This document shows positions 1-59,806 of a stretch of DNA of 59,806 bases, piece after piece (position 1 is the stretch's first letter; every line of letters starts with the position of its first letter). Source of the DNA: a virus. The stretch lies in IMG/VR virus record IMGVR_UViG_3300045988_166944; one strand, 5' to 3'. A program made the translations under genes and the position numbers. The notes under the pieces were generated by a model. The model was not told the origin of the DNA, searched no databases, and saw nothing but the letters and a program-made list of their open reading frames with translations.

Positions 1-55
1 AACGCCTTTAACGTCTTTGAATTTTTCGGTATTCATTTTAAAAATCCTTTCTTTC
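1..55. repeat. Terminal overlap identical to 59752-59806, so the window is a circular closure of a 59751-bp unit
   Basis: The first 55 nt (aacgcctttaacg...aatcctttctttc) are repeated exactly as the last 55 nt. Confidence 0.95.
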
Positions 56-76
56 GTGTTTGTTTCGATGAATTGA

Positions 77-104
77 ATTATACGCCTTTTTAAAATCTTG
101 ACAA
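77..104 (-). promoter_or_regulatory. Sigma70-type promoter driving the leftward early operon that starts at 59787 (across the circular junction)
   Basis: The minus strand reads TTGTCA (104-99), a 16-nt spacer, then TATAAT (82-77). The start codon lies about 40 nt downstream. The plus-strand TTGACA (98-103) overlaps the same -35. Confidence 0.7.
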
Positions 105-110
105 TACTTA

Positions 111-130
111 AATCTAAAATATTTTAGATT
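111..130. promoter_or_regulatory. Perfect 20-bp palindrome, a candidate operator
   Basis: The sequence aatctaaaat/attttagatt is perfectly self-complementary. It sits just upstream of the minus-strand -35. An imperfect copy lies at about 1626-1645. Confidence 0.5.
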
Positions 131-173
131 TAATTGTAAAGTATTAATTTTAAAGGAAATTAATTTAAAGAGT

Positions 174-641
174 TTATCTAACCTTTGTCCAATATTTTGA
201 CAAAAAGCGTTTTTCGGCTTCTTTTTGCATGCCTTGCCGCAAGAGGTTTCGGGTTTCCGTCAATGCCCATTGTGTATAAGATTGCGCCATGACCTCATAA
301 TCACCGTATTGGTAATAGTCAACGTCGCCGCGTCGGAAAGGGATAATGGGGTAAATATTGCCCATTGAGGACACATACACACCGCCTGAAGGCGCGTTGT
401 TTTTCAGCGCGGCGGAATCCACCGTTAACCAATTATCGGGATACGGTTGACCGTCCATTTTTACAAGACAATCGGGCATTTTTCGCAGGGCATCAAAATC
501 AATATCTTTCAGCCCGCAATTGATGGTAATTTCAAAAATGACAAAAATGCCCAGCTTTTTGCCGATTGTTTTAATATCAACGATTGCGCCCGCAACGGTT
601 TTAAATGCGGATTGGTTTGTTGTTTGGATTGTTGCATACAT
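174..641 (-). CDS. Hypothetical early protein (155 aa)
   Basis: The ORF is tightly packed in a minus-strand cassette and has an AAGGA RBS upstream. No motif was recognised. Confidence 0.6.
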   Translation of the reverse strand: MYATIQTTNQSAFKTVAGAIVDIKTIGKKLGIFVIFEITINCGLKDIDFDALRKMPDCLVKMDGQPYPDNWLTVDSAALKNNAPSGGVYVSSMGNIYPIIPFRRGDVDYYQYGDYEVMAQSYTQWALTETRNLLRQGMQKEAEKRFLSKYWTKVR

Positions 642-653
642 TTTGACTAGTCC

Positions 654-938
654 TTAAATAGCTGTTAATGCAATGGCATAAATTTCATCATTTGTTAATG
701 GGGTGTCATTATCTAACTTTATGATTTGTAATAAATTTAAATCATCACAGTCCGATGTAAACGCCGACTCATTTTTAAACACCCATAGCTCCTTACCTAT
801 TTGCCTCGCACAATAGTAATACTTATATCCCGCGGTGGTCGTTTTTGTGCAACCCCGCATATATGTACGCCGCGCAATAGCTTTAAACGCAATCAAATCC
901 TTCGCTGGGCTTGATTTTTTTTTGACGACTTTATACAT
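654..938 (-). CDS. Hypothetical early protein (94 aa)
   Basis: Packed minus-strand ORF with an AAGGA RBS. No motif was recognised. Confidence 0.6.
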   Translation of the reverse strand: MYKVVKKKSSPAKDLIAFKAIARRTYMRGCTKTTTAGYKYYYCARQIGKELWVFKNESAFTSDCDDLNLLQIIKLDNDTPLTNDEIYAIALTAI

Positions 939-943
939 TTTGC

Positions 944-1195
944 TTAATCCTTTTTAATATCACACGCCGCTTTACCGGCGTCTGTCGCTTTTACATAGAT
1001 GGCGTTTTGCAAATGATTTTGGATTGTTCGGGGATTTTTGGACGGATAACGTACCAATTCCTTTTCGGTCGGCTCGACGACCACCATATAACCGTATGCT
1101 AAATACTCATCCAAGTTATCATGCCGCTTGTATACAGGTATTGCGACGTCATACTGAATGCTGGTTTTAAGTTCATTCATATGCTTGTATTTCAT
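944..1195 (-). CDS. Hypothetical early protein (83 aa)
   Basis: Packed minus-strand ORF with a GGAGCGG RBS. No motif was recognised. Confidence 0.6.
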   Translation of the reverse strand: MKYKHMNELKTSIQYDVAIPVYKRHDNLDEYLAYGYMVVVEPTEKELVRYPSKNPRTIQNHLQNAIYVKATDAGKAACDIKKD

Positions 1196-1206
1196 AATCC
1201 GCTCCG

Positions 1207-1551
1207 TTATTCAATAAAATATTGTTTATCAAATACACCCCAATCATCTGACCGACTACCAATCAACACACCGCTGCCTGATTGCGGGTAATAGACTGCA
1301 ATGCAATCTTGCCGTAAAGCATCGGACAGACCTTTGATAGCTTTCTCAAAATCAAGATATTCCGTATCCGACCGACCACTTAAAATCAAGGTCTTTTCTG
1401 TTTCGGATTGCGCAATTTTGGCGCAATCAAAATCAATGTTAAAAACAGGCAAAGCCGCCAAAACATTACCCGCGTGTAAATCTTCCATTTTTCCACCAAG
1501 TGTAAAATGAGGTGATGTTTTCAAACCGATATTTAAAACAAATTCACGCAT
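1207..1551 (-). CDS. Hypothetical early protein (114 aa), first gene of the cassette
   Basis: It starts directly after the duplicated leader (RBS AAAGGA) and lies downstream of the promoter at 1592-1619. Confidence 0.65.
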   Translation of the reverse strand: MREFVLNIGLKTSPHFTLGGKMEDLHAGNVLAALPVFNIDFDCAKIAQSETEKTLILSGRSDTEYLDFEKAIKGLSDALRQDCIAVYYPQSGSGVLIGSRSDDWGVFDKQYFIE

Positions 1552-1686
1552 TTCAAAAATCCTTTCTTTCGTGTTTGTTTCGATAAGTTGAATTATACGC
1601 CTTTTTAAAATCTTGACAATACTTATTTCTAAAATATTTTAAATTTAATTGTAAATCGTTGAATTTAAAAGGAATTACTTTAAAGA
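1549..1686. repeat. Duplicated early regulatory region, copy B (paralog of 34-170)
   Basis: Near-identical to 34-170, including the leader, the promoter core and the AT-rich dyad. Confidence 0.9.
1592..1619 (-). promoter_or_regulatory. Sigma70-type promoter for the leftward cassette 1551-174
   Basis: The minus strand reads TTGTCA (1619-1614), a 16-nt spacer, then TATAAT (1597-1592). The plus-strand TTGACA (1613-1618) followed by TATTTT 16 nt later may fire rightward. Confidence 0.7.
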
Positions 1687-1900
1687 TGATTTGATTTCAC
1701 CAGCAATTTTATCGAAAAAAAAAGCAATTAATGAACGCGCGAATAGCACAATAAAAATAATTTGTAAATAGTTATTTTATTAATTATAGCTATCCGCCCA
1801 TAGCCTTTCATTTATCCCTGAATTACTCCGCCGATTCATTCCCGCTGCTTATTATTTGGCAGGCTACGCGTTTGATTTCATCAACAAACACACCTGCGAA

Positions 1901-2008
1901 TTCACCCCTAGACAGGCTCTCTCCCAATATAAAATTTTCACCCCTAGACAGGCTCTCTCCCGATATAAAATTTTCACCCCTAGACAGGCTCTCTCCCGAT
2001 ATAAAATT
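1901..2008. repeat. Three tandem 36-bp direct repeats in the divergent early control region
   Basis: The unit ttcacccctagacaggctctctccc(g/a)atataaaatt starts at 1901, 1937 and 1973 with no spacers. Confidence 0.95.
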
Positions 2009-2102
2009 ATAAATGCGGCACAAGTCAAATCGAATAATATCTTTTGAAATAAATTAATTTTGAATTAAAACAACAATATTTACGATAATTGAGATTTAAA
2101 TC

Positions 2103-2131
2103 TTGACAGCGCCGCCCGTGCCGACAATAAT
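2103..2131 (+). promoter_or_regulatory. Candidate rightward early promoter
   Basis: TTGACA (2103-2108), a 17-nt GC-rich spacer, then AATAAT (2126-2131). It lies 34 nt upstream of the first + gene. Confidence 0.5.
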
Positions 2132-2164
2132 GGTCACACTTCTTAGAAACAAAAGGATTTGAAA

Positions 2165-2521
2165 ATGGAACAAAAATTTGAAACGCGTGGCGTGAAGAAA
2201 GGTACAAAGCGCGGGAGTTATGCAACAAAAAAGGTTGTTCATAAGACTCCGAAACTCGGTACAGTCGAGTGGGAATTGTGGCGGTTGCAAGTTGGTCAAA
2301 CCTACACATCGACGCGATTCCTGCACGTCGATGAGGCGACGGAAGATAAGCTGAAAAAGCTGAAGAACTCTATGCGCAGTCAGGTTGCGAATTACTTTAA
2401 GCAGATGCGTAGCGAGGCGTACAAGCGCGACTTCACCGTCTCCGTGTATGACATTTTCGATGAAAATCGAAAAACATTCGTTGTCTTCTGCGTGGTAACG
2501 GCTATTGAATGGAAGGGTTAA
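2165..2521 (+). CDS. Hypothetical protein (118 aa)
   Basis: ATG at 2165 with an AAAGGA RBS; the track start at 2159 is a TTG. The N-terminus is basic. No motif was recognised. Confidence 0.6.
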   Translation: MEQKFETRGVKKGTKRGSYATKKVVHKTPKLGTVEWELWRLQVGQTYTSTRFLHVDEATEDKLKKLKNSMRSQVANYFKQMRSEAYKRDFTVSVYDIFDENRKTFVVFCVVTAIEWKG

Positions 2522-2523
2522 AT

Positions 2524-3393
2524 ATGATTGAAGGTAAAAGCGTGACAGCCGTGATTATTGATGAGACTGGCGAGTATACTTCGTCAGTACGCAGAGGGCG
2601 TAATATCAAGGCTACCATTTTGGCGATGCATGAAGCATTCGTCAAAATGGCACAGGAATATGACGGTTTAGATAGCATCTTAATATGCTCACCCGCAGAA
2701 ATCGTTGCTGACCCTCGTTATTCGGCGGAAGATATTTGCAGAGATACCATTTATCGTAGTGCCAAAGGCAAGCTGGTGGTGAAGCGGACAGGCAAACCGC
2801 AAAATAAATCGGGTGAAACGCAGTCTGATGGGTACGCTAAAACGGGAGGCAAACCGCAAAATAAATCGGGTGAAACGCTATACCCAGACAACACTGATTT
2901 GATTGATGCAATCGTTGCAAAAGCTTTGTGTATGCCGACTGAGAAAAAAGAAGCTCGCCTCCAAGAAAGAGCTGACTATTTCAAAAGACGAACCTTTGAA
3001 GTGATGCAGGATATTCATGCTAAGGATGGTGTATTCCCCTGCTATGACAAAACAATCATCGCCGCCCTGCATACACCTCACGGTATATTCCTCGGCACAA
3101 ACGGTATCAAGAAGCAACCAGCGCAACACATCTGTCCACGCAATGGGCAAAGCATTAATCAAGGTTATGAAAAGTGTGTTGAGCAATGTGAGCAACCCTC
3201 CCATGCCGAATTGGCAGCCCTTCTTAAATACAAGACGCTCGTCGCCGAACCCGATTTTGAAAACAGTCGGATGGAAGTATACGGGGGAAAAGAAGTATGC
3301 TACCACTGTAAAACAACGCTCGAATTAGTAGGAATTCAGCGTATTATCCTCAAACCCCTTAATCAATTAGGAGAAATCAATGGTTATCAATAA
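2524..3393 (+). CDS. Protein with a C-terminal cytidine/deoxycytidylate deaminase-like zinc domain
   Basis: The C-terminal part contains GIFLGTNG, then PSHAELAAL, then VCYHCKTTLELVGI. This matches the H-A-E ... C-x-x-C deaminase zinc signature. The N-terminal roughly 160 aa is unassigned. Confidence 0.55.
   Translation: MIEGKSVTAVIIDETGEYTSSVRRGRNIKATILAMHEAFVKMAQEYDGLDSILICSPAEIVADPRYSAEDICRDTIYRSAKGKLVVKRTGKPQNKSGETQSDGYAKTGGKPQNKSGETLYPDNTDLIDAIVAKALCMPTEKKEARLQERADYFKRRTFEVMQDIHAKDGVFPCYDKTIIAALHTPHGIFLGTNGIKKQPAQHICPRNGQSINQGYEKCVEQCEQPSHAELAALLKYKTLVAEPDFENSRMEVYGGKEVCYHCKTTLELVGIQRIILKPLNQLGEINGYQ
2791..2878 (+). repeat. Intragenic 31-bp duplication 57 bp apart
   Basis: ggcaaaccgcaaaataaatcgggtgaaacgc occurs at 2791-2821 and 2848-2878. 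This encodes GKPQNKSGET twice. Confidence 0.9.
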
Positions 3394-3844
3394 AGATGAT
3401 TATGAATTGCTGAAGACAATTCAACAAAGCCCTGACCAATGTTTAGAAGTGGGTGCGCTTTTGTCGGAAAACCAGTTCGCACAGCTCGCACGCTTGCTCG
3501 GTCACCGCTATGTCGAACTCGTCCATGATTTTGGCGTAACGGCATTTTACGGCATCACTGAAAGCGGTAAGCAAGCGATTCAAATCTTCGAGGCAAACGC
3601 CGAAAAGGATGAAGTTGAAGAAGCCGTTACCGCCGATAAGTACCCCGCTTTGTTTGAAAACAAAGTGACTGGCGTTATTGTGTTGGCAATCAATCCAACG
3701 TGCGGCACGATTGTTAAAGAAGCAACTGTCGAATTTGAAATCGGTCAATACCCGCTCTACATCGGCACGTTCCAAACATGCTTCCAGCCGTTCTTTGACA
3801 AGACCGTTTGGCAACGTGTGCAATCCGTAGCAATCAACCTCTAA
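3380..3844 (+). CDS. Hypothetical protein (154 aa)
   Basis: ATG with an AGGAGA RBS. No motif was recognised. Confidence 0.6.
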   Translation: MVINKDDYELLKTIQQSPDQCLEVGALLSENQFAQLARLLGHRYVELVHDFGVTAFYGITESGKQAIQIFEANAEKDEVEEAVTADKYPALFENKVTGVIVLAINPTCGTIVKEATVEFEIGQYPLYIGTFQTCFQPFFDKTVWQRVQSVAINL

Positions 3845-3854
3845 GGAGTAGGTC

Positions 3855-4730
3855 ATGAAAGCGTTTATCCCCTACAAACTGACAGGCGAAGTCGAGTTCG
3901 CTGGCATCAAGGCAAGTCTCAAACCGATTGAGCCTCAAGGTTTGGCTGGCAGCATAACTTATATTGCGCCACATCCATGCCTGTATCCCGATGAGGCGGA
4001 AAGTGGTGTGGTTGTATTCGGTGAAAAGTATGGTACGCCAGAATTGACCGTGGTTATTCGCGAGCGCGTGATTCCTTCAAGTTCTATTCGCGATTACGTT
4101 GCGTCTAAGGAAAAAGAATACTGTAACGATACAGGTAGTGAACGTGCGCCACGAAAATTGCGACAGGACTGGGAAGAAGACTATCTGGTTAAACATTTGC
4201 CAACCGCGCCAATTAAAACGACAACCGTACCAGTTATGTTCTTGGTTAACGACGGCTATGTGTTGGTCGGTACATCATCTAAAAAAATCGCAGACCAAGT
4301 AATCTCTCACTTGTTGTTAACCATGAGCGACTTCAGCGTTGCGCCTTTTGACACAACCTATATGGGTGAGTGGTTGACAGACTGCCTTATTGACGGCGAT
4401 GGAGGCGATGTGTTCGGCATGGTCGAATATGAAAATCGTCAAAACGGCGTTCGTACTAAGTACACGGATGACCACGATTTGTTTGAAGCCCGAAACAAAG
4501 TTGGTGCTAATCCTGACATCATGGTTCGTGCTGCAATGTTCAATATTAACGAGGATGGCTCGTGTGTGATTAATCATAAAGGCGTTGTGTCCCAGATTAA
4601 GCTCGACTCGTCTAAGCCATCTTCGTCAACAGACCGAACGATTGAAGATAAGCGCGCTACACGAATTCTTATCACCGACCTCTGTATGCGGATTGTTGAT
4701 AAACTCAAAGATGTCAAGAAAGGTGAATAA
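3855..4730 (+). CDS. RdgC-like recombination-associated protein
   Basis: The length (291 aa) and sequence pattern resemble bacterial RdgC: VVIRERVIPSSSIRDYV ... RKLRQDWEEDYLVKHLP ... VLVGTSSKKIADQVISHL. The RBS is AAGGAG. Confidence 0.55.
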   Translation: MKAFIPYKLTGEVEFAGIKASLKPIEPQGLAGSITYIAPHPCLYPDEAESGVVVFGEKYGTPELTVVIRERVIPSSSIRDYVASKEKEYCNDTGSERAPRKLRQDWEEDYLVKHLPTAPIKTTTVPVMFLVNDGYVLVGTSSKKIADQVISHLLLTMSDFSVAPFDTTYMGEWLTDCLIDGDGGDVFGMVEYENRQNGVRTKYTDDHDLFEARNKVGANPDIMVRAAMFNINEDGSCVINHKGVVSQIKLDSSKPSSSTDRTIEDKRATRILITDLCMRIVDKLKDVKKGE

Positions 4731-4731
4731 C

Positions 4732-5568
4732 ATGTCAATGAAATTACCATATGACAGTGGCGTTGATTATCCGTCAACAACGTCAGCTATTGCCGAGATT
4801 ACCCAACAGCTTTATGAAAAACGACTGGGCAAAGGTGAAAGCGTATTCGTCCCAGACTTCCCGATGGAACACACTAGCGCGTTGAACTCAGCCCTTATCA
4901 CTGGTATGAACGTTGCGTTCTACACCAACGCGGACAGCGTGTACGGCGGCAAAGGTGTGCGCATCTACTCGTTGCACGACATCAAGAACTCAATTAAGGA
5001 CGAACCCCGCCTCAAGGCTGACCCCGTTGCATCCAAAAGCAATTCCGACACATGGCAGCATCGTATCGAGAAATGGTTCGGCTTTGAATTGAATGACATC
5101 ACATTCTTTTGGGACAGCAATGCTCAAAAGGTGTTTGTCGTTCATAAAGAAGACGAACCAGACTTTGTGCCTGCCGAACACCAATATCAAATCGGACTGG
5201 TTTCTGCCTTTGCGTGGATGAGTGACGTGGGTTCGGAATATCGCGGTTCTACCGCCGAGCCTCCCAAACCGACACATTTCGCCAATTTTGAGATGCCTCA
5301 AATCAACGTGTGGCAGGGTGTTAAACAGGTCATCTGGATGTACGATGAAACGGATGATGTTGTGACTGAGCATAGCAACTATCAGGCTGCCATGCAGTAT
5401 ACAACCAGCTTTGACGTTGAACATCAATTCGAACAAGCCCCATTGATTGCATGGTTGGCGTATAATGCAGCCAAGAGCTTCGTGAACGACGACAGTCTGC
5501 TTTCAGGAGAAGAACCTGTCATTGTTGCGAAGGACGATGTTTCGCACGATGAATTGGAGGACTTATGA
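4732..5568 (+). CDS. Hypothetical protein (278 aa)
   Basis: An internal ATG at 4732 with an AGGTGA RBS sits right after the upstream stop. The track ORF from 4585 overlaps the previous gene. Confidence 0.6.
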   Translation: MSMKLPYDSGVDYPSTTSAIAEITQQLYEKRLGKGESVFVPDFPMEHTSALNSALITGMNVAFYTNADSVYGGKGVRIYSLHDIKNSIKDEPRLKADPVASKSNSDTWQHRIEKWFGFELNDITFFWDSNAQKVFVVHKEDEPDFVPAEHQYQIGLVSAFAWMSDVGSEYRGSTAEPPKPTHFANFEMPQINVWQGVKQVIWMYDETDDVVTEHSNYQAAMQYTTSFDVEHQFEQAPLIAWLAYNAAKSFVNDDSLLSGEEPVIVAKDDVSHDELEDL

Positions 5569-5708
5569 TGTCTGAACAAAAAGACGATACGTTCGATATG
5601 GACAACCTCGACGCATTGGATGCCGTCGAAGGCGTAGTTGTTGTGGGTGGTTTCGACCCAGACAAAGATGAGGATGATGGTTGCGCAGGCGGTGCTTGCA
5701 AAATCTAA
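5565..5708 (+). CDS. Small acidic peptide (47 aa) ending in GCAGGACKI
   Basis: ATGATG overlaps the upstream TGA, which suggests translational coupling. The peptide reads MMSEQKDDTFDMDNLDALDAVEGVVVVGGFDPDKDEDDGCAGGACKI. It is below the length cut-off of the ORF track. Confidence 0.4.
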   Translation: MMSEQKDDTFDMDNLDALDAVEGVVVVGGFDPDKDEDDGCAGGACKI

Positions 5709-5716
5709 ATCCTTTA

Positions 5717-5751
5717 TTAATCCGCTCAGTTTGAAAGACTGAGCGGATTAA
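5717..5751 (+). terminator. Perfect 14-bp stem-loop after the small peptide gene
   Basis: The stem is ttaatccgctcagt / actgagcggattaa with a 7-nt loop. No U-tract follows, so its terminator function is uncertain. Confidence 0.4.
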
Positions 5752-5778
5752 TATAAACACTCAAACAAGGAAAATATC

Positions 5779-6471
5779 ATGATTATAGGAATTGTGGGTA
5801 AAGCTGGTGTGGGTAAAGACACCGCTGCCCAAATTTTAAGCAAACTCAAAAATATGCCGATTGCGTCTTTCGCAAGACCTTTGCACGAGGCTGCTAAATT
5901 CGTCTTTGGTAACGACTGCTTGGAGCGCGACAAGAAAGAAACGCCAATGCCTTTTGGCACATGTGGCTTCGGTAATTTCTACGAGAACTGGCTGATTCCT
6001 TTTTTGGAAACAGATGAGGTTCGGCTTATCACCAAGGACGATAAATCATTCCTTCAGCGACCTTTCCCCGTATTCACTGACCCCCGCAATGGTAGGTTTT
6101 ACCAAGAACTATCACCACGCAAATTCATGCAACTTCTCGGAACGGAATATTTCCGATTCTGTATGGATGAATTCTTCATCCATCTTATGCAGAACTCATA
6201 CGAAAACGTTATCATCCCTGACGTTCGATTTGAGAACGAAGCCGCTATCTGCGACCTGCTGATTGGTATCCATCGTGATGTTCCTTCGGTAAATGTCCAT
6301 TCGAGTGAAGAGTTTGCCGAACTAATTATTGACGATAATGACGACGGTCAGTCTGGAACAGTTAAAATCAGCGGCGGAAAGTGGCATAAATATCTGATTG
6401 TCTACAACACATATGATATTTCAGACTTAGAACAGAAACTGCAAAAACACGTCGACTTCGGTAATATTTAA
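5779..6471 (+). CDS. Deoxynucleoside monophosphate kinase (T5-type)
   Basis: P-loop GIVGKAGVGKDT at the N-terminus, followed by SPRKFMQLLGTEYFR and IIPDVRFENE, as in T5-type dNMP kinases. Confidence 0.7.
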   Translation: MIIGIVGKAGVGKDTAAQILSKLKNMPIASFARPLHEAAKFVFGNDCLERDKKETPMPFGTCGFGNFYENWLIPFLETDEVRLITKDDKSFLQRPFPVFTDPRNGRFYQELSPRKFMQLLGTEYFRFCMDEFFIHLMQNSYENVIIPDVRFENEAAICDLLIGIHRDVPSVNVHSSEEFAELIIDDNDDGQSGTVKISGGKWHKYLIVYNTYDISDLEQKLQKHVDFGNI

Positions 6472-6485
6472 TATCTCACTAAATG

Positions 6486-6521
6486 AAGCACTTAGCCGTA
6501 AAATACAGCTAAGTGCTTTTT
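6486..6521 (+). terminator. Rho-independent terminator (cassette R1)
   Basis: An 11-bp stem aagcacttagc / gctaagtgctt followed by a T-run. Confidence 0.8.
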
Positions 6522-6527
6522 AATTTC

Positions 6528-6556
6528 TTGACAATACTTATAAGCGTTGATATTAT
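6528..6556 (+). promoter_or_regulatory. Sigma70-type promoter (cassette R1)
   Basis: TTGACA (6528-6533), a 17-nt spacer, then TATTAT (6551-6556). Confidence 0.8.
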
Positions 6557-6592
6557 TCACCCATCAATCAACAACAAACAAAGGAAAAGATT

Positions 6593-6991
6593 ATGGCGTA
6601 CAATAATGACGCCAAACGATTGTTTGAGCAGTTCAAACACAATTTACCTCTAGCTATTAGGGAATATCGTTTAAGTCTTACTGGTAATGAAATGGGCGAT
6701 ATCCTTTCGAACATGATTCGTGACATGCCTGATGGTGCTGATAAAGAACAGATAAAGAGGGTTTTGAATTGCAAGGATTATTTCTTCGCTAGGGCGGATA
6801 AGCAAGGGAATGCTCGTTACGCAATTCCGTTTAGCTACTTCATGAAAGAAGGTTGTGATGAAAATTTTGTACGAAGCCTTCTCAAAAATACGTTTCGCGT
6901 ATACGGTAGCAGGGAACGCTATGTAACAACAGCGTCATCCCATTATGAACTCTTGGCAAAAGTAATTATGGTATTAGGAAGAGGTGGATAA
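6593..6991 (+). CDS. Hypothetical protein (132 aa)
   Basis: First gene after promoter R1. It starts MAY, like the gene after R3. Confidence 0.6.
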   Translation: MAYNNDAKRLFEQFKHNLPLAIREYRLSLTGNEMGDILSNMIRDMPDGADKEQIKRVLNCKDYFFARADKQGNARYAIPFSYFMKEGCDENFVRSLLKNTFRVYGSRERYVTTASSHYELLAKVIMVLGRGG

Positions 6992-6992
6992 A

Positions 6993-7247
6993 ATGGACGA
7001 ATTCGATATGGCTTTTATGCTGAACAACGCGGTATTCCTGACTGAAGATGTTCACGACAAAGTAAACGAACTGTCGAGAATATACAACTTTGTCAACTCT
7101 GCTGAAGTCGGTATCAATATTGAAACCGACAGCGATGAAGTTATCGGGTTGATGATAAGCGATTATTATTATCGTCCCGAATACGTCGTTGGCTTTGTCG
7201 AAATTGACGACAAATTATCAAAACTCATCATCCGAAAGGTAAAATAA
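6993..7247 (+). CDS. Hypothetical protein (84 aa), paralog of 7249-7500
   Basis: ATG at 6993 with a GGAAGAGGTGGA RBS; the track start at 6984 is a GTG. It shares LNNAVF(L/V)TED(V/L)HDK and an identical C-terminus, IDDKLSKLIIRKVK, with the next gene. Confidence 0.65.
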   Translation: MDEFDMAFMLNNAVFLTEDVHDKVNELSRIYNFVNSAEVGINIETDSDEVIGLMISDYYYRPEYVVGFVEIDDKLSKLIIRKVK

Positions 7248-7248
7248 A

Positions 7249-7500
7249 ATGAATGAGCATGAGGTTATGACACTGCTGAATAATGCAGTATTTGTAACTG
7301 AAGACCTACATGATAAGGCGGCTGAATTGGTGGATAACTACAATTTTGCCGACTTCACATACGTTTCGCTTCATCTCGAGGAAGAGGACTGTACGTACTT
7401 AAAACGCCTGTTATCTGATTGCCCGAACATTCATTATGTTATTGGTCTCTCTGAAATTGACGACAAATTATCAAAACTCATCATCCGAAAGGTAAAATAA
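7249..7500 (+). CDS. Hypothetical protein (83 aa), paralog of 6993-7247
   Basis: Tandem duplicate. Its 3' end and downstream junction, about 50 nt, are identical to the previous gene. Confidence 0.65.
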   Translation: MNEHEVMTLLNNAVFVTEDLHDKAAELVDNYNFADFTYVSLHLEEEDCTYLKRLLSDCPNIHYVIGLSEIDDKLSKLIIRKVK

Positions 7501-7501
7501 A

Positions 7502-7723
7502 ATGAAAGTAAATGCTCTGCATACAATCAAAAATATTGCGGTATTCTTGATTATCTTTTATGTCGACGCGCAACTGCTCGACAAACTCACCAATGCAAGA
7601 AATGCCAGCGACATTATCGTATATCTCGTATCGCTCTTCTTTATGCTGACGATTCTTATCGTACACTCATATCTCTTTTATGAACGTGTAAACCCCAAAG
7701 AAAAGGAAAATCAAAATGATTGA
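7502..7723 (+). CDS. Small membrane protein (73 aa, two hydrophobic segments)
   Basis: The segments IAVFLIIFYV and IIVYLVSLFFMLTILIV are hydrophobic. Confidence 0.55.
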   Translation: MKVNALHTIKNIAVFLIIFYVDAQLLDKLTNARNASDIIVYLVSLFFMLTILIVHSYLFYERVNPKEKENQND

Positions 7724-8537
7724 ATGCCAAGTAATCGCCGACTCTATTATGGGCGGCACTCGTATCACTTCGGTTCAGGTCAAATACCCACGCTTCATCC
7801 TACCGCAACTGAACACCCACCGCGTATTCAGCCGTAGCACCGCATCGAGCCGCGCCGTGCCGACCACCAAGCTGATTGAGATGGTTCGCAACGAACCAGT
7901 CATCCCCGTGCATTGGGGTCAGAATCAAGCAGGCATGGTGGCTGAATCCGAGATGGACGAAGCGCGTATCCGCTCCGCTCGTATTCTATGGTCACATGCC
8001 GCTGACACCGCCGCTAATATTGCCCAAGAACTTGCTGATATTGGTGTACACAAGCAAGTAGTAAACCGCATTCTTGAGCCGTTTATGTGGGCGGAAACCA
8101 TCATCACTGCTACCGAGTGGGAGAACTTCTTCACACTGCGCCTCGCAGATGATGCACAGCCTGAAATTCAAGCACTGGCAAAAGCAATCCATCAGGCAAT
8201 GGCGGAATCCGTTCCTGAACAACGTGCGTTCCATCTTCCGTATCTGCGTGAAGATGAACTCAATAATACCCGATGGACGTATACTCAAAAGGCGAAAATC
8301 TCAGCCGCCCGTTGCGCCCGTGTGTCGTATTTGAATCACAACAAGCAAAAACCATCCGTTGAGGAAGATTTCAAACTCGCCGAGCGTTTGATTGAAGCGG
8401 GTCATATGTCGCCGTTCGACCATCAGGCTAAGTTTAATAGCGTAGAAGCATACCGAAACGAAAATCGCAACTTCCGTAACTGGCAGCCGTATCGCACACT
8501 CTTGGAAGACACGGGAGGTTGGGATGGAATCCATTAA
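7716..8537 (+). CDS. thyX: Flavin-dependent thymidylate synthase ThyX
   Basis: A ThyX signature variant, THRVFSRSTASSRA, stands in for RHRx7SxR. AQPEIQALAKAI is also present and the length (273 aa) is typical. Confidence 0.8.
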   Translation: MIECQVIADSIMGGTRITSVQVKYPRFILPQLNTHRVFSRSTASSRAVPTTKLIEMVRNEPVIPVHWGQNQAGMVAESEMDEARIRSARILWSHAADTAANIAQELADIGVHKQVVNRILEPFMWAETIITATEWENFFTLRLADDAQPEIQALAKAIHQAMAESVPEQRAFHLPYLREDELNNTRWTYTQKAKISAARCARVSYLNHNKQKPSVEEDFKLAERLIEAGHMSPFDHQAKFNSVEAYRNENRNFRNWQPYRTLLEDTGGWDGIH

Positions 8538-8880
8538 CAATGGTGATTGCGCTCGCCGACAATTCAACGACGAGTTGTTCGGGGTCATTAACGACACCAG
8601 CAAACGCCAAATGGAATTTGAGGAGTATCTGTTACTCACATTCCTTGAACGCGGCACAGTCGACCTTGATTGCCTCAGTTTTGGCGAGCGTGTAAAACTT
8701 CACGACCTCGGTGAAGAGGGTGTTATTTTTGCGCCAGTCACAGGTGAGTTCTGTATGCAGCGTGGTTATTTCAAAGAGTTATGCGCTCGCTACGTTAAGA
8801 CCGGAATCAGCATGGCTTTGGTCGAAAGATTTTTAAAACAACCCATGACGGGTTTATATGGAGACGACAATGAACGTTAA
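8524..8880 (+). CDS. Hypothetical protein (118 aa)
   Basis: GGGAGG RBS. No motif was recognised. Confidence 0.55.
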   Translation: MESINNGDCARRQFNDELFGVINDTSKRQMEFEEYLLLTFLERGTVDLDCLSFGERVKLHDLGEEGVIFAPVTGEFCMQRGYFKELCARYVKTGISMALVERFLKQPMTGLYGDDNER

Positions 8881-9310
8881 AATTAAGAAGGTTCACCCTG
8901 AGGCGAAAACACCTGTCTACGGTAGCGAAGGAGCTGCTTGTTTCGACCTGTATGCTGTAAGTATTATCGGCACTGAGTCCGAAACCGAACGCACCGTCCT
9001 CTATGGCACAGGGCTTCAGTTCGAAGTACCAGAAGGCCATGTGATGATGATTTACAGCCGAAGCGGACATGGTTTCAAACACGGCATCACACTGGCGAAC
9101 AGCACAGGCATTGTGGATGCGGATTATCGCGGTGAGGTGATGGTCAAACTCACCAAACGCGACACCAGCGTCCACGGCATGCCCGCCGTCGGAGAACGTA
9201 TTGCGCAGGCGATGATTATCCCTGTTGAGCAGGTTGCGTTTGAAGAAACCGACGAACTGTCAGATACTCAACGCGGTGAAGGCGGTTTTGGTAGTACGGG
9301 TGTGAAATAA
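8870..9310 (+). CDS. dut: dUTP diphosphatase
   Basis: Contains the dUTPase motifs GAACFDLYA, NSTGIVDADYRGEV and RGEGGFGSTG. ATG at 8870 follows a GGAGA RBS; the track start is 8858. Confidence 0.9.
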   Translation: MNVKIKKVHPEAKTPVYGSEGAACFDLYAVSIIGTESETERTVLYGTGLQFEVPEGHVMMIYSRSGHGFKHGITLANSTGIVDADYRGEVMVKLTKRDTSVHGMPAVGERIAQAMIIPVEQVAFEETDELSDTQRGEGGFGSTGVK

Positions 9311-9336
9311 TTTGTAATTTAATATCTAACTAAATA

Positions 9337-9372
9337 AAGCACTTAGCCGTATTTTACGACTAAGTGCTTTTT
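9337..9372 (+). terminator. Rho-independent terminator (cassette R2)
   Basis: Stem aagcacttag / ctaagtgctt followed by a T-run. Confidence 0.8.
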
Positions 9373-9378
9373 AATTTC

Positions 9379-9407
9379 TTGACAATACTTATAGGCGTTG
9401 ATATTAT
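9379..9407 (+). promoter_or_regulatory. Sigma70-type promoter (cassette R2)
   Basis: TTGACA (9379-9384), a 17-nt spacer, then TATTAT (9402-9407). Confidence 0.8.
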
Positions 9408-9526
9408 TCACTTATCAACCAACAACGGAAATAAAGGAATCAATCATAAAATATCACGTCTTTAATAAGAAACCAACTCGTACTGCTATCGAAGAGGCTA
9501 TGTGATACAGCGACCCACAGGAGCAA

Positions 9527-9817
9527 ATGGAATCCCTCGCCCATGCCACTTTCCCAGAGAAAGGTGAATTATGGCAAAACATTTACACAGGGCGAATTCT
9601 TGTTATCTGAAGCAAGCATATATCAATTCAAGGCGCGCCGACGGGTGCTGACGTGGTTGATGCTTTCGGTGTCGTCGTAGCTGACGTAATCGGCAGTGAA
9701 ATGGAAGTTGATTTAGACCTCTTCTTCACATTGCGCCAACTTTTGAACTATAAAAAAATTGGTCGTCTGAAAAGAAATTGGTCGAAGTTTAAGGTTACAG
9801 GAGCTGAAAATGAATAA
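9527..9817 (+). CDS. 96-codon ORF interrupted by one in-frame TGA (9608-9610); either read through or nonsense-disrupted
   Basis: AGGAGCAA RBS followed by ATG at 9527. The frame stays open to 9817 apart from a single TGA. No alternative long ORF exists in 9408-9809. Confidence 0.4.
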
Positions 9818-9977
9818 AGAATCTTATGATGAAATTACAAAATTGTTGAATCTGGCTACTGATTATATTCGTAACTGCGAACGTTATAATGGTGGCAATG
9901 ACGGTCTAAAGGCTCGCGCTTCAATAGCTGAAGTCCAGCGAAAACTCAAAGAATTGGCGGAGGAATCCCATGAGTAA
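9810..9977 (+). CDS. Small hypothetical protein (55 aa)
   Basis: The sequence aggagctgaaaATG matches the RBS and start context of the gene at 13375. It is below the length cut-off of the ORF track. Confidence 0.5.
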   Translation: MNKESYDEITKLLNLATDYIRNCERYNGGNDGLKARASIAEVQRKLKELAEESHE

Positions 9978-10134
9978 TGCTTTTACGAAAAAGTATCTTG
10001 CATATTATGAAAACGAAGATGGTTACGATTGGCAGGAAATCATCTCCGTTTGTGAAGGAGACAATCCTTTTCCCAAAGCATATGCCGAATGCCCCATGGG
10101 TTACCACTTGGTGTATCTTTCCGAGTGCAAATAA
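9970..10134 (+). CDS. Small Cys-containing hypothetical protein (54 aa)
   Basis: ATG at 9970 overlaps the upstream gene end. It is below the track cut-off. It replaces the antisense track ORF 9946-10158. Confidence 0.45.
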   Translation: MSNAFTKKYLAYYENEDGYDWQEIISVCEGDNPFPKAYAECPMGYHLVYLSECK

Positions 10135-10182
10135 AGATATGCCGTAAGCTTTTATCAATCAGTTTTATTTAAAGGAAGTATC

Positions 10183-10548
10183 ATGAATATTGTGAATTTC
10201 ACCCAACACAAAGCAACACAAGAACAGATTGCGTCTGGAGTAGTTGATATTATTCCAGTATCTCAACGAAATGAGGCTCTGACTTTTGAAAATATCCCAA
10301 CCGCCGAAGATATTCGGAATCGCGCAGACACTGCTGTGAAAATGGTGACTGAGATTGCCGAAAATGGGTCTTTGGTTATGATTGGCGGCGCGCCGTTCTT
10401 CATGGGGTCTTTAGAAACTGCTTTGAAAAACGCTGGGTTCAGACCTGTATACGCGTTCTCGGAACGTAAATCAGTCGACGTAGTGAAGGACGACGGTAGT
10501 GTTGTTAAAACCGCCGTATTCGTACACAAGGGGTTTGTTGAAGTCTGA
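10183..10548 (+). CDS. Hypothetical protein (121 aa)
   Basis: AAAGGAAG RBS. It contains the pattern FTQHKATQEQ...GV ... MIGGAPFFM, but I cannot assign a function. Confidence 0.6.
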   Translation: MNIVNFTQHKATQEQIASGVVDIIPVSQRNEALTFENIPTAEDIRNRADTAVKMVTEIAENGSLVMIGGAPFFMGSLETALKNAGFRPVYAFSERKSVDVVKDDGSVVKTAVFVHKGFVEV

Positions 10549-10592
10549 TGGTGAAGACATGACCTTGTACACAAGAACGAAAGGTGCATTAA

Positions 10593-10856
10593 ATGATTAT
10601 GAAATCAGTGAAATACTTTCTGGGTATTTCAGCGAAAAGTAAGGCAAAAGGCTCTCCGCTTTTTGGTAAGAACAAACAAAACTACCCGCTCTACAAGCAT
10701 TATAAAGGTGGTTTATATCGACTCCTGATAGTCGCCATCTCCGAGGAGTCTGGTGCGGAACAAGCGGTATACCGTTCGGAAGCGACAGGTATCGTGTACA
10801 CTCGCCCCATGCACGAGTTCAAAGAAAAGTTCAAAGAACTTGATGTAGGTATTTAA
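10593..10856 (+). CDS. DUF1653-like small protein
   Basis: YKHYKGGLYRLL ... AVYRSEATGIVYTRPMHEF matches the pattern I recall for DUF1653. Confidence 0.55.
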   Translation: MIMKSVKYFLGISAKSKAKGSPLFGKNKQNYPLYKHYKGGLYRLLIVAISEESGAEQAVYRSEATGIVYTRPMHEFKEKFKELDVGI

Positions 10857-10857
10857 A

Positions 10858-11142
10858 ATGGATTATCAAGACGAACTGGAAGTCATGTTCTGGCATGGCA
10901 CTAATTGTGATGGCGTGACTGCAACACATCAAAGCAGCTTGCGCGTAGAGATTGTATCCCCTCTAAGTGAACACGGATTAGCTCGTATCAGCATTGAGCA
11001 TACACGCGAAGACGTTTGTCATCCTATCACTGGCTACAATACTGAAACGGCTTTTGCGTTTGCCGACTTAGCCGAAGAGGAACTCGATGCCTTAATCGGC
11101 ATGTTGGAAACATGTAAATCGAAGCTCAAACAAGGAAATTAA
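10858..11142 (+). CDS. Hypothetical protein (94 aa)
   Basis: Packed + strand ORF. No motif was recognised. Confidence 0.55.
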   Translation: MDYQDELEVMFWHGTNCDGVTATHQSSLRVEIVSPLSEHGLARISIEHTREDVCHPITGYNTETAFAFADLAEEELDALIGMLETCKSKLKQGN

Positions 11143-11143
11143 T

Positions 11144-11716
11144 ATGAAAGCAATCCTCACAAAACATCATTTCATGGTCGACTTGGAAACACTGTCGTCA
11201 CAATCGAATGCACATATCCTCGAAACAGCATTGGTTTGTTTTAATCCTGTATCTGGCGACGTGTATGACAATCGGGGTTTCCATTTTCGACATGGGTTGG
11301 ATGAGCAACCGCGTTCTCACACTAGCACTGACACACTTGCTTGGTGGTATGAAACAAATCGTAATTATCTTGCCGAACTTTTCAATCCTGCCGAGAAACA
11401 CTCACTAATGGATACTCTGTGGCGCATGAAAACCTTGTTTGATAATGCTCGTAACAACGGCGGTCTGCTCGTATGGAACACTGGCACATTTGACGTTGAC
11501 ATTTTAAACAACGCCTTCAATCGTTTGGTTGACCCAAAAACGACACTGATTAATTTCTGGGAAGTGCGTGATTGTCGTTCGCTTCGAACTATCGCCGAGA
11601 TATTCCCACGCTTGCAGCAATCAGTATTTGCCACAACACATAACGCTTATGAAGACTGCATTCGTCAAATCAGCTATATTACCCATGTTACTCAATACTT
11701 GGCTGAACAGGATTAA
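11144..11716 (+). CDS. DEDDh-type 3'-5' exonuclease
   Basis: Motifs FMVDLETLS (Exo I), WNTGTFDVDILNNAF (Exo II) and HNAYEDCIRQ (Exo III with His). Confidence 0.7.
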   Translation: MKAILTKHHFMVDLETLSSQSNAHILETALVCFNPVSGDVYDNRGFHFRHGLDEQPRSHTSTDTLAWWYETNRNYLAELFNPAEKHSLMDTLWRMKTLFDNARNNGGLLVWNTGTFDVDILNNAFNRLVDPKTTLINFWEVRDCRSLRTIAEIFPRLQQSVFATTHNAYEDCIRQISYITHVTQYLAEQD

Positions 11717-11717
11717 T

Positions 11718-11906
11718 ATGGCTGCAACAATGAAACGTTTATCGCGGGATGACATTAAAGCATTTCGCGATAGTCTTGACAGACGAAACTTTTTTTTACA
11801 CGGAAACGCGTCCTACGAGAAACCGCTTCCAAAATCGGTGATTGCTCGCCGAACGGAACGTCAAGTCGCAATGCGTTTTGAGCATCGCGATAAAGACGAC
11901 ATTTAA
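11718..11906 (+). CDS. Small hypothetical protein (62 aa)
   Basis: ATG at 11718 lies immediately after the exonuclease stop. The longer track ORF from 11568 overlaps the exonuclease gene. Confidence 0.5.
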   Translation: MAATMKRLSRDDIKAFRDSLDRRNFFLHGNASYEKPLPKSVIARRTERQVAMRFEHRDKDDI

Positions 11907-11928
11907 CTTATCAAAGAAAGGTATTACT

Positions 11929-13248
11929 ATGAAGAAAACTCTGATTGGGATTGGCATTGCTCTTGTAGCAGCATCTCAATTAACTATGGCTGAAGTAGGT
12001 CGCAGCGCGATTGTCAACGGCAATTACGCCACGGCTGAAGGCGCGGGCGCAACTGCTATCGGTATGCACTCACACGCCGATGCAAACCTCTCAAGTGCGT
12101 ATGGTGCGCATGCGAAGGCAAGCGGCGTAACTTCACAGGCGTTCGGTAGTGATTCGTGGGCTAAGGGTTACTCTACAACAGCCGTAGGTAAAGGTACACT
12201 GGCGGAAGGCTCTGCGTCTACCGCAGTGGGCGCACACGCCACAACGATTGGTAACAGTTCCTCCGCACTGGGTCTGCACGCAAATGCAATCGGTGGTCAA
12301 TCCACCGCCCTCGGTCAGTCGTCCGTCGCACGTGGCGACCAGTCAACGGCGGTTGGTAGCGGGGCAACAACGGAAGCCCGATTCAGCACTGCCATCGGAA
12401 CTAACGCCAAGACCAAACATTACGGCGGTGTCGCCCTCGGCTTCGGTTCGACGACCAGCGATTTCAACGGCGTATCCACTGCCACCGTCAACGGCATGAC
12501 TTATGGTAAGTTCGCAGGCAACCATCCATCGTCCGTGGTATCAATCGGCTCTGAAGGCTTCGAACGCCAGTTGCAAAACGTTGCTGCTGGTAATGTAACC
12601 GAAACGTCCACCGACGCAGTGAATGGCTCTCAGTTACACGCCGTCGCGTCTCAAGTAAGCACCAATTCGAAGGTGAATGACGCGCAGGACGCACGCATTG
12701 ATGCGCATGGCGAAATGTTGAATTCCCATCAAGAACAACTCGTCAATGTTCGTCAGACATTGCGACAACAAGCCTTTTGGCAAGATGTGCAGGACGATGC
12801 CATTCAAGAACTGCGGCAAGGTACATACGATTTGTACGGGCAAATCTTGGATACCCAGAAATGGGCGAGCGGTTACTTCGACGTACTTCGCGATACCATT
12901 GATAAAGACCGACGCAACAACAACGCTGGTGTGGCTGGCGCAATCGCTATCGGTACTATGATGCAACCGTATGAAGCGGGTCAAAGCGCAATCACTGTCG
13001 GCGCAGGTACGTTCAAGAATGAAGCCGCTGTCGCCGTTGGCGCATCCCATATCACCGAAAACGGTAAGTGGGGTTTCAAAGGCGGTGTGTCTGCCGATAC
13101 TCGTAAAAATATCGGCATCGGTCTGAGCGCGGCGTATTTCTTCGGCGCAAAACCGAAAGCAGTAGCAGCCCTGCAGCAAGTGATTGTTAAAGAAACCGTC
13201 GTTGTGCGTGAACCCGTGGTTGTTACCGACAAGAAAATTCGTCAGTAA
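11929..13248 (+). CDS. Trimeric autotransporter adhesin (YadA/Hia-like), 439 aa
   Basis: Signal peptide MKKTLIGIGIALVAASQLTMA. Head repeats of the type S(T/A)A(V/I)G..A.A.G. Neck sequence SVVSIGSEGFERQLQNVAAG...AVNGSQLHAV. A coiled-coil stalk. YadA-type anchor AGVAGAIAIG...GIGLSAAYFF, followed by a 34-aa tail. Confidence 0.9.
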   Translation: MKKTLIGIGIALVAASQLTMAEVGRSAIVNGNYATAEGAGATAIGMHSHADANLSSAYGAHAKASGVTSQAFGSDSWAKGYSTTAVGKGTLAEGSASTAVGAHATTIGNSSSALGLHANAIGGQSTALGQSSVARGDQSTAVGSGATTEARFSTAIGTNAKTKHYGGVALGFGSTTSDFNGVSTATVNGMTYGKFAGNHPSSVVSIGSEGFERQLQNVAAGNVTETSTDAVNGSQLHAVASQVSTNSKVNDAQDARIDAHGEMLNSHQEQLVNVRQTLRQQAFWQDVQDDAIQELRQGTYDLYGQILDTQKWASGYFDVLRDTIDKDRRNNNAGVAGAIAIGTMMQPYEAGQSAITVGAGTFKNEAAVAVGASHITENGKWGFKGGVSADTRKNIGIGLSAAYFFGAKPKAVAALQQVIVKETVVVREPVVVTDKKIRQ

Positions 13249-13267
13249 TTTAATATCTCACTAAATA

Positions 13268-13303
13268 AAGCACTTAGCCGTAAAATACAGCTAAGTGCTT
13301 TTT
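13268..13303 (+). terminator. Rho-independent terminator (cassette R3)
   Basis: An 11-bp stem aagcacttagc / gctaagtgctt followed by a T-run. Confidence 0.8.
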
Positions 13304-13309
13304 AATTTC

Positions 13310-13338
13310 TTGACAATACTTATACACGTTGATATTAT
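13310..13338 (+). promoter_or_regulatory. Sigma70-type promoter (cassette R3)
   Basis: TTGACA (13310-13315), a 17-nt spacer, then TATTAT (13333-13338). Confidence 0.8.
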
Positions 13339-13374
13339 TCACTCACTACTTAACAACAAACGAAGGAGCTGAAA

Positions 13375-13857
13375 ATGGCGTATACCGACGAAGAACTGCG
13401 CGAGATGCTGCTTAGCGCGAATCGTGAACTGTACCGATTAACCGAGAGTTTGTGCTATATGAAAGCACCTACAGTCCTTATTCACAATATTCTGCATACG
13501 AAATCGTTAAACGACGTTGAAGAAGATGTACTCAACAGGCTTGACCGCTACAAGCGCGTTTCTGCCGTGTTGAGTTATTTGGAAGATATTGGTGGCAAAA
13601 TAACCCATAAGGGAAATCTCTACTTCTTTAACGAAGACGAAGGTGTTTCGTGGGGTACTATTGAGGAGTTACTCAGTGATGACACAATATATGACGGGGA
13701 AGCCTTCGTGTTGACCGTTGAAGAAATTGTGCCGAAGTTGTTGAAGCCGCTTCTTGATGAGTGTATTGAAAACAAAAACAGGGATGCTATTTATCAGCTA
13801 TCACAGTCCATTAATTATGTGTTTAACCACATGCTTGAAGACAGCAAAGACGAATAG
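13375..13857 (+). CDS. Hypothetical protein (160 aa), paralog of 14127-14630
   Basis: Shares YFFN, YDGE and I(V/I)P(K/E)LL.P blocks with the gene at 14127. Confidence 0.6.
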   Translation: MAYTDEELREMLLSANRELYRLTESLCYMKAPTVLIHNILHTKSLNDVEEDVLNRLDRYKRVSAVLSYLEDIGGKITHKGNLYFFNEDEGVSWGTIEELLSDDTIYDGEAFVLTVEEIVPKLLKPLLDECIENKNRDAIYQLSQSINYVFNHMLEDSKDE

Positions 13858-13868
13858 TTGGGGTTGCC

Positions 13869-14123
13869 ATGAGAATCTGTAAAGAACAACCAGCCGATTG
13901 GGACGGCAAACACCTTCTACAATGCAAGCATTTGTTGAATAGTAAGTCAAAGATTCGCTATTTGATGTATTGCAATCATCTCGGTTATACCAAGTCAGGT
14001 AAGATTAAACTGCTTGTGTTCGGTGAACGATATACTCATACCAGAGGTGGTCGGGTGCGATATATTGACGATGAGTCTCGTGTATACGAAGCGAACGATT
14101 TTAACGTAGCTAAGGAGTATTAA
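13869..14123 (+). CDS. Hypothetical protein (84 aa)
   Basis: Packed + strand ORF. No motif was recognised. Confidence 0.5.
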   Translation: MRICKEQPADWDGKHLLQCKHLLNSKSKIRYLMYCNHLGYTKSGKIKLLVFGERYTHTRGGRVRYIDDESRVYEANDFNVAKEY

Positions 14124-14126
14124 ATT

Positions 14127-14630
14127 ATGGAAGAAGCCGACATTAAATTTGCATTACGAAACATTGCAGCAGCTAATTTAAGCCTATGTGACCAGCTAAT
14201 ATCTCTTAATGCAAGCCCTACGATGATTGCACAAAACGCGCTGGGTGGTTTTATTGCGGATGCCGAAACTGTTGAAGAGTATGTTAACCGTATAACAACA
14301 GAAAACGAGCGATTAAAACTTGGTATCGCACGGCTTAAGTGGCTAGAAGTTGATATGACGGATAAATGCAATGTCTACTTCTTTAACAAAATACGAGGTG
14401 TTGTTACAACCAATCCTCAGAAGCTATTGGATGTTGATGGCGTATATGACGGTGAGCGTGTTGTTGCGGATATTGAGCAGATTATTCCAGAATTATTGAT
14501 ACCGGCATTACGCGATTCCCTTAAAACTTCAGACATCAATATGTGTATGCGAATCAATGACTCCATTGCTGAGGTTTTAACTATGCTTGATAAACAAAAG
14601 GAAAAGGAAATGGAAATGGAAAATGAATAA
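14127..14630 (+). CDS. Hypothetical protein (167 aa), paralog of 13375-13857
   Basis: Collinear conserved blocks with the gene at 13375. Confidence 0.6.
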   Translation: MEEADIKFALRNIAAANLSLCDQLISLNASPTMIAQNALGGFIADAETVEEYVNRITTENERLKLGIARLKWLEVDMTDKCNVYFFNKIRGVVTTNPQKLLDVDGVYDGERVVADIEQIIPELLIPALRDSLKTSDINMCMRINDSIAEVLTMLDKQKEKEMEMENE

Positions 14631-15054
14631 ACATCCACATGCAGAACTCATGAAACAGTACGCCGAAGATGCGATGAAAACAGATAAACCATATAAGCTA
14701 TGGCTTTATCGGAAAAATGGCGACTGTAATTGGGTTTGATGCGAAGATAATCCCGTTTGGAGCGAGTTCTGCGAATACAAGCGTCGAGCATCGAGCGTAA
14801 TGGTCGAAAATATTGAATTCCCAGAACCTTACATGCCGTCGATGAAGATTGATTCTGACCGTGTGTTTTACACAATACGCGTATCCGAAAAAGGTCTCAT
14901 TACTGAGGAAATCAACAGGCATCGGGCTAATTTTGAGAAATTTGACGACCTTCACAAACGCGGTTTAATTTTTGAGCGACTCGAAGATTGCGAGCGTTAC
15001 ATCGAATCGCTCACCAAGTTAAACAATAAAATAATCGCATATTTTAACCAATAA
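14623..15054 (+). CDS. 143-codon ORF interrupted by one in-frame TGA (14737-14739)
   Basis: ATG at 14623 gives MNKHPHAELMKQYAEDAM...GDCNWV, then TGA, then CEDNPVWSEFCEYKRR... in the same frame. The track reports only the distal part, 14800-15054. Confidence 0.45.
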
Positions 15055-15068
15055 GAGAAAGACTGATT

Positions 15069-15293
15069 ATGAAACGTAAAATCTGTTTTATGGAATACGA
15101 CAACAACGCGCAGGCGTATGTTGAAACTCGCACAACACCAGTTGCACGACACAAAGGGTTGGCTGAAATCGAAAAGACTGCGCACCGTGAATGCGGCAAA
15201 TTGCAACGCGAGAATCCGCAGGCAAAGTTGGCATATATCATCTTTGACGAACACGGTGATGCCGTTGTGAAGAAGGAATACCGCAATGAGTAA
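15069..15293 (+). CDS. Hypothetical protein (74 aa)
   Basis: Packed + strand ORF. No motif was recognised. Confidence 0.5.
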   Translation: MKRKICFMEYDNNAQAYVETRTTPVARHKGLAEIEKTAHRECGKLQRENPQAKLAYIIFDEHGDAVVKKEYRNE

Positions 15294-15492
15294 AACCCGA
15301 GTCTGTAAGAATTGCGGTGTTCAATACCCGCTCGATAACGAGCATTTCCCATCTCGTTGGAATGACAAATATCGAACGGGTGTTAAATATCTCTACCGAT
15401 GCCGTGATTGCCAACGTCTCTATAATGCTGAAATGAAGCGCAGACAGCGTTCCCGTGATAAAGAGAAAGGTATTTGCCGTGAATTCAAATAA
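15286..15492 (+). CDS. Zinc-ribbon protein (68 aa) with a basic tail
   Basis: CKNC ... CRDC pairs followed by [11 protein letters not shown]. Function unknown. Confidence 0.55.
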
Positions 15493-16591
15493 CCAATATT
15501 CCATCTTCCCGAAGGTTGCAAACGATGCAACAACCGAACCCATGTTTTTGGGTAATAACATCAACGTTCAGCGTTATGACAAGCAGAAGTATGAGTTTTT
15601 CGACAAAATGTACGAGAAGCAAATCAGCTTCTTCTGGCGACCCGATGAGGTTGATTTGAGCCGCGACCGAATCGACTTCGGTAAACTCAGCGATGCCGAG
15701 AAGCATATCTTCACCAGTAACCTGAAATACCAAACCCTTCTCGATTCGATTCAAGGGCGTAGCCCGTCGGTAGCGTTCCTGCCGCTCGTATCTCTGCCTG
15801 AAATCGAAGAGTTTATCAACGCATGGGTCTTTTTCGAAGGCATCCACTCTCGAAGCTATACGCACATTATCCGCAATGTGTACCCGAACCCGTCGACAGT
15901 CCTTGACGACATCATGGTGAACGAGGCAATCATGCGGCGCGCCAAGGTTATCGGTGATTATTACGACGACCTGATTCAATACTCGATGCACATGCTCATG
16001 GGTCAGGAATATGACCGCAAAGAACTCAAACGCCGTTTGTTGTTGTGCATGGTCTGCGTGAATGTGCTGGAAGCCATCCGTTTCTACGTTTCGTTCGCCT
16101 GCTCGTTCGCCTTCGCCGAGCGCGAGTTGATGGAGGGTAATGCTAAGATTATCAAATTGATTGCCCGTGATGAAGCCTTGCATTTGTCAGTAACACAGAC
16201 CATTCTCAACTACTGGCGAACTGGTGAGGATGACCCTGAGATGGCGACTCTCTGGGTTGAGCATCGGGACGAGATTGTGAAAATCTTCGAAACCGCGGCC
16301 GCGCAGGAAAAAGAATGGGCTGACTATTTGTTCAAAGATGGCTCTATGCTGGGTCTGAACAAAGACATTCTGAACAATTACGTTGAGTTCATCACCAACC
16401 AGCGTATGCGTGCAATCGGGCTTGATATGTTGTTCCCGAATTCCACGCAGAATCCAATCTCATGGATTAACGCATGGTTATCCTCTGACAACGTACAGGT
16501 TGCGCCACAAGAGGTTGAAATCTCCTCTTATCTGATTGGTCAGATTGACGCAGAAGTGAGCGCGGATGACTTGTCTGATATGACCATCTAA
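15455..16591 (+). CDS. nrdB: Class Ia ribonucleotide reductase beta subunit
   Basis: Near-collinear with E. coli NrdB as I recall it: [83 protein letters not shown] and [21 protein letters not shown] at 15479 is an alternative start. Confidence 0.95.
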
Positions 16592-16596
16592 TCGAC

Positions 16597-16635
16597 AAAC
16601 CCTCGGTTTAGCAGTAAACTGAGGGTTCTTTTTTT
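16597..16635 (+). terminator. Rho-independent terminator after nrdB
   Basis: A 13-bp stem aaccctcggttta / taaactgagggtt followed by T8. Confidence 0.85.
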
Positions 16636-16653
16636 TGTAAAAGGATAATCAAT

Positions 16654-17415
16654 ATGAATACTTACAGAACACCTATGCTGAGTGAATCCCAGCGCGCGGC
16701 GGCTCGTGACGTGGACGTTGCATGGATTCAGGCATGGTTAAACGTAAACTGTGGTACTAATCTGGAAGTCGATGGTGTGTGGGGTACGTCCTCTCGCGCC
16801 GAATTCATTTCAGCCATGACCTGCCGTAACGCCAAAGCGATTACCGACGAGGAATTGAACTCATTGGTTCGCCGACTGGGTGATGTGAGCGACAAACGCA
16901 TCAAAGCAATCGCCAAAGTTGAAAGCGCGGGCAGTGGTTGGTTCGACAGCGGTCTGCCGAAGATTCTCTATGAACGCCACAAGTTTTGGAAGCATGTGCG
17001 CAAAGCCGTCAACCGTGTAGCTTCTTGGTTCGCCAATTCAGCGGCGGGTGACTACACCATGGATGCGAACCACAACGGTATCAACGATAGCTGGGAGAAA
17101 CTCTCACTGGCAATCGGTAAAGAGCCGTTGGCGGCATTGATGAGCGTGTCCATCGGTAAGTTCCAAGTGATGGGTGAATACTATGCACAATGCGACTACA
17201 ACCATCCGATTGAGATGTTGCACGCGTGTAGCCGTAGCGAAATGGCGCAGTACGAGTTGCTGGTGTCTTACATTCTGAACGTAGCCAAAATTCTGCCCGC
17301 CTACAATATGCTCTCAACCAATCCAGAAAGATGCCGCGCATTTGCACGCGCGTATAACGGTGCTGGTTACGAGAAGAACCGCTATCACGTTAAATTGGCG
17401 GAAGCGATGAAATGA
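16654..17415 (+). CDS. Endolysin: PG-binding domain plus DUF3380-type N-acetylmuramidase
   Basis: The N-terminal WIQAWLNVN...EVDGVWG pattern is PG_binding_1-like. The C-terminal part has KAIAKVESAGSGWF, ILYERHKFWK, GKFQVMG and ARAYNGAGYEKNRY. Confidence 0.8.
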   Translation: MNTYRTPMLSESQRAAARDVDVAWIQAWLNVNCGTNLEVDGVWGTSSRAEFISAMTCRNAKAITDEELNSLVRRLGDVSDKRIKAIAKVESAGSGWFDSGLPKILYERHKFWKHVRKAVNRVASWFANSAAGDYTMDANHNGINDSWEKLSLAIGKEPLAALMSVSIGKFQVMGEYYAQCDYNHPIEMLHACSRSEMAQYELLVSYILNVAKILPAYNMLSTNPERCRAFARAYNGAGYEKNRYHVKLAEAMK

Positions 17416-17804
17416 TGAAAATAGACCCAAGTCCGTTGGTAAAACTCATTGTTGTGTTGGCGGTAGCGGCTGTGCTGTTCGCTTTTGAGCAATACCGCGT
17501 AGCAAGGCTTGTAGACGCTGCGTACACGAGCGGTAAGACCGATGCCTATGCGAAGGTATTGTCTGACACCAAAAAGCTCTCTGAGAGCCTCTCTGAGAGC
17601 TTGGGCGCAGAGTTTGACAAGCACAACGCCTACATCATGCAATCTATTAACGAAGAAAGGATACAGCGAAATGAAGTCGCAAAACTGCTTAGTACAGGGG
17701 TGTATGTTGATGGTAATTGCCATGAGTATGCTGGTATCAGCCTGCTCAACGACAAAATCCGAAGCCGTTATATCCAACCTAACGCTCCCGCCTCTACCAA
17801 GTAA
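17412..17804 (+). CDS. i-spanin (Rz-like)
   Basis: An N-terminal transmembrane segment LVKLIVVLAVAAVLFAF followed by a charged periplasmic domain. It sits directly after the endolysin. Confidence 0.7.
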   Translation: MMKIDPSPLVKLIVVLAVAAVLFAFEQYRVARLVDAAYTSGKTDAYAKVLSDTKKLSESLSESLGAEFDKHNAYIMQSINEERIQRNEVAKLLSTGVYVDGNCHEYAGISLLNDKIRSRYIQPNAPASTK

Positions 17805-17976
17805 TGTAACCGCGCCATGCGCCCCGTTGGAAGAAATCACCGATTTGAGCGCAAAAGCCAATTATTTGTGGCAATTTGACACAATTACCAAGTATAATGA
17901 GTGTTCCGCGTCGAAAGACGCACTCGTTAATGTTTACAACACTATTAAGGACAAACTAAATGAAGACCGTAAATAA
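17671..17976 (+). CDS. o-spanin (Rz1-like lipoprotein), overlapping the i-spanin gene
   Basis: ATG at 17671 with an AAGAAAGGA RBS. Lipobox MSMLVSAC followed by the Pro-rich stretch LPPLPSNVTAPCAP. It is in the +1 frame relative to the i-spanin. Confidence 0.7.
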   Translation: MKSQNCLVQGCMLMVIAMSMLVSACSTTKSEAVISNLTLPPLPSNVTAPCAPLEEITDLSAKANYLWQFDTITKYNECSASKDALVNVYNTIKDKLNEDRK

Positions 17977-18265
17977 AGAAACCTTCATCAACATGTTGAT
18001 GAAGAACGCCGATGTAAGCAAAGCGGAGGTGACCGCCCAATACAACAACTTCATCAAAACTCTGGACGAAGCCCTGTTGACTGGTAAGACCGTGCTGATT
18101 GGCGATATTTGCCGTGTGACGGCGACTATGCGCAAAGGCGGTAAGGGTATCAACCCTCAGACTGGCGACATCGTTGACCGCAAAGATTGCCCGCGCATTA
18201 AATGCACCGTGTCAAGCATGTTCGCGCCGAAAATCGAAAAAGCCGTCGCCGCTGGTGACAAATAA
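17960..18265 (+). CDS. HU/IHF-like DNA-binding protein
   Basis: GKTVLIGDICRVTATMRKGGKGINPQTGDIV...PRIKCTVSSMF follows the HU fold pattern (RxGRNPxTG arm). Confidence 0.75.
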   Translation: MKTVNKETFINMLMKNADVSKAEVTAQYNNFIKTLDEALLTGKTVLIGDICRVTATMRKGGKGINPQTGDIVDRKDCPRIKCTVSSMFAPKIEKAVAAGDK

Positions 18266-18303
18266 AATAAAGCCCTACGATTCGAAAACCGTAGGGCTTT
18301 AAC
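18266..18303. terminator. Bidirectional terminator at the convergence of the + and - transcription blocks
   Basis: An 11-bp stem aaagccctacg / cgtagggcttt. The flank is A-rich on one side, which gives a T-run for the minus strand. Confidence 0.75.
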
Positions 18304-18340
18304 CCACTCAAACAAAGGAAAATATCAGATTTAGGTGAAT

Positions 18341-18697
18341 CTAATTGTAATCGTCTTTTTCATGTTCGTCAATACCGAACCATCTCCAAAGTTTCCGTCT
18401 AATTCCATCGGTGATGGTATCTACCAAGTCTTTAATGAAATCGGGCAGCAGGGCGTTAAATGTCAGAAGCACGTCATCTGCGATGTAACCGATAACCCAT
18501 CCAACCGTGGCGGACTTCATAACCGTACTGCCTACCATCCAAGTCTCAATCACAGCGGCGGTACTCAGTATCGCCGTGATAAGTACCAAGATGTAAACTC
18601 GATACCCGACTTCTTTAATTGATACCCCTATCAACACGGCGATTGCCGCCGCTATCATGCCAACTATTGTATTTAAGTTGAGTATTTCGTTCCACAT
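18341..18697 (-). CDS. Candidate holin (118 aa, about 3 transmembrane segments, charged C-terminus)
   Basis: Hydrophobic segments IVGMIAAAIAVLIGV, VYILVLITAILSTAAVI and ATVGWVIGYIA, then RRKLWRWFGIDEHEKDD. No other holin-like gene lies next to the endolysin. Confidence 0.45.
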   Translation of the reverse strand: MWNEILNLNTIVGMIAAAIAVLIGVSIKEVGYRVYILVLITAILSTAAVIETWMVGSTVMKSATVGWVIGYIADDVLLTFNALLPDFIKDLVDTITDGIRRKLWRWFGIDEHEKDDYN

Positions 18698-18703
18698 TAT
18701 TCC

Positions 18704-19129
18704 TTACCCCTGTAATCGGTGTAGCTCACGATTACGTTTTCCCATGTGGCGACCCGCAACAATTATCAGGATGCCCCAAAGAGGGTAGGTAATCATGAAC
18801 CCATTCAAGGGCGGATATCCTGCGAGGAATGCCCAGCCCATCAGCAAAATCAAGAACCCTGATAATTGTAACATTAAATCACTAACCAATCTGCATTTAA
18901 TACATTTGGTATTTAACAGCAGAGCGGTGTTTATGATAACTCCCGCGATATTAGCCGATAACCAGAACCACCAGTCATGTCTGCTCACTTGGTAAAAGTT
19001 TGGCATCGCACCATCATTGACGTGTTTGTCATACAACATGACACATACCGTTGCGAACATGACAAGTATCGTGAATAGCTTTATTTCGGTTGCAAAATGT
19101 ACAACCACCCATTGTTTTATGGATTTCAT
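18704..19129 (-). CDS. Integral membrane protein (141 aa, about 4 transmembrane segments)
   Basis: ATG at 19129 with an AAGGAAG RBS. It has four hydrophobic segments. Function unknown. Confidence 0.55.
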   Translation of the reverse strand: MKSIKQWVVVHFATEIKLFTILVMFATVCVMLYDKHVNDGAMPNFYQVSRHDWWFWLSANIAGVIINTALLLNTKCIKCRLVSDLMLQLSGFLILLMGWAFLAGYPPLNGFMITYPLWGILIIVAGRHMGKRNRELHRLQG

Positions 19130-19146
19130 TCTAGTCTTCCTTGACG

Positions 19147-19194
19147 AAAAAAAAAGCATCTAACCCGAATCATAATAGCACAGGTTAAATGCTT
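19147..19194 (-). terminator. Rho-independent terminator after the tail fibre gene
   Basis: On the minus strand, stem aagcatttaacc / ggttagatgctt (one mismatch) followed by T9. Confidence 0.75.
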
Positions 19195-19198
19195 CATT

Positions 19199-22100
19199 CT
19201 AGTCTTCCTCTTCGTTGACTACCGTTTCAACAATCCATCGGAACTTTTGCCAAGACTTCAGGTTGTCGCGCATCGTTTCCAACTCGAACCCGACTGCGGC
19301 GGGAAATGCCCGTCTGGTAATCCGATTGGAAATCCTTCGTATCTCGGCGGCACTGAGGACTCTGTTGTATAGCACAAAGTCGTGTATTGCCGAATCCCTG
19401 CTGGCAAAAGAGTCGTATGTTAGGTTATGACAAACACCCAGATACGCAGGAAACTCAAGTGGTAATTCGTACAACCAACGGTCTCTTTCTTGGAGGTTGT
19501 ACTCTGGCTTAGTATCTGATTGGGCGAACATCAAACGACCCAAGCCATTTCTCAGATGACTAGACCCTACTCTGATAAACATGGCGTTTGCGGGTGTTGT
19601 GAATATCACAGAGCGTTCCTTTAAACCGTTCGAATTCAATGAGTAGGAGGTATGTTTAACCACGTCGCTAATAGGTCGCTTATTTGCATCGTAGATTTGA
19701 TAAAACAGCACCCCGTTATCCTTCTGAGTATTTATTTCGGCGGAAAGCGAGTATTTCGTGTTAGGAGATACTCCGATAATATCCGATACGAGTTGAAGTT
19801 CTCCGATGCCGAAAAGGTCATCGGTTCTACTGCGAGCGATTTGATTTGCCTCACGAATGCTGAATAAATTCTCAGCCCCAGACGGATTGTATAGGAATCT
19901 AACAGGTGTTTCCTTATTAATAAGGCGCACACCGTCGAGGAATGCTTCCATGCGACCTTCATTCAGGTTTAGCGTTACCGCAACGTCGTGAAAATCACCA
20001 TCGAATCGTTTGGGCGGGATTACAAATCCATTCAAATATGCAGGCGAGTCTCCTCCAACCGAAACGCTCATTAAACCACGCTCGATAGCGAGAGCAAACC
20101 GCTGAGTTGCTACTTCCCTCACATCATCGCCAATCTCTCCTATTGTGAAGATTGGTATGACGCTGTTGGCTGTCAGCTTCACTCGGACTATTACTGTGAA
20201 CGTGTTCGAGTTGAGCGCGTCATCAAACGGAATCTCTATGTAATTGTTTAAACCGAGTGAGGGTAGACGAGTACCTTCAATCGCCCCCGCTACAACATCA
20301 TCACTATGAACGACCAGTGGTTTTCTATTAGTCCCCTGAACAGGGAGCTTCGATTCTTTCGACAGGTCGAAGTGATAAACGAGACCTCTTCCCAAATCAC
20401 TCAAATGCAGTTCTGCTTGTTTTGGAATTGGTTCGACTCTCACGTTCCTTATTTCGGTATTTTTTAACTCGTAAATCACACCCGCGTCACCTTCAACCAT
20501 CGGGTCGAACACGCGAAGGTTTGTTGTTTGACCTTCTTCGGGAGTAACCGAACCAGTACCCCAGTATACATTTCTAGGAATCATTTGTTTTCGGTTTCGT
20601 GTTTGCCACGTTATTGTTGCTGGTTTGTTTCGGTCTATCCGCGTCGGATAGAACATATCGTTGATTCTGACAGAGTTCACTGGCGCAGGACGAGCCGCGC
20701 GACCAATAAGTTTGGGAGTTACCCCTGCCGTATCATCGAGATGCGTTTGGCTGCTAACCCCCTGCGATACCGTCTTATAGGTCAGGGTTGAACCAACAGC
20801 GTAGTTGGTTCTGTCCGCCGAGTTGTCAACCGATACAATAAAGCCTAAATCACCAGCAGCGTGGAAATGCGGAAGTGTGTCGAGAATTCCGCGTCTAACA
20901 ATAATTCTGCCATCTGGGTCAATTCTCTCAATACCCATACACTCGTCCCCGATAATGATATACATATCATCGGTTATTTCACTCGGCATGGAATCGAAAC
21001 TGTATGTACCGAAAGAGTCGAGCATCTCCTCAACATCATGCAGCAGTCTGAAAGTGGGGTTAAAACTAACATCGTCTGCTACTTTTTGGAAACGACCGCC
21101 GTTGCTACTGTTGGATGCATACAAATCATAGTTCATAGTAGCCGCTGAAGGCTTCCCCGCCATCGCAAGCATGTATGTAGAGCCTCCATCAACAAGTCGG
21201 ATTACGCTATTGAGGTTCTCAGGAGGTGTTATTGTTTGCAGGTCGTGGTAGGATGCCTCGATAGCGCGGAAGGTTTGTATTGGCTTCACGGTACGAGGTG
21301 TTTGATACAAATAGTCGTTAGCCGTATTGTCCTCAGTTGGCGTGTACGAGGATTTACTTAACCCAAACACATCCTCCATTGCTTCAATCTCGATACTACC
21401 GTCGTCAAATTCACCGCGAACGATTGATGCCACTCGGCATACCATTTTTTCAATACCCAACGCTTTCCATTTCAGAACGAAGACATCTCCGTTTTGCAAT
21501 AGATAATTCAATCGGTTGATTTTTATCGACATTTTAGCGATAGAGCTACTTGTCAGCTTCAATTCGCGTTCGGCAATCAACTCAGCGACATGTTTGGTAT
21601 GTACACCTTTGTATGTTTGGGCTGACGAAATAATACCGCGTTGAATTTCAATCGCAGCAAGGTTCTGCTTAACGAGGACGACATCAGACTCATTACGGTC
21701 TTTGTACGTCAGTACGATTTCGTTCACCCCATCGCCCCATGCAGAACGCTCAAAGCGGCTAACCTCGACGATGGAGTTTTCATCCAGTACGGGGAGTTCG
21801 TCAACGTTGTAATAGTTTCGGATTAGGATGAGTTCGAATTTACCAGTAATCACATTGACTCGGATTACACCATCAATCGTATCGAGAATCTCGGCATTGA
21901 AATCCTCAATCGTTTTCGCGCTGTCCCAAAGGATAGACATACCGAAGCCTTCGTCATAAAGCTTATCTGCTGCCTTCTGAAAACTGTCGTCATCTAAATC
22001 GGATGGGTGATAGCCCATACCCCAGTCATCATTGGTTAGCGTTTTGTAAATGATATGCGCTGGGTTCATATCAAAAACTTTGTGAGAGGTTGTTTGCTCA

Positions 22101-23092
22101 CCCTCTTTAATCTCAACAACACCTCCGTCGATGGCTGCTTTCTCGGCATACCATATGCCATGCGTCCATCCGTTATTGATGGCTTGTACGCGAACCCATA
22201 CAGGCTTGAAATAGGGTGTGTTTCCCCAATAAAACGGCTGGGTGTTAGAGACTGTTTTTGATGATTTAGCGTGTACTTTTCGTCCAAAGAACGCATTCAG
22301 TGGGAATCTGACAGTATGCTCCCCGTTGGGTATATCACTGCCGTGTTCGTTGACTGTCGCAGGTTGGTCAACGAAAATCACCTTAGTTACGCCAGTGGCA
22401 ACGGCTTTGTTGCTACCATACAAGTAGTGATATATATCCAACGGGTCTTTGTCACGTTCAGGTCGATTCCAGTACCTCTTTGGACCGTCATGTCTTTTAA
22501 ACTCAATTCCTCGTCTGTTTCCCGATGTGATTTCCTGTAAATAAGCAGTCACCATTTCGTCTGTTATTTCACCAGTTTCTTTCCCAGCGATTATTTTTAA
22601 TACTTTTACAAAATCCAGTTTTCGGTTATTTTCAATATCTTTCCATTTGTAACCTTGGTTTTTCCCATAAATCCTCCTAGCCACGGATTGAAGGATACCC
22701 TCGTACACTGTCTCGCTGATGGTACTTCTATCCCAATCAAAAGAATTGTTATTTTCATCGGAAACAGAACCTCGATTACCAAACACCAGTGTAAGCAGAC
22801 CGCGTTGGGCGGATGTTTCCCCGCGAAACGCTTCGACATAGGGGTCTAATCCTTGGTCTCGCATTCCCGAATAGATAGTGACTGTGCCTGCGACACCACC
22901 CTCTTTATCCTTTCCACCGAAGAGGTCTTTCTTATCAATCGTAATGGCATTGTCGGTTTCTTGACCAGACCACGTCGACTTCTCCCCAAAAATAAGTTCT
23001 GTTACAAAATCAATAGGGGCATGGCAAATCGTCATCACCATGCCCAAGTAAAATTTATAACCGAGAAACTGAGAACCTGCTTTACGTCCCAT
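19199..23092 (-). CDS. Central tail fibre / host specificity protein (1297 aa)
   Basis: Its size and position as the last tail gene support the call. So does an N-terminus, MGRKAGSQFLGYKFYLGM...GEKSTWSG, typical of J/GTA-type host specificity proteins. The C-terminus has LamG-like blocks. Confidence 0.7.
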   Translation of the reverse strand: MGRKAGSQFLGYKFYLGMVMTICHAPIDFVTELIFGEKSTWSGQETDNAITIDKKDLFGGKDKEGGVAGTVTIYSGMRDQGLDPYVEAFRGETSAQRGLLTLVFGNRGSVSDENNNSFDWDRSTISETVYEGILQSVARRIYGKNQGYKWKDIENNRKLDFVKVLKIIAGKETGEITDEMVTAYLQEITSGNRRGIEFKRHDGPKRYWNRPERDKDPLDIYHYLYGSNKAVATGVTKVIFVDQPATVNEHGSDIPNGEHTVRFPLNAFFGRKVHAKSSKTVSNTQPFYWGNTPYFKPVWVRVQAINNGWTHGIWYAEKAAIDGGVVEIKEGEQTTSHKVFDMNPAHIIYKTLTNDDWGMGYHPSDLDDDSFQKAADKLYDEGFGMSILWDSAKTIEDFNAEILDTIDGVIRVNVITGKFELILIRNYYNVDELPVLDENSIVEVSRFERSAWGDGVNEIVLTYKDRNESDVVLVKQNLAAIEIQRGIISSAQTYKGVHTKHVAELIAERELKLTSSSIAKMSIKINRLNYLLQNGDVFVLKWKALGIEKMVCRVASIVRGEFDDGSIEIEAMEDVFGLSKSSYTPTEDNTANDYLYQTPRTVKPIQTFRAIEASYHDLQTITPPENLNSVIRLVDGGSTYMLAMAGKPSAATMNYDLYASNSSNGGRFQKVADDVSFNPTFRLLHDVEEMLDSFGTYSFDSMPSEITDDMYIIIGDECMGIERIDPDGRIIVRRGILDTLPHFHAAGDLGFIVSVDNSADRTNYAVGSTLTYKTVSQGVSSQTHLDDTAGVTPKLIGRAARPAPVNSVRINDMFYPTRIDRNKPATITWQTRNRKQMIPRNVYWGTGSVTPEEGQTTNLRVFDPMVEGDAGVIYELKNTEIRNVRVEPIPKQAELHLSDLGRGLVYHFDLSKESKLPVQGTNRKPLVVHSDDVVAGAIEGTRLPSLGLNNYIEIPFDDALNSNTFTVIVRVKLTANSVIPIFTIGEIGDDVREVATQRFALAIERGLMSVSVGGDSPAYLNGFVIPPKRFDGDFHDVAVTLNLNEGRMEAFLDGVRLINKETPVRFLYNPSGAENLFSIREANQIARSRTDDLFGIGELQLVSDIIGVSPNTKYSLSAEINTQKDNGVLFYQIYDANKRPISDVVKHTSYSLNSNGLKERSVIFTTPANAMFIRVGSSHLRNGLGRLMFAQSDTKPEYNLQERDRWLYELPLEFPAYLGVCHNLTYDSFASRDSAIHDFVLYNRVLSAAEIRRISNRITRRAFPAAVGFELETMRDNLKSWQKFRWIVETVVNEEED

Positions 23093-23295
23093 TACACACC
23101 TTCTTTCGCTTCGCGTTGTTTAGCGGCGGCGATGGCATTTTTCACATTAATGTCATCAATATGTTCGATTTTGGCGGCATCAATACCATTCTCCAAAAAA
23201 TCCCACCAGTCTACGCCGTATCTGTCTACCAAGTATTTTGCGCCAGTGTGACACGTTTCGCATGCCAGCACATCATCAATTTTAACAATAGTCAT
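23092..23295 (-). CDS. Small tail-module protein (67 aa)
   Basis: Its stop overlaps the fibre start (TAATG). No motif was recognised. Confidence 0.5.
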   Translation of the reverse strand: MTIVKIDDVLACETCHTGAKYLVDRYGVDWWDFLENGIDAAKIEHIDDINVKNAIAAAKQREAKEGV

Positions 23296-23519
23296 GATTT
23301 AATTTCCTCTGTTTTAGGGTCAAAGTAGTCAATCACCTGTGGGTTCTTGACGAGTATTGTGCCAAAGACAACGGGAATGCTTGTACCTTCTTTGGCAGTC
23401 GGTATTTCTGGGTTGTCTGGAGCAGGCGTACTGCCTGTACCCATGCGTTTTGCGGAATAATAACTGATTGCCACGGAGATAACCATCATCACCATAGCAG
23501 CAATGAATTGAAATGCCAT
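23292..23519 (-). CDS. Small tail-module protein with an N-terminal transmembrane helix (75 aa)
   Basis: FIAAMVMMVISVAISYY is a hydrophobic segment. Confidence 0.5.
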   Translation of the reverse strand: MAFQFIAAMVMMVISVAISYYSAKRMGTGSTPAPDNPEIPTAKEGTSIPVVFGTILVKNPQVIDYFDPKTEEIKS

Positions 23520-23529
23520 TTAGATTCCT

Positions 23530-24366
23530 TTAGTAAATGTTTGAATTTTGGAAAGGGTTTGCAATCGGAATAAACGGTTGACCACCATAATTGATGATAT
23601 TCTGGAACTTATTCCGACACGTTGTATGCGTATGGTCGCATCCAGCATATGCTGTTACCGAAGTAACCCCTCCTGCGAGACCCAGTGGTGGGATACTCAA
23701 CGTCAACGTTGAGCCTGTTGACTCAACAATATGTCGTCGTTCAATAACACCGTTAACGCTGTTGACGTATGAAATGTAGCCCCCAGCAAACCAGTTATCG
23801 GGTTTGCCGCTCTTGAATGACACAACAGTATCAACGACAGACCCAGCGACTTCTGTGACCGAGTAATCCTCTTTTCGAACAGTACAGTTTTTTCCATACA
23901 GGGCATGGGAGCAACCGCGACTGAATTTGCGGGTCACGCCGATACGCATCAGGGACGAGAAAATACTCTCTCCAATCAGGATTATTTCGTCATTTTCCCA
24001 TGCTACATTGGTGATACGACCCTTCCATACTACCACGGTCATCAGTTCTGGCGCAATAAGCCCAAGCTCGGCGTGATACTGTCTGATTGTGACTGTAACA
24101 GGCTCGCTCGGCGGCGTGGCTTTAAATACATCACCGAGCGAGGTGTTGCGCCCCGTGCGTATATCGAGACTTGCTTTCGTTGAATCCCCCACGTCCTCAA
24201 TCTCACCACGTTTAATGGGTACAGCCTTGTAAATCTTACCTTCGAACTCTACGTCCTCAACGTCGGTGGTGAATGTCCAGACACCGCCTGTGAAGGCAAT
24301 ATCGTACAGTTCGACGGGAGTACCACTTTCCGCCGATGTTTCATAACCATGATAATCCTCTGCCAT
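23530..24366 (-). CDS. Tail hub protein, DUF2163/BR0599-like
   Basis: The C-terminal CDHTHTTCRNKFQNIINYGGQPFIP matches the BR0599 signature I recall from GTA-like tail genes. N-terminal LYDIAFTGG...FEGKIYKAVPIKRGEI is also present. Confidence 0.65.
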   Translation of the reverse strand: MAEDYHGYETSAESGTPVELYDIAFTGGVWTFTTDVEDVEFEGKIYKAVPIKRGEIEDVGDSTKASLDIRTGRNTSLGDVFKATPPSEPVTVTIRQYHAELGLIAPELMTVVVWKGRITNVAWENDEIILIGESIFSSLMRIGVTRKFSRGCSHALYGKNCTVRKEDYSVTEVAGSVVDTVVSFKSGKPDNWFAGGYISYVNSVNGVIERRHIVESTGSTLTLSIPPLGLAGGVTSVTAYAGCDHTHTTCRNKFQNIINYGGQPFIPIANPFQNSNIY

Positions 24367-24367
24367 T

Positions 24368-25954
24368 TCAAATTTCCTTTACTTGTTGCAGGTTTAACCT
24401 TATCTTCGCCACCGTGGAGGAGACGTGTTCAATTTCAACGTCATCGGAGGCAAGCCTCATTCTTTGCACGAAGCATGCTGAGGTGATGGACTCCTTTGGG
24501 ATAGAGACGGCAATATCTTCCAACACATGGAGTCGTGCAAAATCACCGTATTTTTCAATACGTTCGATGGTGAAAAAATAAGATTTACCGTTTGCTCTAA
24601 TTCGAAAAAACTTTCTGTCCCCAAAGTTTCGCAGCATAGATGTGATTCGATGGTCTTCAACAACAATCGCTTTTGGGACAGGGGTTTGATTGTTGATTGT
24701 TGATTGGATGTCAGCCACAACGGCGAGGTCTTTCGTTTCGGTGGAAACGTAGAAGGATTTAAGCTGACCTTTTCTGCGTTGGATGAACCGTCGCCACCAT
24801 GCAGTTTCCTCACGGCTCTTCGACACAAAGGTTAATTCACGCGATACCAAGGTGGACAAGCCTCGACCAAACCATTCTTTCAAGCCATAACCATAGTCGA
24901 TTACGGTTATGTCAGATTGATGACGTTCCACGATGTCGTCCGCCCAATTCGGACGTTTGGTTAAAACCTCGATGCCGTTTAATTTCTCAAGTCCGACCTC
25001 GGTTTCCTGCAAAGAACCTATACTGTCGGATGCTTTGATAAAATCCGCCGATACCTCCATTAGTGATAGGGCAGATGACGTATTGGTTGATTCTGCGGTC
25101 TGACTGAGACGAATAGCAACGGTTGAATAACAAGTCGTCGTTGTGTGGAATGTCTTCGTCAGCGACTCTTGCAATATTATGTCGTTGTCTTCAATGCGGT
25201 CAATGGTGACAAGCTCGTAGTCAAAAGGATTGTTCCATAGAACCAAAATCGAGTCCTTTTGGACAGTATCGACACCGCGTAAGTCCTGACATTTTAGGCG
25301 ATTGCTTCCCTTAAGACAGGGTTCTCGAAGTTGCATTGGTTGCCACCAGACAGGACACGAGATGGGTCTGCCATGCATAGCATACATAACGTTTCGCATA
25401 GTAGCCAGAAGCGCGTTATGCGGCGTTGCAGTGTATGACGCGGCACGTCTTGGTTGGGTCATGAAGCCCCGCCGCTGTTCGGTCTTGTTATAACTGACTA
25501 TCACATTCGTTTTAAAAGAGAATTTTTCACGCAATGGCTCGTCCCAATTCGGCTCGATATTCCAAATCAAACCACGGACTCCTTTTATTTGAATGGTGAT
25601 GGTCTGACCGTTTTCGAAGCGCAAAATAGCCTGTCCGTTAATTTTCGTTGAACCGTATAGCGAAACGTCCAACAAAATCTTTTTGGTTCGTAGTGGGGCT
25701 AATCTGACGGGCGGTACGCCAGTGGCGGAAGCTACTGAGACACCATCCAAGTCAACCATGTCGATTTTGACGAGCGTTTGCTCGATTAAATGCGAATTGT
25801 ATAGGGGCAATTCAACGGTTTTACTACTTGTGATAAAACCGAGATTCACGACAGGGGTCTCACCTGCGCCAGATATAATGCGGTGATGCCATAAGTCCAT
25901 GCCAGTTCGCATCATAACCGCTTTCGCAGGCGCGTTGTTCACTGTTTGAGCCAT
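24368..25954 (-). CDS. Distal tail protein candidate (528 aa)
   Basis: It sits immediately upstream of the BR0599-like hub gene. No clear motif was recognised. Confidence 0.4.
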   Translation of the reverse strand: MAQTVNNAPAKAVMMRTGMDLWHHRIISGAGETPVVNLGFITSSKTVELPLYNSHLIEQTLVKIDMVDLDGVSVASATGVPPVRLAPLRTKKILLDVSLYGSTKINGQAILRFENGQTITIQIKGVRGLIWNIEPNWDEPLREKFSFKTNVIVSYNKTEQRRGFMTQPRRAASYTATPHNALLATMRNVMYAMHGRPISCPVWWQPMQLREPCLKGSNRLKCQDLRGVDTVQKDSILVLWNNPFDYELVTIDRIEDNDIILQESLTKTFHTTTTCYSTVAIRLSQTAESTNTSSALSLMEVSADFIKASDSIGSLQETEVGLEKLNGIEVLTKRPNWADDIVERHQSDITVIDYGYGLKEWFGRGLSTLVSRELTFVSKSREETAWWRRFIQRRKGQLKSFYVSTETKDLAVVADIQSTINNQTPVPKAIVVEDHRITSMLRNFGDRKFFRIRANGKSYFFTIERIEKYGDFARLHVLEDIAVSIPKESITSACFVQRMRLASDDVEIEHVSSTVAKIRLNLQQVKEI

Positions 25955-25962
25955 GCTACATC

Positions 25963-27057
25963 CTATTTGAATTTAAAACCAATACCTATGCCAGAACTCC
26001 ATAGGTATCTAAACATGCCGTCTCGACTTTTGCTGACAACAGGGAAAATAATCCAATCACCCCTTATCGTTGCAGGTTCAATATCTTCGATAGTCATCGT
26101 ACACATTTCGTTATTGTAAAATACCTCAGCATCCTTCGGCACATGGCGTATATTTGCCGAACCAACTTTGCCTGCAACATCGCTACTCTTATCGACTGAA
26201 AGTTTCAGGTGGTGAGGATTCATCACGCTCCTATGGTTATAGCGTGATGAGCCGTAAATGATGTTGATATGCTGTATGTCGAACATCTCAAGTGGTTCGT
26301 CGCGCAACGGATTGTTGATAGGGCAAGCAAGTCCGTAATACATAACCCTGCTGGGCAGCGCGGCTTCCCTGTCCCAATATCTAAACGGAATTCCGTCATA
26401 CAGGGCTGTACGGGCTTTATTGTATCGGTTGCTGCGCATGATAGACTGTCTGTCGCTAGTTTGCCCCATGTATCTATATGCAGGGGTAATTTTACCCATT
26501 CTATAGGTATTAGCCCCGATATATTCGGTGTCGTCCCGTATATTAGTTCCGTCGGGCATGAATGTTGTATATACAAACTCCCCGCCAATTTCTCCATCAT
26601 CTCCGTCATAGGAATAATGTTTACCGACAATTAAATGGATAAACACCCCTTTCCGTACTTCGGCGGAAAAGGCAACGAAACTCTTTGTCGTTGTGACGTA
26701 CAGATTGACAAGAGGAAATTGATATTTTCCACATCGCGTCGTGGCGGGATAAGTACGCAACATCAACTCGTCTGAGTTGTTATAGAAAAACCGAGAAGGA
26801 ATATCGTCGCGGGAAATTGACACGGTTAGTTGATTTTCGACAAAAGAAGGAGAACCAATCCTTTTCCCGAAGTTGAACCGTTTCCCGTCGATATGTAGGA
26901 CAGAGAACCCAGTGTAATTTTCCTGCGGCTTGGTCTTGGGCAACGTTGCGAGGTTAACTGGGATGCGAAACTTGCCACTTGACAGCAAATATTCTTTGAT
27001 TGCCGTCAAGAAGTCATCCATGTTTTGTATCCGTCCTTCGTGTTTTGTATATGCCAT
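25963..27057 (-). CDS. Tail-module protein (364 aa), possible paralog of 27061-28149
   Basis: It lies downstream of the tape measure gene and has similar size and N-terminal pattern to its neighbour. Confidence 0.45.
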   Translation of the reverse strand: MAYTKHEGRIQNMDDFLTAIKEYLLSSGKFRIPVNLATLPKTKPQENYTGFSVLHIDGKRFNFGKRIGSPSFVENQLTVSISRDDIPSRFFYNNSDELMLRTYPATTRCGKYQFPLVNLYVTTTKSFVAFSAEVRKGVFIHLIVGKHYSYDGDDGEIGGEFVYTTFMPDGTNIRDDTEYIGANTYRMGKITPAYRYMGQTSDRQSIMRSNRYNKARTALYDGIPFRYWDREAALPSRVMYYGLACPINNPLRDEPLEMFDIQHINIIYGSSRYNHRSVMNPHHLKLSVDKSSDVAGKVGSANIRHVPKDAEVFYNNEMCTMTIEDIEPATIRGDWIIFPVVSKSRDGMFRYLWSSGIGIGFKFK

Positions 27058-27060
27058 AAA

Positions 27061-28149
27061 TCACTCCATTAACAAAGCAAACCAGCTATTTGGTTTGTTC
27101 GTCATTGACGGGAAGCATAAGTATCGCTTATTCCCTATATTCAACTCTTTTTCAGCGGTATTCTCCCTACCGCTCACAAAATAAGCACCATGCAGCCAGC
27201 CGACGGTTGTGCCAACGTCTGAATCATTATGAGGGATAACAAAAATTTCGATTGGAGACAGTAGATATTTACCCTCGCGGGTTCTGTCGTATGCTACGTC
27301 CTCTGCGCGGGTATAGGCGTATGGGAATAAAAAACCGCTAGAGTAGGGTTTCCCCGGAATCCATGGTTTCAATTCTTCAAACTCCATATTCATCATCGCT
27401 AGATTGCCATCAGGAGTGTTGCAAAAGCACGAACTACTGTTCCGCGATAAAGCACCGAAACCCTCACCACCCAAAGCACCGAAACTATCTGGGTCGGCGA
27501 GTGGGTCATGCAAACCGCCATAATTGTAATCAATGTTGCTTAGGGGCTTTTCATTATCCTCGGGAACAAGGATTCTGGCGTAGTTATTGTTATGCCCACC
27601 GCCGAGGTACATTGGATACGGATTCTCTAAATCCGTACCAAACTGTAACATGAAACCGCAATACATCGACATATAGTATTCACGAACTTTTACCACGATA
27701 ACGAATCTGCGACCATTTGCAACGAACCAATAAGGCATTGGTTCGTTTCTCAAAGGTATGGCTGTAAACGGAATGAGCAAAGCTAGTTTGGCAAAATGTT
27801 TGGCAATCTCCTTATCAGCCTCGTTAGGTGGCGCATACCATGCGCATAAAGACGATACCTTGGCTGATTCGTTGATGTATAAAGACATTGGAACGACAAT
27901 AGTATCCTCACCATCCAAGCCATGACCGATGAACCGCACTCGACACGCCCATCCATTTACCCCGTCACGGTCAAAATGGTTAACCTCATCGAGAGTGGCA
28001 ATCTTATCCCAAGCACCACTATCTCTAACAGCAGTCCACGCCTGCTTCTCCCGAACCAAATCGGGATTTGATGTTAAAAACTTTTCGAGCTTTGACATCA
28101 AATCCCTTGGGTTGGAAGCTGTTCCTATTTCAACAGCCATTGGTTTCAT
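27061..28149 (-). CDS. Tail-module protein (362 aa)
   Basis: It starts 9 nt after the tape measure stop, with an AAGAAGGA RBS. Confidence 0.45.
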   Translation of the reverse strand: MKPMAVEIGTASNPRDLMSKLEKFLTSNPDLVREKQAWTAVRDSGAWDKIATLDEVNHFDRDGVNGWACRVRFIGHGLDGEDTIVVPMSLYINESAKVSSLCAWYAPPNEADKEIAKHFAKLALLIPFTAIPLRNEPMPYWFVANGRRFVIVVKVREYYMSMYCGFMLQFGTDLENPYPMYLGGGHNNNYARILVPEDNEKPLSNIDYNYGGLHDPLADPDSFGALGGEGFGALSRNSSSCFCNTPDGNLAMMNMEFEELKPWIPGKPYSSGFLFPYAYTRAEDVAYDRTREGKYLLSPIEIFVIPHNDSDVGTTVGWLHGAYFVSGRENTAEKELNIGNKRYLCFPSMTNKPNSWFALLME

Positions 28150-28157
28150 TCCTTCTT

Positions 28158-31100
28158 TTAACCACCAATTCGTCTAACAGCGCGCTGTTCGCGCCCCATT
28201 GCCTTGACAAGGACTTTCCGACCGTTGCTTGAAGACAGAGCCATGTTCATCGCTTCAACTGGGTCGAAAGTATTGATTATCGTCAACTGTTGTGAGTCAG
28301 ACGATGATTGGGAGTTTACGTTGTCTCTGTGTCGAGGGTCGTTTTTAGTGATAACCTCTTCACCCTTCTGTAAAATAGCAGGAACTTCGTTCGGCGCAAG
28401 CCCTGCAATACCTCCGCTATGATAACGCACAGCCCCTTGGAAAACAAGCGGGTTCACACGCTTGCCACCACCCTTGCCGCCCCCAACAATACCACCTGTA
28501 TGGAATAGGCTTGAGAACTGAGAGAAGCTGGATGCGCTTGGTATTTGCGTAGCTGCACCACCAGCACCACCACCGAAGAACGATGCCATGGCTTTTTGAA
28601 TAGCCAAGCTGATAAGCTGTTGGACAATCACTTTAGCCAGTTGTTGTAACGCCTGTGCCGCCCACTGAGCCATAGCCTGACCGAGATTGCCGAACGCTTC
28701 TCGGCTGGACATAGCCCCTGTTGCGATACCCGCCAAACCGCTGGCAAGGCTGTCGAACGCGGTCATTGCTCCGTTGGTCAGAACGCCATATGTGGTGTTC
28801 ATCAACTCAACCTCACCTTTGCTGCGCGTTGTCTCAGTACTAACCTCTTTAACCTTTGTTACCAGATTGGTAAGGTTTGAGTACGCAGCCGTATCGCCGA
28901 ATGCTGACATGACCTGTTGGGCGTGCGACACCAATTCTTGCATTTGCGGGTTGATGTTGTTCAGATAGTTCTGAACAGCCTCTTCCATCTTGGTAATGGA
29001 CTGTTGACCGCTTATGACAAGTTGTTCTTGCAAGGTCTCGAACTCACGTTTCCGTTGGAGGAAATCATCAAGACGTTTGGTCATCGAATCAACCGCCATA
29101 TTAGCCGCCTGACGACGCGGGTTCGTATCGTAGTCGCTCTGACTTGATGCAAGTTGCTCGCGCTGGTTCAGGATTGCCGCTTGCTGCTCAGGGGCTAATT
29201 TTCCGAAGGCATCACTATTGATTATTTCATCGAGCTTCTTAATAGCGTCACTCATGCGTTCGACATAACGCAGTGTGCTTTCAGACATCTTGGTCTGAGC
29301 TTCGTCAATGGTTATAACACCACGCGAAACCGCACTACCGAGGTATTCAGCACTGTTGGCACGTTCATTCTCAATAGCACTGCGTTTCTTCTCAAGCGCG
29401 TCGAGGAAGGCATCGACTTGCTCACTAAGAGCCTTTTGAGCCTGCAACTCGGCATATTTGGCTAATTGCGGTTCAAGCTGCTTAGACCACGCCAAGGCTT
29501 CTTTGCGGTCTACGTTCTTGCTCTGCGCATATTCGAGCGTGAGGACTTCGAGCATCTGTTTGACTTGGTTGTCGGACTCAGGTTTGATGATGTTCTTGAA
29601 GCCGTCGATAATCTCGTTCAACGTAGAACCAGACAGGTCAACGGAAAGCGTTGATGGGTCTCGATTAATCAAACCTTCTACGCCGTTTACACCCATGACC
29701 TTGTACATCTCACGAACTGCTTCACGGGCATTCTCGGTTACTTTTTCAACCAACTGCTCGGCTTTGTCAAACGCGGAGTCGTCATCCTTCTGCTGTTTGG
29801 TTACAGCTTTGTCCTGTTTCCATTTGGCTTCTTGCGCTCTATAAAAATCAAGGACTTTGCTGTCTGCCGCCGTGTTATGACTGACAGAACCAGTCGAACC
29901 AGTAATCGTTACAGAATTGCCGCCGCTGAGACGGACAATCGTCGGTTTATAGTTCGGGTTGCGTGCCATTTCATCCAAGTAAGCACGCGAAGACGCACCT
30001 GTCTTGGCATCAATGCCGTAACGACCCTGCTTGGTATCAGATACCCACTCTTTACCGTTGTGTATAGCGGTGTGACCGTATTGGTGACCTTTGATAGCAC
30101 CCCAGCTAACCACGTCGCCTTTTTGCGGTGTGTAGTTTGCTGAGTAAGGCACTTGCTGCCAACCCTGACCATATTTCAGCAGGTTTTTAGCAGTAAGATT
30201 GCCGTTACCCTTAATATACGGCGCAGCCTGTGAGTCGACAGCAGCAAGCGCACGCTTAACGTAGGTAGCGCATTGACCAGTAAATTCAGCAGCAGCCTTC
30301 TTGGTTGCCAAATCTGCGGCAGCAGCGGCGCGTTTATCTACGGCGTAAGATGACGTTCCATTCGAGCCAGATGAAGAGACACCCTCATACAGGTCGTTAG
30401 ACGCATACTTGGATTTGACTTTTTGACGCTCGCCCAGATACCAGTCCGAGAGTGTGTTGTAGCCTTTCATCGGGTCATCTTTGAGACGACCTTCCCGATA
30501 GTCAATCAACTTCTGAATCATCTTCTCGTAAGACAATTCCTTCTCAAGACGTTTCAGAGCAGCCTCTTCGGCGCGCTGGCGGGCTTGTTCAGCCTTCTCG
30601 CGGGCTTTATTGACCTTCTCGTCAAGAGCTTTGGCTTGTTCGGCTTTCTTGGCAGCATCAGCAGCAGCCTTGTCGGCGGCAGTTAATTGAGTCTTACTGG
30701 TAATCTCGGTGTTCGTCTCGGCGACCTTTTTACGCATCTCATCCAAACGTTTGTTAAGTTTGGACTCAATGCCGTTCTCGTTGACTTCTAGCGACACATC
30801 CATCGCAATTTGGTCTGCATCGGGAAGAGCCGCTTCGATACCCTTGATTTTCTTGACGACATAATCAGCCAAGCCACCCAGATAGAGGAAGGTTGTTTTA
30901 AACGTAACAGTCAGCGCGTCTATAAAACGAGCGACATGACGAACTGCCCCAGCCCAACCGCTCTCGAATTCTTTAGCACTCTTGTTTGACTGTTTAGTCG
31001 TGTCCGTGAAGAAGCCGCCAATCCATTCGGTTGCGTCCGCAACCAACTCAGCTATACCACTGGTTACTGCTGCGATTGTTTCAGAGATGAGGCTGAAGGC

Positions 31101-33689
31101 TTCGGAAATAAGCCACAGGACATCTGACAGCATCTGCATACCAGATGTAGCTTCTTCTGCCTCCCCACCGAGTCGGTTAATGCCTTGCACGATGCCTTCG
31201 ATAACCGCACCGATGACTTCAAATATGATGAATGATTTATACAGACCGATGGCGATTTTCGCAGCTGAACCAAGCACTCCTGTTAAACGGGTAATCGGCG
31301 CGACAAGCGCACCCAATCGACCGCCTGCAACCGCGGTAGCACCGAGGTTCGCGCTAACAGACGGGGCTACTTTCGCAATCAGACCCATCTTTACTGCGAA
31401 GTTCGTGATAGCCACGCCTGCTGCTTTCAGACCGACACCAAACGTGCGCATTGTTGCAGCGAGCGATACGAACATCTGCGCTGCACCGATTGAGAGCAAT
31501 GCGCCGAATACAAACACAAGCTCGTTGGCGTGTTTAACCGCCCAACGCAAAGCGTCAATGGCTACATTTAACGCGGCTGCAATGGTTTGCGCCCATTGCT
31601 TCGCATCGTCGGAACGGAAGAAATCGCGAACCTCGCGCAGCAGAGTGGTGAAATTCTCCATAACACCAGCATCAGCAATGATGCGCATCCAGTCCTTAAA
31701 GGCATTGTTCAGGCGTGCCTGCTCTGCCACGAGGGATTTTTGGGTCTTCTCAATGCTTGAACCGTAGGTCTGCTCAATCAGCGCGGCGACTTTAGGCAAT
31801 ACGTCGGCGGCAAGAACTTTACCATCCTTCATCATGGTCATCAGTTCGGCGTTCGTTACACCCAAAGCTTTGGCAAACAGATTCGTTGCAGCAGGCAGAC
31901 GGTCTGCTAACTGACCCTTCAATTCCTCAGCCTGAACAGTTGTTTTGGACAACATCTGTTCCAACGCTTTGTAGATACCTGACTGGGTTTCGGCATCAGC
32001 ACCCATCAACTGACCGAAGCCAGAGAATTGCTCGAAGATGTATTTGACCGTATTGGAATCGAGTTTGGCTTCCTTACCAGCAACGAACAGCTTCGCCGAG
32101 TCTTGAATAATCGTGCTGAGTTCAAGACCCATGCGTTCGGCGGTGTTGCGGAAATACTTCTCCAGTTCAGCGGCTGTGGTATCCCAGTTATCGGACAACA
32201 CCTCGGCACGAATTTTCAGCGTAACGCCTTCCTGACCGTCTTTAACAACCTTATCCAGAGCCAGATACAAACCGCCGAGCGCGGCACTCAATGCCAATAC
32301 CTTACCGCGTGCTTGTTGTAAGAACACCAAGATACCCTGCTTACCCTTCAACCAACGGTCAAAGGCATCGGCAGAGGATGCTGTTGAACTGGACAGCTTT
32401 TTAATTTGAGCATCCAATGATTTCGACGCAGCGGCACTGCGCGTTGCATTCGCGGCAAGACGCTGTTCGGCTTTACTGAGCTTGTCGACACTAACACCCG
32501 CTTCACCAAGGATACGCGCAGTTTGTTCGACAGCGACTTTATGACGAGCAAAAGCTGCGCCAGATTGATTCAGTTGTGCCACCAGTTGACGTAGCTTGGC
32601 AATTTCTTGCGCAGTTGCGTTACCAGTACCAACTTTGGAATTTAGCTTCACATATTCGGCGCGAGTTGCTTCGTATGCTGCGCGAAGCTTTGCTAATTCA
32701 GCGGACTGTTTACGATAAAGGTCGATGTTACCCGCAACGACTTTAAGCTTTTCCTGCGCCGCGCGAAGTCTGTCCATCGCATCACTCAAGGCTTTTACGT
32801 CAGTAGCTGATTTTCGCATCGCCGTGCCTGCATTTCGCACAGACGCAGTGATGTCAGCCATCGCGTTTTTATGATTACGCGATGGGTTGAGACCGTCGTT
32901 GACCGCTTTTAGGGCGGATGGTTGGTTTTGCGCTGTGCGGGCTTCTGCGATTTGCTGTGCAATCGAAACGCGCTGAGCGTTTATCTGATTGCGTTGGCTC
33001 TGAACATTACGTCGATGCGCGGCTTCGGCGGCGGCTTGCTGTTGCGTCAGTTTCAAGGATTGCTGTTGCAACGCAATCTGCTCTTGCAGTTCTTTGCGTC
33101 GGTCAGCCACACGCGAGGTTATCTCATTCTGGCGTTGCAGCGCAGCCTGCGCATTACGCATGTCGATGATTGTTTGTAACGTACGTTGGTAGGTCTTCGT
33201 CAGTCCTTCCTGCGCACGTTGGATATTGTTCGTCGCCAAGCCGTGCGCTTCCGCCTCAAGACGCTGACGCTCGTAAGCATCGGCTTGCTTCTTGGCGGTC
33301 TCAGCCGCTTTAGCCTGCACGACTCCCAAGCGGGCTAATTTGTCCGCTTGAGCTTTCGTTGGTACACCAAGAGAGCCGATTTTGTCGGCAAGCTCATCAT
33401 AGGCATCGCTTGCATCCTTAGCACGACCCGCGCTTGATGCCACGTTGTCGGCAAGCTTTGACAGTTTACCGAGCATTGTTTGTAGCTCGGTAAGCTTGGT
33501 TGCAGCCGAAGCCAGACCCTTCAGGCTGTTCTCATAAGCCTTAAAGTCGGCTTTACCTTTCGCAGCCGACTTCGCCTGTTCATTCAGGTCTGCTTTGAGA
33601 CCTTTGATGTTTTTACGCACATCATTAATGGTTTTGCCACTGTAATCCTGCGCGCGGATTTCCAGCTCTACTGAGCGATTTTCAGCCAT
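28158..33689 (-). CDS. Tape measure protein with an embedded CHAP/NlpC-like peptidase segment (1843 aa)
   Basis: Long Ala/Gln-rich coiled-coil regions and central hydrophobic segments. It lies after the G/GT chaperones. An internal segment reads FTGQCATYVKRAL ... GDVVSWGAIKGHQYGHTAIH. Confidence 0.9.
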   Translation of the reverse strand: MAENRSVELEIRAQDYSGKTINDVRKNIKGLKADLNEQAKSAAKGKADFKAYENSLKGLASAATKLTELQTMLGKLSKLADNVASSAGRAKDASDAYDELADKIGSLGVPTKAQADKLARLGVVQAKAAETAKKQADAYERQRLEAEAHGLATNNIQRAQEGLTKTYQRTLQTIIDMRNAQAALQRQNEITSRVADRRKELQEQIALQQQSLKLTQQQAAAEAAHRRNVQSQRNQINAQRVSIAQQIAEARTAQNQPSALKAVNDGLNPSRNHKNAMADITASVRNAGTAMRKSATDVKALSDAMDRLRAAQEKLKVVAGNIDLYRKQSAELAKLRAAYEATRAEYVKLNSKVGTGNATAQEIAKLRQLVAQLNQSGAAFARHKVAVEQTARILGEAGVSVDKLSKAEQRLAANATRSAAASKSLDAQIKKLSSSTASSADAFDRWLKGKQGILVFLQQARGKVLALSAALGGLYLALDKVVKDGQEGVTLKIRAEVLSDNWDTTAAELEKYFRNTAERMGLELSTIIQDSAKLFVAGKEAKLDSNTVKYIFEQFSGFGQLMGADAETQSGIYKALEQMLSKTTVQAEELKGQLADRLPAATNLFAKALGVTNAELMTMMKDGKVLAADVLPKVAALIEQTYGSSIEKTQKSLVAEQARLNNAFKDWMRIIADAGVMENFTTLLREVRDFFRSDDAKQWAQTIAAALNVAIDALRWAVKHANELVFVFGALLSIGAAQMFVSLAATMRTFGVGLKAAGVAITNFAVKMGLIAKVAPSVSANLGATAVAGGRLGALVAPITRLTGVLGSAAKIAIGLYKSFIIFEVIGAVIEGIVQGINRLGGEAEEATSGMQMLSDVLWLISEAFSLISETIAAVTSGIAELVADATEWIGGFFTDTTKQSNKSAKEFESGWAGAVRHVARFIDALTVTFKTTFLYLGGLADYVVKKIKGIEAALPDADQIAMDVSLEVNENGIESKLNKRLDEMRKKVAETNTEITSKTQLTAADKAAADAAKKAEQAKALDEKVNKAREKAEQARQRAEEAALKRLEKELSYEKMIQKLIDYREGRLKDDPMKGYNTLSDWYLGERQKVKSKYASNDLYEGVSSSGSNGTSSYAVDKRAAAAADLATKKAAAEFTGQCATYVKRALAAVDSQAAPYIKGNGNLTAKNLLKYGQGWQQVPYSANYTPQKGDVVSWGAIKGHQYGHTAIHNGKEWVSDTKQGRYGIDAKTGASSRAYLDEMARNPNYKPTIVRLSGGNSVTITGSTGSVSHNTAADSKVLDFYRAQEAKWKQDKAVTKQQKDDDSAFDKAEQLVEKVTENAREAVREMYKVMGVNGVEGLINRDPSTLSVDLSGSTLNEIIDGFKNIIKPESDNQVKQMLEVLTLEYAQSKNVDRKEALAWSKQLEPQLAKYAELQAQKALSEQVDAFLDALEKKRSAIENERANSAEYLGSAVSRGVITIDEAQTKMSESTLRYVERMSDAIKKLDEIINSDAFGKLAPEQQAAILNQREQLASSQSDYDTNPRRQAANMAVDSMTKRLDDFLQRKREFETLQEQLVISGQQSITKMEEAVQNYLNNINPQMQELVSHAQQVMSAFGDTAAYSNLTNLVTKVKEVSTETTRSKGEVELMNTTYGVLTNGAMTAFDSLASGLAGIATGAMSSREAFGNLGQAMAQWAAQALQQLAKVIVQQLISLAIQKAMASFFGGGAGGAATQIPSASSFSQFSSLFHTGGIVGGGKGGGKRVNPLVFQGAVRYHSGGIAGLAPNEVPAILQKGEEVITKNDPRHRDNVNSQSSSDSQQLTIINTFDPVEAMNMALSSSNGRKVLVKAMGREQRAVRRIGG

Positions 33690-34421
33690 AATGTCCAGTT
33701 CCTATATGATTCAGCATTTCTTGCAATGCTCTGTTCAAATCTTTCAATGCTTCCTGTTTGATGTCGGTGTTGCTTGCGTCAAAAATCATCTTCGTCAGAG
33801 TCCCATATAGCACGAAATCCTGACGACGGCGTTCACGGATTATTTCCGCCTCATTGCGCAACATTATAAGCGAATAAAGGCGAGCCTGCGAGTGTCCGTT
33901 TGCCAAACAGATACTCACATCTCGCCTTAGACTTAGCATAAAAGACTCGAAGGGATGATACGGGTCTACTCCTCCGAGGTCGCCTTCTCCGCCAGCATTT
34001 TCTGGATTGTTGGTTTGTCCAGTACCGACAGCAGTCTTTTTTTTAGATTGTCAGATTCGTTCATGGTCAGGTCAATGATGGCAATAACAATATCCATCTG
34101 TTTACCAATGCCCATGCGGGTGTCCCAGATTTCGCCAGCGGTGAGTTCTTCATCACCGATGATGTGTTTTTCACCCTTGTCGTTAATTGCCGACAGGAAT
34201 GCAGCACGCGCCAAATCGGGAGCGTATTTGATAATGCTGTTGGCAACATCCATCAAGTCGTCAGAGCCATTGGCTTTTGCCATTACTTCGTCGAATGCTT
34301 CCATCAGACGAACGCCGTTTGTCTGCCATTGGGCAGACAAATCGGCAAAATTTAAACCACGAACGGTCACACCGTGAACTTCCTTTGTCGGGGAAATCAA
34401 ACCCGCGAGATTCATTTTCAT
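33682..34421 (-). CDS. Tail assembly chaperone GT fusion made by a -1 programmed frameshift
   Basis: The -1 frame stays open from the A8 slippery run (34037-34044) through track ORF 33682-33939. That ORF lies in the -1 frame relative to the G gene. Confidence 0.65.
33966..34421 (-). CDS. Tail assembly chaperone G (151 aa)
   Basis: It sits between the major tail and tape measure genes. ATG at 34421 with a GAGG RBS. Confidence 0.65.
   Translation of the reverse strand: MKMNLAGLISPTKEVHGVTVRGLNFADLSAQWQTNGVRLMEAFDEVMAKANGSDDLMDVANSIIKYAPDLARAAFLSAINDKGEKHIIGDEELTAGEIWDTRMGIGKQMDIVIAIIDLTMNESDNLKKRLLSVLDKPTIQKMLAEKATSEE
34037..34044 (-). promoter_or_regulatory. Slippery sequence A AAA AAA (A8) for the -1 frameshift
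   Basis: The minus strand reads CTA AAA AAA AGA in the G frame. Confidence 0.65.
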
Positions 34422-34435
34422 TGGAATTACCTCAT

Positions 34436-34478
34436 AAAAAAAACATGGCAAAGCGGACTATACCACTTCGCCATGTTT
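34436..34478 (-). terminator. Rho-independent terminator after the endonuclease-like gene
   Basis: On the minus strand, a 13-bp stem aaacatggcgaag / ctttgccatgttt (one G-U pair) followed by T8. Confidence 0.8.
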
Positions 34479-34492
34479 CATGCAATAAATGA

Positions 34493-35971
34493 TTATTCTA
34501 AGACATAGACGTAGTTTCCGCAGTCGAATAACTGATAATACCCGTTCATGCGCATGTTCGCCACTTCACTCAAAGATTCATCAAAGCCATCGCCGAGAAG
34601 TGATTTCAATTTATGCTTCTGACATTGGCTCCTTGAGTAACGAATGTCTCCGTTTTTCACATACCAATAATTCGGTGCAGATGCGCTGATTCGGGTGAAG
34701 CCCAGTTTCTCATATAAGCCGCCATTGGAGAATCGACGATTGGCGTAACTTACAATAGAACCCGTGTATGCTTTTCTAAAAGCTACCAATAATTTGGAAG
34801 CTCCGCCAACAACGTGAAGCCCTGCTTTATTACAAAACCGCATCAGTTCCCAATGATACTGCTTCGTGTATCTGGGCTTGGCGAACGTCATAATAGAAAC
34901 GAGTTCTTCATTGCAGTACAAGCCGAGCCGCACACTGGAAGGAACAGTACCTTGTAGATGGTTGTCTTTCAGGAAACGGGAAGCCTCTTCCGACGAGACT
35001 TCACGGAGGGTTGTTTTTCGGGCGTATATTTTAGTACCAGTAATACCCAGTTTGGCGGCAATCATGGATTCGACAAGACTTCGTTTTCCAACCACTTCAG
35101 TATCCCAGAAATGAAGTAAAGCTATTCCTTTTGATTCACACAATTCAGTCTTATTCAGATGCGAGCTTCGAGTCTTACCAAATTCCGTTGTATGCCAATG
35201 TACGCCGTTTACTTCAATAGCAAGCCGTTTGTTCGGTTCGTATAAATCAAGTTCCAATCCGTCCAGTTGGCTTCGGTTGCCTTGTTCGAATTGAGGGAAT
35301 GTGTCTTTCAATGATTGCTCAACGCGCGAGATTGCGTTACATGTGCATTTTATACAGCCTTTGCCTTGAAGATGATTATTCGGGGTCTGCTGAAACTTTC
35401 CATGTTTAGGGCATATTATGCCCACGGGTCGGTGGCTTGTTGTGTAGTCAACTTCGGAATAATCATACTTGCCATTGTGAAGTTTTTCCGCTTTCTGTAT
35501 GAATGACGAACCTCTGACGTTAGCTGGGATTTTTGACGGAACGGAAACCCCTCTTCGCTTTTCAGCGCGACGCTTAATCCCACACTGTTTACACCCCTTT
35601 CCAGCCAACAGCATACCTGCCTGCTTCTCAAACACGCCATGCTCAGGACATACCAGTTTTACGGGTACTTTATACCCTCCGTATTCGACAGACGAATAAT
35701 CATACGCGTCGCCAAAAAGAACCTTTAGGCGGTTGATAAATTCTTCCTTAGGTAGTTGCAGAGCTTTCCCTGTTGAAGCGTATCCGCATTTTGGGCAACC
35801 CACACCATTCATAAAATGATTGGCTCGTATGGAGAACACGCCATGTTTTCTACATACGACTTCCACTGGCTCACTGGTAGAACGATAAATAGCTTGCGTC
35901 AGGTCGTATTTTTCTCCGTGGACATCTTTCGCTCGTCGGATAAATTCTTCTTGGTTGATTTTTGCTGCCAT
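34493..35971 (-). CDS. Homing-endonuclease-like protein (492 aa)
   Basis: Three tandem repeats of about 65 aa, each with the pattern HG.KYDYS...Y....V..(I/V)C..HG.F......H..G.GC..C. These are followed by a PD-(D/E)XK-like block, LDLYEPNKRLAIEVNGVHWH. The last block is IYARKTTLREV...FLKDNHLQG. Confidence 0.6.
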   Translation of the reverse strand: MAAKINQEEFIRRAKDVHGEKYDLTQAIYRSTSEPVEVVCRKHGVFSIRANHFMNGVGCPKCGYASTGKALQLPKEEFINRLKVLFGDAYDYSSVEYGGYKVPVKLVCPEHGVFEKQAGMLLAGKGCKQCGIKRRAEKRRGVSVPSKIPANVRGSSFIQKAEKLHNGKYDYSEVDYTTSHRPVGIICPKHGKFQQTPNNHLQGKGCIKCTCNAISRVEQSLKDTFPQFEQGNRSQLDGLELDLYEPNKRLAIEVNGVHWHTTEFGKTRSSHLNKTELCESKGIALLHFWDTEVVGKRSLVESMIAAKLGITGTKIYARKTTLREVSSEEASRFLKDNHLQGTVPSSVRLGLYCNEELVSIMTFAKPRYTKQYHWELMRFCNKAGLHVVGGASKLLVAFRKAYTGSIVSYANRRFSNGGLYEKLGFTRISASAPNYWYVKNGDIRYSRSQCQKHKLKSLLGDGFDESLSEVANMRMNGYYQLFDCGNYVYVLE

Positions 35972-36009
35972 AAAACAAAACTCCCTAAATCATGTGATTC
36001 AGGGAGTTT
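35972..36009 (-). terminator. Rho-independent terminator after the major tail gene
   Basis: On the minus strand, a 9-bp stem aaactccct / agggagttt followed by TTTTGTTTT, ending at the endonuclease ATG. Confidence 0.75.
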
Positions 36010-36038
36010 ACTACATCACTCGCTACCTTTCAACTGGT

Positions 36039-36890
36039 TTAGAGCAAGGATGTTGGTTGACCGTTGATGTACAACATAGACGTGCCTTCGGATTCCAGTG
36101 CAGTGATGTTGAAGGCCATTTGAGACCACTCCTCACCACCTTTTAATGCGAAATCGCCGTTAGGGGACAGACGCACTTTTGGCATCCAGTATTGACGATT
36201 TTCACCTTTGGCATTACAGCCGCGGAACAGGAACTCACCAACGATGGATTGACCTTTGGAGATGATGACATCACGAGCAGCCTTTTTCAGGTTGTAGGTA
36301 ACAACAATCCAAGTGCCTTCCGCCTTGATTTTACTGGTGCTTCTGGTGTCACCAATCATCAGGAAGCCAGTTTCGGGAGTATACTCGAAGTCAACACCTT
36401 CAACCAAGGTGGATGTTGCAGGAGTACCCGCTTTGGCTTGGGTTTCATCAGCAAAAACTTCAATTTTGGTAATGCTCGCAGAGAACACGCCGTTTGGGTT
36501 CTCTTTGGTAACACCCAAGCGATAACCCAGAGAAGGGTAAACCTTTAGTGTGTCTTTCTTATCAGTAGCAGCAACCTGAGTTTGGTTGCGCACCTCACCT
36601 GCGAAGAACATCGCCAAGTTTTCAGTGTTGATGTTGTCGAGTGTGAAGCTACCAGTGAGTTTGGAAGAAATAATAATTTCTTCATCGGTGGTGTTGAAAC
36701 CGCATTCGGATGACTTGTGTTCCAGCGTTTCGTTTTCCTGCGTCAGGTTCAGTTCTTTGGATGAACCGAGATAGCGGAAACCTTTGGCATCAGCCTGACG
36801 TTCCACGCCGTTGACGATAGGGAACTGGTTAAATTCAATTCGACCATTTGCCAATACTAAGGCTTTGGTCGCGCCGCGTGTAATAGCCAT
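36039..36890 (-). CDS. Major tail protein candidate (283 aa)
   Basis: It occupies the gpV position and is followed by a strong terminator, as expected for a highly expressed structural gene. Confidence 0.6.
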   Translation of the reverse strand: MAITRGATKALVLANGRIEFNQFPIVNGVERQADAKGFRYLGSSKELNLTQENETLEHKSSECGFNTTDEEIIISSKLTGSFTLDNINTENLAMFFAGEVRNQTQVAATDKKDTLKVYPSLGYRLGVTKENPNGVFSASITKIEVFADETQAKAGTPATSTLVEGVDFEYTPETGFLMIGDTRSTSKIKAEGTWIVVTYNLKKAARDVIISKGQSIVGEFLFRGCNAKGENRQYWMPKVRLSPNGDFALKGGEEWSQMAFNITALESEGTSMLYINGQPTSLL

Positions 36891-36912
36891 GTTGCTATCC
36901 TTTCTTTGTCAA

Positions 36913-37416
36913 TTAATCAAGTTCAGCATACGGATTCGCATTGTCATACGCGACGCTGAAGGAGAAATAAATATAGAAGTACGATTTCGATTGTACCTCA
37001 TCAGGCGGGTTATGGCAAACAGGTGAATCATATTTGAAGTTGCTTACCAAGCCGCCGAGATTATACCACTCTTTATATTTAGCCCCACCCATTCGACCAC
37101 CGTCAATGGCGTGGATTTTATGGAACGCCTGCTCAATTTTCGCAATTTGCTCATACGCCACATCAATCGGATGCTCAACGTCCTGAACGTCGACGTAGCC
37201 AGACAGCAGGAAATCCACGCGGTCATTGCGAACCGTTCTACCTTCGTCCGCGCCAGTACTGCTAGTACCCGCTCGAATCGTCTCGTTGATGACGATACAA
37301 GGTAGCGTTACGTCTGCGCCGATTACCTGACGACCACGGTACACACGCATACCTGTTTCCTGCTCAAGCAAGGCACATAATTTTTTGAGTGCCGTTAAAC
37401 GGATATGTTCTTTCAT
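36913..37416 (-). CDS. Tail terminator/completion protein candidate (gpU position)
   Basis: Assigned by gene order only. Confidence 0.4.
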   Translation of the reverse strand: MKEHIRLTALKKLCALLEQETGMRVYRGRQVIGADVTLPCIVINETIRAGTSSTGADEGRTVRNDRVDFLLSGYVDVQDVEHPIDVAYEQIAKIEQAFHKIHAIDGGRMGGAKYKEWYNLGGLVSNFKYDSPVCHNPPDEVQSKSYFYIYFSFSVAYDNANPYAELD

Positions 37417-38024
37417 TATTTTTCCAATCTATTGAATTGTCGTAAAAACTCGACCTCAAGATACTTGGCGATTCTGTCCTGATTGCGTTTGGCAGTGTCC
37501 CACATTACTTGGTCTACCGATGGGGCGTAAAGCAACCACGCCCTCATTGACCTAATGTATCGACCGCCGCCGTGTGTGATGCCGCTTGGTGGCGTAGACC
37601 CACCACCTTCTGTTCTCGTAAGAACGCCGATATTACCGGATTTGTTGAATTTGTGAACGAATGCGTGCTTCATGACTTTTGTCGAAGTAGGCTTGACCTT
37701 GACGCGCACACCTTTTGTCGTTTTAGACGGTATTGTATTCGGGTTGGGGCGAAACCTGTTCAACATCGTCGGTTGGTCACGCGCGTAAATGGAAGCTACG
37801 AGCGAACCTTTGGTTGCATATTTAGCCACGCCTGTTTTGTCGGGACTATTCAGATATGATGCCTTCCAGTTAATTTGCTTGCGCATATCCTGACGCACGC
37901 GGGACAGAGCCTCGCGCTTGACTGTCTGATTGATAGCCAAGCGCGCAGCGTCTGCGGTTCGTTCGGGGAAAGCCTTAAACATCTTCTCCAGCGATACCAG
38001 ATTTTCCAAGTCAATCGTAATCAT
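37416..38024 (-). CDS. gpZ-like tail completion protein
   Basis: The N-terminal pattern AARLAINQTVKREALSRVRQDMRKQ and the basic middle region resemble lambda gpZ. The position also fits. Confidence 0.5.
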   Translation of the reverse strand: MITIDLENLVSLEKMFKAFPERTADAARLAINQTVKREALSRVRQDMRKQINWKASYLNSPDKTGVAKYATKGSLVASIYARDQPTMLNRFRPNPNTIPSKTTKGVRVKVKPTSTKVMKHAFVHKFNKSGNIGVLTRTEGGGSTPPSGITHGGGRYIRSMRAWLLYAPSVDQVMWDTAKRNQDRIAKYLEVEFLRQFNRLEK

Positions 38025-38376
38025 GATTCACCCGATGCTGTAAATGCGTAGCCTGCCACTTCTCAATGTAGATACCGTCGTCGTCCAAGCGGGTGTTAAG
38101 CACATACTCTTTGCTGTCATACACAATCTTGTCGCCGACGCTGAATCCAAGCGCACGAGCTTCACGGATTGTACACAGTACGAGAACCCCACCATCAGAC
38201 AACTCAGCGAAACCCTGATAGTCTATGTCGCCCGTCAGATTTATTTTGGTATGCACGCGCAAACGACAGTCCGATACACGCCCGCTCGCCGCCGATATAT
38301 GCTTGGATGGAACGCCCATCTCATGATGCAAGTCGGCGCGAGCTTTGCGTTTTATGTCGAGGAAGCTCATAGCCAT
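38011..38376 (-). CDS. Head-tail connector protein candidate (121 aa)
   Basis: Its ATG overlaps the upstream stop (TAATG) and it lies between the head and tail modules. Confidence 0.4.
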   Translation of the reverse strand: MAMSFLDIKRKARADLHHEMGVPSKHISAASGRVSDCRLRVHTKINLTGDIDYQGFAELSDGGVLVLCTIREARALGFSVGDKIVYDSKEYVLNTRLDDDGIYIEKWQATHLQHRVNHDYD

Positions 38377-39038
38377 TACTCCACGATATAGGCTTGATAC
38401 CAAATACCTTGCACATCGGGAGCGTAGTTCGCGGTGAACTGGAAGCCTGTTTTGCTAATGTTTGCCAAATAGGTGAAGCGTGGGGATGTCGTAGCAAAGT
38501 CTATCGTAACAATGACGAACGGGGTTTTTGAGAATTCTTTAGAGAAATTGATTTGTTTAAACGTATTGTTCTCAAGAACACCCAGTTCGCTTCTCGGGAT
38601 GTATTTAGCCTCATACTCCTTAAACGGTTTAGCCCCTGAGCCACCCGATTGTTGGGCGGCTTCAAGAGCAGCGATTCTCCGCTTGAGTTCTGCGTCGTCA
38701 TATGGCGCAGGCGGTGTACCGACTAATTTAACAATCTGCTCCTTGAAGTTCAATTCGACGGTTTTGTCGCGAGATGTGTTATCAGCTTCACCGATTTTGA
38801 AAACAAGCTTATTGCCATCTGCGCTGGGAGTTACAGATTTCAAATGCAAATCGGGAACAGGTGATGGGATTAACGGTCGTAGGTCAACTGTTTTTGTTTC
38901 AGAGCCAATAGTTGCGCTAAGTACACCATTGTTCAGTGTGAAGTTACCAAACGCATTTTGAGATGGCGATGTTGACTGCCCACTTGTGTCATTCTCCCAA
39001 TGACCTCGAACTGTTTCGTAAATATCAATGTAGCTCAT
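38376..39038 (-). CDS. Virion-module protein with a C-terminal H-type-lectin-like segment (220 aa)
   Basis: The C-terminal INFSKEFSKTPFVIVTIDF...ANISKTGFQFTAN...IWYQAY resembles the H_lectin pattern. The call is tentative. Confidence 0.4.
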   Translation of the reverse strand: MSYIDIYETVRGHWENDTSGQSTSPSQNAFGNFTLNNGVLSATIGSETKTVDLRPLIPSPVPDLHLKSVTPSADGNKLVFKIGEADNTSRDKTVELNFKEQIVKLVGTPPAPYDDAELKRRIAALEAAQQSGGSGAKPFKEYEAKYIPRSELGVLENNTFKQINFSKEFSKTPFVIVTIDFATTSPRFTYLANISKTGFQFTANYAPDVQGIWYQAYIVE

Positions 39039-39050
39039 TTTCTTTTCCAT

Positions 39051-39090
39051 AAAAAAAAGGTTTCGCGTTAATTCTAACACGAAACCTTTT
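39051..39090 (-). terminator. Rho-independent terminator downstream of the capsid gene cluster
   Basis: On the minus strand, stem aaggtttcg / cgaaacctt followed by T8. Confidence 0.7.
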
Positions 39091-39103
39091 TACTAAGAAG
39101 ACA

Positions 39104-39460
39104 TTACAGCTCGCCGTCTTCTTCAGACTTGGCTTCAGATTCACCTTCGGATTCACCTTCAGATTCACCTTCAGATTCACCTTCGGACTTAGCTGTTGAG
39201 CGACCGCGACCGCGTTTCTTAGGTTCTACGGGTTGTTCAGGTTCAGCAGGAGATGTGTCTTCCTGAACAGCCACTTCGACTTCTTCAATCAGTTCGGGAG
39301 TTGGTAAACCGAAATCCGTACAAACTTCAACCTGACCGTCAAAATCCGCTTGTGGCAGTTGAACGACTTGACCACCGAAGTGCAGAACGCCATTGCTGGC
39401 AACGAAAGAAACATTGGTTTTGAATTTAACCATTTTGATAGATTGAGACATTTCGGTCAT
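39104..39460 (-). CDS. Hypothetical head-module protein with an acidic (SEGE)n tail (118 aa)
   Basis: The ORF follows the major capsid gene. Its C-terminus reads KSEGESEGESEGESEGESEAKSEEDGEL. Confidence 0.55.
   Translation of the reverse strand: MTEMSQSIKMVKFKTNVSFVASNGVLHFGGQVVQLPQADFDGQVEVCTDFGLPTPELIEEVEVAVQEDTSPAEPEQPVEPKKRGRGRSTAKSEGESEGESEGESEGESEAKSEEDGEL
39134..39189 (-). repeat. 12-bp tandem repeat (about 4.5 copies) encoding SEGE
   Basis: On the + strand, ttc(a/g)gattcacc is repeated from 39134. Confidence 0.9.
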
Positions 39461-39462
39461 CC

Positions 39463-40539
39463 TTATTTAGTTACATCCGCAATGCGGAACACACTGTTTG
39501 GGGTCAGCGTGATAGGCAGCGGGGCGGATTGGGTCAACAGGTAGGTTGTTGACGGTTCGTCAACGCGGAATTCTTTGTGGTACATTTCGGTCGCAACCCA
39601 GCCAGCGTCTGCGTCTTTGATTGCGCCAAATGACATCGCGCCCGAGAATTCTTTGCTGTCAAAGCCAATGACCTCGCCATCGGCAATGTAACGTTTCGGC
39701 AGACCGTCTGCGCCAAGGTAGCTGCGGCTGTCAACGTAAACTTCGATAACAGCACCATTCAGGGATGTGAATCGGGCAACCATGGCAACACCGCGCACTT
39801 CACCCACATGGAGCAGGTTCATTGTCAGGTCTGAACCACGGATGTTCGTATCGAGCAGATGCGAACGTTCTTTGGCTGAGAAGTATGCGTAGAAGGCAGC
39901 CCATGCACCGCGACCCATGATAATGGTGTCCACTTCGGAGGTGTGTGATTTCTCATACACCAAGTCGGACATTTTTGCCAAGATGGTCAGCGGATTAACG
40001 CCCGCGGCAGTCCAGTTTTGCGCGCCCAAGTTGCTCATTGTCAGAGCAGGGTCACGGAAATAGCTCACCGTTGTAGTCGGGTAGTCATCACCGCTAATGG
40101 TCAACTCAGCGCGAGAGAAGGCATAGAACGCCATCAATTCGTACAAGTTGGTCATTTTGGTACGGTGCATCTGGATTTGCTTGGCACGGATTGCCATGGC
40201 GCGTTGCGCTGGAGTCATGCTGCCGAACAGTTGCTCACCTGCGATGCGATGTTGCAGACGCTCGTCCCAAGCATCAATGCTGTCTTTCTCTTTGGCATAT
40301 GCCGGGCGGAACGATTTAACATCGAAGTTTTTGGTCTGGTTGACCTTGCTCACCACGTTAGGGGCGACAAATTTGGCAACACCGCGCAAATCTTCGAACA
40401 CGTCGTCGAAAATAATCACGTCGGATTTGGACAGGAAATTATTGCTGAACAGGACTCGATAGAAGGATTTCGGGGCTTCCATCTTGCGAACCAAGCCCCC
40501 CTGAATCAGGGTTTCCGTCAAAGTTTGTGCGTTTGGCAT
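39463..40539 (-). CDS. Major capsid protein, lambda gpE-like
   Basis: Supported by its size (358 aa) and its position after the decoration gene. The N-terminal pattern FYRVLF...SDVIIFD...FVAPNVVSKV...FRPAY is as in gpE-family capsid proteins. Confidence 0.8.
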   Translation of the reverse strand: MPNAQTLTETLIQGGLVRKMEAPKSFYRVLFSNNFLSKSDVIIFDDVFEDLRGVAKFVAPNVVSKVNQTKNFDVKSFRPAYAKEKDSIDAWDERLQHRIAGEQLFGSMTPAQRAMAIRAKQIQMHRTKMTNLYELMAFYAFSRAELTISGDDYPTTTVSYFRDPALTMSNLGAQNWTAAGVNPLTILAKMSDLVYEKSHTSEVDTIIMGRGAWAAFYAYFSAKERSHLLDTNIRGSDLTMNLLHVGEVRGVAMVARFTSLNGAVIEVYVDSRSYLGADGLPKRYIADGEVIGFDSKEFSGAMSFGAIKDADAGWVATEMYHKEFRVDEPSTTYLLTQSAPLPITLTPNSVFRIADVTK

Positions 40540-40556
40540 AATTAACCTTTCTTTTC

Positions 40557-40973
40557 TTAGGCGCGTTGAACTGGGTCGGTTTCAGCATTTTCGAAGAAAA
40601 TGACAGGAGAGCCGAACAAGCGCAGTTTTTCAAGTCGTTGTGCAACGGTATATGTGTTATTGTACTCGGTAACACTAACCACAATGGCGTTAATGTTGAA
40701 AGTACCGTTAGTATATACGCTCACAGGTTTATTTGCTTCAGCGGCAAAGGCTGTCACACAAAGCTGTTTACCTGCTGACAACGCAGCAAAATCACCAGTC
40801 GCAGTGACAGGTTCGACAGTATAGTCGGTGTTCAGTTTACACAGTTGATACTGCTGAACCGCAGCTTTGGCTTTTGCCGACACGGTAGCTGGCAATGGAG
40901 TTTGTTTGGCAAACAGAGGGATGTGCAAACCGCCTACTGCTGGAATGTTTTCACTTTTCGCAAACATTTTCAA
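40557..40973 (-). CDS. Head decoration protein candidate (gpD position)
   Basis: A 138-aa ORF between the protease and capsid genes. Confidence 0.5.
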   Translation of the reverse strand: MKMFAKSENIPAVGGLHIPLFAKQTPLPATVSAKAKAAVQQYQLCKLNTDYTVEPVTATGDFAALSAGKQLCVTAFAAEANKPVSVYTNGTFNINAIVVSVTEYNNTYTVAQRLEKLRLFGSPVIFFENAETDPVQRA

Positions 40974-40979
40974 TCCTTC

Positions 40980-42269
40980 TTAGTTTTGTTTCAAGAAACT
41001 GGCAACGACATCAATATCAGCCGCCAATTTATTGGCTTCAGATACATCACCCGCGTCAGCACCAACGTTCGGTTGCTCAACCTTGCTCATGGCATCCGCC
41101 AGCAAATTGACTGAGGCAACGGGTTTTTCGGCAACAGGAGCAGCGGCAACAGGCTCTTTGGTATCCTGCACAGCGGCATTCAGCGTTTGAATAGCATCTT
41201 CGACGCTCATGTTGGTGTTGAACGCCAAGTGGTGTGCCAATTTGCTGTTAGAAGCTGCTGCTTCTGCCGTGATGATACTCTGAATGCGATTGCGTTCTGA
41301 GCTTGCGTCAGCTTGAGCAACAGGGGCTTGTGGCGTTTGAGCCTGCGGTTCAGTTTTGGTATCAGTTACCGCCTGAACTGTATTTTCTTTAGACATACGT
41401 CCCTCCGTGATTGATTTTAGAGCCTCTTCGACGCTCATTACCTCGTCGATAAGACCCATGGTTTTTGCTTCTTGCGCAGTATAGCACGCCGCTTGAGTCT
41501 TTACTACATCATCAACGGCAAGCGAGCGATTCGCACTCACCAATGATACGAATTCGGCATATATCGCGTCAATTCTTTTTTGCATATCGGCTTTAACCGA
41601 ATCGCTCAAATCTTCATATGGATTACCATCAACTTTATGCTCACCAGCTTTAATGAATGTTACGGAGATACCTTCGTTCTCCAGCATCTTCTTGTAGCTG
41701 GCGTGCATTGCGACAACACCTACCGAACCAACTCCACTACTCGGCGTGGCTTTGATTGATGTACAGGCAGAAGCAATAGCGTATGCCGCAGAATAGCAGT
41801 TGCTATCCACGACGGCATGGATTTCTTTCTGAGTACGCGCTGATTTAATGTAATCCACTGTTTCAAAACATCCAGCGACTTCACCACCGCCTGAATTAAT
41901 ATCCAGTATGATTGCGTCAACGGAATTATCCATCAAAGCTGTCGCGATTGCGTTTTTGATGTAATTGTAGCCCGTGATGAAACCGTATGTTGCGTTAAAG
42001 CGATTGACCAATGCGCCAAACACAGGAATAACCGCCGTCGTACCTATCATACCGTACATCATGCTGTTACTTGCTGAAGCAGAACCCAGTGTTCGAGCCA
42101 TTGTCTGCTTAATCATATCAATACGACCTTCCTCTTTTTGCAAAACAGGACTGCTCATATTGGCATTCAAGTCGGTCAAAAACTCGCCAGCCACTTCTTG
42201 TTGAATGGCGAGATACAAGGTTTTCTGACCAATAAGGGATGCAACAATAGGATGTAATAAATTACTCAT
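40980..42269 (-). CDS. Head maturation protease, S49 (SppA/gpC-like), with a scaffold-like C-terminus
   Basis: Contains ILDINSGGGEVAG and VVDSNCYSAAYAIASAC as in S49 peptidases. ATG at 42269 overlaps the portal stop. The C-terminal third is Ala/Gln-rich. Confidence 0.8.
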   Translation of the reverse strand: MSNLLHPIVASLIGQKTLYLAIQQEVAGEFLTDLNANMSSPVLQKEEGRIDMIKQTMARTLGSASASNSMMYGMIGTTAVIPVFGALVNRFNATYGFITGYNYIKNAIATALMDNSVDAIILDINSGGGEVAGCFETVDYIKSARTQKEIHAVVDSNCYSAAYAIASACTSIKATPSSGVGSVGVVAMHASYKKMLENEGISVTFIKAGEHKVDGNPYEDLSDSVKADMQKRIDAIYAEFVSLVSANRSLAVDDVVKTQAACYTAQEAKTMGLIDEVMSVEEALKSITEGRMSKENTVQAVTDTKTEPQAQTPQAPVAQADASSERNRIQSIITAEAAASNSKLAHHLAFNTNMSVEDAIQTLNAAVQDTKEPVAAAPVAEKPVASVNLLADAMSKVEQPNVGADAGDVSEANKLAADIDVVASFLKQN

Positions 42270-43908
42270 TTTCACCATCTTTCGTTTCGTTATCGGGATT
42301 ATCTTCTTCTTTACCTTTAGAATCAACGTCTTCGTTTGATTTTGAGGATTTTTTATTAACAACGGCTTTCTCAGCACCGTCATCGGTGGTGATACCCAAG
42401 CGTTTAATCTCATCCTGTTCGCGCTTGCGTTGTGCCAATAATTCGCGCCAGTCATAACCCATACGGGCAGCCTCAATCTCAAGAGTAGAGAGACCGTAAT
42501 TGGTTTTGAGAATAGCCGCCTGTGTTTCCTTCATCTCGTCGATTTGCCCTCGTGCTGCACCAATCCATGAACATTGTGCCAAAGCGTCGAATATTTCAGG
42601 ATTTTCGTAAATCCACGCCGAGGTTTTGCCTTTTGGCAAAGGAACTGAGCCGTTATTGATTTGTTCCTCAAGCCAAAGTCGGTAAACCTCTGTCGCAAAT
42701 TTATCAGCAACAGCCTTTTTACGCGACTGCATGAACTTAAATGTTTCATTCATGCTCGCGCGTGCGCTAGAGTAGTTCGTTTTGGTGTAGTCACGCGAGA
42801 ACTGCTCGTAGCTAACACCAAGACCCGCTGCGATATGTCGTAGCAAAGACTGCTCGTACTCAGAACCCGTCCCACTCGGTTGACCGAGCTGTTGCAGATT
42901 CAACTTGGTGTTCGGATGCAATACGGGAATGCGTGCGCCGTCCAACTGAATATCACGCGTAGCGGCGTGTTGCAAAATAGAACCAAGCATGGCTTTGGCG
43001 GCGACGTCAAAGCTAATGCCGTTTGGATTACCACCCATCATTTCCGTTATCATCTGAGTCGGCAAATCGCTTTCAATGCTTGCCGCATAAGTGGCTTGTA
43101 AAACAGCCTGTTGCAATTCGACATCTTGGAAGCGACGTGTCATCCGCATCTGTTTCAAAACACTCACCATCTCGCTCACACCCCGTATCTGTTCAGGAAG
43201 CAGTTGGTCGATGATGTGAATCATTTGCTTGCGACCCCACTTGGTTTCGGCAGGAATACGCTTCCACTTAAACAATTTCTCGGTTTGAGTGTAATCGTAT
43301 GGATGTGCTTCCATGATGTGATAAACAACAGGTCTGCCATATGCGTCACGCTCGATACCCGCTTTAATTTTCTCGTCATCCATCAAACCGTTCGGATTAG
43401 AAAGACGTTTCGGGTTAATCATCTGTACTGCTGTTGAGTATGGTCGTCTTCGGTCGACAATCCATTCAGCCGCAGCAAGAACCTCACCATGAATTAAAAA
43501 CACACCAACTGCCTGACGTACCATTGCGGTAAAGTCTTTAATACCCGCGGCATCCAACCAGTGTTTAGAACTCGATGCAGTATTGTTAAATTTAGACTCG
43601 ACAATACGCTGAAACTCATATAACCATTCGGTGTCCTCAATACCAAGTACATCGACATTCGGCTGAGAGTTGAGCTTGAATTGCGAACCAACAATATTGT
43701 CTTTGTGAATCGCAACAACACCGCTCGCGTAGCCGTCGTTCAGGACGACATCGCGAGCGCGGTCATCAATGATGTCCTTTTCAAAACGCAACATTGCGTC
43801 CATAGGCAGCGGCGAAGCTTCCCATGTAGCCATTTCACGGCTGGTACGGTTAGCTCCGTCGAGACCGCCTGTGCCACTGCGGGTCGTGTATCCATCAATG
43901 CCTGACAT
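42262..43908 (-). CDS. Portal protein, lambda gpB-like
   Basis: Assigned by size (548 aa) and position between the gpW-like and protease genes. Confidence 0.8.
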   Translation of the reverse strand: MSGIDGYTTRSGTGGLDGANRTSREMATWEASPLPMDAMLRFEKDIIDDRARDVVLNDGYASGVVAIHKDNIVGSQFKLNSQPNVDVLGIEDTEWLYEFQRIVESKFNNTASSSKHWLDAAGIKDFTAMVRQAVGVFLIHGEVLAAAEWIVDRRRPYSTAVQMINPKRLSNPNGLMDDEKIKAGIERDAYGRPVVYHIMEAHPYDYTQTEKLFKWKRIPAETKWGRKQMIHIIDQLLPEQIRGVSEMVSVLKQMRMTRRFQDVELQQAVLQATYAASIESDLPTQMITEMMGGNPNGISFDVAAKAMLGSILQHAATRDIQLDGARIPVLHPNTKLNLQQLGQPSGTGSEYEQSLLRHIAAGLGVSYEQFSRDYTKTNYSSARASMNETFKFMQSRKKAVADKFATEVYRLWLEEQINNGSVPLPKGKTSAWIYENPEIFDALAQCSWIGAARGQIDEMKETQAAILKTNYGLSTLEIEAARMGYDWRELLAQRKREQDEIKRLGITTDDGAEKAVVNKKSSKSNEDVDSKGKEEDNPDNETKDGENE

Positions 43909-43916
43909 ATTATCTC

Positions 43917-44162
43917 CTAGAAATAAACCCGTAGTGGTCGATAGCCCTGACCACCGAACACGTTATCGAGCATACCGCATGCGCGTAGTTCCATTTCCAT
44001 TCGGCGGATTAAGTCTGCCAGCACAGACAAATTAGCCTTTTGGTACTCGATACGCTCGCCGTTTTGGTCAATCACAACTGTTACGTTTTGACCAGACGCA
44101 ATACGAAAATACGCGTCTTTAGCGTCCTTTAGCTGTTCGGGGGTATAAGATGTGCAACTCAT
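43917..44162 (-). CDS. gpW-like head-tail joining protein
   Basis: EQLKDAKDAYFRIASGQNVTVVIDQNGERIEYQKANLSVLADLIRRME parallels lambda gpW. ATG at 44162 lies right after the terminase stop. Confidence 0.7.
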   Translation of the reverse strand: MSCTSYTPEQLKDAKDAYFRIASGQNVTVVIDQNGERIEYQKANLSVLADLIRRMEMELRACGMLDNVFGGQGYRPLRVYF

Positions 44163-44163
44163 G

Positions 44164-46311
44164 CTACGTTTCCTGTAATCTGTTAATCTCATCCCAACTC
44201 ATCTCGGAATAAACCTGCTGGGGTTCATGAATGACAACATTATCTCCTGTTTCATCCCTTGCATCAACTGGGGCGTAAACCAGCGGGTTTTTATCCCATT
44301 CATCAAACAGCGGTGGTGGATTTGACCAATCAATGCGGTCAATCATGAGTAATTTTGAGATTGATACGCCGATACAGTAATATAGCAAGTCCCACGCTTC
44401 GTTGCTTTTATGCGTAGTCTTTTCCCATTTTTTAGGGCTTCGTGTCTCGACGCACAACTCCTGATAAAACTCAATAGACAACCAGTCTGGGAATGTAATT
44501 AGACCATGCCCAACCTCGGTTGAATCCAGTCTGTTCGACAAGGTATCTTTCAAGAGGTTTGAGTTGAGCATTAGCACAGGCACATCACCTCGCGCAGCAC
44601 TCAAAGCATCCTTCTTAGTCGCGTCGGGATATGTTATGAATGCCCTCGGTGAATTTGGTGCAACAACACCCTTAACCAAGTGGAAGCGCGCGGCTTTGCG
44701 TTTGTTTTTCAAGCTGCGATAAAAGTCATACGCCATAGATGTAACGCTCTCACCTTTTTCACGAGCATAACCACCACTGTCACAAACAGTCATCGTAATA
44801 CCCATGCGTCTTCCGCTACCATCAGCCAGAGGGTACAGTCTATCCATTACTTCAGTTTCAATTAAAGACCAGTCCTCGAAGAACGTTGCTGGTCGAACGA
44901 GGTAATTATCGTCATCCACATCAGTACGCGCGGATTTACGAATATCAAACCTATCAATCACTGTAATATCAAAAGGCGTACCAGCGGAAATACCATGCAC
45001 TTGAACAACGAATCTGTTCCTTTGTACGTCGACACACGCAATCAAATTTCGAACGCCGATGGGAACAACGCGGTCACCAATGTCAATCGCGCGGTCTTTC
45101 AGGTGTTCAGGTAATCGTTGTGAAACTTGCGATTTAGGGATGTACGGTTCAGCCAAGTCGGTGTTGTAAAATTTTTGAAGAGCTTCTTCGGAACCTGTGG
45201 TTTTAAACTCTTCCTCGGCAGCCAGATACATTGTGACCAGTTGCCCCCAGTTGACGAACGCGGCAGCCACTCCACGCAGCCAAAAAGATGCGATTCTCGT
45301 TTTGCGCGGACTACCCACCAACTCACCCTGCCGATTGAAATACATCCCGTCCGGAACCCACATACCTGTCTGTTGCATTGCGTGTCGCTGAGACTGCTCA
45401 ATTCGCCCAAAGCATTTCGGGCATTGCAGATAGGTTGATGCAGCAATGTCAATCATGTTGGTCGCTTTCTCGTTCCATTTAAGCATTGAGAACGTGCCTT
45501 CGAAGCGTTCGTTGCAATGCGGACAAGCCCAATACCATCTACGTCTATCACCTCGGTTGTATAACGCAAAAATCCCCTTTGTCGGAGGGGCTTCATGCGA
45601 ACCAGCCACTTCAACCCAGTTAGGGTCTTCAACTGGTCTACTGGGGCTACTCTCAGCCAAGCACATGCGGTACGAACCAAATGTCGTTGTACGTTTTGCT
45701 GCCAAGTCATAAGGCGAGCCATCACCACCAATATCGTCATCCATTCGGTCATAGTCGGTAAGCATAACCCGCGGAATTGGACGACCTGCCAATTCCGATA
45801 CACTCGGATGCGCTAGCGACAGGAATACGCCGTTTTGGAAATGTTTGTCGCTGATATTGTCAGCATCGCGGTCTCTGTTGAGCAACTCACCGCATTCCTT
45901 CGTATCACGTAGCAACTTATCGACACGACGTTTGGAGAAGTCACGGCTCATCGCGGATGTCGGGTTGATAATCAGCATGTCCATCGGGTCACCATGTATT
46001 GAAAACCCAGTCCAGTTAACAATCAAAGCATCCGTCTTACCACACTGCGCAGGAGCAGCCATAATTACACCGTCATGGATTGGACTACATAGCATATCCA
46101 TAGGCTCAATCATGTATGGGGTTGTCGAGTTCTTCCAATAACCAACATACGAGCCGCGATTATTGACATAGCGGTATTTCTCAGCCCACTGGGACACAGT
46201 GAGGCGTTCGGGTGGTTGTAAAATTGATGACAATTCAACGAACATATCGGACAGACTTCCGTACTGCCCGATATGTTTAAAGCTCATCAAGTTCGTGTTC
46301 GTCGATGACAT
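44164..46311 (-). CDS. Terminase large subunit, GpA family
   Basis: Walker A-like AAPAQCGKTD. A zinc-finger pair CPHCNERF ... CPKCFGRI is typical of GpA terminases. The size is 715 aa. ATG at 46287 is an alternative start. Confidence 0.9.
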   Translation of the reverse strand: MSSTNTNLMSFKHIGQYGSLSDMFVELSSILQPPERLTVSQWAEKYRYVNNRGSYVGYWKNSTTPYMIEPMDMLCSPIHDGVIMAAPAQCGKTDALIVNWTGFSIHGDPMDMLIINPTSAMSRDFSKRRVDKLLRDTKECGELLNRDRDADNISDKHFQNGVFLSLAHPSVSELAGRPIPRVMLTDYDRMDDDIGGDGSPYDLAAKRTTTFGSYRMCLAESSPSRPVEDPNWVEVAGSHEAPPTKGIFALYNRGDRRRWYWACPHCNERFEGTFSMLKWNEKATNMIDIAASTYLQCPKCFGRIEQSQRHAMQQTGMWVPDGMYFNRQGELVGSPRKTRIASFWLRGVAAAFVNWGQLVTMYLAAEEEFKTTGSEEALQKFYNTDLAEPYIPKSQVSQRLPEHLKDRAIDIGDRVVPIGVRNLIACVDVQRNRFVVQVHGISAGTPFDITVIDRFDIRKSARTDVDDDNYLVRPATFFEDWSLIETEVMDRLYPLADGSGRRMGITMTVCDSGGYAREKGESVTSMAYDFYRSLKNKRKAARFHLVKGVVAPNSPRAFITYPDATKKDALSAARGDVPVLMLNSNLLKDTLSNRLDSTEVGHGLITFPDWLSIEFYQELCVETRSPKKWEKTTHKSNEAWDLLYYCIGVSISKLLMIDRIDWSNPPPLFDEWDKNPLVYAPVDARDETGDNVVIHEPQQVYSEMSWDEINRLQET

Positions 46312-46918
46312 CTATTTGCTCTCCTGTTAAATCTTCATAGCGGCTGACACGCTCTTTCTGCGCACGCTCGCCGAACTTATCAACCACCGCTTTAGCAACA
46401 CCCTCCATCACTTCGTCGAGCAACTCAACAATGAGTGTCCGCTGCTCAGGTGTGAGGGTGGTCAAACGGTCAATGGTGTCAGGTATCAACTTCACACCCA
46501 TCGCGAACGTCTTGTTCAGTTCAGACGCAGCGTCAATCACGTCTGCTGTATGCCAGTATTCACCAGCCTCGACGAGATAACTAAGACGTGCCTTCTTCGC
46601 CGCCCAGAAGTCTTTCTTGAGAGCAATGGGGAAATGCCCCTTATGGAACACTTCCTCCCACTCCTCGTCCGTCCAGACGGGCGGAACGCATACGCTTGCA
46701 ATATCTCGAATGGCATAAATATCAGCACCGTTACGCGTACCAGACGGTTGAATCTTCGCCTTTCGCACAAGGTTGCCGAGTTCTGTGTTATGGACGTGAA
46801 AAATCAGGGCGGCTTGCTTAATAGTCACGCCCTTGCTCAAAATGTCGTCGATTGTCAGTGTGGCATTCGTGCCATTACCGAGCAACAATGCCGTCGACGC
46901 CTTCTTCATGTTAGCCAT
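46277..46918 (-). CDS. Terminase small subunit candidate (Nu1-like HTH)
   Basis: An N-terminal HTH-like segment, TIKQAALIFHVHNTELGNLVRKAKI, and a position immediately upstream of TerL. Confidence 0.5.
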   Translation of the reverse strand: MANMKKASTALLLGNGTNATLTIDDILSKGVTIKQAALIFHVHNTELGNLVRKAKIQPSGTRNGADIYAIRDIASVCVPPVWTDEEWEEVFHKGHFPIALKKDFWAAKKARLSYLVEAGEYWHTADVIDAASELNKTFAMGVKLIPDTIDRLTTLTPEQRTLIVELLDEVMEGVAKAVVDKFGERAQKERVSRYEDLTGEQIDVIDEHELDEL

Positions 46919-48590
46919 GCTTTAAAGCCTTTTTGCATTTCTGTATCAGTTCAAAAAATACGTTCTGAGTATTCCGTTTACCTTCCCAGCAAGCCTTTTT
47001 GACAACCACGTCGTATGTATTGGCTGCCAGCAGATTGTAGACAAGCACTTTGTCATTCTCCTGCCCGCGTCGCGCGAGCCTCCGCAGGAACTGGTAATAC
47101 TGTCCATAGCTGAAATATACGTCGAAATTGATTACGATATGACCGCCTTTTTGCAAATTGAGACCATGTGCGCCCGATTTAGGGTGCATCAGCAACATCT
47201 TAATCTCGCCACGGTTCCATGATGCTTTCTGCGTACCCTGCCTATCCATCTTGACCGCTTCTGGGAAATGTTTTTGCAACAAATTTAAGCTGCCTTGATG
47301 GTAGTAGGAGATGAGGAAATTATCCTCTGGATGACGAGCCATTAATTCCCGCAGAGCTTCGATTTTAGAGATATGCAAATAGTGAATTTGCCTGTCTTTT
47401 ATAATACTGCCGAAATCGCTGATTGACTCAGTTCCTTCATAAACAAAACCAGCACAAATCTGCATCATTTTCTGCAAAACAGCACCCGCTTGTTCGGCGA
47501 TGATTTCACGACCATCAACTTCAATCATACCTGTCTTGCTCATAGCATTATACAATTCCCTTTGTTTCTCAGGCAAATCATATAGCACGTCTTCCACAAC
47601 ATAAGGCGGTATGTCTTTTAGGTAATCTTCCTGCTTCATCACGAGCGTAATATCGGAAATCGCATCAGCTATCGCATCAGCAGCACCGTCTTTCAAGGTG
47701 ATTTTGTAGTTGTACGGATTCACGTTGAAATATCGCTCTTTGTACTCGGTCATCGTGCGACCTAAACGCTCACCCCCATCGAGCAATTTTATCTGGGCGA
47801 ACAAACCAAGATGGTTTTCGGCTGCTGGTGTTGCGGTGAGTTCGTAAAAGTGGGTGGTTTTATGCCTGATTGAATTGAGTGCTTTCCAACGCTTCGTTGT
47901 TGCATCCTTGATGCCGTCACTCTCGTCATAAATGACGCAATCATAAATCCAATCATTAGCACCCCACGCATTCACGAGCCATTCAAGCATCTCGTGGTTT
48001 ATGATGTGTATCACCGTAGGGTTTTCACGCTCGTATTTTCGAACCTGAATACCAGCAGCCTCAACACGAGCCGTTTCGGTCAACCATTTGCGATATTCTT
48101 TCTCGACGGCGAGTTGTGTTTTGGCAATCAGAGTATTTTTATCCAATTCAGATATGTCAGGGTTATTTCTCAAAAACTTATTAACCCTAGTGTTTACCTT
48201 TCGGCTTATTTTCTTCAGGTCGGATTCATTAAACGGACGTGTTTTCTCATTACGCGCGTATGCGTTTACCGCCTCAATGATATGTTCAGCTCGCACCAGT
48301 TTGTAGCTGAGTGGCGCGGAGAACGACCACTTTGCTATCTCATCCCCCCATGTCTGATTGGCTACCTTCAGAGGGGCGATAATCAGCACTTTGTTGATTT
48401 TGTCGTCGTCAATAAGGTCTCGTATCAATTTGAGGCATATCGCCGTTTTGCCAAGACCCGTGTCGATGAACAATGCGCTTCTTGGGTGAGTCTTCAAGAA
48501 CTCGATGGCGGTGAGTTGATATTCATCCAAGTGATGTTCACCCAACTCAACGTTGCTAAAACGTGATTTCAATTTATCTAAATATGACAT
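46911..48590 (-). CDS. SNF2-family helicase
   Basis: Motif I DTGLGKT, motif II VIYDESD, and a C-terminal helicase block HPKSGAHGLNLQ ... RLARRGQ. ATG at 48590 with a GAGGAAG RBS. Confidence 0.85.
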   Translation of the reverse strand: MSYLDKLKSRFSNVELGEHHLDEYQLTAIEFLKTHPRSALFIDTGLGKTAICLKLIRDLIDDDKINKVLIIAPLKVANQTWGDEIAKWSFSAPLSYKLVRAEHIIEAVNAYARNEKTRPFNESDLKKISRKVNTRVNKFLRNNPDISELDKNTLIAKTQLAVEKEYRKWLTETARVEAAGIQVRKYERENPTVIHIINHEMLEWLVNAWGANDWIYDCVIYDESDGIKDATTKRWKALNSIRHKTTHFYELTATPAAENHLGLFAQIKLLDGGERLGRTMTEYKERYFNVNPYNYKITLKDGAADAIADAISDITLVMKQEDYLKDIPPYVVEDVLYDLPEKQRELYNAMSKTGMIEVDGREIIAEQAGAVLQKMMQICAGFVYEGTESISDFGSIIKDRQIHYLHISKIEALRELMARHPEDNFLISYYHQGSLNLLQKHFPEAVKMDRQGTQKASWNRGEIKMLLMHPKSGAHGLNLQKGGHIVINFDVYFSYGQYYQFLRRLARRGQENDKVLVYNLLAANTYDVVVKKACWEGKRNTQNVFFELIQKCKKALKHG

Positions 48591-48852
48591 CAGCTTCCTC
48601 CAGAGTGGAAATGACGTAGACACTTGCACCGTGTTTGCGCATAGTGTCAATTACTCGTTCCTGTTCAGGACGCAATTTACCAGCGTCATTCTTGAACTCA
48701 ACGTAAATGGTGTTCCCATTTTTGATAAACAGTCGGTCGGGGAAACCGTTTATGCTCGCCCGTTCAATTTTGACCTGAAACCAGCCACGCTTTTCGGCAA
48801 GCAGGCGGCTGGTTTTCTCAATGCGACTTTCGCGTTGGCTCAGGGTCTTCAT
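48574..48852 (-). CDS. VRR-NUC domain nuclease
   Basis: GFPDRLFI...YVEFK...LRPEQ matches the VRR-NUC catalytic pattern. Confidence 0.7.
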   Translation of the reverse strand: MKTLSQRESRIEKTSRLLAEKRGWFQVKIERASINGFPDRLFIKNGNTIYVEFKNDAGKLRPEQERVIDTMRKHGASVYVISTLEEADVIFR

Positions 48853-50915
48853 TTACGTTTGCATTTACCGCAGACCCGACTATCTGCTGGTAACTTATCG
48901 GCATAAACCCATTCATCATGTCGGTCTTTAAGACGTGCTTCACACAGCGCATCTTTAGTTGACAGGTCAATCCGATGCCACGTCTGCTGACCGTCGCGAC
49001 GACCCCATTTAAGACCGCCTCCTTCAACGAGACCAAAAGCACGGGATTCCTTCGGGACGCCTCGCACACCCAACCGTTCAAGCATCGAGTAAGCTTCGCG
49101 CACATACCAGTCATAATCAATATCCGACGGAAATTCATCTGGTAAGTCCATGGCAGGCATCGCGCCTTTGGTAAGCGGAACGTTGTTGCCCTTCGCATTC
49201 ACGATGGCTGTTTGCGTCCGAGTTGAATAATACCAGCGCACGACCTTGCCAAGATATTGACCGTCTTTGTATGCGCCGCCTTTTACCTGCTGGAAGTTCG
49301 TGAATTTGAGGAAGTCCGTGCAACCCTCAATACTCTCTCGGATAGGCACATTGCGTTCGAGGTAAGCCATAACAGCCTCAATACAAACCTGACCGTTACC
49401 TGATTGACTCAAACCGCGTTCGGCGTAGTCGCCTTTGCGCTTCCACTTGAGTTTTGTCTCGCCTTTTGCTGGGGCTTTGAGCGCAAGGTAGCTGTTTACC
49501 GATTGACTGTAAATCGCCAGATATTGAGTGAATTCCATGTTGAATCCCGTTTCGATTTCCCACAAGTGGATTTCACGCTCGGCTTTCCAGAAGTCATTCT
49601 TCTTGCCGTAAATCACAATACCATCGGTGTTAGCCGAAACAATACGCAAACCCGCCTTCTCGATACGCTCAATGAGCATCAGCAAGCAAAGCTGACCCGT
49701 GATGGTCACTTGAATCATCATTTTCGGGCTATACAGGAAGCTGTAAATCGACGACAGCTTACCAAACGAACCATTCAGGACAATCTTGTATGTGTTACAG
49801 ATAGTCTGCTTCTCTGGTAGCTTCTTCCACTTAGCACGGTCATCGCGGAAGCGAGTGTAGTTGCGCAGGAAGGGGAGACCGCAGTTTTCGGGGTAATAAC
49901 CACCGTTGATAATGATAGATGGATAATATGACGTTACGTCGGCATCGCAAATGATTTCGTCTTCGGCAGCAATAATAGCCTGCCCACTCTCATTGGAATG
50001 CAGACCGCCGATACCCATTGTGTAGAGACCCTTACCAATCTGAATCTTCATGGCGGTAAGCTCTTGCGGCATTTTCACATGACCAGATGGCTCGATTTCA
50101 AATACAGTACGCTTCAGCAAATCATGCAAATCCTGAAGCGTTGGGTGTTCGAAATAAATGAAGTCAGGAATATCGTATTTGAACCGACGCTTAATTGAAC
50201 TCGGGTCAGGTTTGTAGATTTTACGACCACGGTCTTTTTCGATGACGTGTTTAAAGATGGCTTCACCAACCTGAGCATCCGACTTGGAACGAACGTCAAT
50301 TTTGTACTGCTTCGAAATTTCGATACGCAAGTCTACCTGAGCTTTTACCGTCTCATACAGGCGCAAAGTGTTCACCGTATCGTTATCGCAGTATTTTGCG
50401 ATGTCGTCCATCTCGATAAGAGATAGGGTCTTGTCTGCATCAATCGGAAGGTCTTGTAGTTTCTGGCAACCAATTCGGGCAGCATACGCCTTCAGACTAA
50501 GTGTGCCTGCTGGGATTTCAAAAATGTCAATGTGCTGCATATATGGTGGGTATTCAAGTTCATACAGGCGCATGAATTCCCACGAGCGCAACGATTCACG
50601 TTTTTGCTTTTTACCGTTCTCGTCGATATAGTCTGCGCCAATCAGCAAATCGGATGCTTCCTTAAGCTCGGCGTTGTTGACACCCTCTAAGGCGTACATA
50701 AGCAGCGGCATATCATAGTGGTTACCGTTGAATGTGATTACTGTGGATGAACGTAACCATTGTTTGATACCAGCAGTATCGAGTTTTGAGGAATCATTCC
50801 TCATTTCAAAATGTTTCGTGTTTTCTGGATTTAGAGTGTCGCGGAATGCGACCAAGAAGTAATTTGGATAACATTCAATATCCATGATTACAACGTTTGA
50901 GCGATAGCCAAACAT
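48849..50915 (-). CDS. Family B DNA polymerase with a 3'-5' exonuclease domain
   Basis: Exo I MDIE, Exo II FNGNHYDMPLL, motif A DVTSYYPSII, motif B KIVLNGSFGK and motif C SANTDGIV. Confidence 0.8.
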   Translation of the reverse strand: MFGYRSNVVIMDIECYPNYFLVAFRDTLNPENTKHFEMRNDSSKLDTAGIKQWLRSSTVITFNGNHYDMPLLMYALEGVNNAELKEASDLLIGADYIDENGKKQKRESLRSWEFMRLYELEYPPYMQHIDIFEIPAGTLSLKAYAARIGCQKLQDLPIDADKTLSLIEMDDIAKYCDNDTVNTLRLYETVKAQVDLRIEISKQYKIDVRSKSDAQVGEAIFKHVIEKDRGRKIYKPDPSSIKRRFKYDIPDFIYFEHPTLQDLHDLLKRTVFEIEPSGHVKMPQELTAMKIQIGKGLYTMGIGGLHSNESGQAIIAAEDEIICDADVTSYYPSIIINGGYYPENCGLPFLRNYTRFRDDRAKWKKLPEKQTICNTYKIVLNGSFGKLSSIYSFLYSPKMMIQVTITGQLCLLMLIERIEKAGLRIVSANTDGIVIYGKKNDFWKAEREIHLWEIETGFNMEFTQYLAIYSQSVNSYLALKAPAKGETKLKWKRKGDYAERGLSQSGNGQVCIEAVMAYLERNVPIRESIEGCTDFLKFTNFQQVKGGAYKDGQYLGKVVRWYYSTRTQTAIVNAKGNNVPLTKGAMPAMDLPDEFPSDIDYDWYVREAYSMLERLGVRGVPKESRAFGLVEGGGLKWGRRDGQQTWHRIDLSTKDALCEARLKDRHDEWVYADKLPADSRVCGKCKRK

Positions 50916-50982
50916 GATAATTTTCCTTTGTGTTTGGTTAGACGACAGCAGCCATTATGGACGTGTGCCAGTACCAATAGGT

Positions 50983-51014
50983 AACAAAATACCCAGCAGA
51001 GCTTTTCTGCTGGG
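50983..51014 (-). terminator. Rho-independent terminator after the SSB-like gene
   Basis: On the minus strand, stem cccagcag / ctgctggg followed by TATTTTGTT. Confidence 0.7.
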
Positions 51015-51028
51015 TGGTTGCAACGGGT

Positions 51029-51646
51029 TTAGAATTCGTCGTCTTCAGAGTCCCAATCGGCGTTATCACCTTCGTTACCGCCGCTTGCGCCTAATTTCAA
51101 ATCAGTTTGTTTGTTATGAACCTGAACTGCCAAGAGATTCAGAGTCATGCCCGCACCAAATTTTGCATTTTTCCAGCCGTAGAAGTCAAACAGAATTGTC
51201 ATATGACGACCATTGCGGTTCAATTCTTCAATTTCTTCCATGTCTTCAGGGACGCGGCGGTTCAGCTTAGTGCCTGCGCTGTTGCGTACAGCAGGAGGGA
51301 AGCTTTCATTGGCGGAGAATCGGATACGATAGTGGTCGGGAATATCGCTGTCTTCGGGGAGATTTTTAACACGGCTACCGTCGAGCAAGCAACGGTTTTT
51401 GACTGCAACATCTTCCCAGTCTTCGCCTTTCGCCATGTGTTCACGAATCAAATCTTCCAAGATTTTGATTTCTTTGGCATGCTCTTTTTTGTCCAAGAAA
51501 GCGGTCAGACTGAATTTTTTCTTATCACCTTCTTCAAAAGCACGGGGATTGTCAATTCGGGCGTACCATGTAGGCACGTTTTTCAGCATCACAGTACCGT
51601 CATTGTACTCAACCAAACAACCAACTTTACGTTTATAATTTGACAT
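51029..51646 (-). CDS. ssDNA-binding protein candidate (DUF2815-like)
   Basis: An acidic C-terminal tail, DNADWDSEDDEF, and a position between the DUF2800-like nuclease and the polymerase. ATG at 51646 with an AGGAAA RBS. Confidence 0.55.
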   Translation of the reverse strand: MSNYKRKVGCLVEYNDGTVMLKNVPTWYARIDNPRAFEEGDKKKFSLTAFLDKKEHAKEIKILEDLIREHMAKGEDWEDVAVKNRCLLDGSRVKNLPEDSDIPDHYRIRFSANESFPPAVRNSAGTKLNRRVPEDMEEIEELNRNGRHMTILFDFYGWKNAKFGAGMTLNLLAVQVHNKQTDLKLGASGGNEGDNADWDSEDDEF

Positions 51647-51715
51647 TTTATTTCCTAACATTAAAAAAATTAAATGGACTTTCTTTTGTTTGCCGTCCAC
51701 ACGATAGCAAATAAA

Positions 51716-51792
51716 TGGTCAGAGAGGTAGGACTCGAACCTACGACCTCTTGCTTCCAAGGCAAGCCATCTACCAACTGATATTACTCTCTG
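51716..51792 (-). tRNA. tRNA-Pro (anticodon UGG) with encoded CCA
   Basis: Cloverleaf: acceptor CAGAGAG/CTCTCTG, D stem TATC/GATG, anticodon stem CTTGC/GCAAG, loop CTTGGAA, T arm GTAGG-TTCGAGT-CCTAC. C1-G72 and A73 fit Pro identity. Confidence 0.8.
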
Positions 51793-51910
51793 GTTATGGG
51801 TGGGTGGTCGCTTCGGCAAGCGACGCTGGCAGTGAAAGTGTATGAAAGCTACCAGTTGACACCCGTAAACTGAAGGGCGTGTTATTTAAAAGAGTGTCGC
51901 CCACTTCTCT

Positions 51911-53134
51911 TTATTCGTCGAATTTCGAATCCATGTCGATAATGCTTAACGCAGGTCTCTTATCCTCGATTGGCGCGATGGTGGGTCTTCCACTTGATTC
52001 ATCTACCAATTCTCGGAGGGCTTCGAAGTCGATTTTGTGACGTTTGCAGAGTTTCTCGGCTTGTGCCACGCTAACAAGTTGTCTTGGCTGGAATTCATCC
52101 AAATCAAATACTGTATCTTGCTGAATAAAATTAAGAGTATGGGTTTCGTCAACCCATTTCCGTTGTTTCCTGCCGCTGACTAACTTGTATGCGCTCATTT
52201 TACCGCCTTTCAGAGCGAAGTCAAGCAGTTTTTTCTCGATTTCAGTGAAGAAAGACGTAACTATTTTGATTTTGCTGTAAATCTTTTCCACGTCTTTCAT
52301 GCTCAATTCGTCAACTTCTGGCAGTTTTGCCAAATAAGTGTCGTTGGCAATACGCTCCGAAACAGGCTCTTCAGCGTCAAATTTATCACCGATAAGCTCT
52401 TCAATGTAACGCGCTTGCGCTGGGCATTGCGCTTTCACACGACACCAACGGCAACCCTTCTCGGTAACCACACGCTCGGCGTTCGGCTCAAGTGCTGCTT
52501 GAGCGCGTTCCTTGACGTACTCGCCAAAAGCCAGCAATTCGTCAACACTAATCTCCCACGTTGAGAAATGATTCAGTCGTGGCTGGCAGATTCGCATCTC
52601 GACTGTCTTGAAGTCGTACAGGAAGCCGAAATCGTGCAGCACACCAAGCGCGTATATCTGCAACTGCGTGTTATTTCCAGCGTCAACCGTGACACCCATG
52701 CCGTACTTCAGGTCGGTAATTGTCAGCTTATCCTCACGACAGCAAACATGGTCGGACGTGCCTTTTTGGTTCGGGATGGGTGTTAAGTGGCTAAAATCAA
52801 CCTTCACTTCAACGAACTTATCACCTTCTTGGTCGTTACACCAGTTCACATATTCAGCCACATAATCGAGCATCTCCTCAGTTACCTCGATGGGAAACCC
52901 GTTGACTGTTCGAACATCACCAATATGTTGGATAGGTCGCCTGCCCGTATTTAACCAAATCTCAGCCATTTCATGCGCCACAGTTCCTTCGGCGGCAACC
53001 TCAGACGAACCATCACCTTCTGTTGTGCGAATCGCCAGATTCGCTAATAGGCTACCTGAGCAATTTAGCCACATCTCACTCGAACTCGGTGAGAACACGG
53101 AATGCCCGTCAAGCTTAATTTCAGTAATTTTCAT
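51911..53134 (-). CDS. PD-(D/E)XK / Cas4-like nuclease (DUF2800-like)
   Basis: The N-terminus has FSPSSSEMWLNCSGS. A DxK-type core, ITDLKYG, is present. A C-terminal Cys cluster reads GCRWCRVKAQCPA. Confidence 0.65.
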   Translation of the reverse strand: MKITEIKLDGHSVFSPSSSEMWLNCSGSLLANLAIRTTEGDGSSEVAAEGTVAHEMAEIWLNTGRRPIQHIGDVRTVNGFPIEVTEEMLDYVAEYVNWCNDQEGDKFVEVKVDFSHLTPIPNQKGTSDHVCCREDKLTITDLKYGMGVTVDAGNNTQLQIYALGVLHDFGFLYDFKTVEMRICQPRLNHFSTWEISVDELLAFGEYVKERAQAALEPNAERVVTEKGCRWCRVKAQCPAQARYIEELIGDKFDAEEPVSERIANDTYLAKLPEVDELSMKDVEKIYSKIKIVTSFFTEIEKKLLDFALKGGKMSAYKLVSGRKQRKWVDETHTLNFIQQDTVFDLDEFQPRQLVSVAQAEKLCKRHKIDFEALRELVDESSGRPTIAPIEDKRPALSIIDMDSKFDE

Positions 53135-53143
53135 AAAAAAAAC

Positions 53144-53173
53144 CTCAAAAAAAAGAGCGGATTAACCGCTCTT
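53144..53173 (-). terminator. Rho-independent terminator
   Basis: On the minus strand, stem aagagcgg / ccgctctt followed by T8. Confidence 0.75.
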
Positions 53174-53181
53174 TGTTCGGA

Positions 53182-53790
53182 TTACAAATCGGATTCGGCG
53201 GCTTCTTTGGCAGTCACCAATGCTTCGTGCAACTTGTCATAATTTTCGACAGGAACATCCGCTGTTTTGGCAGCACCACCTACGTCTGCGATGATTTCCT
53301 TAGCTTTTTCGAGATATTCACGACCCAATGCGCCGAGTTCCTTGGCAGCAGTCTTCACATCTTCGAGGGAGTGTTTCGGAGTAACGGGTTCTTCCGCTTT
53401 TTCTTCAACTACCTCTTCTTCCATTTTTGCTGTGCAGGCATCAATTACGTCTTGATACTTGTCTTCAGGTGTACGTTTTACAGTGGCTACACCAGCAACT
53501 TCTTTCAGAATGGCTTTAGCTGCATCAGCACCGTGTTTAGCCTTCACATCGAGCAATGCCGATTGAACCATATCCATGGTGATTTCGGCATCATTGCTTT
53601 CCGCTTCTTCGCTGGGAACATCCACTGATTCTTCGCGTTCTTCGGCAGATTCTTTCACAGCTTCCTGTGAAGCTTTTTCTTGTTTCGGCGACAGACCTTG
53701 TTGCGACAGCAGGGCGTTTGTGTTGCGGTCGAGAGCTTCGGTTAGAGCAACCATAATCGCGGCGAGTTGGGTAAATGTGATTTCTTTCAT
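53182..53790 (-). CDS. Acidic protein with an internal duplication (202 aa)
   Basis: Glu/Ala-rich with two related segments of about 50 aa, HGADAAKAILKEVAGV... and GALGREYLEKAKEIIADVGG.... Function unknown. Confidence 0.55.
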   Translation of the reverse strand: MKEITFTQLAAIMVALTEALDRNTNALLSQQGLSPKQEKASQEAVKESAEEREESVDVPSEEAESNDAEITMDMVQSALLDVKAKHGADAAKAILKEVAGVATVKRTPEDKYQDVIDACTAKMEEEVVEEKAEEPVTPKHSLEDVKTAAKELGALGREYLEKAKEIIADVGGAAKTADVPVENYDKLHEALVTAKEAAESDL

Positions 53791-53843
53791 TTTAAGTTTC
53801 CTTTAGTTGGTGGTTAACAAACATATTTGGTTTAGGAGATTGC

Positions 53844-53872
53844 ATATTACCGTGTTTCACGACAATGCACAA
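53844..53872 (-). promoter_or_regulatory. Candidate promoter
   Basis: The minus strand reads TTGTGC (53872-53867), a 17-nt spacer, then TAATAT (53849-53844). Confidence 0.35.
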
Positions 53873-53880
53873 CATTTTTT

Positions 53881-56496
53881 TTATAAATCGTCCAATTCGT
53901 CTTCGCTCACATCATCTGCGGCAGTATCAAACTTTTCGTCATATTTAAGCTCGGGATTGGTGGCTTCCTCAACGTATTGGCGTATCGCGGCGGACAACTT
54001 AACCGATGCGTTTTTGAAACGGTTTGGATTTTTAGAATAAATCGTGTGTAGATACGATTTATCAATCTCAGGTATCCGTACCGCATTAATTACAAGCTCA
54101 TAACCAAGCGGCACTAAATACTGCTGCCAGCGGAAATATGTTTCTTTGAAGTTTTTATCCGCCAGTTTGATTTGGCGGAAATATTTCACGTCGAGGAATT
54201 CTTCACACAAGAACGGGTCGTCATTTTTAGCAACGATTTCCAGTAGCTCCTGTATCGACTCGGGCATGTTCTCACCAATCAGGCGTTGGCGTGATACCGT
54301 GCGTGGCGCGTCGTAGTATGCCAAAAACTCGTCGCTGATTTTGACTTCAGTTCGGAAGTATTTGCGCAGCGCGCCCGCATGGTTTTTGTAAGTATTGTGC
54401 AGGTCAGGATAGTATTTCGGGTTCTCTTTCTTGAACTGCTCAATCTTACTGGCTTCCTGCCAGCGCGAGTAAATGGCAAAAATACGTCGGTCTGATGAAT
54501 CAATCGGCAACGCAGCCAATCGGTTACTCAAAAACAGATAATTTGCCGTGTTCGGTACGTTAATTTCATCCTTACCTTTAGCAATCATTGCAATGGTTGG
54601 GCTGGCAATGATGGTTTTCAACTTATCGTAGATTTCCACGCCTTTGACACCAGCCAAATGAACCTCTTCAACCGTACCAAAGCTGAGATTGGTCGCCCAT
54701 TTCGTAAACCCAGACTTCATCGCGTCCTGCGATACGATTTTAGCGTTCTCCTTACCAATCATCGCCGAAATCAGGTAGTGGAAGAACGATTTACCGTCAC
54801 CACCAACGCCATGCAGGAATACCGCCCATCCGAGTGTATAACCAGTGTATTGAACCTGATAAGCAACCCATTGGCGGAAAATTTCGCGTTCACGAGGGTC
54901 TTCAATCATGTGTTCAAAATGTTTTTCAACCAGTTCAATGGCTTCCAAATCGCCTTTTGAGAACACTGCTGGCTCGTCCGGCGCGTTATCTCCATTGTAT
55001 GCGTTTATGTATTGATACTTCGAGCGTTCGCTAAATTTGAACAAACTACCCATCGTAGGCATATACACAGCATCAATGACTTTCGGAATTTTGTAAGCGC
55101 GCAATGCCAAGTCCTGCGGGCGCATTTTCATCGACATTGCATCGGGTACGGAGTGGTAAATCAGCGTATCGAATGATGCTGGTGATACGGATAAACGCTC
55201 GTTTATGTCGTAAAACTTGTCACCATTAAGCACATACACCCATTTCTTCATATATTCAGGTGTTTCGAATTGTTCAATAGCCTCAGTGAGCGTTTTTCGA
55301 ACCGCACTCATACTGATTTTTTCACCATACAAGCGGCTGTATGTTCGAGCAATAATACGCTCGATGGCGTTCTGTTGCGCCGTGGTGAATCGGTTATATG
55401 ACGCTTCGACAACGAGTTCGTCGTACTTGCGGATGTCGTCACACTCTTCGAACATACTCTTCAGGTTCTCAAAGGTCTCGGTGAAGTTTTCGTTCTTTGA
55501 TGAAGTATAGTAATCGTACAAAACGCTTGCGAACGTTATTACGTTTGAGCGGTTATTGCGAAAACTATCCCACTTGGCACGAAGCTGGTCATCTTTGATG
55601 TCATACGGTTTACCTGTTGTAGGGTTGATTGCTTTTTGTGACCATTTTTTCCAAATTTGATAACCTTTCTTCGAATCGTCAATCTGGAATTTAATGGCTT
55701 GACCAATGCTGACCCATTTTTCATAAGTATCGTAGAATCCTTCGGTTAGCGAATTCACGATTTCTTCAACGCGCTCGTCCGAAATATTCACCCGCTTGGA
55801 GTCATTATAAAGGTCATAATCAGCATCTTCATCATCTTCAATATGCACATCTTCCAACCCAACCAGATGTAAGTTACTGACAGAGATACGCTCATAATTG
55901 TTTCGATACATTAAGTCATCAAAATATCGAAAAAGCGGCTGAATCATTTCAGGCTTGAATGTCGGCAAGTCTTCAACACGTTCAATATCGAGCAATGAAT
56001 AGTCATTTTCCCACTCGTAATGCAAACCTTCATCATCAGGATAATCACCAAACGCTACAAACTGGCGAGAACCTCCTTTACTGTTATTCAGTAATTCAAT
56101 TTGCATACGACCATACTTTTCAGACAGCCAAGTGGAAGACATGATTTTACCAATATGCTGTGAGACGTAGCATGGAATCAGTGCTTTTGGTTTCTTACCC
56201 CGACGAACCATGATTTTGTCGGTAGACAGCATTGAACGAACATATTGAATAAGCTCTCGCGCTGCGTGTGGGTCTAAAACGTCAATATCTATTGCGAGCA
56301 AATGGTTGCTTGTAACAACACCAAGACCAGCTTTATCCCCAAACATCTGGAGCATCTTCTCATATGACGCTTCGGTCTGTGGCAAATTCGCCCAGTTGAT
56401 TCCTTCTGGGTATTTTTTACCGTGTGTAATTGGCACAACCTCAAAACCTTTGCGCATGAGAGGCAACGCCGTGTCTTTATAGTAACGTTTAGTCAT
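53881..56496 (-). CDS. Primase-polymerase (AEP) fused to an SF3/D5-type helicase
   Basis: The N-terminal part has LAIDIDVLD (a DxD motif). The central and C-terminal parts carry Walker A, FLHGVGGDGKS. The size is 871 aa. Confidence 0.8.
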   Translation of the reverse strand: MTKRYYKDTALPLMRKGFEVVPITHGKKYPEGINWANLPQTEASYEKMLQMFGDKAGLGVVTSNHLLAIDIDVLDPHAARELIQYVRSMLSTDKIMVRRGKKPKALIPCYVSQHIGKIMSSTWLSEKYGRMQIELLNNSKGGSRQFVAFGDYPDDEGLHYEWENDYSLLDIERVEDLPTFKPEMIQPLFRYFDDLMYRNNYERISVSNLHLVGLEDVHIEDDEDADYDLYNDSKRVNISDERVEEIVNSLTEGFYDTYEKWVSIGQAIKFQIDDSKKGYQIWKKWSQKAINPTTGKPYDIKDDQLRAKWDSFRNNRSNVITFASVLYDYYTSSKNENFTETFENLKSMFEECDDIRKYDELVVEASYNRFTTAQQNAIERIIARTYSRLYGEKISMSAVRKTLTEAIEQFETPEYMKKWVYVLNGDKFYDINERLSVSPASFDTLIYHSVPDAMSMKMRPQDLALRAYKIPKVIDAVYMPTMGSLFKFSERSKYQYINAYNGDNAPDEPAVFSKGDLEAIELVEKHFEHMIEDPREREIFRQWVAYQVQYTGYTLGWAVFLHGVGGDGKSFFHYLISAMIGKENAKIVSQDAMKSGFTKWATNLSFGTVEEVHLAGVKGVEIYDKLKTIIASPTIAMIAKGKDEINVPNTANYLFLSNRLAALPIDSSDRRIFAIYSRWQEASKIEQFKKENPKYYPDLHNTYKNHAGALRKYFRTEVKISDEFLAYYDAPRTVSRQRLIGENMPESIQELLEIVAKNDDPFLCEEFLDVKYFRQIKLADKNFKETYFRWQQYLVPLGYELVINAVRIPEIDKSYLHTIYSKNPNRFKNASVKLSAAIRQYVEEATNPELKYDEKFDTAADDVSEDELDDL

Positions 56497-56536
56497 TTTT
56501 TTTTAACTTTCCTATTAAATAGAGGGATTTGACGCG

Positions 56537-56566
56537 ATTGTAGGTCAGAATCGACTTCAATGTCAA
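56537..56566 (-). promoter_or_regulatory. Strong candidate promoter of the replication/late block
   Basis: The minus strand reads TTGACA (56566-56561), an 18-nt spacer, then TACAAT (56542-56537). It lies about 40 nt upstream of the primase ATG. Confidence 0.6.
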
Positions 56567-56995
56567 TCAAGCCTTGTCGATTTACATATGTAAGGAATTC
56601 TTAACAAATAAATGGGCTGTTTTTGGGTCTGAAAACTCAGAAATTTTCCAAAATTGTGTTCGAGAAAATTTCAATTTGCCAATTTTGGAAATTTTTTTGA
56701 GTTTCGGAAATTCAATTTTTTCGATTCTTGGTTTTAAATTTTTAAAAATACTTATAAATTCATCATAAAAAATGATGGCATTTTCCAAATGAGAATTTTT
56801 CTCAACAACGCTTTTTTGTCTTTTTTTTTGCCAAATGCAAGGGTGCTTTTTGGACTTTAACAAAATTTTTTTTTGAGAAAAAAACAAAAAAACAATAAAA
56901 ATCAACAACTTCCATTTTTTGCTAGATGTTAGTAAAAAACGTTCATATCTCTATACATAACGTAACGTATAGCGACTTATATATTTATATATTCC

Positions 56996-57019
56996 CCTCT
57001 CTCTCTCTCTTTTTTTTTA
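56996..57019. repeat. (CT)n microsatellite followed by T9
   Basis: ctctctctctctctc followed by ttttttttt and flanked by (TA)n. Confidence 0.9.
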
Positions 57020-57253
57020 TATATAAGAAAATAAAGGATTTTCCTAACATCTAACAAATAGGGGTTAAGTCCTTGGAAATATTGAAGAAATTTTGTAAGG
57101 ATGCAAAATAACACAACCTAACATCCTAACAAATTTGATACGTCGTTGATTTTTAAGGAAAACAGCAAAAATCACCCATTTTGGTACTAACTCGCATTGG
57201 TACTAACACAAATACTACAAAAACTAACACTATTTCACAATCAGTCTGTCGGC

Positions 57254-57338
57254 GAAAACGACCCTCGATTGGCTCTTGCGGAGTTGGAAAAACACCTCAA
57301 TAGCGATTCCTGCCCCAAAAAGCACCCTCAGAGCGATT
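57254..57338 (+). repeat. Three imperfect direct repeats of about 20 bp (iteron-like)
   Basis: The copies are gaaaacgaccctcgatt (57254-57270), aaaaacacctcaatagcgatt (57288-57308) and aaaaagcaccctcagagcgattt (57316-57338). Confidence 0.6.
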
Positions 57339-57344
57339 TTTATA

Positions 57345-57370
57345 CCCTCCCCTATACCTACCCCTACCCC
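57345..57370 (-). other. C-rich tract with G4-capable sequence on the minus strand
   Basis: The minus strand reads GGGGTAGGGGTAGGTATAGGGGAGGG, which contains four G-runs. Confidence 0.5.
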
Positions 57371-57662
57371 GAGGGAGAAATTCAATCTGAGACGCTCTAC
57401 GCGCGAAATTGAGAATCTGGATTTTCAGATTTTTGGTACAATTTTCGCCACTTTGGAAAAAGTCATAAAAATCAACGCTTTAAGTCGTCGAAAAATTCAT
57501 TTTTCAAAATTGCCTCTGTAAATAATTGATTCATAAGGATTTTTACAAACTAATTTTTTCCAATCATCCGTTTATTTTTAAACGGCATAAAAATTTCCTT
57601 AAAAATCAAGGACTACCGACCATTCAAAATCGGCGCATTCTCGGAATCGGGGGTTCTGCGAC

Positions 57663-57780
57663 CGCACCGCTCACCGCTCGCCGCTGGAAAGTACCTTTTT
57701 GAAAGAGCCATTGTAAAGACCGCCTCATCTTTACATTTCGACCTCTTCCTTTTGACGGCGGTCAGCGGCGGGCGCGTGCG
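57663..57780. other. GC-rich dyad element with a nested hairpin (candidate cos site or structured RNA)
   Basis: The left arm cgcaccgc...cgccgctg (57663-57686) pairs with cagcggcg...cgtgcg (57763-57780). An inner perfect 8-bp hairpin, tgtaaaga/tctttaca, lies at 57712-57735. The flanks are very AT-rich. Confidence 0.5.
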
Positions 57781-57978
57781 TCTTGTTATGTGATGCGATT
57801 GATTTATTTTTAATTTATATTGATTTGTTATAGTGTTTGATAATGCGCAAATAGCATAAAGCCTTGATAGATATACACTATATAAATTGTTAGATTGTTA
57901 TAATTTATAAGTTAACATTTATGATAGACGAAATAAAACCGCCATCAGGCGGCTGGGTAAATAGCTTTAAAATAAACG

Positions 57979-58039
57979 TGTTAGGATTGTTAGGATACAA
58001 TCAGCCGGCGTGTGTCATATCATCCTAACAATCCTAACA
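57979..58039. repeat. Perfect 18-bp inverted repeat built from CCTAACA motifs
   Basis: tgttaggattgttaggat (57979-57996) is the exact reverse complement of atcctaacaatcctaaca (58022-58039), with a 25-bp spacer. Confidence 0.9.
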
Positions 58040-58065
58040 AAAGAAACGCGCAAAAGAAACGCGCA
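58040..58065 (+). repeat. Tandem 13-bp repeat aaagaaacgcgca, two copies, running into the terminator stem
   Basis: 58040-58052 and 58053-58065 are identical. A third, partial copy forms the left arm of the hairpin at 58069. Confidence 0.85.
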
Positions 58066-58102
58066 AAAAGAAACCGCCTGATATTACATCAGGCGGTTTC
58101 TT
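58065..58102 (-). terminator. Rho-independent terminator ending the leftward early operon
   Basis: A 14-bp perfect stem agaaaccgcctgat / atcaggcggtttct with a T-run on the minus strand. It begins 3 nt after the stop at 58105. Confidence 0.8.
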
Positions 58103-58104
58103 GC

Positions 58105-58347
58105 TTATCGTACTACGTCGCTCGAATCAACATCCGTTATTACCAGTTGCAACCCGTCTCGAATAGACTTGGAATATAACGCGATTTGCTTTTCAAAAAA
58201 TCTTTTAAAAGTGGACAACTCGCTTTCATTTTTGGCATATGTAAAACCACTACAACACGCAATGCAATTTATATCGTGCGCCGCGTCTTGGCTGTCCATC
58301 GACCCGTCAATGGATACGGCTTCAATTTTTTTCCATCTTTCCATCAT
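58105..58347 (-). CDS. Hypothetical early protein (80 aa)
   Basis: ATG at 58347 follows an AAAGGA RBS; the track start at 58359 is a GTG. Confidence 0.55.
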   Translation of the reverse strand: MMERWKKIEAVSIDGSMDSQDAAHDINCIACCSGFTYAKNESELSTFKRFFEKQIALYSKSIRDGLQLVITDVDSSDVVR

Positions 58348-58471
58348 ATATCCTTTCACATCGTATCTGCGGCCTCGATTAAGACGTAGGCCACCAAAAA
58401 GGTTAGAACTAACGTGGCTAAATTTGCCGATTGGATACCCGCAAACAAACAGGATAACGCGCTAATATAGA

Positions 58472-58864
58472 TTAATTTTTGCATAACTCGCCCTCTTCGT
58501 AAATTGCCTTGTATTGGATATTTTCAGCAACTTGATTCAGCCATTCGTTGTATCCAAAATCCGACAAGTAGCCATTGCGCAAATGTTCGATTTCATCGTC
58601 ATCCAAATCATACCCCCATCCCTCATCGGCGGCTATCTCGACGAGGCTGTCATCATCCCGTTCCAACCATGTATTACTAGATGCTTCAACGTTTTGGAAA
58701 ATACAGCCGTCATGTAAATCGAGGTAGAGGTGGGTATAGCATTGCCCCTTGCATCCAATAAGTGAGTTTACGAAAAAATCACACATAACGTCTTGATTTT
58801 TTTCAAAAACGTCGTCCAAGCTATCAATTTTTTCTAAAAAATCACGAATTGTTACCTTTTCCAT
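58472..58864 (-). CDS. Hypothetical acidic early protein (130 aa)
   Basis: Packed minus-strand ORF. No motif was recognised. Confidence 0.6.
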   Translation of the reverse strand: MEKVTIRDFLEKIDSLDDVFEKNQDVMCDFFVNSLIGCKGQCYTHLYLDLHDGCIFQNVEASSNTWLERDDDSLVEIAADEGWGYDLDDDEIEHLRNGYLSDFGYNEWLNQVAENIQYKAIYEEGELCKN

Positions 58865-58881
58865 TTTACACCACCCTCTGT

Positions 58882-59460
58882 TTAATATTTAAAACTGGCG
58901 TATTTCAAAATTGATGTTTCCTCTCGAGCCTTTAATTCATCATTTACATAATGCTCAAAATCAGACAAATGTCGGCTTGTAGTATTGCTATATTTGTGTG
59001 CGCTTGGTTGCAAATAGATTGTGTTGGCTGTCGTTTTCCAAGCGGCGATAACGCTGTTATAGCTGATTAAGATTTTCCAAAACTGCCAACAGCCGTCAAC
59101 CGTAATGGTAATTGGCACAATCCATGCCTGCTTACGTTTGATACGATTAAAATTTTTGATACCGATTGCCAATTGGCTGATACTGTTGTACACAGTCTCA
59201 CCCAAACCAATTTTGTCAAAAGTAAACTCGTCCGCTTCGCAGCAATATTCGGCAATAATCTCACGTTCGTCACCGTTGCCGTCGCTAATGACGATGTGTT
59301 TACTCGCATGCCCACGATAGTTGATTGTGTCAGTTATCTTAAAATCGAGTTCATTGCCTAAATAGTCGTTGATGATTTCAATCATTGGCCCTTGGCGATA
59401 AATATGGCTAGTCAACGCATTGCGCAGGGCGGCAATTTTTGCAACGTGATTCTTTTTCAT
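58882..59460 (-). CDS. Hypothetical early protein (192 aa)
   Basis: Packed minus-strand ORF. A C-terminal YSNTTSRH segment is noted but not assigned. Confidence 0.6.
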   Translation of the reverse strand: MKKNHVAKIAALRNALTSHIYRQGPMIEIINDYLGNELDFKITDTINYRGHASKHIVISDGNGDEREIIAEYCCEADEFTFDKIGLGETVYNSISQLAIGIKNFNRIKRKQAWIVPITITVDGCWQFWKILISYNSVIAAWKTTANTIYLQPSAHKYSNTTSRHLSDFEHYVNDELKAREETSILKYASFKY

Positions 59461-59523
59461 GGGGTTTTCCTTTTTTTGTTGTTTATAGACTGTTTACAGT
59501 CTGTTAGTGGGTCAAATTAAGTA

Positions 59524-59787
59524 TTACAAATAGCTGGAATGAAGAGTTTCACAATATCCAATTTCTTCATCGTTGGAAATTACTTTGATTTCAAAAGCGT
59601 CCTCATGCGCATAGCAACTGCCATAAATTTCAGCAATGGCTATACCGCCTTTATGTTTGATGCTGATTGAATGCACAATATCCTCGAGAATATCAGCCGC
59701 GTTTTCTTTCAAATACGCATCAATTTGCGACAACACAAAAGAATCATTACAAACGCCTTTAACGTCTTTGAATTTTTCGGTATTCAT
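59524..59787 (-). CDS. Hypothetical early protein (87 aa), first gene after promoter copy A
   Basis: Its start codon and leader are identical to the duplicated leader at 1552-1575. The promoter lies at 77-104 across the circular junction. Confidence 0.65.
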   Translation of the reverse strand: MNTEKFKDVKGVCNDSFVLSQIDAYLKENAADILEDIVHSISIKHKGGIAIAEIYGSCYAHEDAFEIKVISNDEEIGYCETLHSSYL

Positions 59788-59806
59788 TTTAAAAATCCTT
59801 TCTTTC
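59752..59806. repeat. Terminal overlap identical to 1-55
   Basis: Exact 55-nt match to the window start. Confidence 0.95.

Follow-up and report, generated by a model that had tools for sequence, protein, structure and literature searches.

A predicted trimeric autotransporter adhesin of a lytic-type phage with a conserved C-terminal tail resembling the ends of Neisseria TpgA-like lipoproteins

The adhesin locus and its domain architecture

The window analysed is the whole 59,806-nt stretch of virus record IMGVR_UViG_3300045988_166944, which represents a siphovirus of about 60 kb. Within an early/middle block with nucleotide-metabolism genes lies a plus-strand ORF at 11929-13248, which starts with ATG at 11929, ends with the stop codon TAA at 13246-13248 and encodes a product of 439 aa. 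This ORF had been predicted to contain the full set of parts of a YadA/Hia-type trimeric autotransporter adhesin (TAA), namely a signal peptide, head, neck, stalk and anchor, and Pfam profiles, sequence matches to solved structures, an AF2 model and Foldseek agree on that set (Table 1).

The HMM search that the original prediction had suggested supports an autotransporter anchor, with YadA_head (4 stretches, E 1.7e-13, 51 bits against a cut-off of 25), YadA_stalk (residues 214-255, E 4.9e-9) and YadA_anchor (residues 345-403, E 3.1e-13) all exceeding their Pfam gathering scores. Solved structures matched by sequence include BpaC, UspA1, YadA, Hia and AtaA. The AF2 monomer has a beta-roll head, with pLDDT above 85 for about residues 30-160 and regular 5-residue strands at pLDDT 85-94, followed by a single long helix (233-342) and an anchor of four strands (353-362, 365-375, 381-390 and 395-403); the top Foldseek matches of this model are the membrane anchors of Hia, AtaA and YadA (E 1e-5 to 3e-2, target TM-score 0.61-0.82). 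The signal peptide, read by eye as MKK, LIGIGIALVAA and SQLTMA followed by E, retains the pattern SQLTMA|E/A across close phage homologues. The stalk is the most variable part of the protein, homologues of 418, 425, 432, 439 and 446 aa differing in one-heptad steps. Judging from these profiles and models, the ORF encodes a genuine and complete YadA/Hia-type (type Vc) TAA.

Table 1. Coordinates of the adhesin gene, the predicted parts of its product and the neighbouring cassette elements
Feature	Coordinates	Strand	Basis or remark
Cassette copy 2, hairpin and promoter; likely start of the TAA transcription unit	9317..9451	+	repeat family D1
TAA coding sequence	11929..13248	+	439 aa and stop; whole-gene dN/dS 0.06-0.16
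Sec-type signal peptide, aa 1-21, MKKTLIGIGIALVAASQLTMA	11929..11991	+	read by eye from sequence
Head, YadA-type left-handed beta-roll repeats, aa 22-200	11992..12528	+	Pfam, AF2; dN/dS 0.04-0.14
Neck and coiled-coil stalk, aa 201-330	12529..12918	+	Pfam YadA_stalk, AF2 helix
Membrane anchor, aa 331-405, pore helix and four beta-strands, ending AAYFF	12919..13143	+	Pfam, Foldseek; dN/dS 0.00-0.07
Tail, aa 406-439, putatively periplasmic, GAKPKAVAALQQVIVKETVVVREPVVVTDKKIRQ	13144..13245	+	30/30 homologues; dN/dS 0.00-0.23
Intrinsic-terminator hairpin, then UUUUUAAUUU, in cassette copy 3	13267..13301	+	RNA fold -18.5 kcal/mol
Promoter-like site of cassette copy 3, TTGACA-17-TATTAT, extended -10 TG	13310..13338	+	would drive next unit

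Transcription unit and genomic setting

Three 135-nt copies of a repeated cassette (family D1) lie at 6466-6600, 9317-9451 and 13248-13382. The second copy contains a hairpin at 9336-9370 and a promoter, TTGACA-17-TATTAT, at 9379-9407, which agrees with the consensus at 11/12 positions. The third begins at the stop codon of the TAA gene, in keeping with the earlier claim that a cassette follows this gene immediately, and its terminator hairpin has a z-score of -6.4, equalled by 0/200 shuffles. No promoter-like site was found directly upstream of the TAA gene, which starts 22 nt past the preceding ORF; the closest strong promoter belongs to the second cassette, which places the gene last in a unit of about 3.9 kb. 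The TAA gene is predicted to close an operon that has copies of a repeated terminator-promoter cassette at its two ends.

The GC content rises to 0.55 at 12001-13000, against about 0.43 in the flanks. This rise was considered as a sign of recent transfer and rejected, because the GC3 of the gene (0.52) is ordinary for the phage (range 0.34-0.62); the high overall GC is due to the first and second codon positions and reflects an Ala/Gly-rich protein.

An early/middle location in a phage with no integrase, as originally predicted, is supported by the nucleotide-metabolism genes and by the absence of an integrase among the ten large unassigned ORFs scanned. The large-terminase relatives are phages described as virulent. 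The further proposal that the gene is a moron, an autonomous or recent insertion, was not supported, given the lack of a promoter directly upstream, the phage-like GC3 and the same position of the gene in 11/11 related IMG/VR contigs with enough downstream DNA, a position that is fixed even where the neighbouring gene is merely 65-71% identical. A terminator is present but is part of the thrice-repeated cassette, and cultured relatives outside the clade have no TAA. The TAA gene is fixed in this phage clade and is not a sporadic moron.

A conserved tail beyond the barrel

The last residue of the barrel is F405 of the ...AAYFF terminus, and exactly 34 further residues (G406-Q439) follow, as had been noted from the sequence. 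Typical proteobacterial TAAs stop at the last strand's aromatic residue, which the phage polypeptide runs past, although stopping there is no strict requirement of the TAA family (bioRxiv 10.64898/2026.01.22.700529). The description of this tail as unusual held up in a census for which the 150 top representatives having a related anchor were taken from 1.84 billion proteins: 145/150 stop at the barrel and 5/150 run on into a tail.

The tail is kept in 30/30 aligned homologues, down to 44% identity, with a length of 32-38 aa and with R427, E428 and R438 invariant. Its dN/dS is 0.00-0.23 at dS 0.2-0.9, and it is under purifying selection. It is short, with many V, R and E residues, has neither predicted structure nor helix in the AF2 monomer (pLDDT about 30), and no SLH or OmpA domain was matched by Pfam in the phage TAA, tail included.

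Relationship of the tail to Neisseria TpgA-like lipoproteins

The nearest bacterial TAAs, from Neisseria weixii, N. mucosa, a contig labelled N. meningitidis and MAGs, are 33-36% identical to the phage TAA over residues 24/44-403 and stop at ...GYQW, without a tail. Directly 3' of them lies a gene for a lipoprotein of about 155 aa, which matches Pfam BamE (E 2e-17) and the NCBIfam TpgA N-domain (E 3.5e-19) and in which no OmpA domain was found; its C-terminus reads ...VVREVIIREVAPAPA.RIRQ. One Neisseria TAA precedes a canonical TpgA of 282 aa. For N. weixii, the possibility that the TAA and tpgA-like pair belongs to a prophage was rejected, as the pair lies amid housekeeping genes.

When an HMM of 21 phage tails and no other sequences was searched against 12,692 ORFs from 80 bacterial TAA loci, it matched just five Neisseria TpgA-like lipoproteins (E 8.5e-8 to 3.6e-3), the next match having E 2.3, and the likeness takes in the terminal [KR]IRQ. 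A tail-only profile searched against a 5.8-billion-protein database returned five short fragments, four of them ends of Neisseria lipoproteins and the other the end of a phage TAA. By these matches the phage tail is shown to be related in sequence to the C-terminal peptide of a subgroup of Neisseria TpgA-like (BamE-domain) lipoproteins, although part of the likeness could be convergent or compositional. The peptide can be written as the motif [VI][VI]RE.[VI][VI][VI]RE...[KR][IV]R[QG]-COOH. Rather than an oddity of one protein, the tail marks a family of phage TAAs and has a bacterial counterpart.

Homologues of the Neisseria lipoprotein that bear an OmpA domain (PF00691) occur in Pasteurellaceae and Uruburuella, are 62-76% identical and 246-275 aa long, and part from it exactly at the start of the tail. 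In the Neisseria lipoproteins, the tail-like peptide would thereby occupy the place of the OmpA peptidoglycan-binding domain of canonical TpgA, an equivalence of position alone. In an AF2 model of the Neisseria lipoprotein that is of low confidence and uninformative (mean pLDDT 51.5, 12 sequences), the tail is unstructured and not packed on the BamE domain.

The N-domain of TpgA docks at the periplasmic face of the AtaA barrel in an A3B3 complex, and its C-domain binds peptidoglycan (PMC12523085). The residue equivalent to AtaA K3576 is Q352 in the phage TAAs, invariant in 30/30, and that equivalent to AtaA D3601 (E377) is variable (E13, K5, S6, T2, D2, N1, H1); the Neisseria relatives retain K and D at these positions. 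The phage family appears to have lost the TpgA docking signature of the barrel, although a salt bridge between E377 and a TpgA-like lysine is still feasible, which makes use of a host partner conceivable. No tpgA-like gene follows the phage TAA: the next gene (13375-13857) encodes 160 aa without a lipobox or signal peptide, and its orthologue in locus L081 has no Pfam match.

Distribution among phages and probable host

About 95 homologues were found, mostly on contigs of 56-61 kb, and NCBI names for the homologue clusters are Caudoviricetes MAGs. Human cohort metagenomes yielded homologues with the tail in at least four further, unrelated phage contexts. No such homologue was observed in a bacterial genome, and among 185,579 species representatives no bacterial relative exceeded 36% identity over the full length. 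Comparison of 5-kb flanks on each side in six phage contexts revealed no co-transferred partner gene, the flanks sharing just one ORF pair, between two myoviruses. Megablast of the TAA region gave no match in cultured phages, and tblastn of the TAA against cultured-phage records gave just four weak records, two of which are mislabelled bacterial contigs. Present in several unrelated phages, the TAA gene can apparently move as a single-gene module.

The phage comes from the human mouth and probably has a Neisseria host. Tetranucleotide correlation placed Neisseria loci first (0.84, 0.80) with a Pseudomonas locus close behind (0.78), which makes this a weak test. In the phage, no Neisseria DUS variants or Hin-type USS were found, and the Apl-type USS occurs once, where chance alone would give 0.4. 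In the 1297-aa tail protein, the C-terminal 500 aa have no match in cultured phages, and the endolysin, closest to relatives in Acinetobacter and Pseudomonas phages, is uninformative for host.

Alternative explanations

The main alternative, which is judged rather unlikely, concerns function: the principal role of the protein could be superinfection exclusion or protection of progeny, with a dense TAA layer or its periplasmic tail masking or disabling the phage receptor on infected cells and debris, and not adhesion. Outer-membrane exclusion proteins of lytic phages form an established class. An example is Llp of phage T5, which blocks FhuA (PMC9586334). The place of the TAA gene in an early/middle operon is consistent with such a role, as is its retention in several unrelated phages that apparently share a habitat and perhaps a host, which fits a function aimed at a common cell surface. 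However, TAAs are typically adhesins, this phage has no known receptor, and the head is 45-58% identical across phages with differing tail machinery, which points to one common ligand and not to several receptors. The present evidence does not separate exclusion from adhesion.

The remaining alternatives are far less probable. Modules resembling the YadA head and stalk are present in some phage fibres, and the PHROG matches include phrog_17426, labelled tail/adhesin, so that the protein might be a tail fibre or adhesin of the virion; this is very improbable for a product that has both a signal peptide of the cleavable type and all four strands of an outer-membrane anchor, an anchor that the PHROG match itself takes in (residues 214-398), and the gene lies on the plus strand amid nucleotide-metabolism and small early genes, whereas the structural block is on the minus strand at 19-46 kb. 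An equally low probability attaches to the tail being a functionless read-through or low-complexity extension with a coincidental likeness to the lipoproteins. Its shortness, V/R/E-rich composition and lack of structure in AF2 would suit that reading, which is largely refuted by its presence in every aligned homologue with an invariant R-E...R, by the low dN/dS at appreciable dS, and by a profile that matches only TAA-adjacent lipoproteins among the ORFs searched, terminal [KR]IRQ included. That the gene is bacterial DNA, brought in by an assembly chimera or a prophage/host junction, can hardly be credited at all: the local rise in GC and the bacterial adhesins among its nearest annotated relatives speak for it, but the gene has a phage-like GC3, it occupies the same place in locus L081 and 11 IMG/VR contigs of 56-61 kb, the homologues lie mostly on contigs of that size in clusters named as Caudoviricetes MAGs, and the species representatives contain no full-length relative above the identity given earlier. 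For practical purposes this last reading is refuted.

Proposed mechanism and significance

The TAA would be made during infection as the last gene of the early/middle operon, a timing suggested by gene position, and, by analogy with what is established for the TAA family, would be exported by Sec and inserted by BAM, three chains forming a 12-stranded barrel in the host outer membrane. A lollipop of YadA size, with a beta-roll head on a short coiled-coil stalk, would then be displayed on the infected cell, where the conserved head most likely serves adhesion or aggregation of that cell, or else receptor masking. As the C-terminus of the barrel faces the periplasm, the 34-residue tails, one per chain and three in all, would hang into that compartment. 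The occurrence of the same peptide on the phage TAA and on the Neisseria partner lipoprotein suggests that it works at the periplasmic face of the anchor.

Fused in cis, the tail may replace the in-trans partner lipoprotein as a periplasmic tether or stabiliser. Its relationship to the C-terminus of the partner lipoprotein, at the site where OmpA sits, makes this the most likely reading, and it is considered reasonably probable that the phage TAA carries in cis what a host TAA obtains in trans. In Veillonella, TAAs are shielded against degradation by periplasmic domains (bioRxiv 10.64898/2026.01.22.700529). The word tether would overstate the role of the tail if it is a trimeric coiled-coil stub. 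Carrying the peptide in cis would render the phage adhesin self-sufficient, and as a module of one gene it could pass between phages. A broader scenario is put forward tentatively, as possible and not as probable: a phage-only TAA family, travelling as a module of one gene, is shared by five or more unrelated lytic lineages infecting one human oral bacterial group, probably Neisseria, having captured a host TpgA-like tethering peptide as a 34-residue C-terminal fusion.

For TAA biology, the phage protein may represent a natural gene fusion (a "Rosetta stone"), and its tail a small candidate element by which type Vc adhesins of Proteobacteria could be tethered or stabilised in a new manner, periplasmic extensions being regarded as rare in that group; if true, this would be an unrecognised periplasmic anchoring motif of type Vc secretion. 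A fixed, selected adhesin in a lytic-type clade, recurring in unrelated phages of the same human cohorts, suggests that surface remodelling benefits lytic oral phages, whereas remodelling of the infected-cell surface has so far been discussed chiefly for prophages. If this is true, lytic phages may furnish the infected cell with an "auxiliary adhesin", whose benefit would be continued attachment, or the gathering of new hosts, in a flowing biofilm habitat. Through the motif, uncultured phages of some 60 to 245 kb would also be tied to Neisseria-like hosts; lytic phages of such hosts are almost unknown in culture.

Comparison with known systems

TAA genes in lytic phages and periplasmic extensions of TAAs have each been noted before. 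The former include YadA_anchor "AMGs" in N4-like viruses (PMC10654107), and immunoglobulin-binding Eib TAAs are encoded in E. coli prophages (PMC4352079). As here, both are TAA genes on phage genomes, and the N4-like viruses are also lytic, some coming from host-associated habitats; the Eib genes, by contrast, are lysogenic-conversion genes of temperate phages, whereas the present phage is of lytic type. Neither group was among the tblastn matches in cultured-phage records, and a tail or partner-peptide link has been described for neither.

With YadA of Yersinia, UspA1, Hia and AtaA, the phage TAA shares architecture and size, and its anchor is alike by sequence and by fold. It differs from short TAAs of the YadA type in its lytic-type phage origin and in the conserved 32-38 aa tail past the barrel.

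Periplasmic domains of TAAs are known from Negativicutes, Fusobacteriia, Synergistia and Synechococcus as a coiled coil, in some cases joined to SLH or OmpA, short extensions being mainly coiled coils, and are rare in Betaproteobacteria (70/2934 TAAs); the TAAs with extensions include 47 from Neisseria and 43 from Haemophilus, which the supplement of that preprint does not itemise (Dorison et al., bioRxiv 10.64898/2026.01.22.700529). The phage TAA likewise appears to extend past the barrel into the periplasm, and a role in stability or anchoring is plausible for it too. Its tail differs from those domains in having no SLH or OmpA domain and no coiled coil in the AF2 monomer, in its length of 34 aa and in its proteobacterial-type lineage.

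Another close system is AtaA-TpgA of Acinetobacter, whose periplasmic BamE-like/OmpA_C partner connects the anchor with peptidoglycan (PMC12523085). The closest bacterial TAAs of the phage protein sit in cassettes with a tpgA-like gene. In the phage there is neither a partner gene nor a BamE or OmpA domain, and the barrel of its TAA lacks the TpgA-contact residues, K3576 being replaced by an invariant Q and D3601 by a variable residue. The phage tail instead resembles the C-terminal peptide of the partner, which in Neisseria takes the place of OmpA_C, and in the phage this peptide is fused straight to the barrel.

Architecture of the phage adhesin and its tail

Profile searches confirmed that the gene encodes a YadA/Hia-type trimeric autotransporter adhesin (TAA), with all three parts above Pfam gathering scores: YadA_head in four stretches (E 1.7e-13), YadA_stalk at residues 214-255 (E 4.9e-9) and YadA_anchor at residues 345-403 (E 3.1e-13). 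By inspection, the N-terminus reads as a predicted Sec signal peptide (MKK, hydrophobic core, TMA|E). The best partial NCBIfam matches are EmaA, Ata, YadA, BimA and Vomp, and solved pieces of BpaC, UspA1, YadA, Hia and AtaA were matched by sequence. The AlphaFold2 model, a monomer built from a 30-sequence alignment, comprises a confidently predicted beta-roll head (pLDDT 85-94 from about residue 30 to 160), a single long helix (233-342) and four strands within 353-403; its top Foldseek matches are the membrane anchors of Hia, AtaA and YadA.

The barrel ends in ...AAYFF at F405 and is followed by G406 to Q439, the extra residues past the terminal aromatic that the original prediction had described. 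When anchor and tail were searched against 1.84 billion representative proteins, the barrel was the protein end in 145 of the 150 best related anchors and a tail continued in five. Every one of the 30 aligned homologues, the most distant at 44% identity, has a tail of 32-38 residues: a linker rich in Pro and Lys, a core resembling VV(K/R)E-VV(V/I)RE and the end (K/R)(I/V)R(Q/G). R427, E428 and R438 are invariant. Because of this retention and a dN/dS of 0.00-0.23 (at dS 0.2-0.9), the tail is, as judged from these alignments, translated and selected. It has no predicted structure in the monomer model (pLDDT about 30).

Genome context and transcription unit

The window represents a siphovirus of about 60 kb. 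The minus strand encodes tape measure, tail, major head, portal, large terminase, helicase, DNA polymerase and primase, with a single tRNA gene among the replication genes. The plus strand from ~2 to 18 kb holds small genes alongside genes of nucleotide metabolism, its products including ThyX, dUTPase, dNMP kinase, ribonucleotide reductase small subunit, an RdgC-like protein, muramidase and HU. No integrase was found among ten large unassigned ORFs scanned in the window, in line with the original prediction. The terminase shares 51-58% identity with its counterparts in cultured phages of Pseudomonas, Serratia, Pectobacterium, Aeromonas, Providencia and Proteus, whose genomes are 56-61 kb long; none of these phages has a recognisable copy of the TAA gene, and no near DNA match was found among cultured phages. 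A gene for a 492-aa protein, oddly placed with the tape-measure region on one side and the head genes on the other, gave PHROG matches to HNH/homing-endonuclease families and a weak one to a Mom-like DNA-modification family; it could be a homing element or have a DNA-modification function.

Coordinates of features in the window
Feature	Position	Strand	Description
Direct repeat near left end	34-171; 1549-1686		138 nt, 90% identity
Tandem array	1901-2008		36-nt unit x3
Cassette, three copies	6466-6600; 9317-9451; 13248-13382	+	135 nt, 78-90% identity (repeat search)
Direct repeat	7200-7253; 7453-7506		54 nt, exact
Promoter of unit with TAA gene	9379-9407		
TAA gene	11929-13248	+	439 aa; ATG 11929, TAA stop 13246-13248 (ORF reading)
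Stalk region	about 12660-12920		
Tail region	13144-13245		G406-Q439
Hairpin 3' of TAA gene	13267-13301	+	-18.5 kcal/mol, z -6.4; U-run next
ORF after TAA unit	13375-13857		160 aa
Second ORF after TAA unit	14127-14630		167 aa
492-aa protein gene	34493-35971	-	
tRNA-Pro	51716-51792	-	anticodon UGG

Each cassette copy consists of a strong hairpin, a TTGACA-17-TATTAT promoter with extended -10, and an RBS, and the copies split the early part of the plus strand into units of roughly 2.9 and 3.9 kb, a modular layout that may ease gene-cassette exchange. The third copy directly follows the TAA gene, as had been noted, beginning at its stop codon. The TAA gene starts 22 nt past the preceding ORF and no promoter-like site lies just upstream, so it appears to be the last gene of the unit starting at the tabulated promoter. 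The next two ORFs look like diverged paralogues in sequence, sharing a 48-nt stretch (73% identity) and similar N-terminal and central motifs; neither has a Pfam match. The exact 54-nt repeat spans a promoter-like site, RBS and ATG, giving two adjacent small genes identical starts. The tandem array, with unit TTCACCCCTAGACAGGCTCTCTCCC[A/G]ATATAAAATT, lies in an AT-rich region between divergent gene blocks and could be a set of iterons or a regulatory array close to an origin of replication or a genome end.

Fixation in one clade and spread among phages

The original prediction had taken the gene for a moron. GC content is 0.55 in 12001-13000 and about 0.43 in the flanks; the excess is confined to codon positions 1 and 2, because the protein is Ala/Gly-rich, and GC3 is phage-typical (0.52, with other phage genes at 0.34-0.62). 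Some 95 homologues share 72-90% identity with the TAA; most are on contigs of 56-61 kb, and the NCBI names attached to them are Caudoviricetes MAGs. Among IMG/VR loci found with the neighbouring exonuclease gene as probe, a full-length TAA occupies the same position in 11 of 11 with sufficient downstream DNA, even where the neighbour gene is only 65-71% identical; in a twelfth, the contig ends 50 residues into the TAA. By the Nei-Gojobori method, the whole gene has a dN/dS of 0.06-0.16, the head 0.04-0.14 and the anchor 0.00-0.07. The GC3, the constant position and the lack of an adjacent promoter argue against the moron reading, and this comparative evidence indicates that the TAA is a fixed, selected gene of one lytic-type clade. 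Its variable part is the stalk, with protein lengths of 418, 425, 432, 439 and 446 aa in one-heptad steps among clade homologues. dN/dS also peaks in the stalk, at up to 0.5-0.7 when stalk types are compared (homologues in loci L090-L102).

Tail-bearing homologues at 42-58% identity were found in phages of plainly different types. L085 is a 155-kb myovirus in which sheath and tube genes are present; L083, a contig of 205 kb, gives a faint match to a multisubunit RNA polymerase; L087 is a T4-like myovirus with Gp5_OB, T4_baseplate and topoisomerase II (cluster contigs up to 127-130 kb); and L089 is a 62.9-kb contig with DNA_pol_A and Amidase_3. Further clusters with such homologues reach 175-184 kb and about 245 kb in their longest contigs. 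The TAA appears to move alone, since its flanks share no genes across these contexts except for one pair between two myoviruses. No isolate genome occurs among the named cluster members. Sample labels LASS17, BRIT16, VALL22 and ZHAN15 point to human cohort metagenomes, which we take to include saliva and other oral samples; from this we infer an oral origin of the tail-bearing phages.

The tail peptide in Neisseria lipoproteins

Among 185,579 bacterial and archaeal species, each represented by one genome, no full-length bacterial relative came closer than a group of Neisseria TAAs, which share only 33-36% identity with the phage protein (from N. weixii and N. mucosa, a contig carrying the label N. 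meningitidis, and MAGs, including one binned as Haemophilus). These end canonically in ...GYQW, and the gene immediately after each of them encodes a lipoprotein of about 155 aa with lipobox LAACG and the C-terminus ...PQVVREVIIREVAPAPAQTRIRQ or a close variant. Its body is a BamE domain (Pfam, E 2e-17) matching positions 52-127 of the 268-position NCBIfam TpgA model (E 3.5e-19), with no OmpA domain found by Pfam or NCBIfam. A profile built from 21 phage tails only, run on 12,692 ORFs from 80 bacterial loci, matched these five TAA-adjacent lipoproteins (E 8.5e-8 to 3.6e-3; next match E 2.3), and two regular-expression scans agreed.

Searching a database with the lipoprotein showed that it comes in a short and a long form. 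Apart from metagenome sequences, the short one (151-157 aa), which ends in the tail, carries only Neisseria names (N. weaveri, Neisseria sp. CCUG12390), whereas the long form from Pasteurellaceae (PlpD) and Uruburuella (246-275 aa, 62-76% identical) carries an OmpA domain and diverges exactly at the tail start. A canonical 282-aa TpgA was also found after one Neisseria TAA. Several long Pasteurellaceae PlpD/TpgA homologues (among P0148, P0210, P0176 and P0232) end in ...GPAPLYRK, ...LYAK or ...LYQK past the OmpA domain, resembling the ...YRK at the C-terminus of Braun's lipoprotein, where the final Lys is joined covalently to peptidoglycan; by analogy, TAA partner proteins may be covalently attached to the wall.

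In N. weixii the taa/tpgA-like pair was considered as a prophage and rejected, lying among the housekeeping genes UDG, TsaB-like, transaldolase, KdsD, LptC and LptB. A DDE transposase gene directly after the pair (L003, the N. weixii locus, 9769-10407, minus strand) suggests that it may be mobile within Neisseria chromosomes.

Host

A Neisseria host is favoured on sequence grounds, because the tail motif was seen only in Neisseria lipoproteins, the nearest full-length TAAs are from Neisseria and the tetranucleotide signature agrees (N. lactamica 0.84, N. mucosa 0.80), although this last test is weak, as a Pseudomonas locus scores 0.78. The window contains no DUS, and its receptor-binding and lysis genes gave no informative match. 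A Pasteurellaceae host is possible by analogy, because one subfamily of YadA_anchor-bearing N4-like viruses has been linked to Haemophilus parainfluenzae (Zheng et al., PMC10654107). If the host is Neisseria, as favoured here, the window and metagenome contigs L083, L085, L087, L088 and L089 (about 17 to 205 kb) would represent at least five lytic-type lineages. To our knowledge, Neisseria has almost no cultured lytic phages. One report describes a failed search for lytic phages of N. gonorrhoeae (PMC8868155).

Surface role and novelty

Both the low dN/dS of the head and its 45-58% identity between unrelated phages point to a single conserved ligand. Candidate surface roles are adhesion/aggregation or receptor masking. 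The preferred but unproven role is that of an auxiliary adhesin, by which the infected cell would stay attached, or attach to fresh hosts, under constant flow.

Eib proteins are TAAs carried by E. coli prophages. Phage-borne TAAs are known from these (PMC4352079), YadA_anchor genes were tallied as 'virulence AMGs' in 19 N4-like genomes (PMC10654107), and TAA periplasmic extensions are also known, mostly outside Proteobacteria. In the papers searched, no description was found of the tail motif and its relatedness to a TpgA-like lipoprotein C-terminus, of the loss of the TpgA-contact signature in a fused TAA, or of a TAA fixed and selected in one lytic-type clade and recurring as a lone module in unrelated phages.

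Comparison with AtaA-TpgA and other periplasmic extensions

Periplasmic extensions (coiled-coil, SLH and OmpA types, phages not being mentioned) have been described in 12% of TAAs, almost all outside Proteobacteria, the exceptions including 47/323 Neisseria and 43/406 Haemophilus TAAs; a Veillonella TAA was degraded once its periplasmic domain was removed (Dorison et al., bioRxiv 10.64898/2026.01.22.700529). In Acinetobacter, TpgA uses its BamE-like N-domain to dock with the AtaA barrel, at the periplasmic face, in an A3B3 complex (contacts K64-D3601, D65-K3576 and L80/F81), and peptidoglycan is bound by its OmpA_C domain; OmpA_C is present in about 80% of TpgA-cluster proteins, and 91% are encoded downstream of a taa gene (Yoshimoto et al., PMC12523085). 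With 9vnj chain numbering mapped to the phage-anchor alignment (offset 3522; K54 = K3576, D79 = D3601), the K3576 position is an invariant Gln in the phage family and the D3601 position varies freely (E13, K5, S6, T2, D2, N1, H1), while Neisseria relatives retain Lys and Asp.

In Neisseria, the tail peptide would hang beneath the TAA barrel via the docked lipoprotein, standing in for the peptidoglycan-binding domain, and in the phage TAA the same peptide would be joined to the barrel C-terminus and occupy the same place in the cell. Most simply, the peptide would act as a tether or stabiliser in the periplasm, and the phage TAA may be a self-sufficient one-gene adhesin. Candidate tail ligands are peptidoglycan, a peptidoglycan-binding protein such as, speculatively, RmpM, or the other two tails of the trimer. 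AtaA has both a partner gene and the K/D contacts, whereas the phage TAA is followed by no tpgA-like gene, does not keep those contact residues and carries the tail fused to its barrel.

Follow-up and report, generated by a model that had tools for sequence, protein, structure and literature searches.

The gene-free region at positions 56497-58104 of the window (the whole 59,806-nt stretch of viral DNA that was analysed, IMG/VR record IMGVR_UViG_3300045988_166944) represents, with a probability of about 0.88, the site at which a Chi-like (Casjensviridae-type) virulent siphovirus joins both ends of its linear, cos-packaged genome; the window displays that genome in circular or concatemeric form. 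Comparison with related sequences can show that the region is a junction of physical genome ends, with cosN at 57653-57664. In the proposed mechanism, a gpA-type terminase would cut concatemers by nicks staggered by 12 bp (Table 1), and the virion DNA would carry complementary 12-nt 5' overhangs that re-anneal after injection. On the primase side, about 130 bp comprising the CGCATTCTCGGAA dyad, A/T tracts, and IHF-consensus sites would most likely be the cosB-like assembly site of terminase and IHF, while across the nick, at a distance of 22 nt, GGAAGTACCTTTT would occupy the position of lambda cosQ. The left remainder would hold a conserved sigma-70-type promoter of the primase/replication genes and a TGTWARG array whose inverted pairs surround an AT-rich core, the best origin candidate, and the right remainder two terminators that would halt the leftward early operon before cos. 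The junction is of a known kind and not a new element type; its promoter, IHF-consensus sites, terminators, and motif array are typical of the family.

The true ends, the orientation, and the unique length (59,751 bp) are thereby fixed for an uncultivated phage lineage known only from metagenomes, and its genome can now be mapped as linear with cos ends, as in Chi. In addition, the conserved motif array beside the primase gene provides a testable candidate for the still unmapped origin of the family.

Table 1. Features of the region 56497-58104, in window coordinates
Feature	Position	Strand	Remarks
Primase/replication operon promoter	56537-56595	-	-35 TTGACA 56566-56561; -10 TACAAT 56542-56537
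Near-palindrome TTTACATATGTAAG	56581-56594		upstream of primase promoter; inverted pair, TGTWARG motif family
TTGGAAA/TTTCCAA cluster	56640-56790		upstream of primase promoter; copies 56645, 56685, 56782; TCGGAAA ~56705
TTGGAAA/TTTCCAA, further copies	57073, 57284, 57453, 57557		
Candidate origin core	56918-57133	none	inverted TGTWAG(G) tandems, AT-rich core, main motif cluster
Invariant block CGATTCCTGCCCCAAAAAGCACCCTCAGAGCGATT	57300-57336		85-95% invariant columns
Invariant block AATTCAATCTGAGACGCTCTACGCGCGAAATTGAGAA	57380-57416		85-95% invariant columns
IHF-consensus site ATAAAAATCAACGCTTTA	57466-57482	+	WATCAANNNNTTR + upstream A-tract; ~183 nt from nick
IHF-consensus site	57519-57531	-	at cosB-like arm
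cosB-like arm, primase side	57520-57652	none	80-100% of columns invariant across 6 genomes
TTAAAAATCAAGGACTACC	57598-57616		within cosB-like arm
Dyad CGCATTCTCGGAA	57634-57646		within cosB-like arm
cosN, 12-nt cohesive end	57653-57664	none	contig ends in relatives; Chi homology
Predicted nick, top strand	57652/57653	+	
Predicted nick, bottom strand	57664/57665	-	
cosQ-like arm, early-gene side	57686-57735	none	assigned by position only
GGAAAGTACCTTTTT	57686-57700		22 nt from nick
Inverted motif pair TGTAAAGA-N8-TCTTTACA	57712-57735		in cosQ-like arm
Right-hand motif cluster	57886-58074	none	TGTTAGATTGTTAT (57888-57901); 18-bp inverted repeat TGTTAGGATTGTTAGGAT / ATCCTAACAATCCTAACA; CAAAAGAAACGCG x2.8
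Intrinsic terminator-like hairpin	57937-57954	-	AGCCGCC-TGAT-GGCGGTT + TTATTT
Intrinsic terminator, early minus-strand operon	58068-58102	-	15-bp perfect stem AAGAAACCGCCTGAT / ATCAGGCGGTTTCTT, then minus-strand T-run

Physical ends and the flanks of cos

At least five independent contig termini of relatives fall at exactly the same base. Contig 155652 (60,687 nt) begins and ends with CGGGCGCAGAAC, a 12-nt terminal duplication; contigs 073489 (= ERZ773072.76) and ERZ773076.2505 both end in ...GGGGGTTCTGCGCCCG; contig 3300008565_000041 begins with GTTCTGCGCCCG; and contig 089690 starts with 47 nt of Illumina TruSeq adapter joined directly to GTTCTGCGCCCG. Another contig, 3300009958_000004, halts 18 nt before cosN. 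Contig 155652 has these 12 nt at either end and four others have them at one end, a pattern that, going by library chemistry, end-repair fill-in of 5' overhangs would produce. The window, with its 55-nt end overlap, and other contigs continue across the junction, as replicating DNA should. Since the window is a circular assembly and the ends are read from its relatives, the fixed end is transferred to it from the identity of 11 of the 12 site positions and from the 100% identity of the 20 nt to the left. All relatives have GTTCTGCGCCCG at this site, where the window has GTTCTGCGACCG; the differing overhang base is the A at 57661. Moreover, cosN (CGGGCGCAGAAC) matches the published Chi extension 5'-GGTGCGCAGAGC at 9 of 12 positions. 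The primase-side end probably carries the 5' overhang 5'-CGGKCGCAGAAC, a polarity suggested by the logic of library preparation together with the Chi homology. The sequence-only reading had raised a packaging (cos) site as an addition to an origin, and the termini of relatives, the 12-nt duplication, and the adapter junction bear this out. Its remark that it could put a name to no motif among these elements was too pessimistic, as cosN is homologous to Chi cos, two flanks are common with Chi and Salvo, and IHF-consensus sites are present.

The protein content is in line with such a site. The large terminase (44164-46311) is of the lambda gpA type (GpA_ATPase PF05876, 5.7e-65; GpA_nuclease PF20454, 2.4e-53) and lies about 11 kb from cos, as in Chi; the small terminase subunit, TerS, is encoded at 46277-46918 and matches phrog_141. 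The primase-helicase, encoded at 53881-56496, matches only Casjensviridae-type phages, at a low 24-30% identity, and the genome is Casjensviridae-like by its end architecture and gene order. The Chi-like end architecture is found in full: a replication module between cos and terminase, small genes toward the other end, a gene-free junction of ~1.1-1.6 kb, and shared cos flanks. A search with the primase in 185,579 species genomes (prophage/host) gave no relative, and the DUS of Neisseria, Kingella, and Eikenella and the USS of Pasteurellaceae, considered as host clues, are absent.

The cosB-like arm is the most conserved stretch of the region, and it also has phased A/T tracts. Its 13-mer CGCATTCTCGGAA is present at Chi positions 13-25 and occurs in Salvo as CGCATTTTTCGGAA, with one extra base, while TTWAAAATCAAGSACTACC of the same arm is retained in the distant relatives L014 and L015. 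On the other side of cosN, GGAAGTACCTTTT is conserved in all relatives, L014 and L015 included; its distance is 21 nt to the overhang in Salvo and 20 nt to the right end in Chi. The IHF consensus WATCAANNNNTTR has six matches in the whole window and three of them in the region (57470+, 57519-, 57857-). At 57466-57482, all ten aligned relatives keep WATCAA and TTR while the NNNN spacer varies, and the sites at 57470 and 57519 show a footprint-like pattern of conservation. The phage also encodes an HU/IHF-family protein (17960-18265; PF00216), and a role of IHF or HU at cos is probable. In JS26, the early-gene end enters first, which along with the asymmetry of conservation suggests that cosB is on the primase side. 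The motif pair at +59/+76 on the other arm, at a distance like that of lambda R3, could mark cosB there instead.

The two invariant blocks bracket a C-rich, CCCTA-like tract, CCCTCCCCTATACCTACCCCTACCCC at 57345-57372, which is G4-capable on the minus strand as had been claimed. From this 57300-57416 element, TTCCTGCCCCAAAAA and CCTACCC persist in L014 and L015. It shows no coding periodicity, its RNAalifold z-score is only -3 to -4, and as a working guess it may be a protein-binding element of the cos arm.

Composition, transcription signals, and motifs

The region comprises 1608 nt with a GC content of 34.6% as against 45.5% in the whole window, the lowest for any stretch of such size, so its description as AT-rich is accurate. 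It contains six of the 24 A/T runs of at least 7 nt in the window, including T9 runs at 56821, 56866, and 57010; the reported homopolymers and (CT)n microsatellite are thus present, the latter as (CT)7 at 56997-57010, and (TA)4 follows at 57018-57025. The region is without genes here and in at least eight related genomes, which hold homologous non-coding DNA at this place and not ordinary conserved genes, in agreement with the non-coding status first proposed. Nearly every ORF of the window in this region is interrupted or frameshifted in several relatives, and the two exceptions cross the cos cut. Substitutions show no 3-nt periodicity inside the region, whereas it is clear in both flanking genes (0.15/0.66/0.19 and 0.72/0.33/0.38). 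A nucleotide search of GenBank phages with the region returned zero matches.

The predicted TTGACA-18-TACAAT promoter is present on the minus strand (56566-56537) with 11 of 12 consensus matches, and the primase ATG at 56496 is preceded by the RBS AGGAAAG. Relatives retain TTGACG-N18-TAGAAT and TTTACATATGTAAAG there, and the centre of the near-palindrome lies ~60 nt upstream of the primase transcription start, which is predicted near 56530. At the opposite edge, the terminator at 58068-58102 directly follows the stop of the gene 58105-58359, has a conserved stem in relatives, and reaches an RNAalifold z-score of -11.7 on the minus strand. The stem at 57937-57954 is likewise conserved and among the strongest consensus structures of the region; as the second in line, this terminator-like hairpin would help to stop leftward early transcription ahead of cos. 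In a sliding RNAalifold scan of the region, the terminators alone stand out. Rfam searches at gathering and permissive thresholds gave nothing credible in the region, where the best sub-threshold score is 27.7 bits against a cut-off of 139.7; in the whole window, a tRNA-Pro outside the region alone reaches its gathering threshold. No sigma-70 promoter was found by scan or by eye in the conserved stretch 57780-57935. A sigma-54-like TGGCAC-N5-CGCA at 57181-57207 was rejected, as it occurs in L001 only, reads TGGTAC in the window, and is not conserved.

Motif counts were tested against Markov-1 simulations of the region. Nearly all of the motifs and repeats in the sequence-only reading were recovered far above chance, with two corrections. 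TTGGAAA/TTTCCAA is enriched, but with seven exact copies and not "at least eight" (1.0 expected; none of 2000 simulations reaches seven), besides near variants such as CTGGAAA and TCGGAAA; L006-L011 have it at the corresponding position, and L014 and L015 have two to three copies in the form TTGGAAATTTGCCATT. The 18-bp perfect inverted repeat is present at 57979-57996 / 58022-58039, but its right arm is absent in L006, L008, L009, and L011, and a conserved RNA hairpin was discarded on this ground. Copy number and orientation in the right-hand cluster vary among the same relatives (+234, +257, +325, +334), which fits protein-binding sites and not an RNA hairpin. The CCTAACA family is real: CCTAACA/TGTTAGG occurs seven times in the region and three times in the other 58 kb, the degenerate CYTWACA 12 times against 0.78 expected, and TAAAAATCAA four times against 0.06. 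Altogether, 12-16 copies of TGTWARG/CYTWACA stand at conserved positions on both sides of cos, in clusters from -1064 to -528 and from +59 to +380 relative to cosN. The iteron-like direct repeats are also found, as TTGGTACTAAC x2 (57181, 57197) and CAAAAGAAACGCG x2.8 (58038-58074).

The motif array and the alternative readings

Inverted tandem TGTWAG(G) motifs (56918-56935 versus 57043-57057) bracket an AT-rich core with (CT)7, T9, and (TA)4, followed by the main motif cluster (TGTAAGG at 57094; CCTAACA at 57117 and 57125). The low-complexity core has a GC content of 28%; its kind is kept in relatives while its sequence varies, and three public contigs break inside the candidate origin core or at its edge. 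Motif copies beside an AT-rich segment, as in iteron origins, are therefore found, with the excess of CYTWACA and the inverted pairs flanking the core, and 56918-57133 is plausible as the best origin candidate. For the replication origin in the sequence-only reading, the anatomy holds (inverted pairs, AT-rich core, and adjoining primase-helicase gene with a motif pair at its promoter), while the function is a conjecture drawn from it. A second candidate iteron-like array, a 36-nt unit x3, lies at 1901-2008. As for other indicators, TTTTCCAAA was rejected as a relaxed DnaA box with only 7/9 matches, and GC skew was set aside as its turning points follow gene orientation. Among the papers covered, a literature search found no described origin or repeat array in Casjensviridae.

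The array can be read in several ways. That the origin is the dominant function, with TGTWARG/CYTWACA as iterons read by the prim-pol/SF3 primase-helicase, is a serious possibility, though at somewhat less than even odds; the pairs at 56918-56935 and 57043-57057 would then load the helicase on the AT-rich core, and the pair at 56581-56594 would autoregulate the promoter. It is compatible with cos and competes only with a packaging role for the array. The motif enrichment, the inverted arrangement around the lowest-GC tract, and the near-palindrome just upstream of the primase transcription start all favour it, as do motif positions relative to cos (-611 to -521) that are conserved in eight genomes, including a group whose primase is 63% identical. 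Moreover, Chi, Salvo, and JS26 have a repeat array beside the primase gene despite differing gene orientation, and L014 and L015 keep the motif while the adjacent small early genes are not conserved there, so a motif regulator encoded among those genes is unlikely. Against an origin, the GC-skew turning points (~2000, ~18000) do not mark the region, DnaA boxes (TTATCCACA, up to one mismatch) are absent from 56497-58104 (21 in the window, 14.7 expected), the 36-nt array offers an alternative iteron-like site, and TerS, conserved as well as the primase (66% versus 63%), is equally eligible as the motif reader. If TerS is the reader, the TGTWARG copies would be equivalents of the lambda R sites, and the packaging signal would extend over the whole region with its cosB in the early-gene arm, which is possible but doubtful. 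All close relatives have an inverted pair at a distance of 59-83 nt to the nick, close to that between lambda R3 and its cosN; in L014 and L015 the pair is direct and stands at +61/+79. In JS26 the left end is followed after 46 nt by a copy of that phage's motif, and the motif of the window hardly occurs outside the cos region. However, the majority of copies are 230-1060 bp away from the nick, to its left and right, which matches no characterised cosB; one pair adjoins the primase promoter, the primase-side motif of Chi and Salvo is absent from their opposite ends, and the best-conserved nick-adjacent arm (57520-57652) has no copy. As the array straddles cosN, it is complete only after the cohesive ends anneal or in concatemers; it might thus be a split control unit that makes origin firing, primase-promoter control, or both conditional on circularisation and whose complex also marks cos for terminase, an arrangement conserved across Chi-like phages with lineage-specific motifs, and this is improbable.

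Two further readings concern products of the region and the contig ends. It is very unlikely that the region encodes non-coding RNAs or small proteins missed by standard gene calling: the invariant blocks (57300-57336, 57380-57416) and the stretch 57955-58067 between the two terminators would suit such products, and on the plus strand the double A-to-G substitution that L008 and L009 carry at 57331-57332 would leave pairing with CGCTCT (57393-57398) intact as G-U, but no Rfam family comes near its gathering score, the strong consensus structures are terminator hairpins only, the 18-bp repeat is not conserved, and ORF breakage and missing codon periodicity argue against proteins. Still less credible is that the contig ends cluster because assembly fails in low-complexity or variable DNA, with no bearing on physical ends. 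Homopolymers are many in the region, and the contigs of L003, L012, and L013 do end elsewhere within it, in or beside low-complexity tracts (in (AG)n, ~35 nt from a poly-T run, and at a poly-A/TA tract, respectively), so not every contig end here is a physical end. In contrast, the cos-type ends fall at an identical base within a GC-rich block that is 100% invariant and the highest in complexity, originate from three or more separate sequence records or datasets, include the 12-nt duplication and the adapter junction, and coincide with a site homologous to the experimentally determined cos of Chi.

Comparison with known systems

The Salmonella phage Chi (Chivirus, Casjensviridae) has experimentally determined 12-base extensions, and its terminase genes lie >10 kb from cos with replication genes between (Hendrix et al. 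2015, PMC4342425). The cos junction of the window shares with Chi a homologous 12-nt cohesive end, predicted to be 5' in the window too, the 13-mer CGCATTCTCGGAA next to the nick toward the primase, AAAAGGTACTT (in Chi) across the nick at 20 nt, the terminase/replication layout, and a gene-free zone around the joined ends (~1.15 kb in Chi), where Chi has its own heptamer, GTTACAA x7 in both orientations, beside the primase gene. In contrast, there is no nucleotide similarity beyond the short elements, the primase is only ~24-30% identical and its gene points away from cos in the window but toward it in Chi, and the Chi HTH gene (gp1) between cos and primase is missing. Moreover, the motif of the window is different and on both sides of cos, and its region is longer (1.6 kb) and far more AT-rich.

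The record of the Xylella phage Salvo (Salvovirus) annotates 12-nt cos overhangs, and its overhang GTCAGCGCCCCC has the common GCGCCC core, with GGAAGTACCTTTTT 21 nt away and CGCATTTTTCGGAA on the primase side. The preprint on the Serratia phage JS26 (Dunedinvirus) states that the family uses cos packaging. Like Chi, Salvo and JS26 have 1.15-1.2 kb without genes around the joined ends and lineage-specific 6-7-mers in both orientations beside the primase gene (GTGACA x12 in Salvo, GCGTAGG x4 in JS26), and in both, the small genes are transcribed toward the non-primase end. They differ from the window in hosts, GC-rich base composition, repeat sequences, and the opposite primase orientation, and the JS26 record has no recognisable GTACC element. 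Three short cos elements, namely the GC-rich 12-mer overhang, CGCATTCTCGGAA, and GGAAGTACCTTTT ~21 nt from the nick, are common to Chi-like phages with widely divergent proteins and form a practical signature to locate cos in metagenomic Casjensviridae-like contigs.

The cosQ-cosN-cosB arrangement of lambda is resembled in a predicted 12-nt 5' overhang cut by a gpA-family large terminase, in conserved elements on both sides of the nick, and in IHF-consensus sites within 200 bp. On the contrary, the terminase genes of the window lie apart from cos, the sequences show no similarity, only candidate R-site equivalents are present, and the non-coding region, several times longer, also accommodates a promoter, terminators, and a motif array.

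Iteron-type origins with an autoregulated initiator are known from the Rep systems of P1, F, and pSC101, and in P4 the ori and crr sites are read by the alpha primase-helicase. Unlike typical iteron origins, the window has a motif of 7 nt and not 17-22 nt, its clusters straddle a cos site, and initiator reading is a candidate only. The likeness, taken from textbook knowledge, comprises a short motif repeated many times beside a gene of initiator type, AT-rich DNA that melts easily, an inverted motif pair at the gene promoter, and two separated clusters as in P4 ori and crr.

Physical ends of the genome

The decisive finding is that the physical genome ends lie in the region 56497-58104, between the start codon of the primase-helicase gene and the stop codon of a small gene on the minus strand. 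Numerous related contigs terminate inside this region, and their termini fall into two classes. In the first, L003 and L013 (related IMG/VR loci) break inside the (CT)n / poly-T / poly-A tract at ~57000-57060 and L012 ends ~35 nt from it; these three are ordinary low-complexity assembly breaks. The remaining termini share one base within a GC-rich block that is invariant. Contig 155652 (60,687 nt) starts with CGGGCGCAGAAC and carries the identical 12 nt at its end, 073489 and ERZ773076.2505 have the terminal sequence ...GGGGGTTCTGCGCCCG, 3300008565_000041 has the first bases GTTCTGCGCCCG, and a sixth contig ends 18 nt before the site is reached. In 089690 (IMGVR_UViG_3300045988_089690; L029 1-47), a 47-nt head, which we take to be the Illumina TruSeq universal adapter, is directly joined to GTTCTGCGCCCG; the head is adapter ligated onto a natural DNA end. 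Such contamination of a database record is informative here because it marks that end. Another contig head, that of L016 (IMGVR_UViG_3300045988_048538, 1-60), results from chimeric or snap-back assembly: 23 nt from the 5' end of the primase gene, inverted, are joined to the equivalent of window ~56940.

The 20 alignment columns left of the cut site, cosN, are 100% invariant, and the same 12 nt are found at both ends. From library chemistry, the simplest reading is a 5' overhang of 12 nt filled in at end repair, because a 3' overhang would be trimmed off both ends. Window 1-55 and 59752-59806 are identical, and this 55-nt overlap therefore reflects a circular assembly reading through an annealed or concatemeric junction, leaving 59,751 bp of unique genome sequence and an arbitrary starting point for the window. 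The sequence-only reading had proposed a replication origin, possibly combined with cos; the contig termini and the adapter junction uphold the cos part, whereas the origin part stays hypothetical.

Non-coding status and composition

A query of IMG/VR with the primase protein yielded 17 related loci. Six of these show a single unbroken BLAST alignment over 56003-58331 at ~72-75% identity, and therefore homologous DNA, not genes, occupies the region in relatives. Stops or frameshifts in several relatives hit nearly every window ORF of the region, the two ORFs spared being short, on the minus strand and spanning the cos cut. Substitution periodicity of 3 nt is absent throughout the region and strong in the flanking genes (0.15/0.66/0.19 and 0.72/0.33/0.38). 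The earlier claim that the stretch is non-coding thus agrees with ORFs broken in relatives and lacking codon periodicity. An Rfam search of the region gave no match, and two terminator hairpins alone stand out in an RNAalifold scan.

The 1608-nt region has a GC content of 34.6% versus 45.5% window-wide, and no stretch of equal size is lower. The homopolymer runs, (CT)n, C-rich tract, 18-bp perfect inverted repeat, short direct repeats and promoter listed by the sequence-only reading were all located, and CAAAAGAAACGCG repeats are also present. Motif counts are far above chance: CCTAACA/TGTTAGG has 7 copies versus 3 across the other 58 kb, CYTWACA 12 (0.78 expected), TAAAAATCAA 4 (0.06 expected), and TTGGAAA/TTTCCAA 7 (1.0 expected) rather than the "at least eight" first counted.

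Features of the region and of related sequences (window coordinates unless a locus is named)
Feature	Position	Strand	Remark
tRNA-Pro (TGG) gene	51716-51792	minus	in replication module, between exonuclease and SSB genes
prim-pol/DUF5906 primase-helicase gene	53881-56496	minus	
TTGACA-18-TACAAT promoter	56566-56537	minus	
(CT)7	56997		
C-rich tract	57345-57372		CCCTA-like
Invariant blocks	57300-57336 and 57380-57416		around CCCTA-like tract
Left arm	57520-57652		phased A/T tracts, TTAAAAATCAAGGACTACC, dyad
Primase-side dyad	57634-57646		CGCATTCTCGGAA
cosN 12-mer	57653-57664		GTTCTGCGACCG, one base differing from relatives
Terminator hairpins	58068-58102 and 57937-57954	minus	conserved
Small gene right of region	58105-58359	minus	
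GATATACGCGGCGTGCGT x4-5	L040 737-1279		Chi non-primase end
CAAGGCCGGGCAGCG x3-4	L041 13-503		Salvo non-primase end
GATGATCGGGCTATCTGATAC x3	L042 1-751		JS26 non-primase end

Across the whole window, GATC has 0 sites versus 229 expected, GGCC 6 versus 160, CCGG 9 versus 160 and CTAG 27 versus 229; GATC is also absent from 8 of the 9 relatives' loci checked, L001 having 11. This depletion, which resembles restriction avoidance, offers a clue to the host. A ~138-nt module is duplicated at 34-171 and 1549-1686 with 90% identity; the two copies, in which a promoter-like box (TTGACA-N17) accompanies the 5' end and RBS context of small genes, are probably repeated early promoter cassettes.

Packaging arms and the repeat array

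The left arm is the conservation peak of the region, exceeding flanking coding DNA. Three of the six window matches to the IHF consensus WATCAANNNNTTR fall in the region, and at the 57470 site WATCAA and TTR are kept in 10/10 aligned relatives while four spacer bases vary, the pattern expected of a real IHF site. A protein of the HU/IHF family (PF00216) is among the phage's own gene products. The left arm would be a cosB-like terminase/IHF assembly site, and GGAAGTACCTTTT on the right arm, by its position, may be cosQ-like. Both hairpins would stop the leftward early operon ahead of cos. The primase promoter, at the left-hand extreme of the region, keeps the form TTGACR-N18-TASAAT in relatives, and the near-palindrome TTTACATATGTAAG is centred ~60 nt upstream of the predicted primase transcription start. 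In lambda, the end packaged last is the end that enters first. The early-gene end of JS26 is proposed to be first into the cell (JS26 preprint), which with the lambda rule fits packaging that would begin at the primase side.

Eight genomes carry 12-16 copies each of the heptamer TGTWARG/CYTWACA, and the spacing from cosN is conserved, at about -1064, -828, -611 to -529, +59/+76 and +234 to +380. The distant L014/L015 (primase 63% identical) have the same heptamer and also keep positions -602 to -521 and +61/+79. Inverted tandem copies at 56918-56935 versus 57043-57057 bracket an AT-rich low-complexity core, and a further inverted pair is located at the primase promoter. Iteron replicons have sites at the origin and an inverted pair at the promoter of the initiator, and SF3 helicases are loaded at inverted sites that flank a readily melted core. 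The array resembles the former and fits the latter, and a candidate origin at about 56900-57140 is therefore its best reading (probability roughly 0.4).

That the array serves packaging is somewhat less likely, but a serious rival: TerS is conserved like the primase (66% vs 63%), and the +59/+76 pair is spaced from the nick much as R3 is in lambda. The neighbouring small early genes are unlikely to encode a regulator acting on the array, as they are not conserved in L014/L015. It is quite improbable that the array, split by cosN and complete only once circularised, links replication or expression of the primase to the joining of the ends. An alternative candidate location for the origin is 1901-2008, an iteron-like or regulatory array of three near-perfect tandem copies of the 36-nt unit TTCACCCCTAGACAGGCTCTCTCCCGATATAAAATT in a 600-nt divergent intergenic region (1552-2158). 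It separates leftward early genes from the rightward operon, and relatives retain one copy or more.

Comparison with Chi-like phages

The region is a cos junction of the Chi type, found in a phage lineage that has not been cultivated. In GenBank, the primase has relatives solely in Casjensviridae-type phages (24-30% identity), among them Chi-like phages, Salvo, Sano, BcepNazgul, AH2 and JS26. TerL is lambda gpA-type (PF05876 and PF20454), TerS matches phrog_141, and both lie ~11 kb from cos, separated from it by the replication module (primase, exonuclease, SSB, DNA polymerase, helicase). In Chi, which has 12-base extensions 5'-GGTGCGCAGAGC, replication genes likewise displace the terminase genes >10 kb from cos (PMC4342425). 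The Salvo record has cos overhangs annotated as 12 nt long, and cos packaging is stated for the family (JS26 preprint). The predicted window overhang 5'-CGGKCGCAGAAC matches that of Chi at 9/12 positions, and GCGCCC is in common with Salvo GTCAGCGCCCCC. The primase-side dyad recurs at Chi positions 13-25 and as CGCATTTTTCGGAA in Salvo, and GGAAGTACCTTTT, on the non-primase side, lies 22 nt from the nick in the window, 20 nt from the right end in Chi and 21 nt from the overhang in Salvo.

At its non-primase end, each of the three reference phages carries a second, distinct repeat family; no description of these families was found in the literature searched. Chi, Salvo and JS26 each have 1.15-1.2 kb of gene-free DNA across the joined ends, with small genes reading toward the non-primase end. 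Adjoining the primase gene, each has its own motif in both orientations (GTTACAA x7 in Chi, GTGACA x12 in Salvo and GCGTAGG x4 in JS26), with 0-1 copy in adjacent coding DNA. The region thus represents a local form of an architecture found across the family, and adds to it a cos signature of three common elements and a candidate for the family's origin that can be tested.
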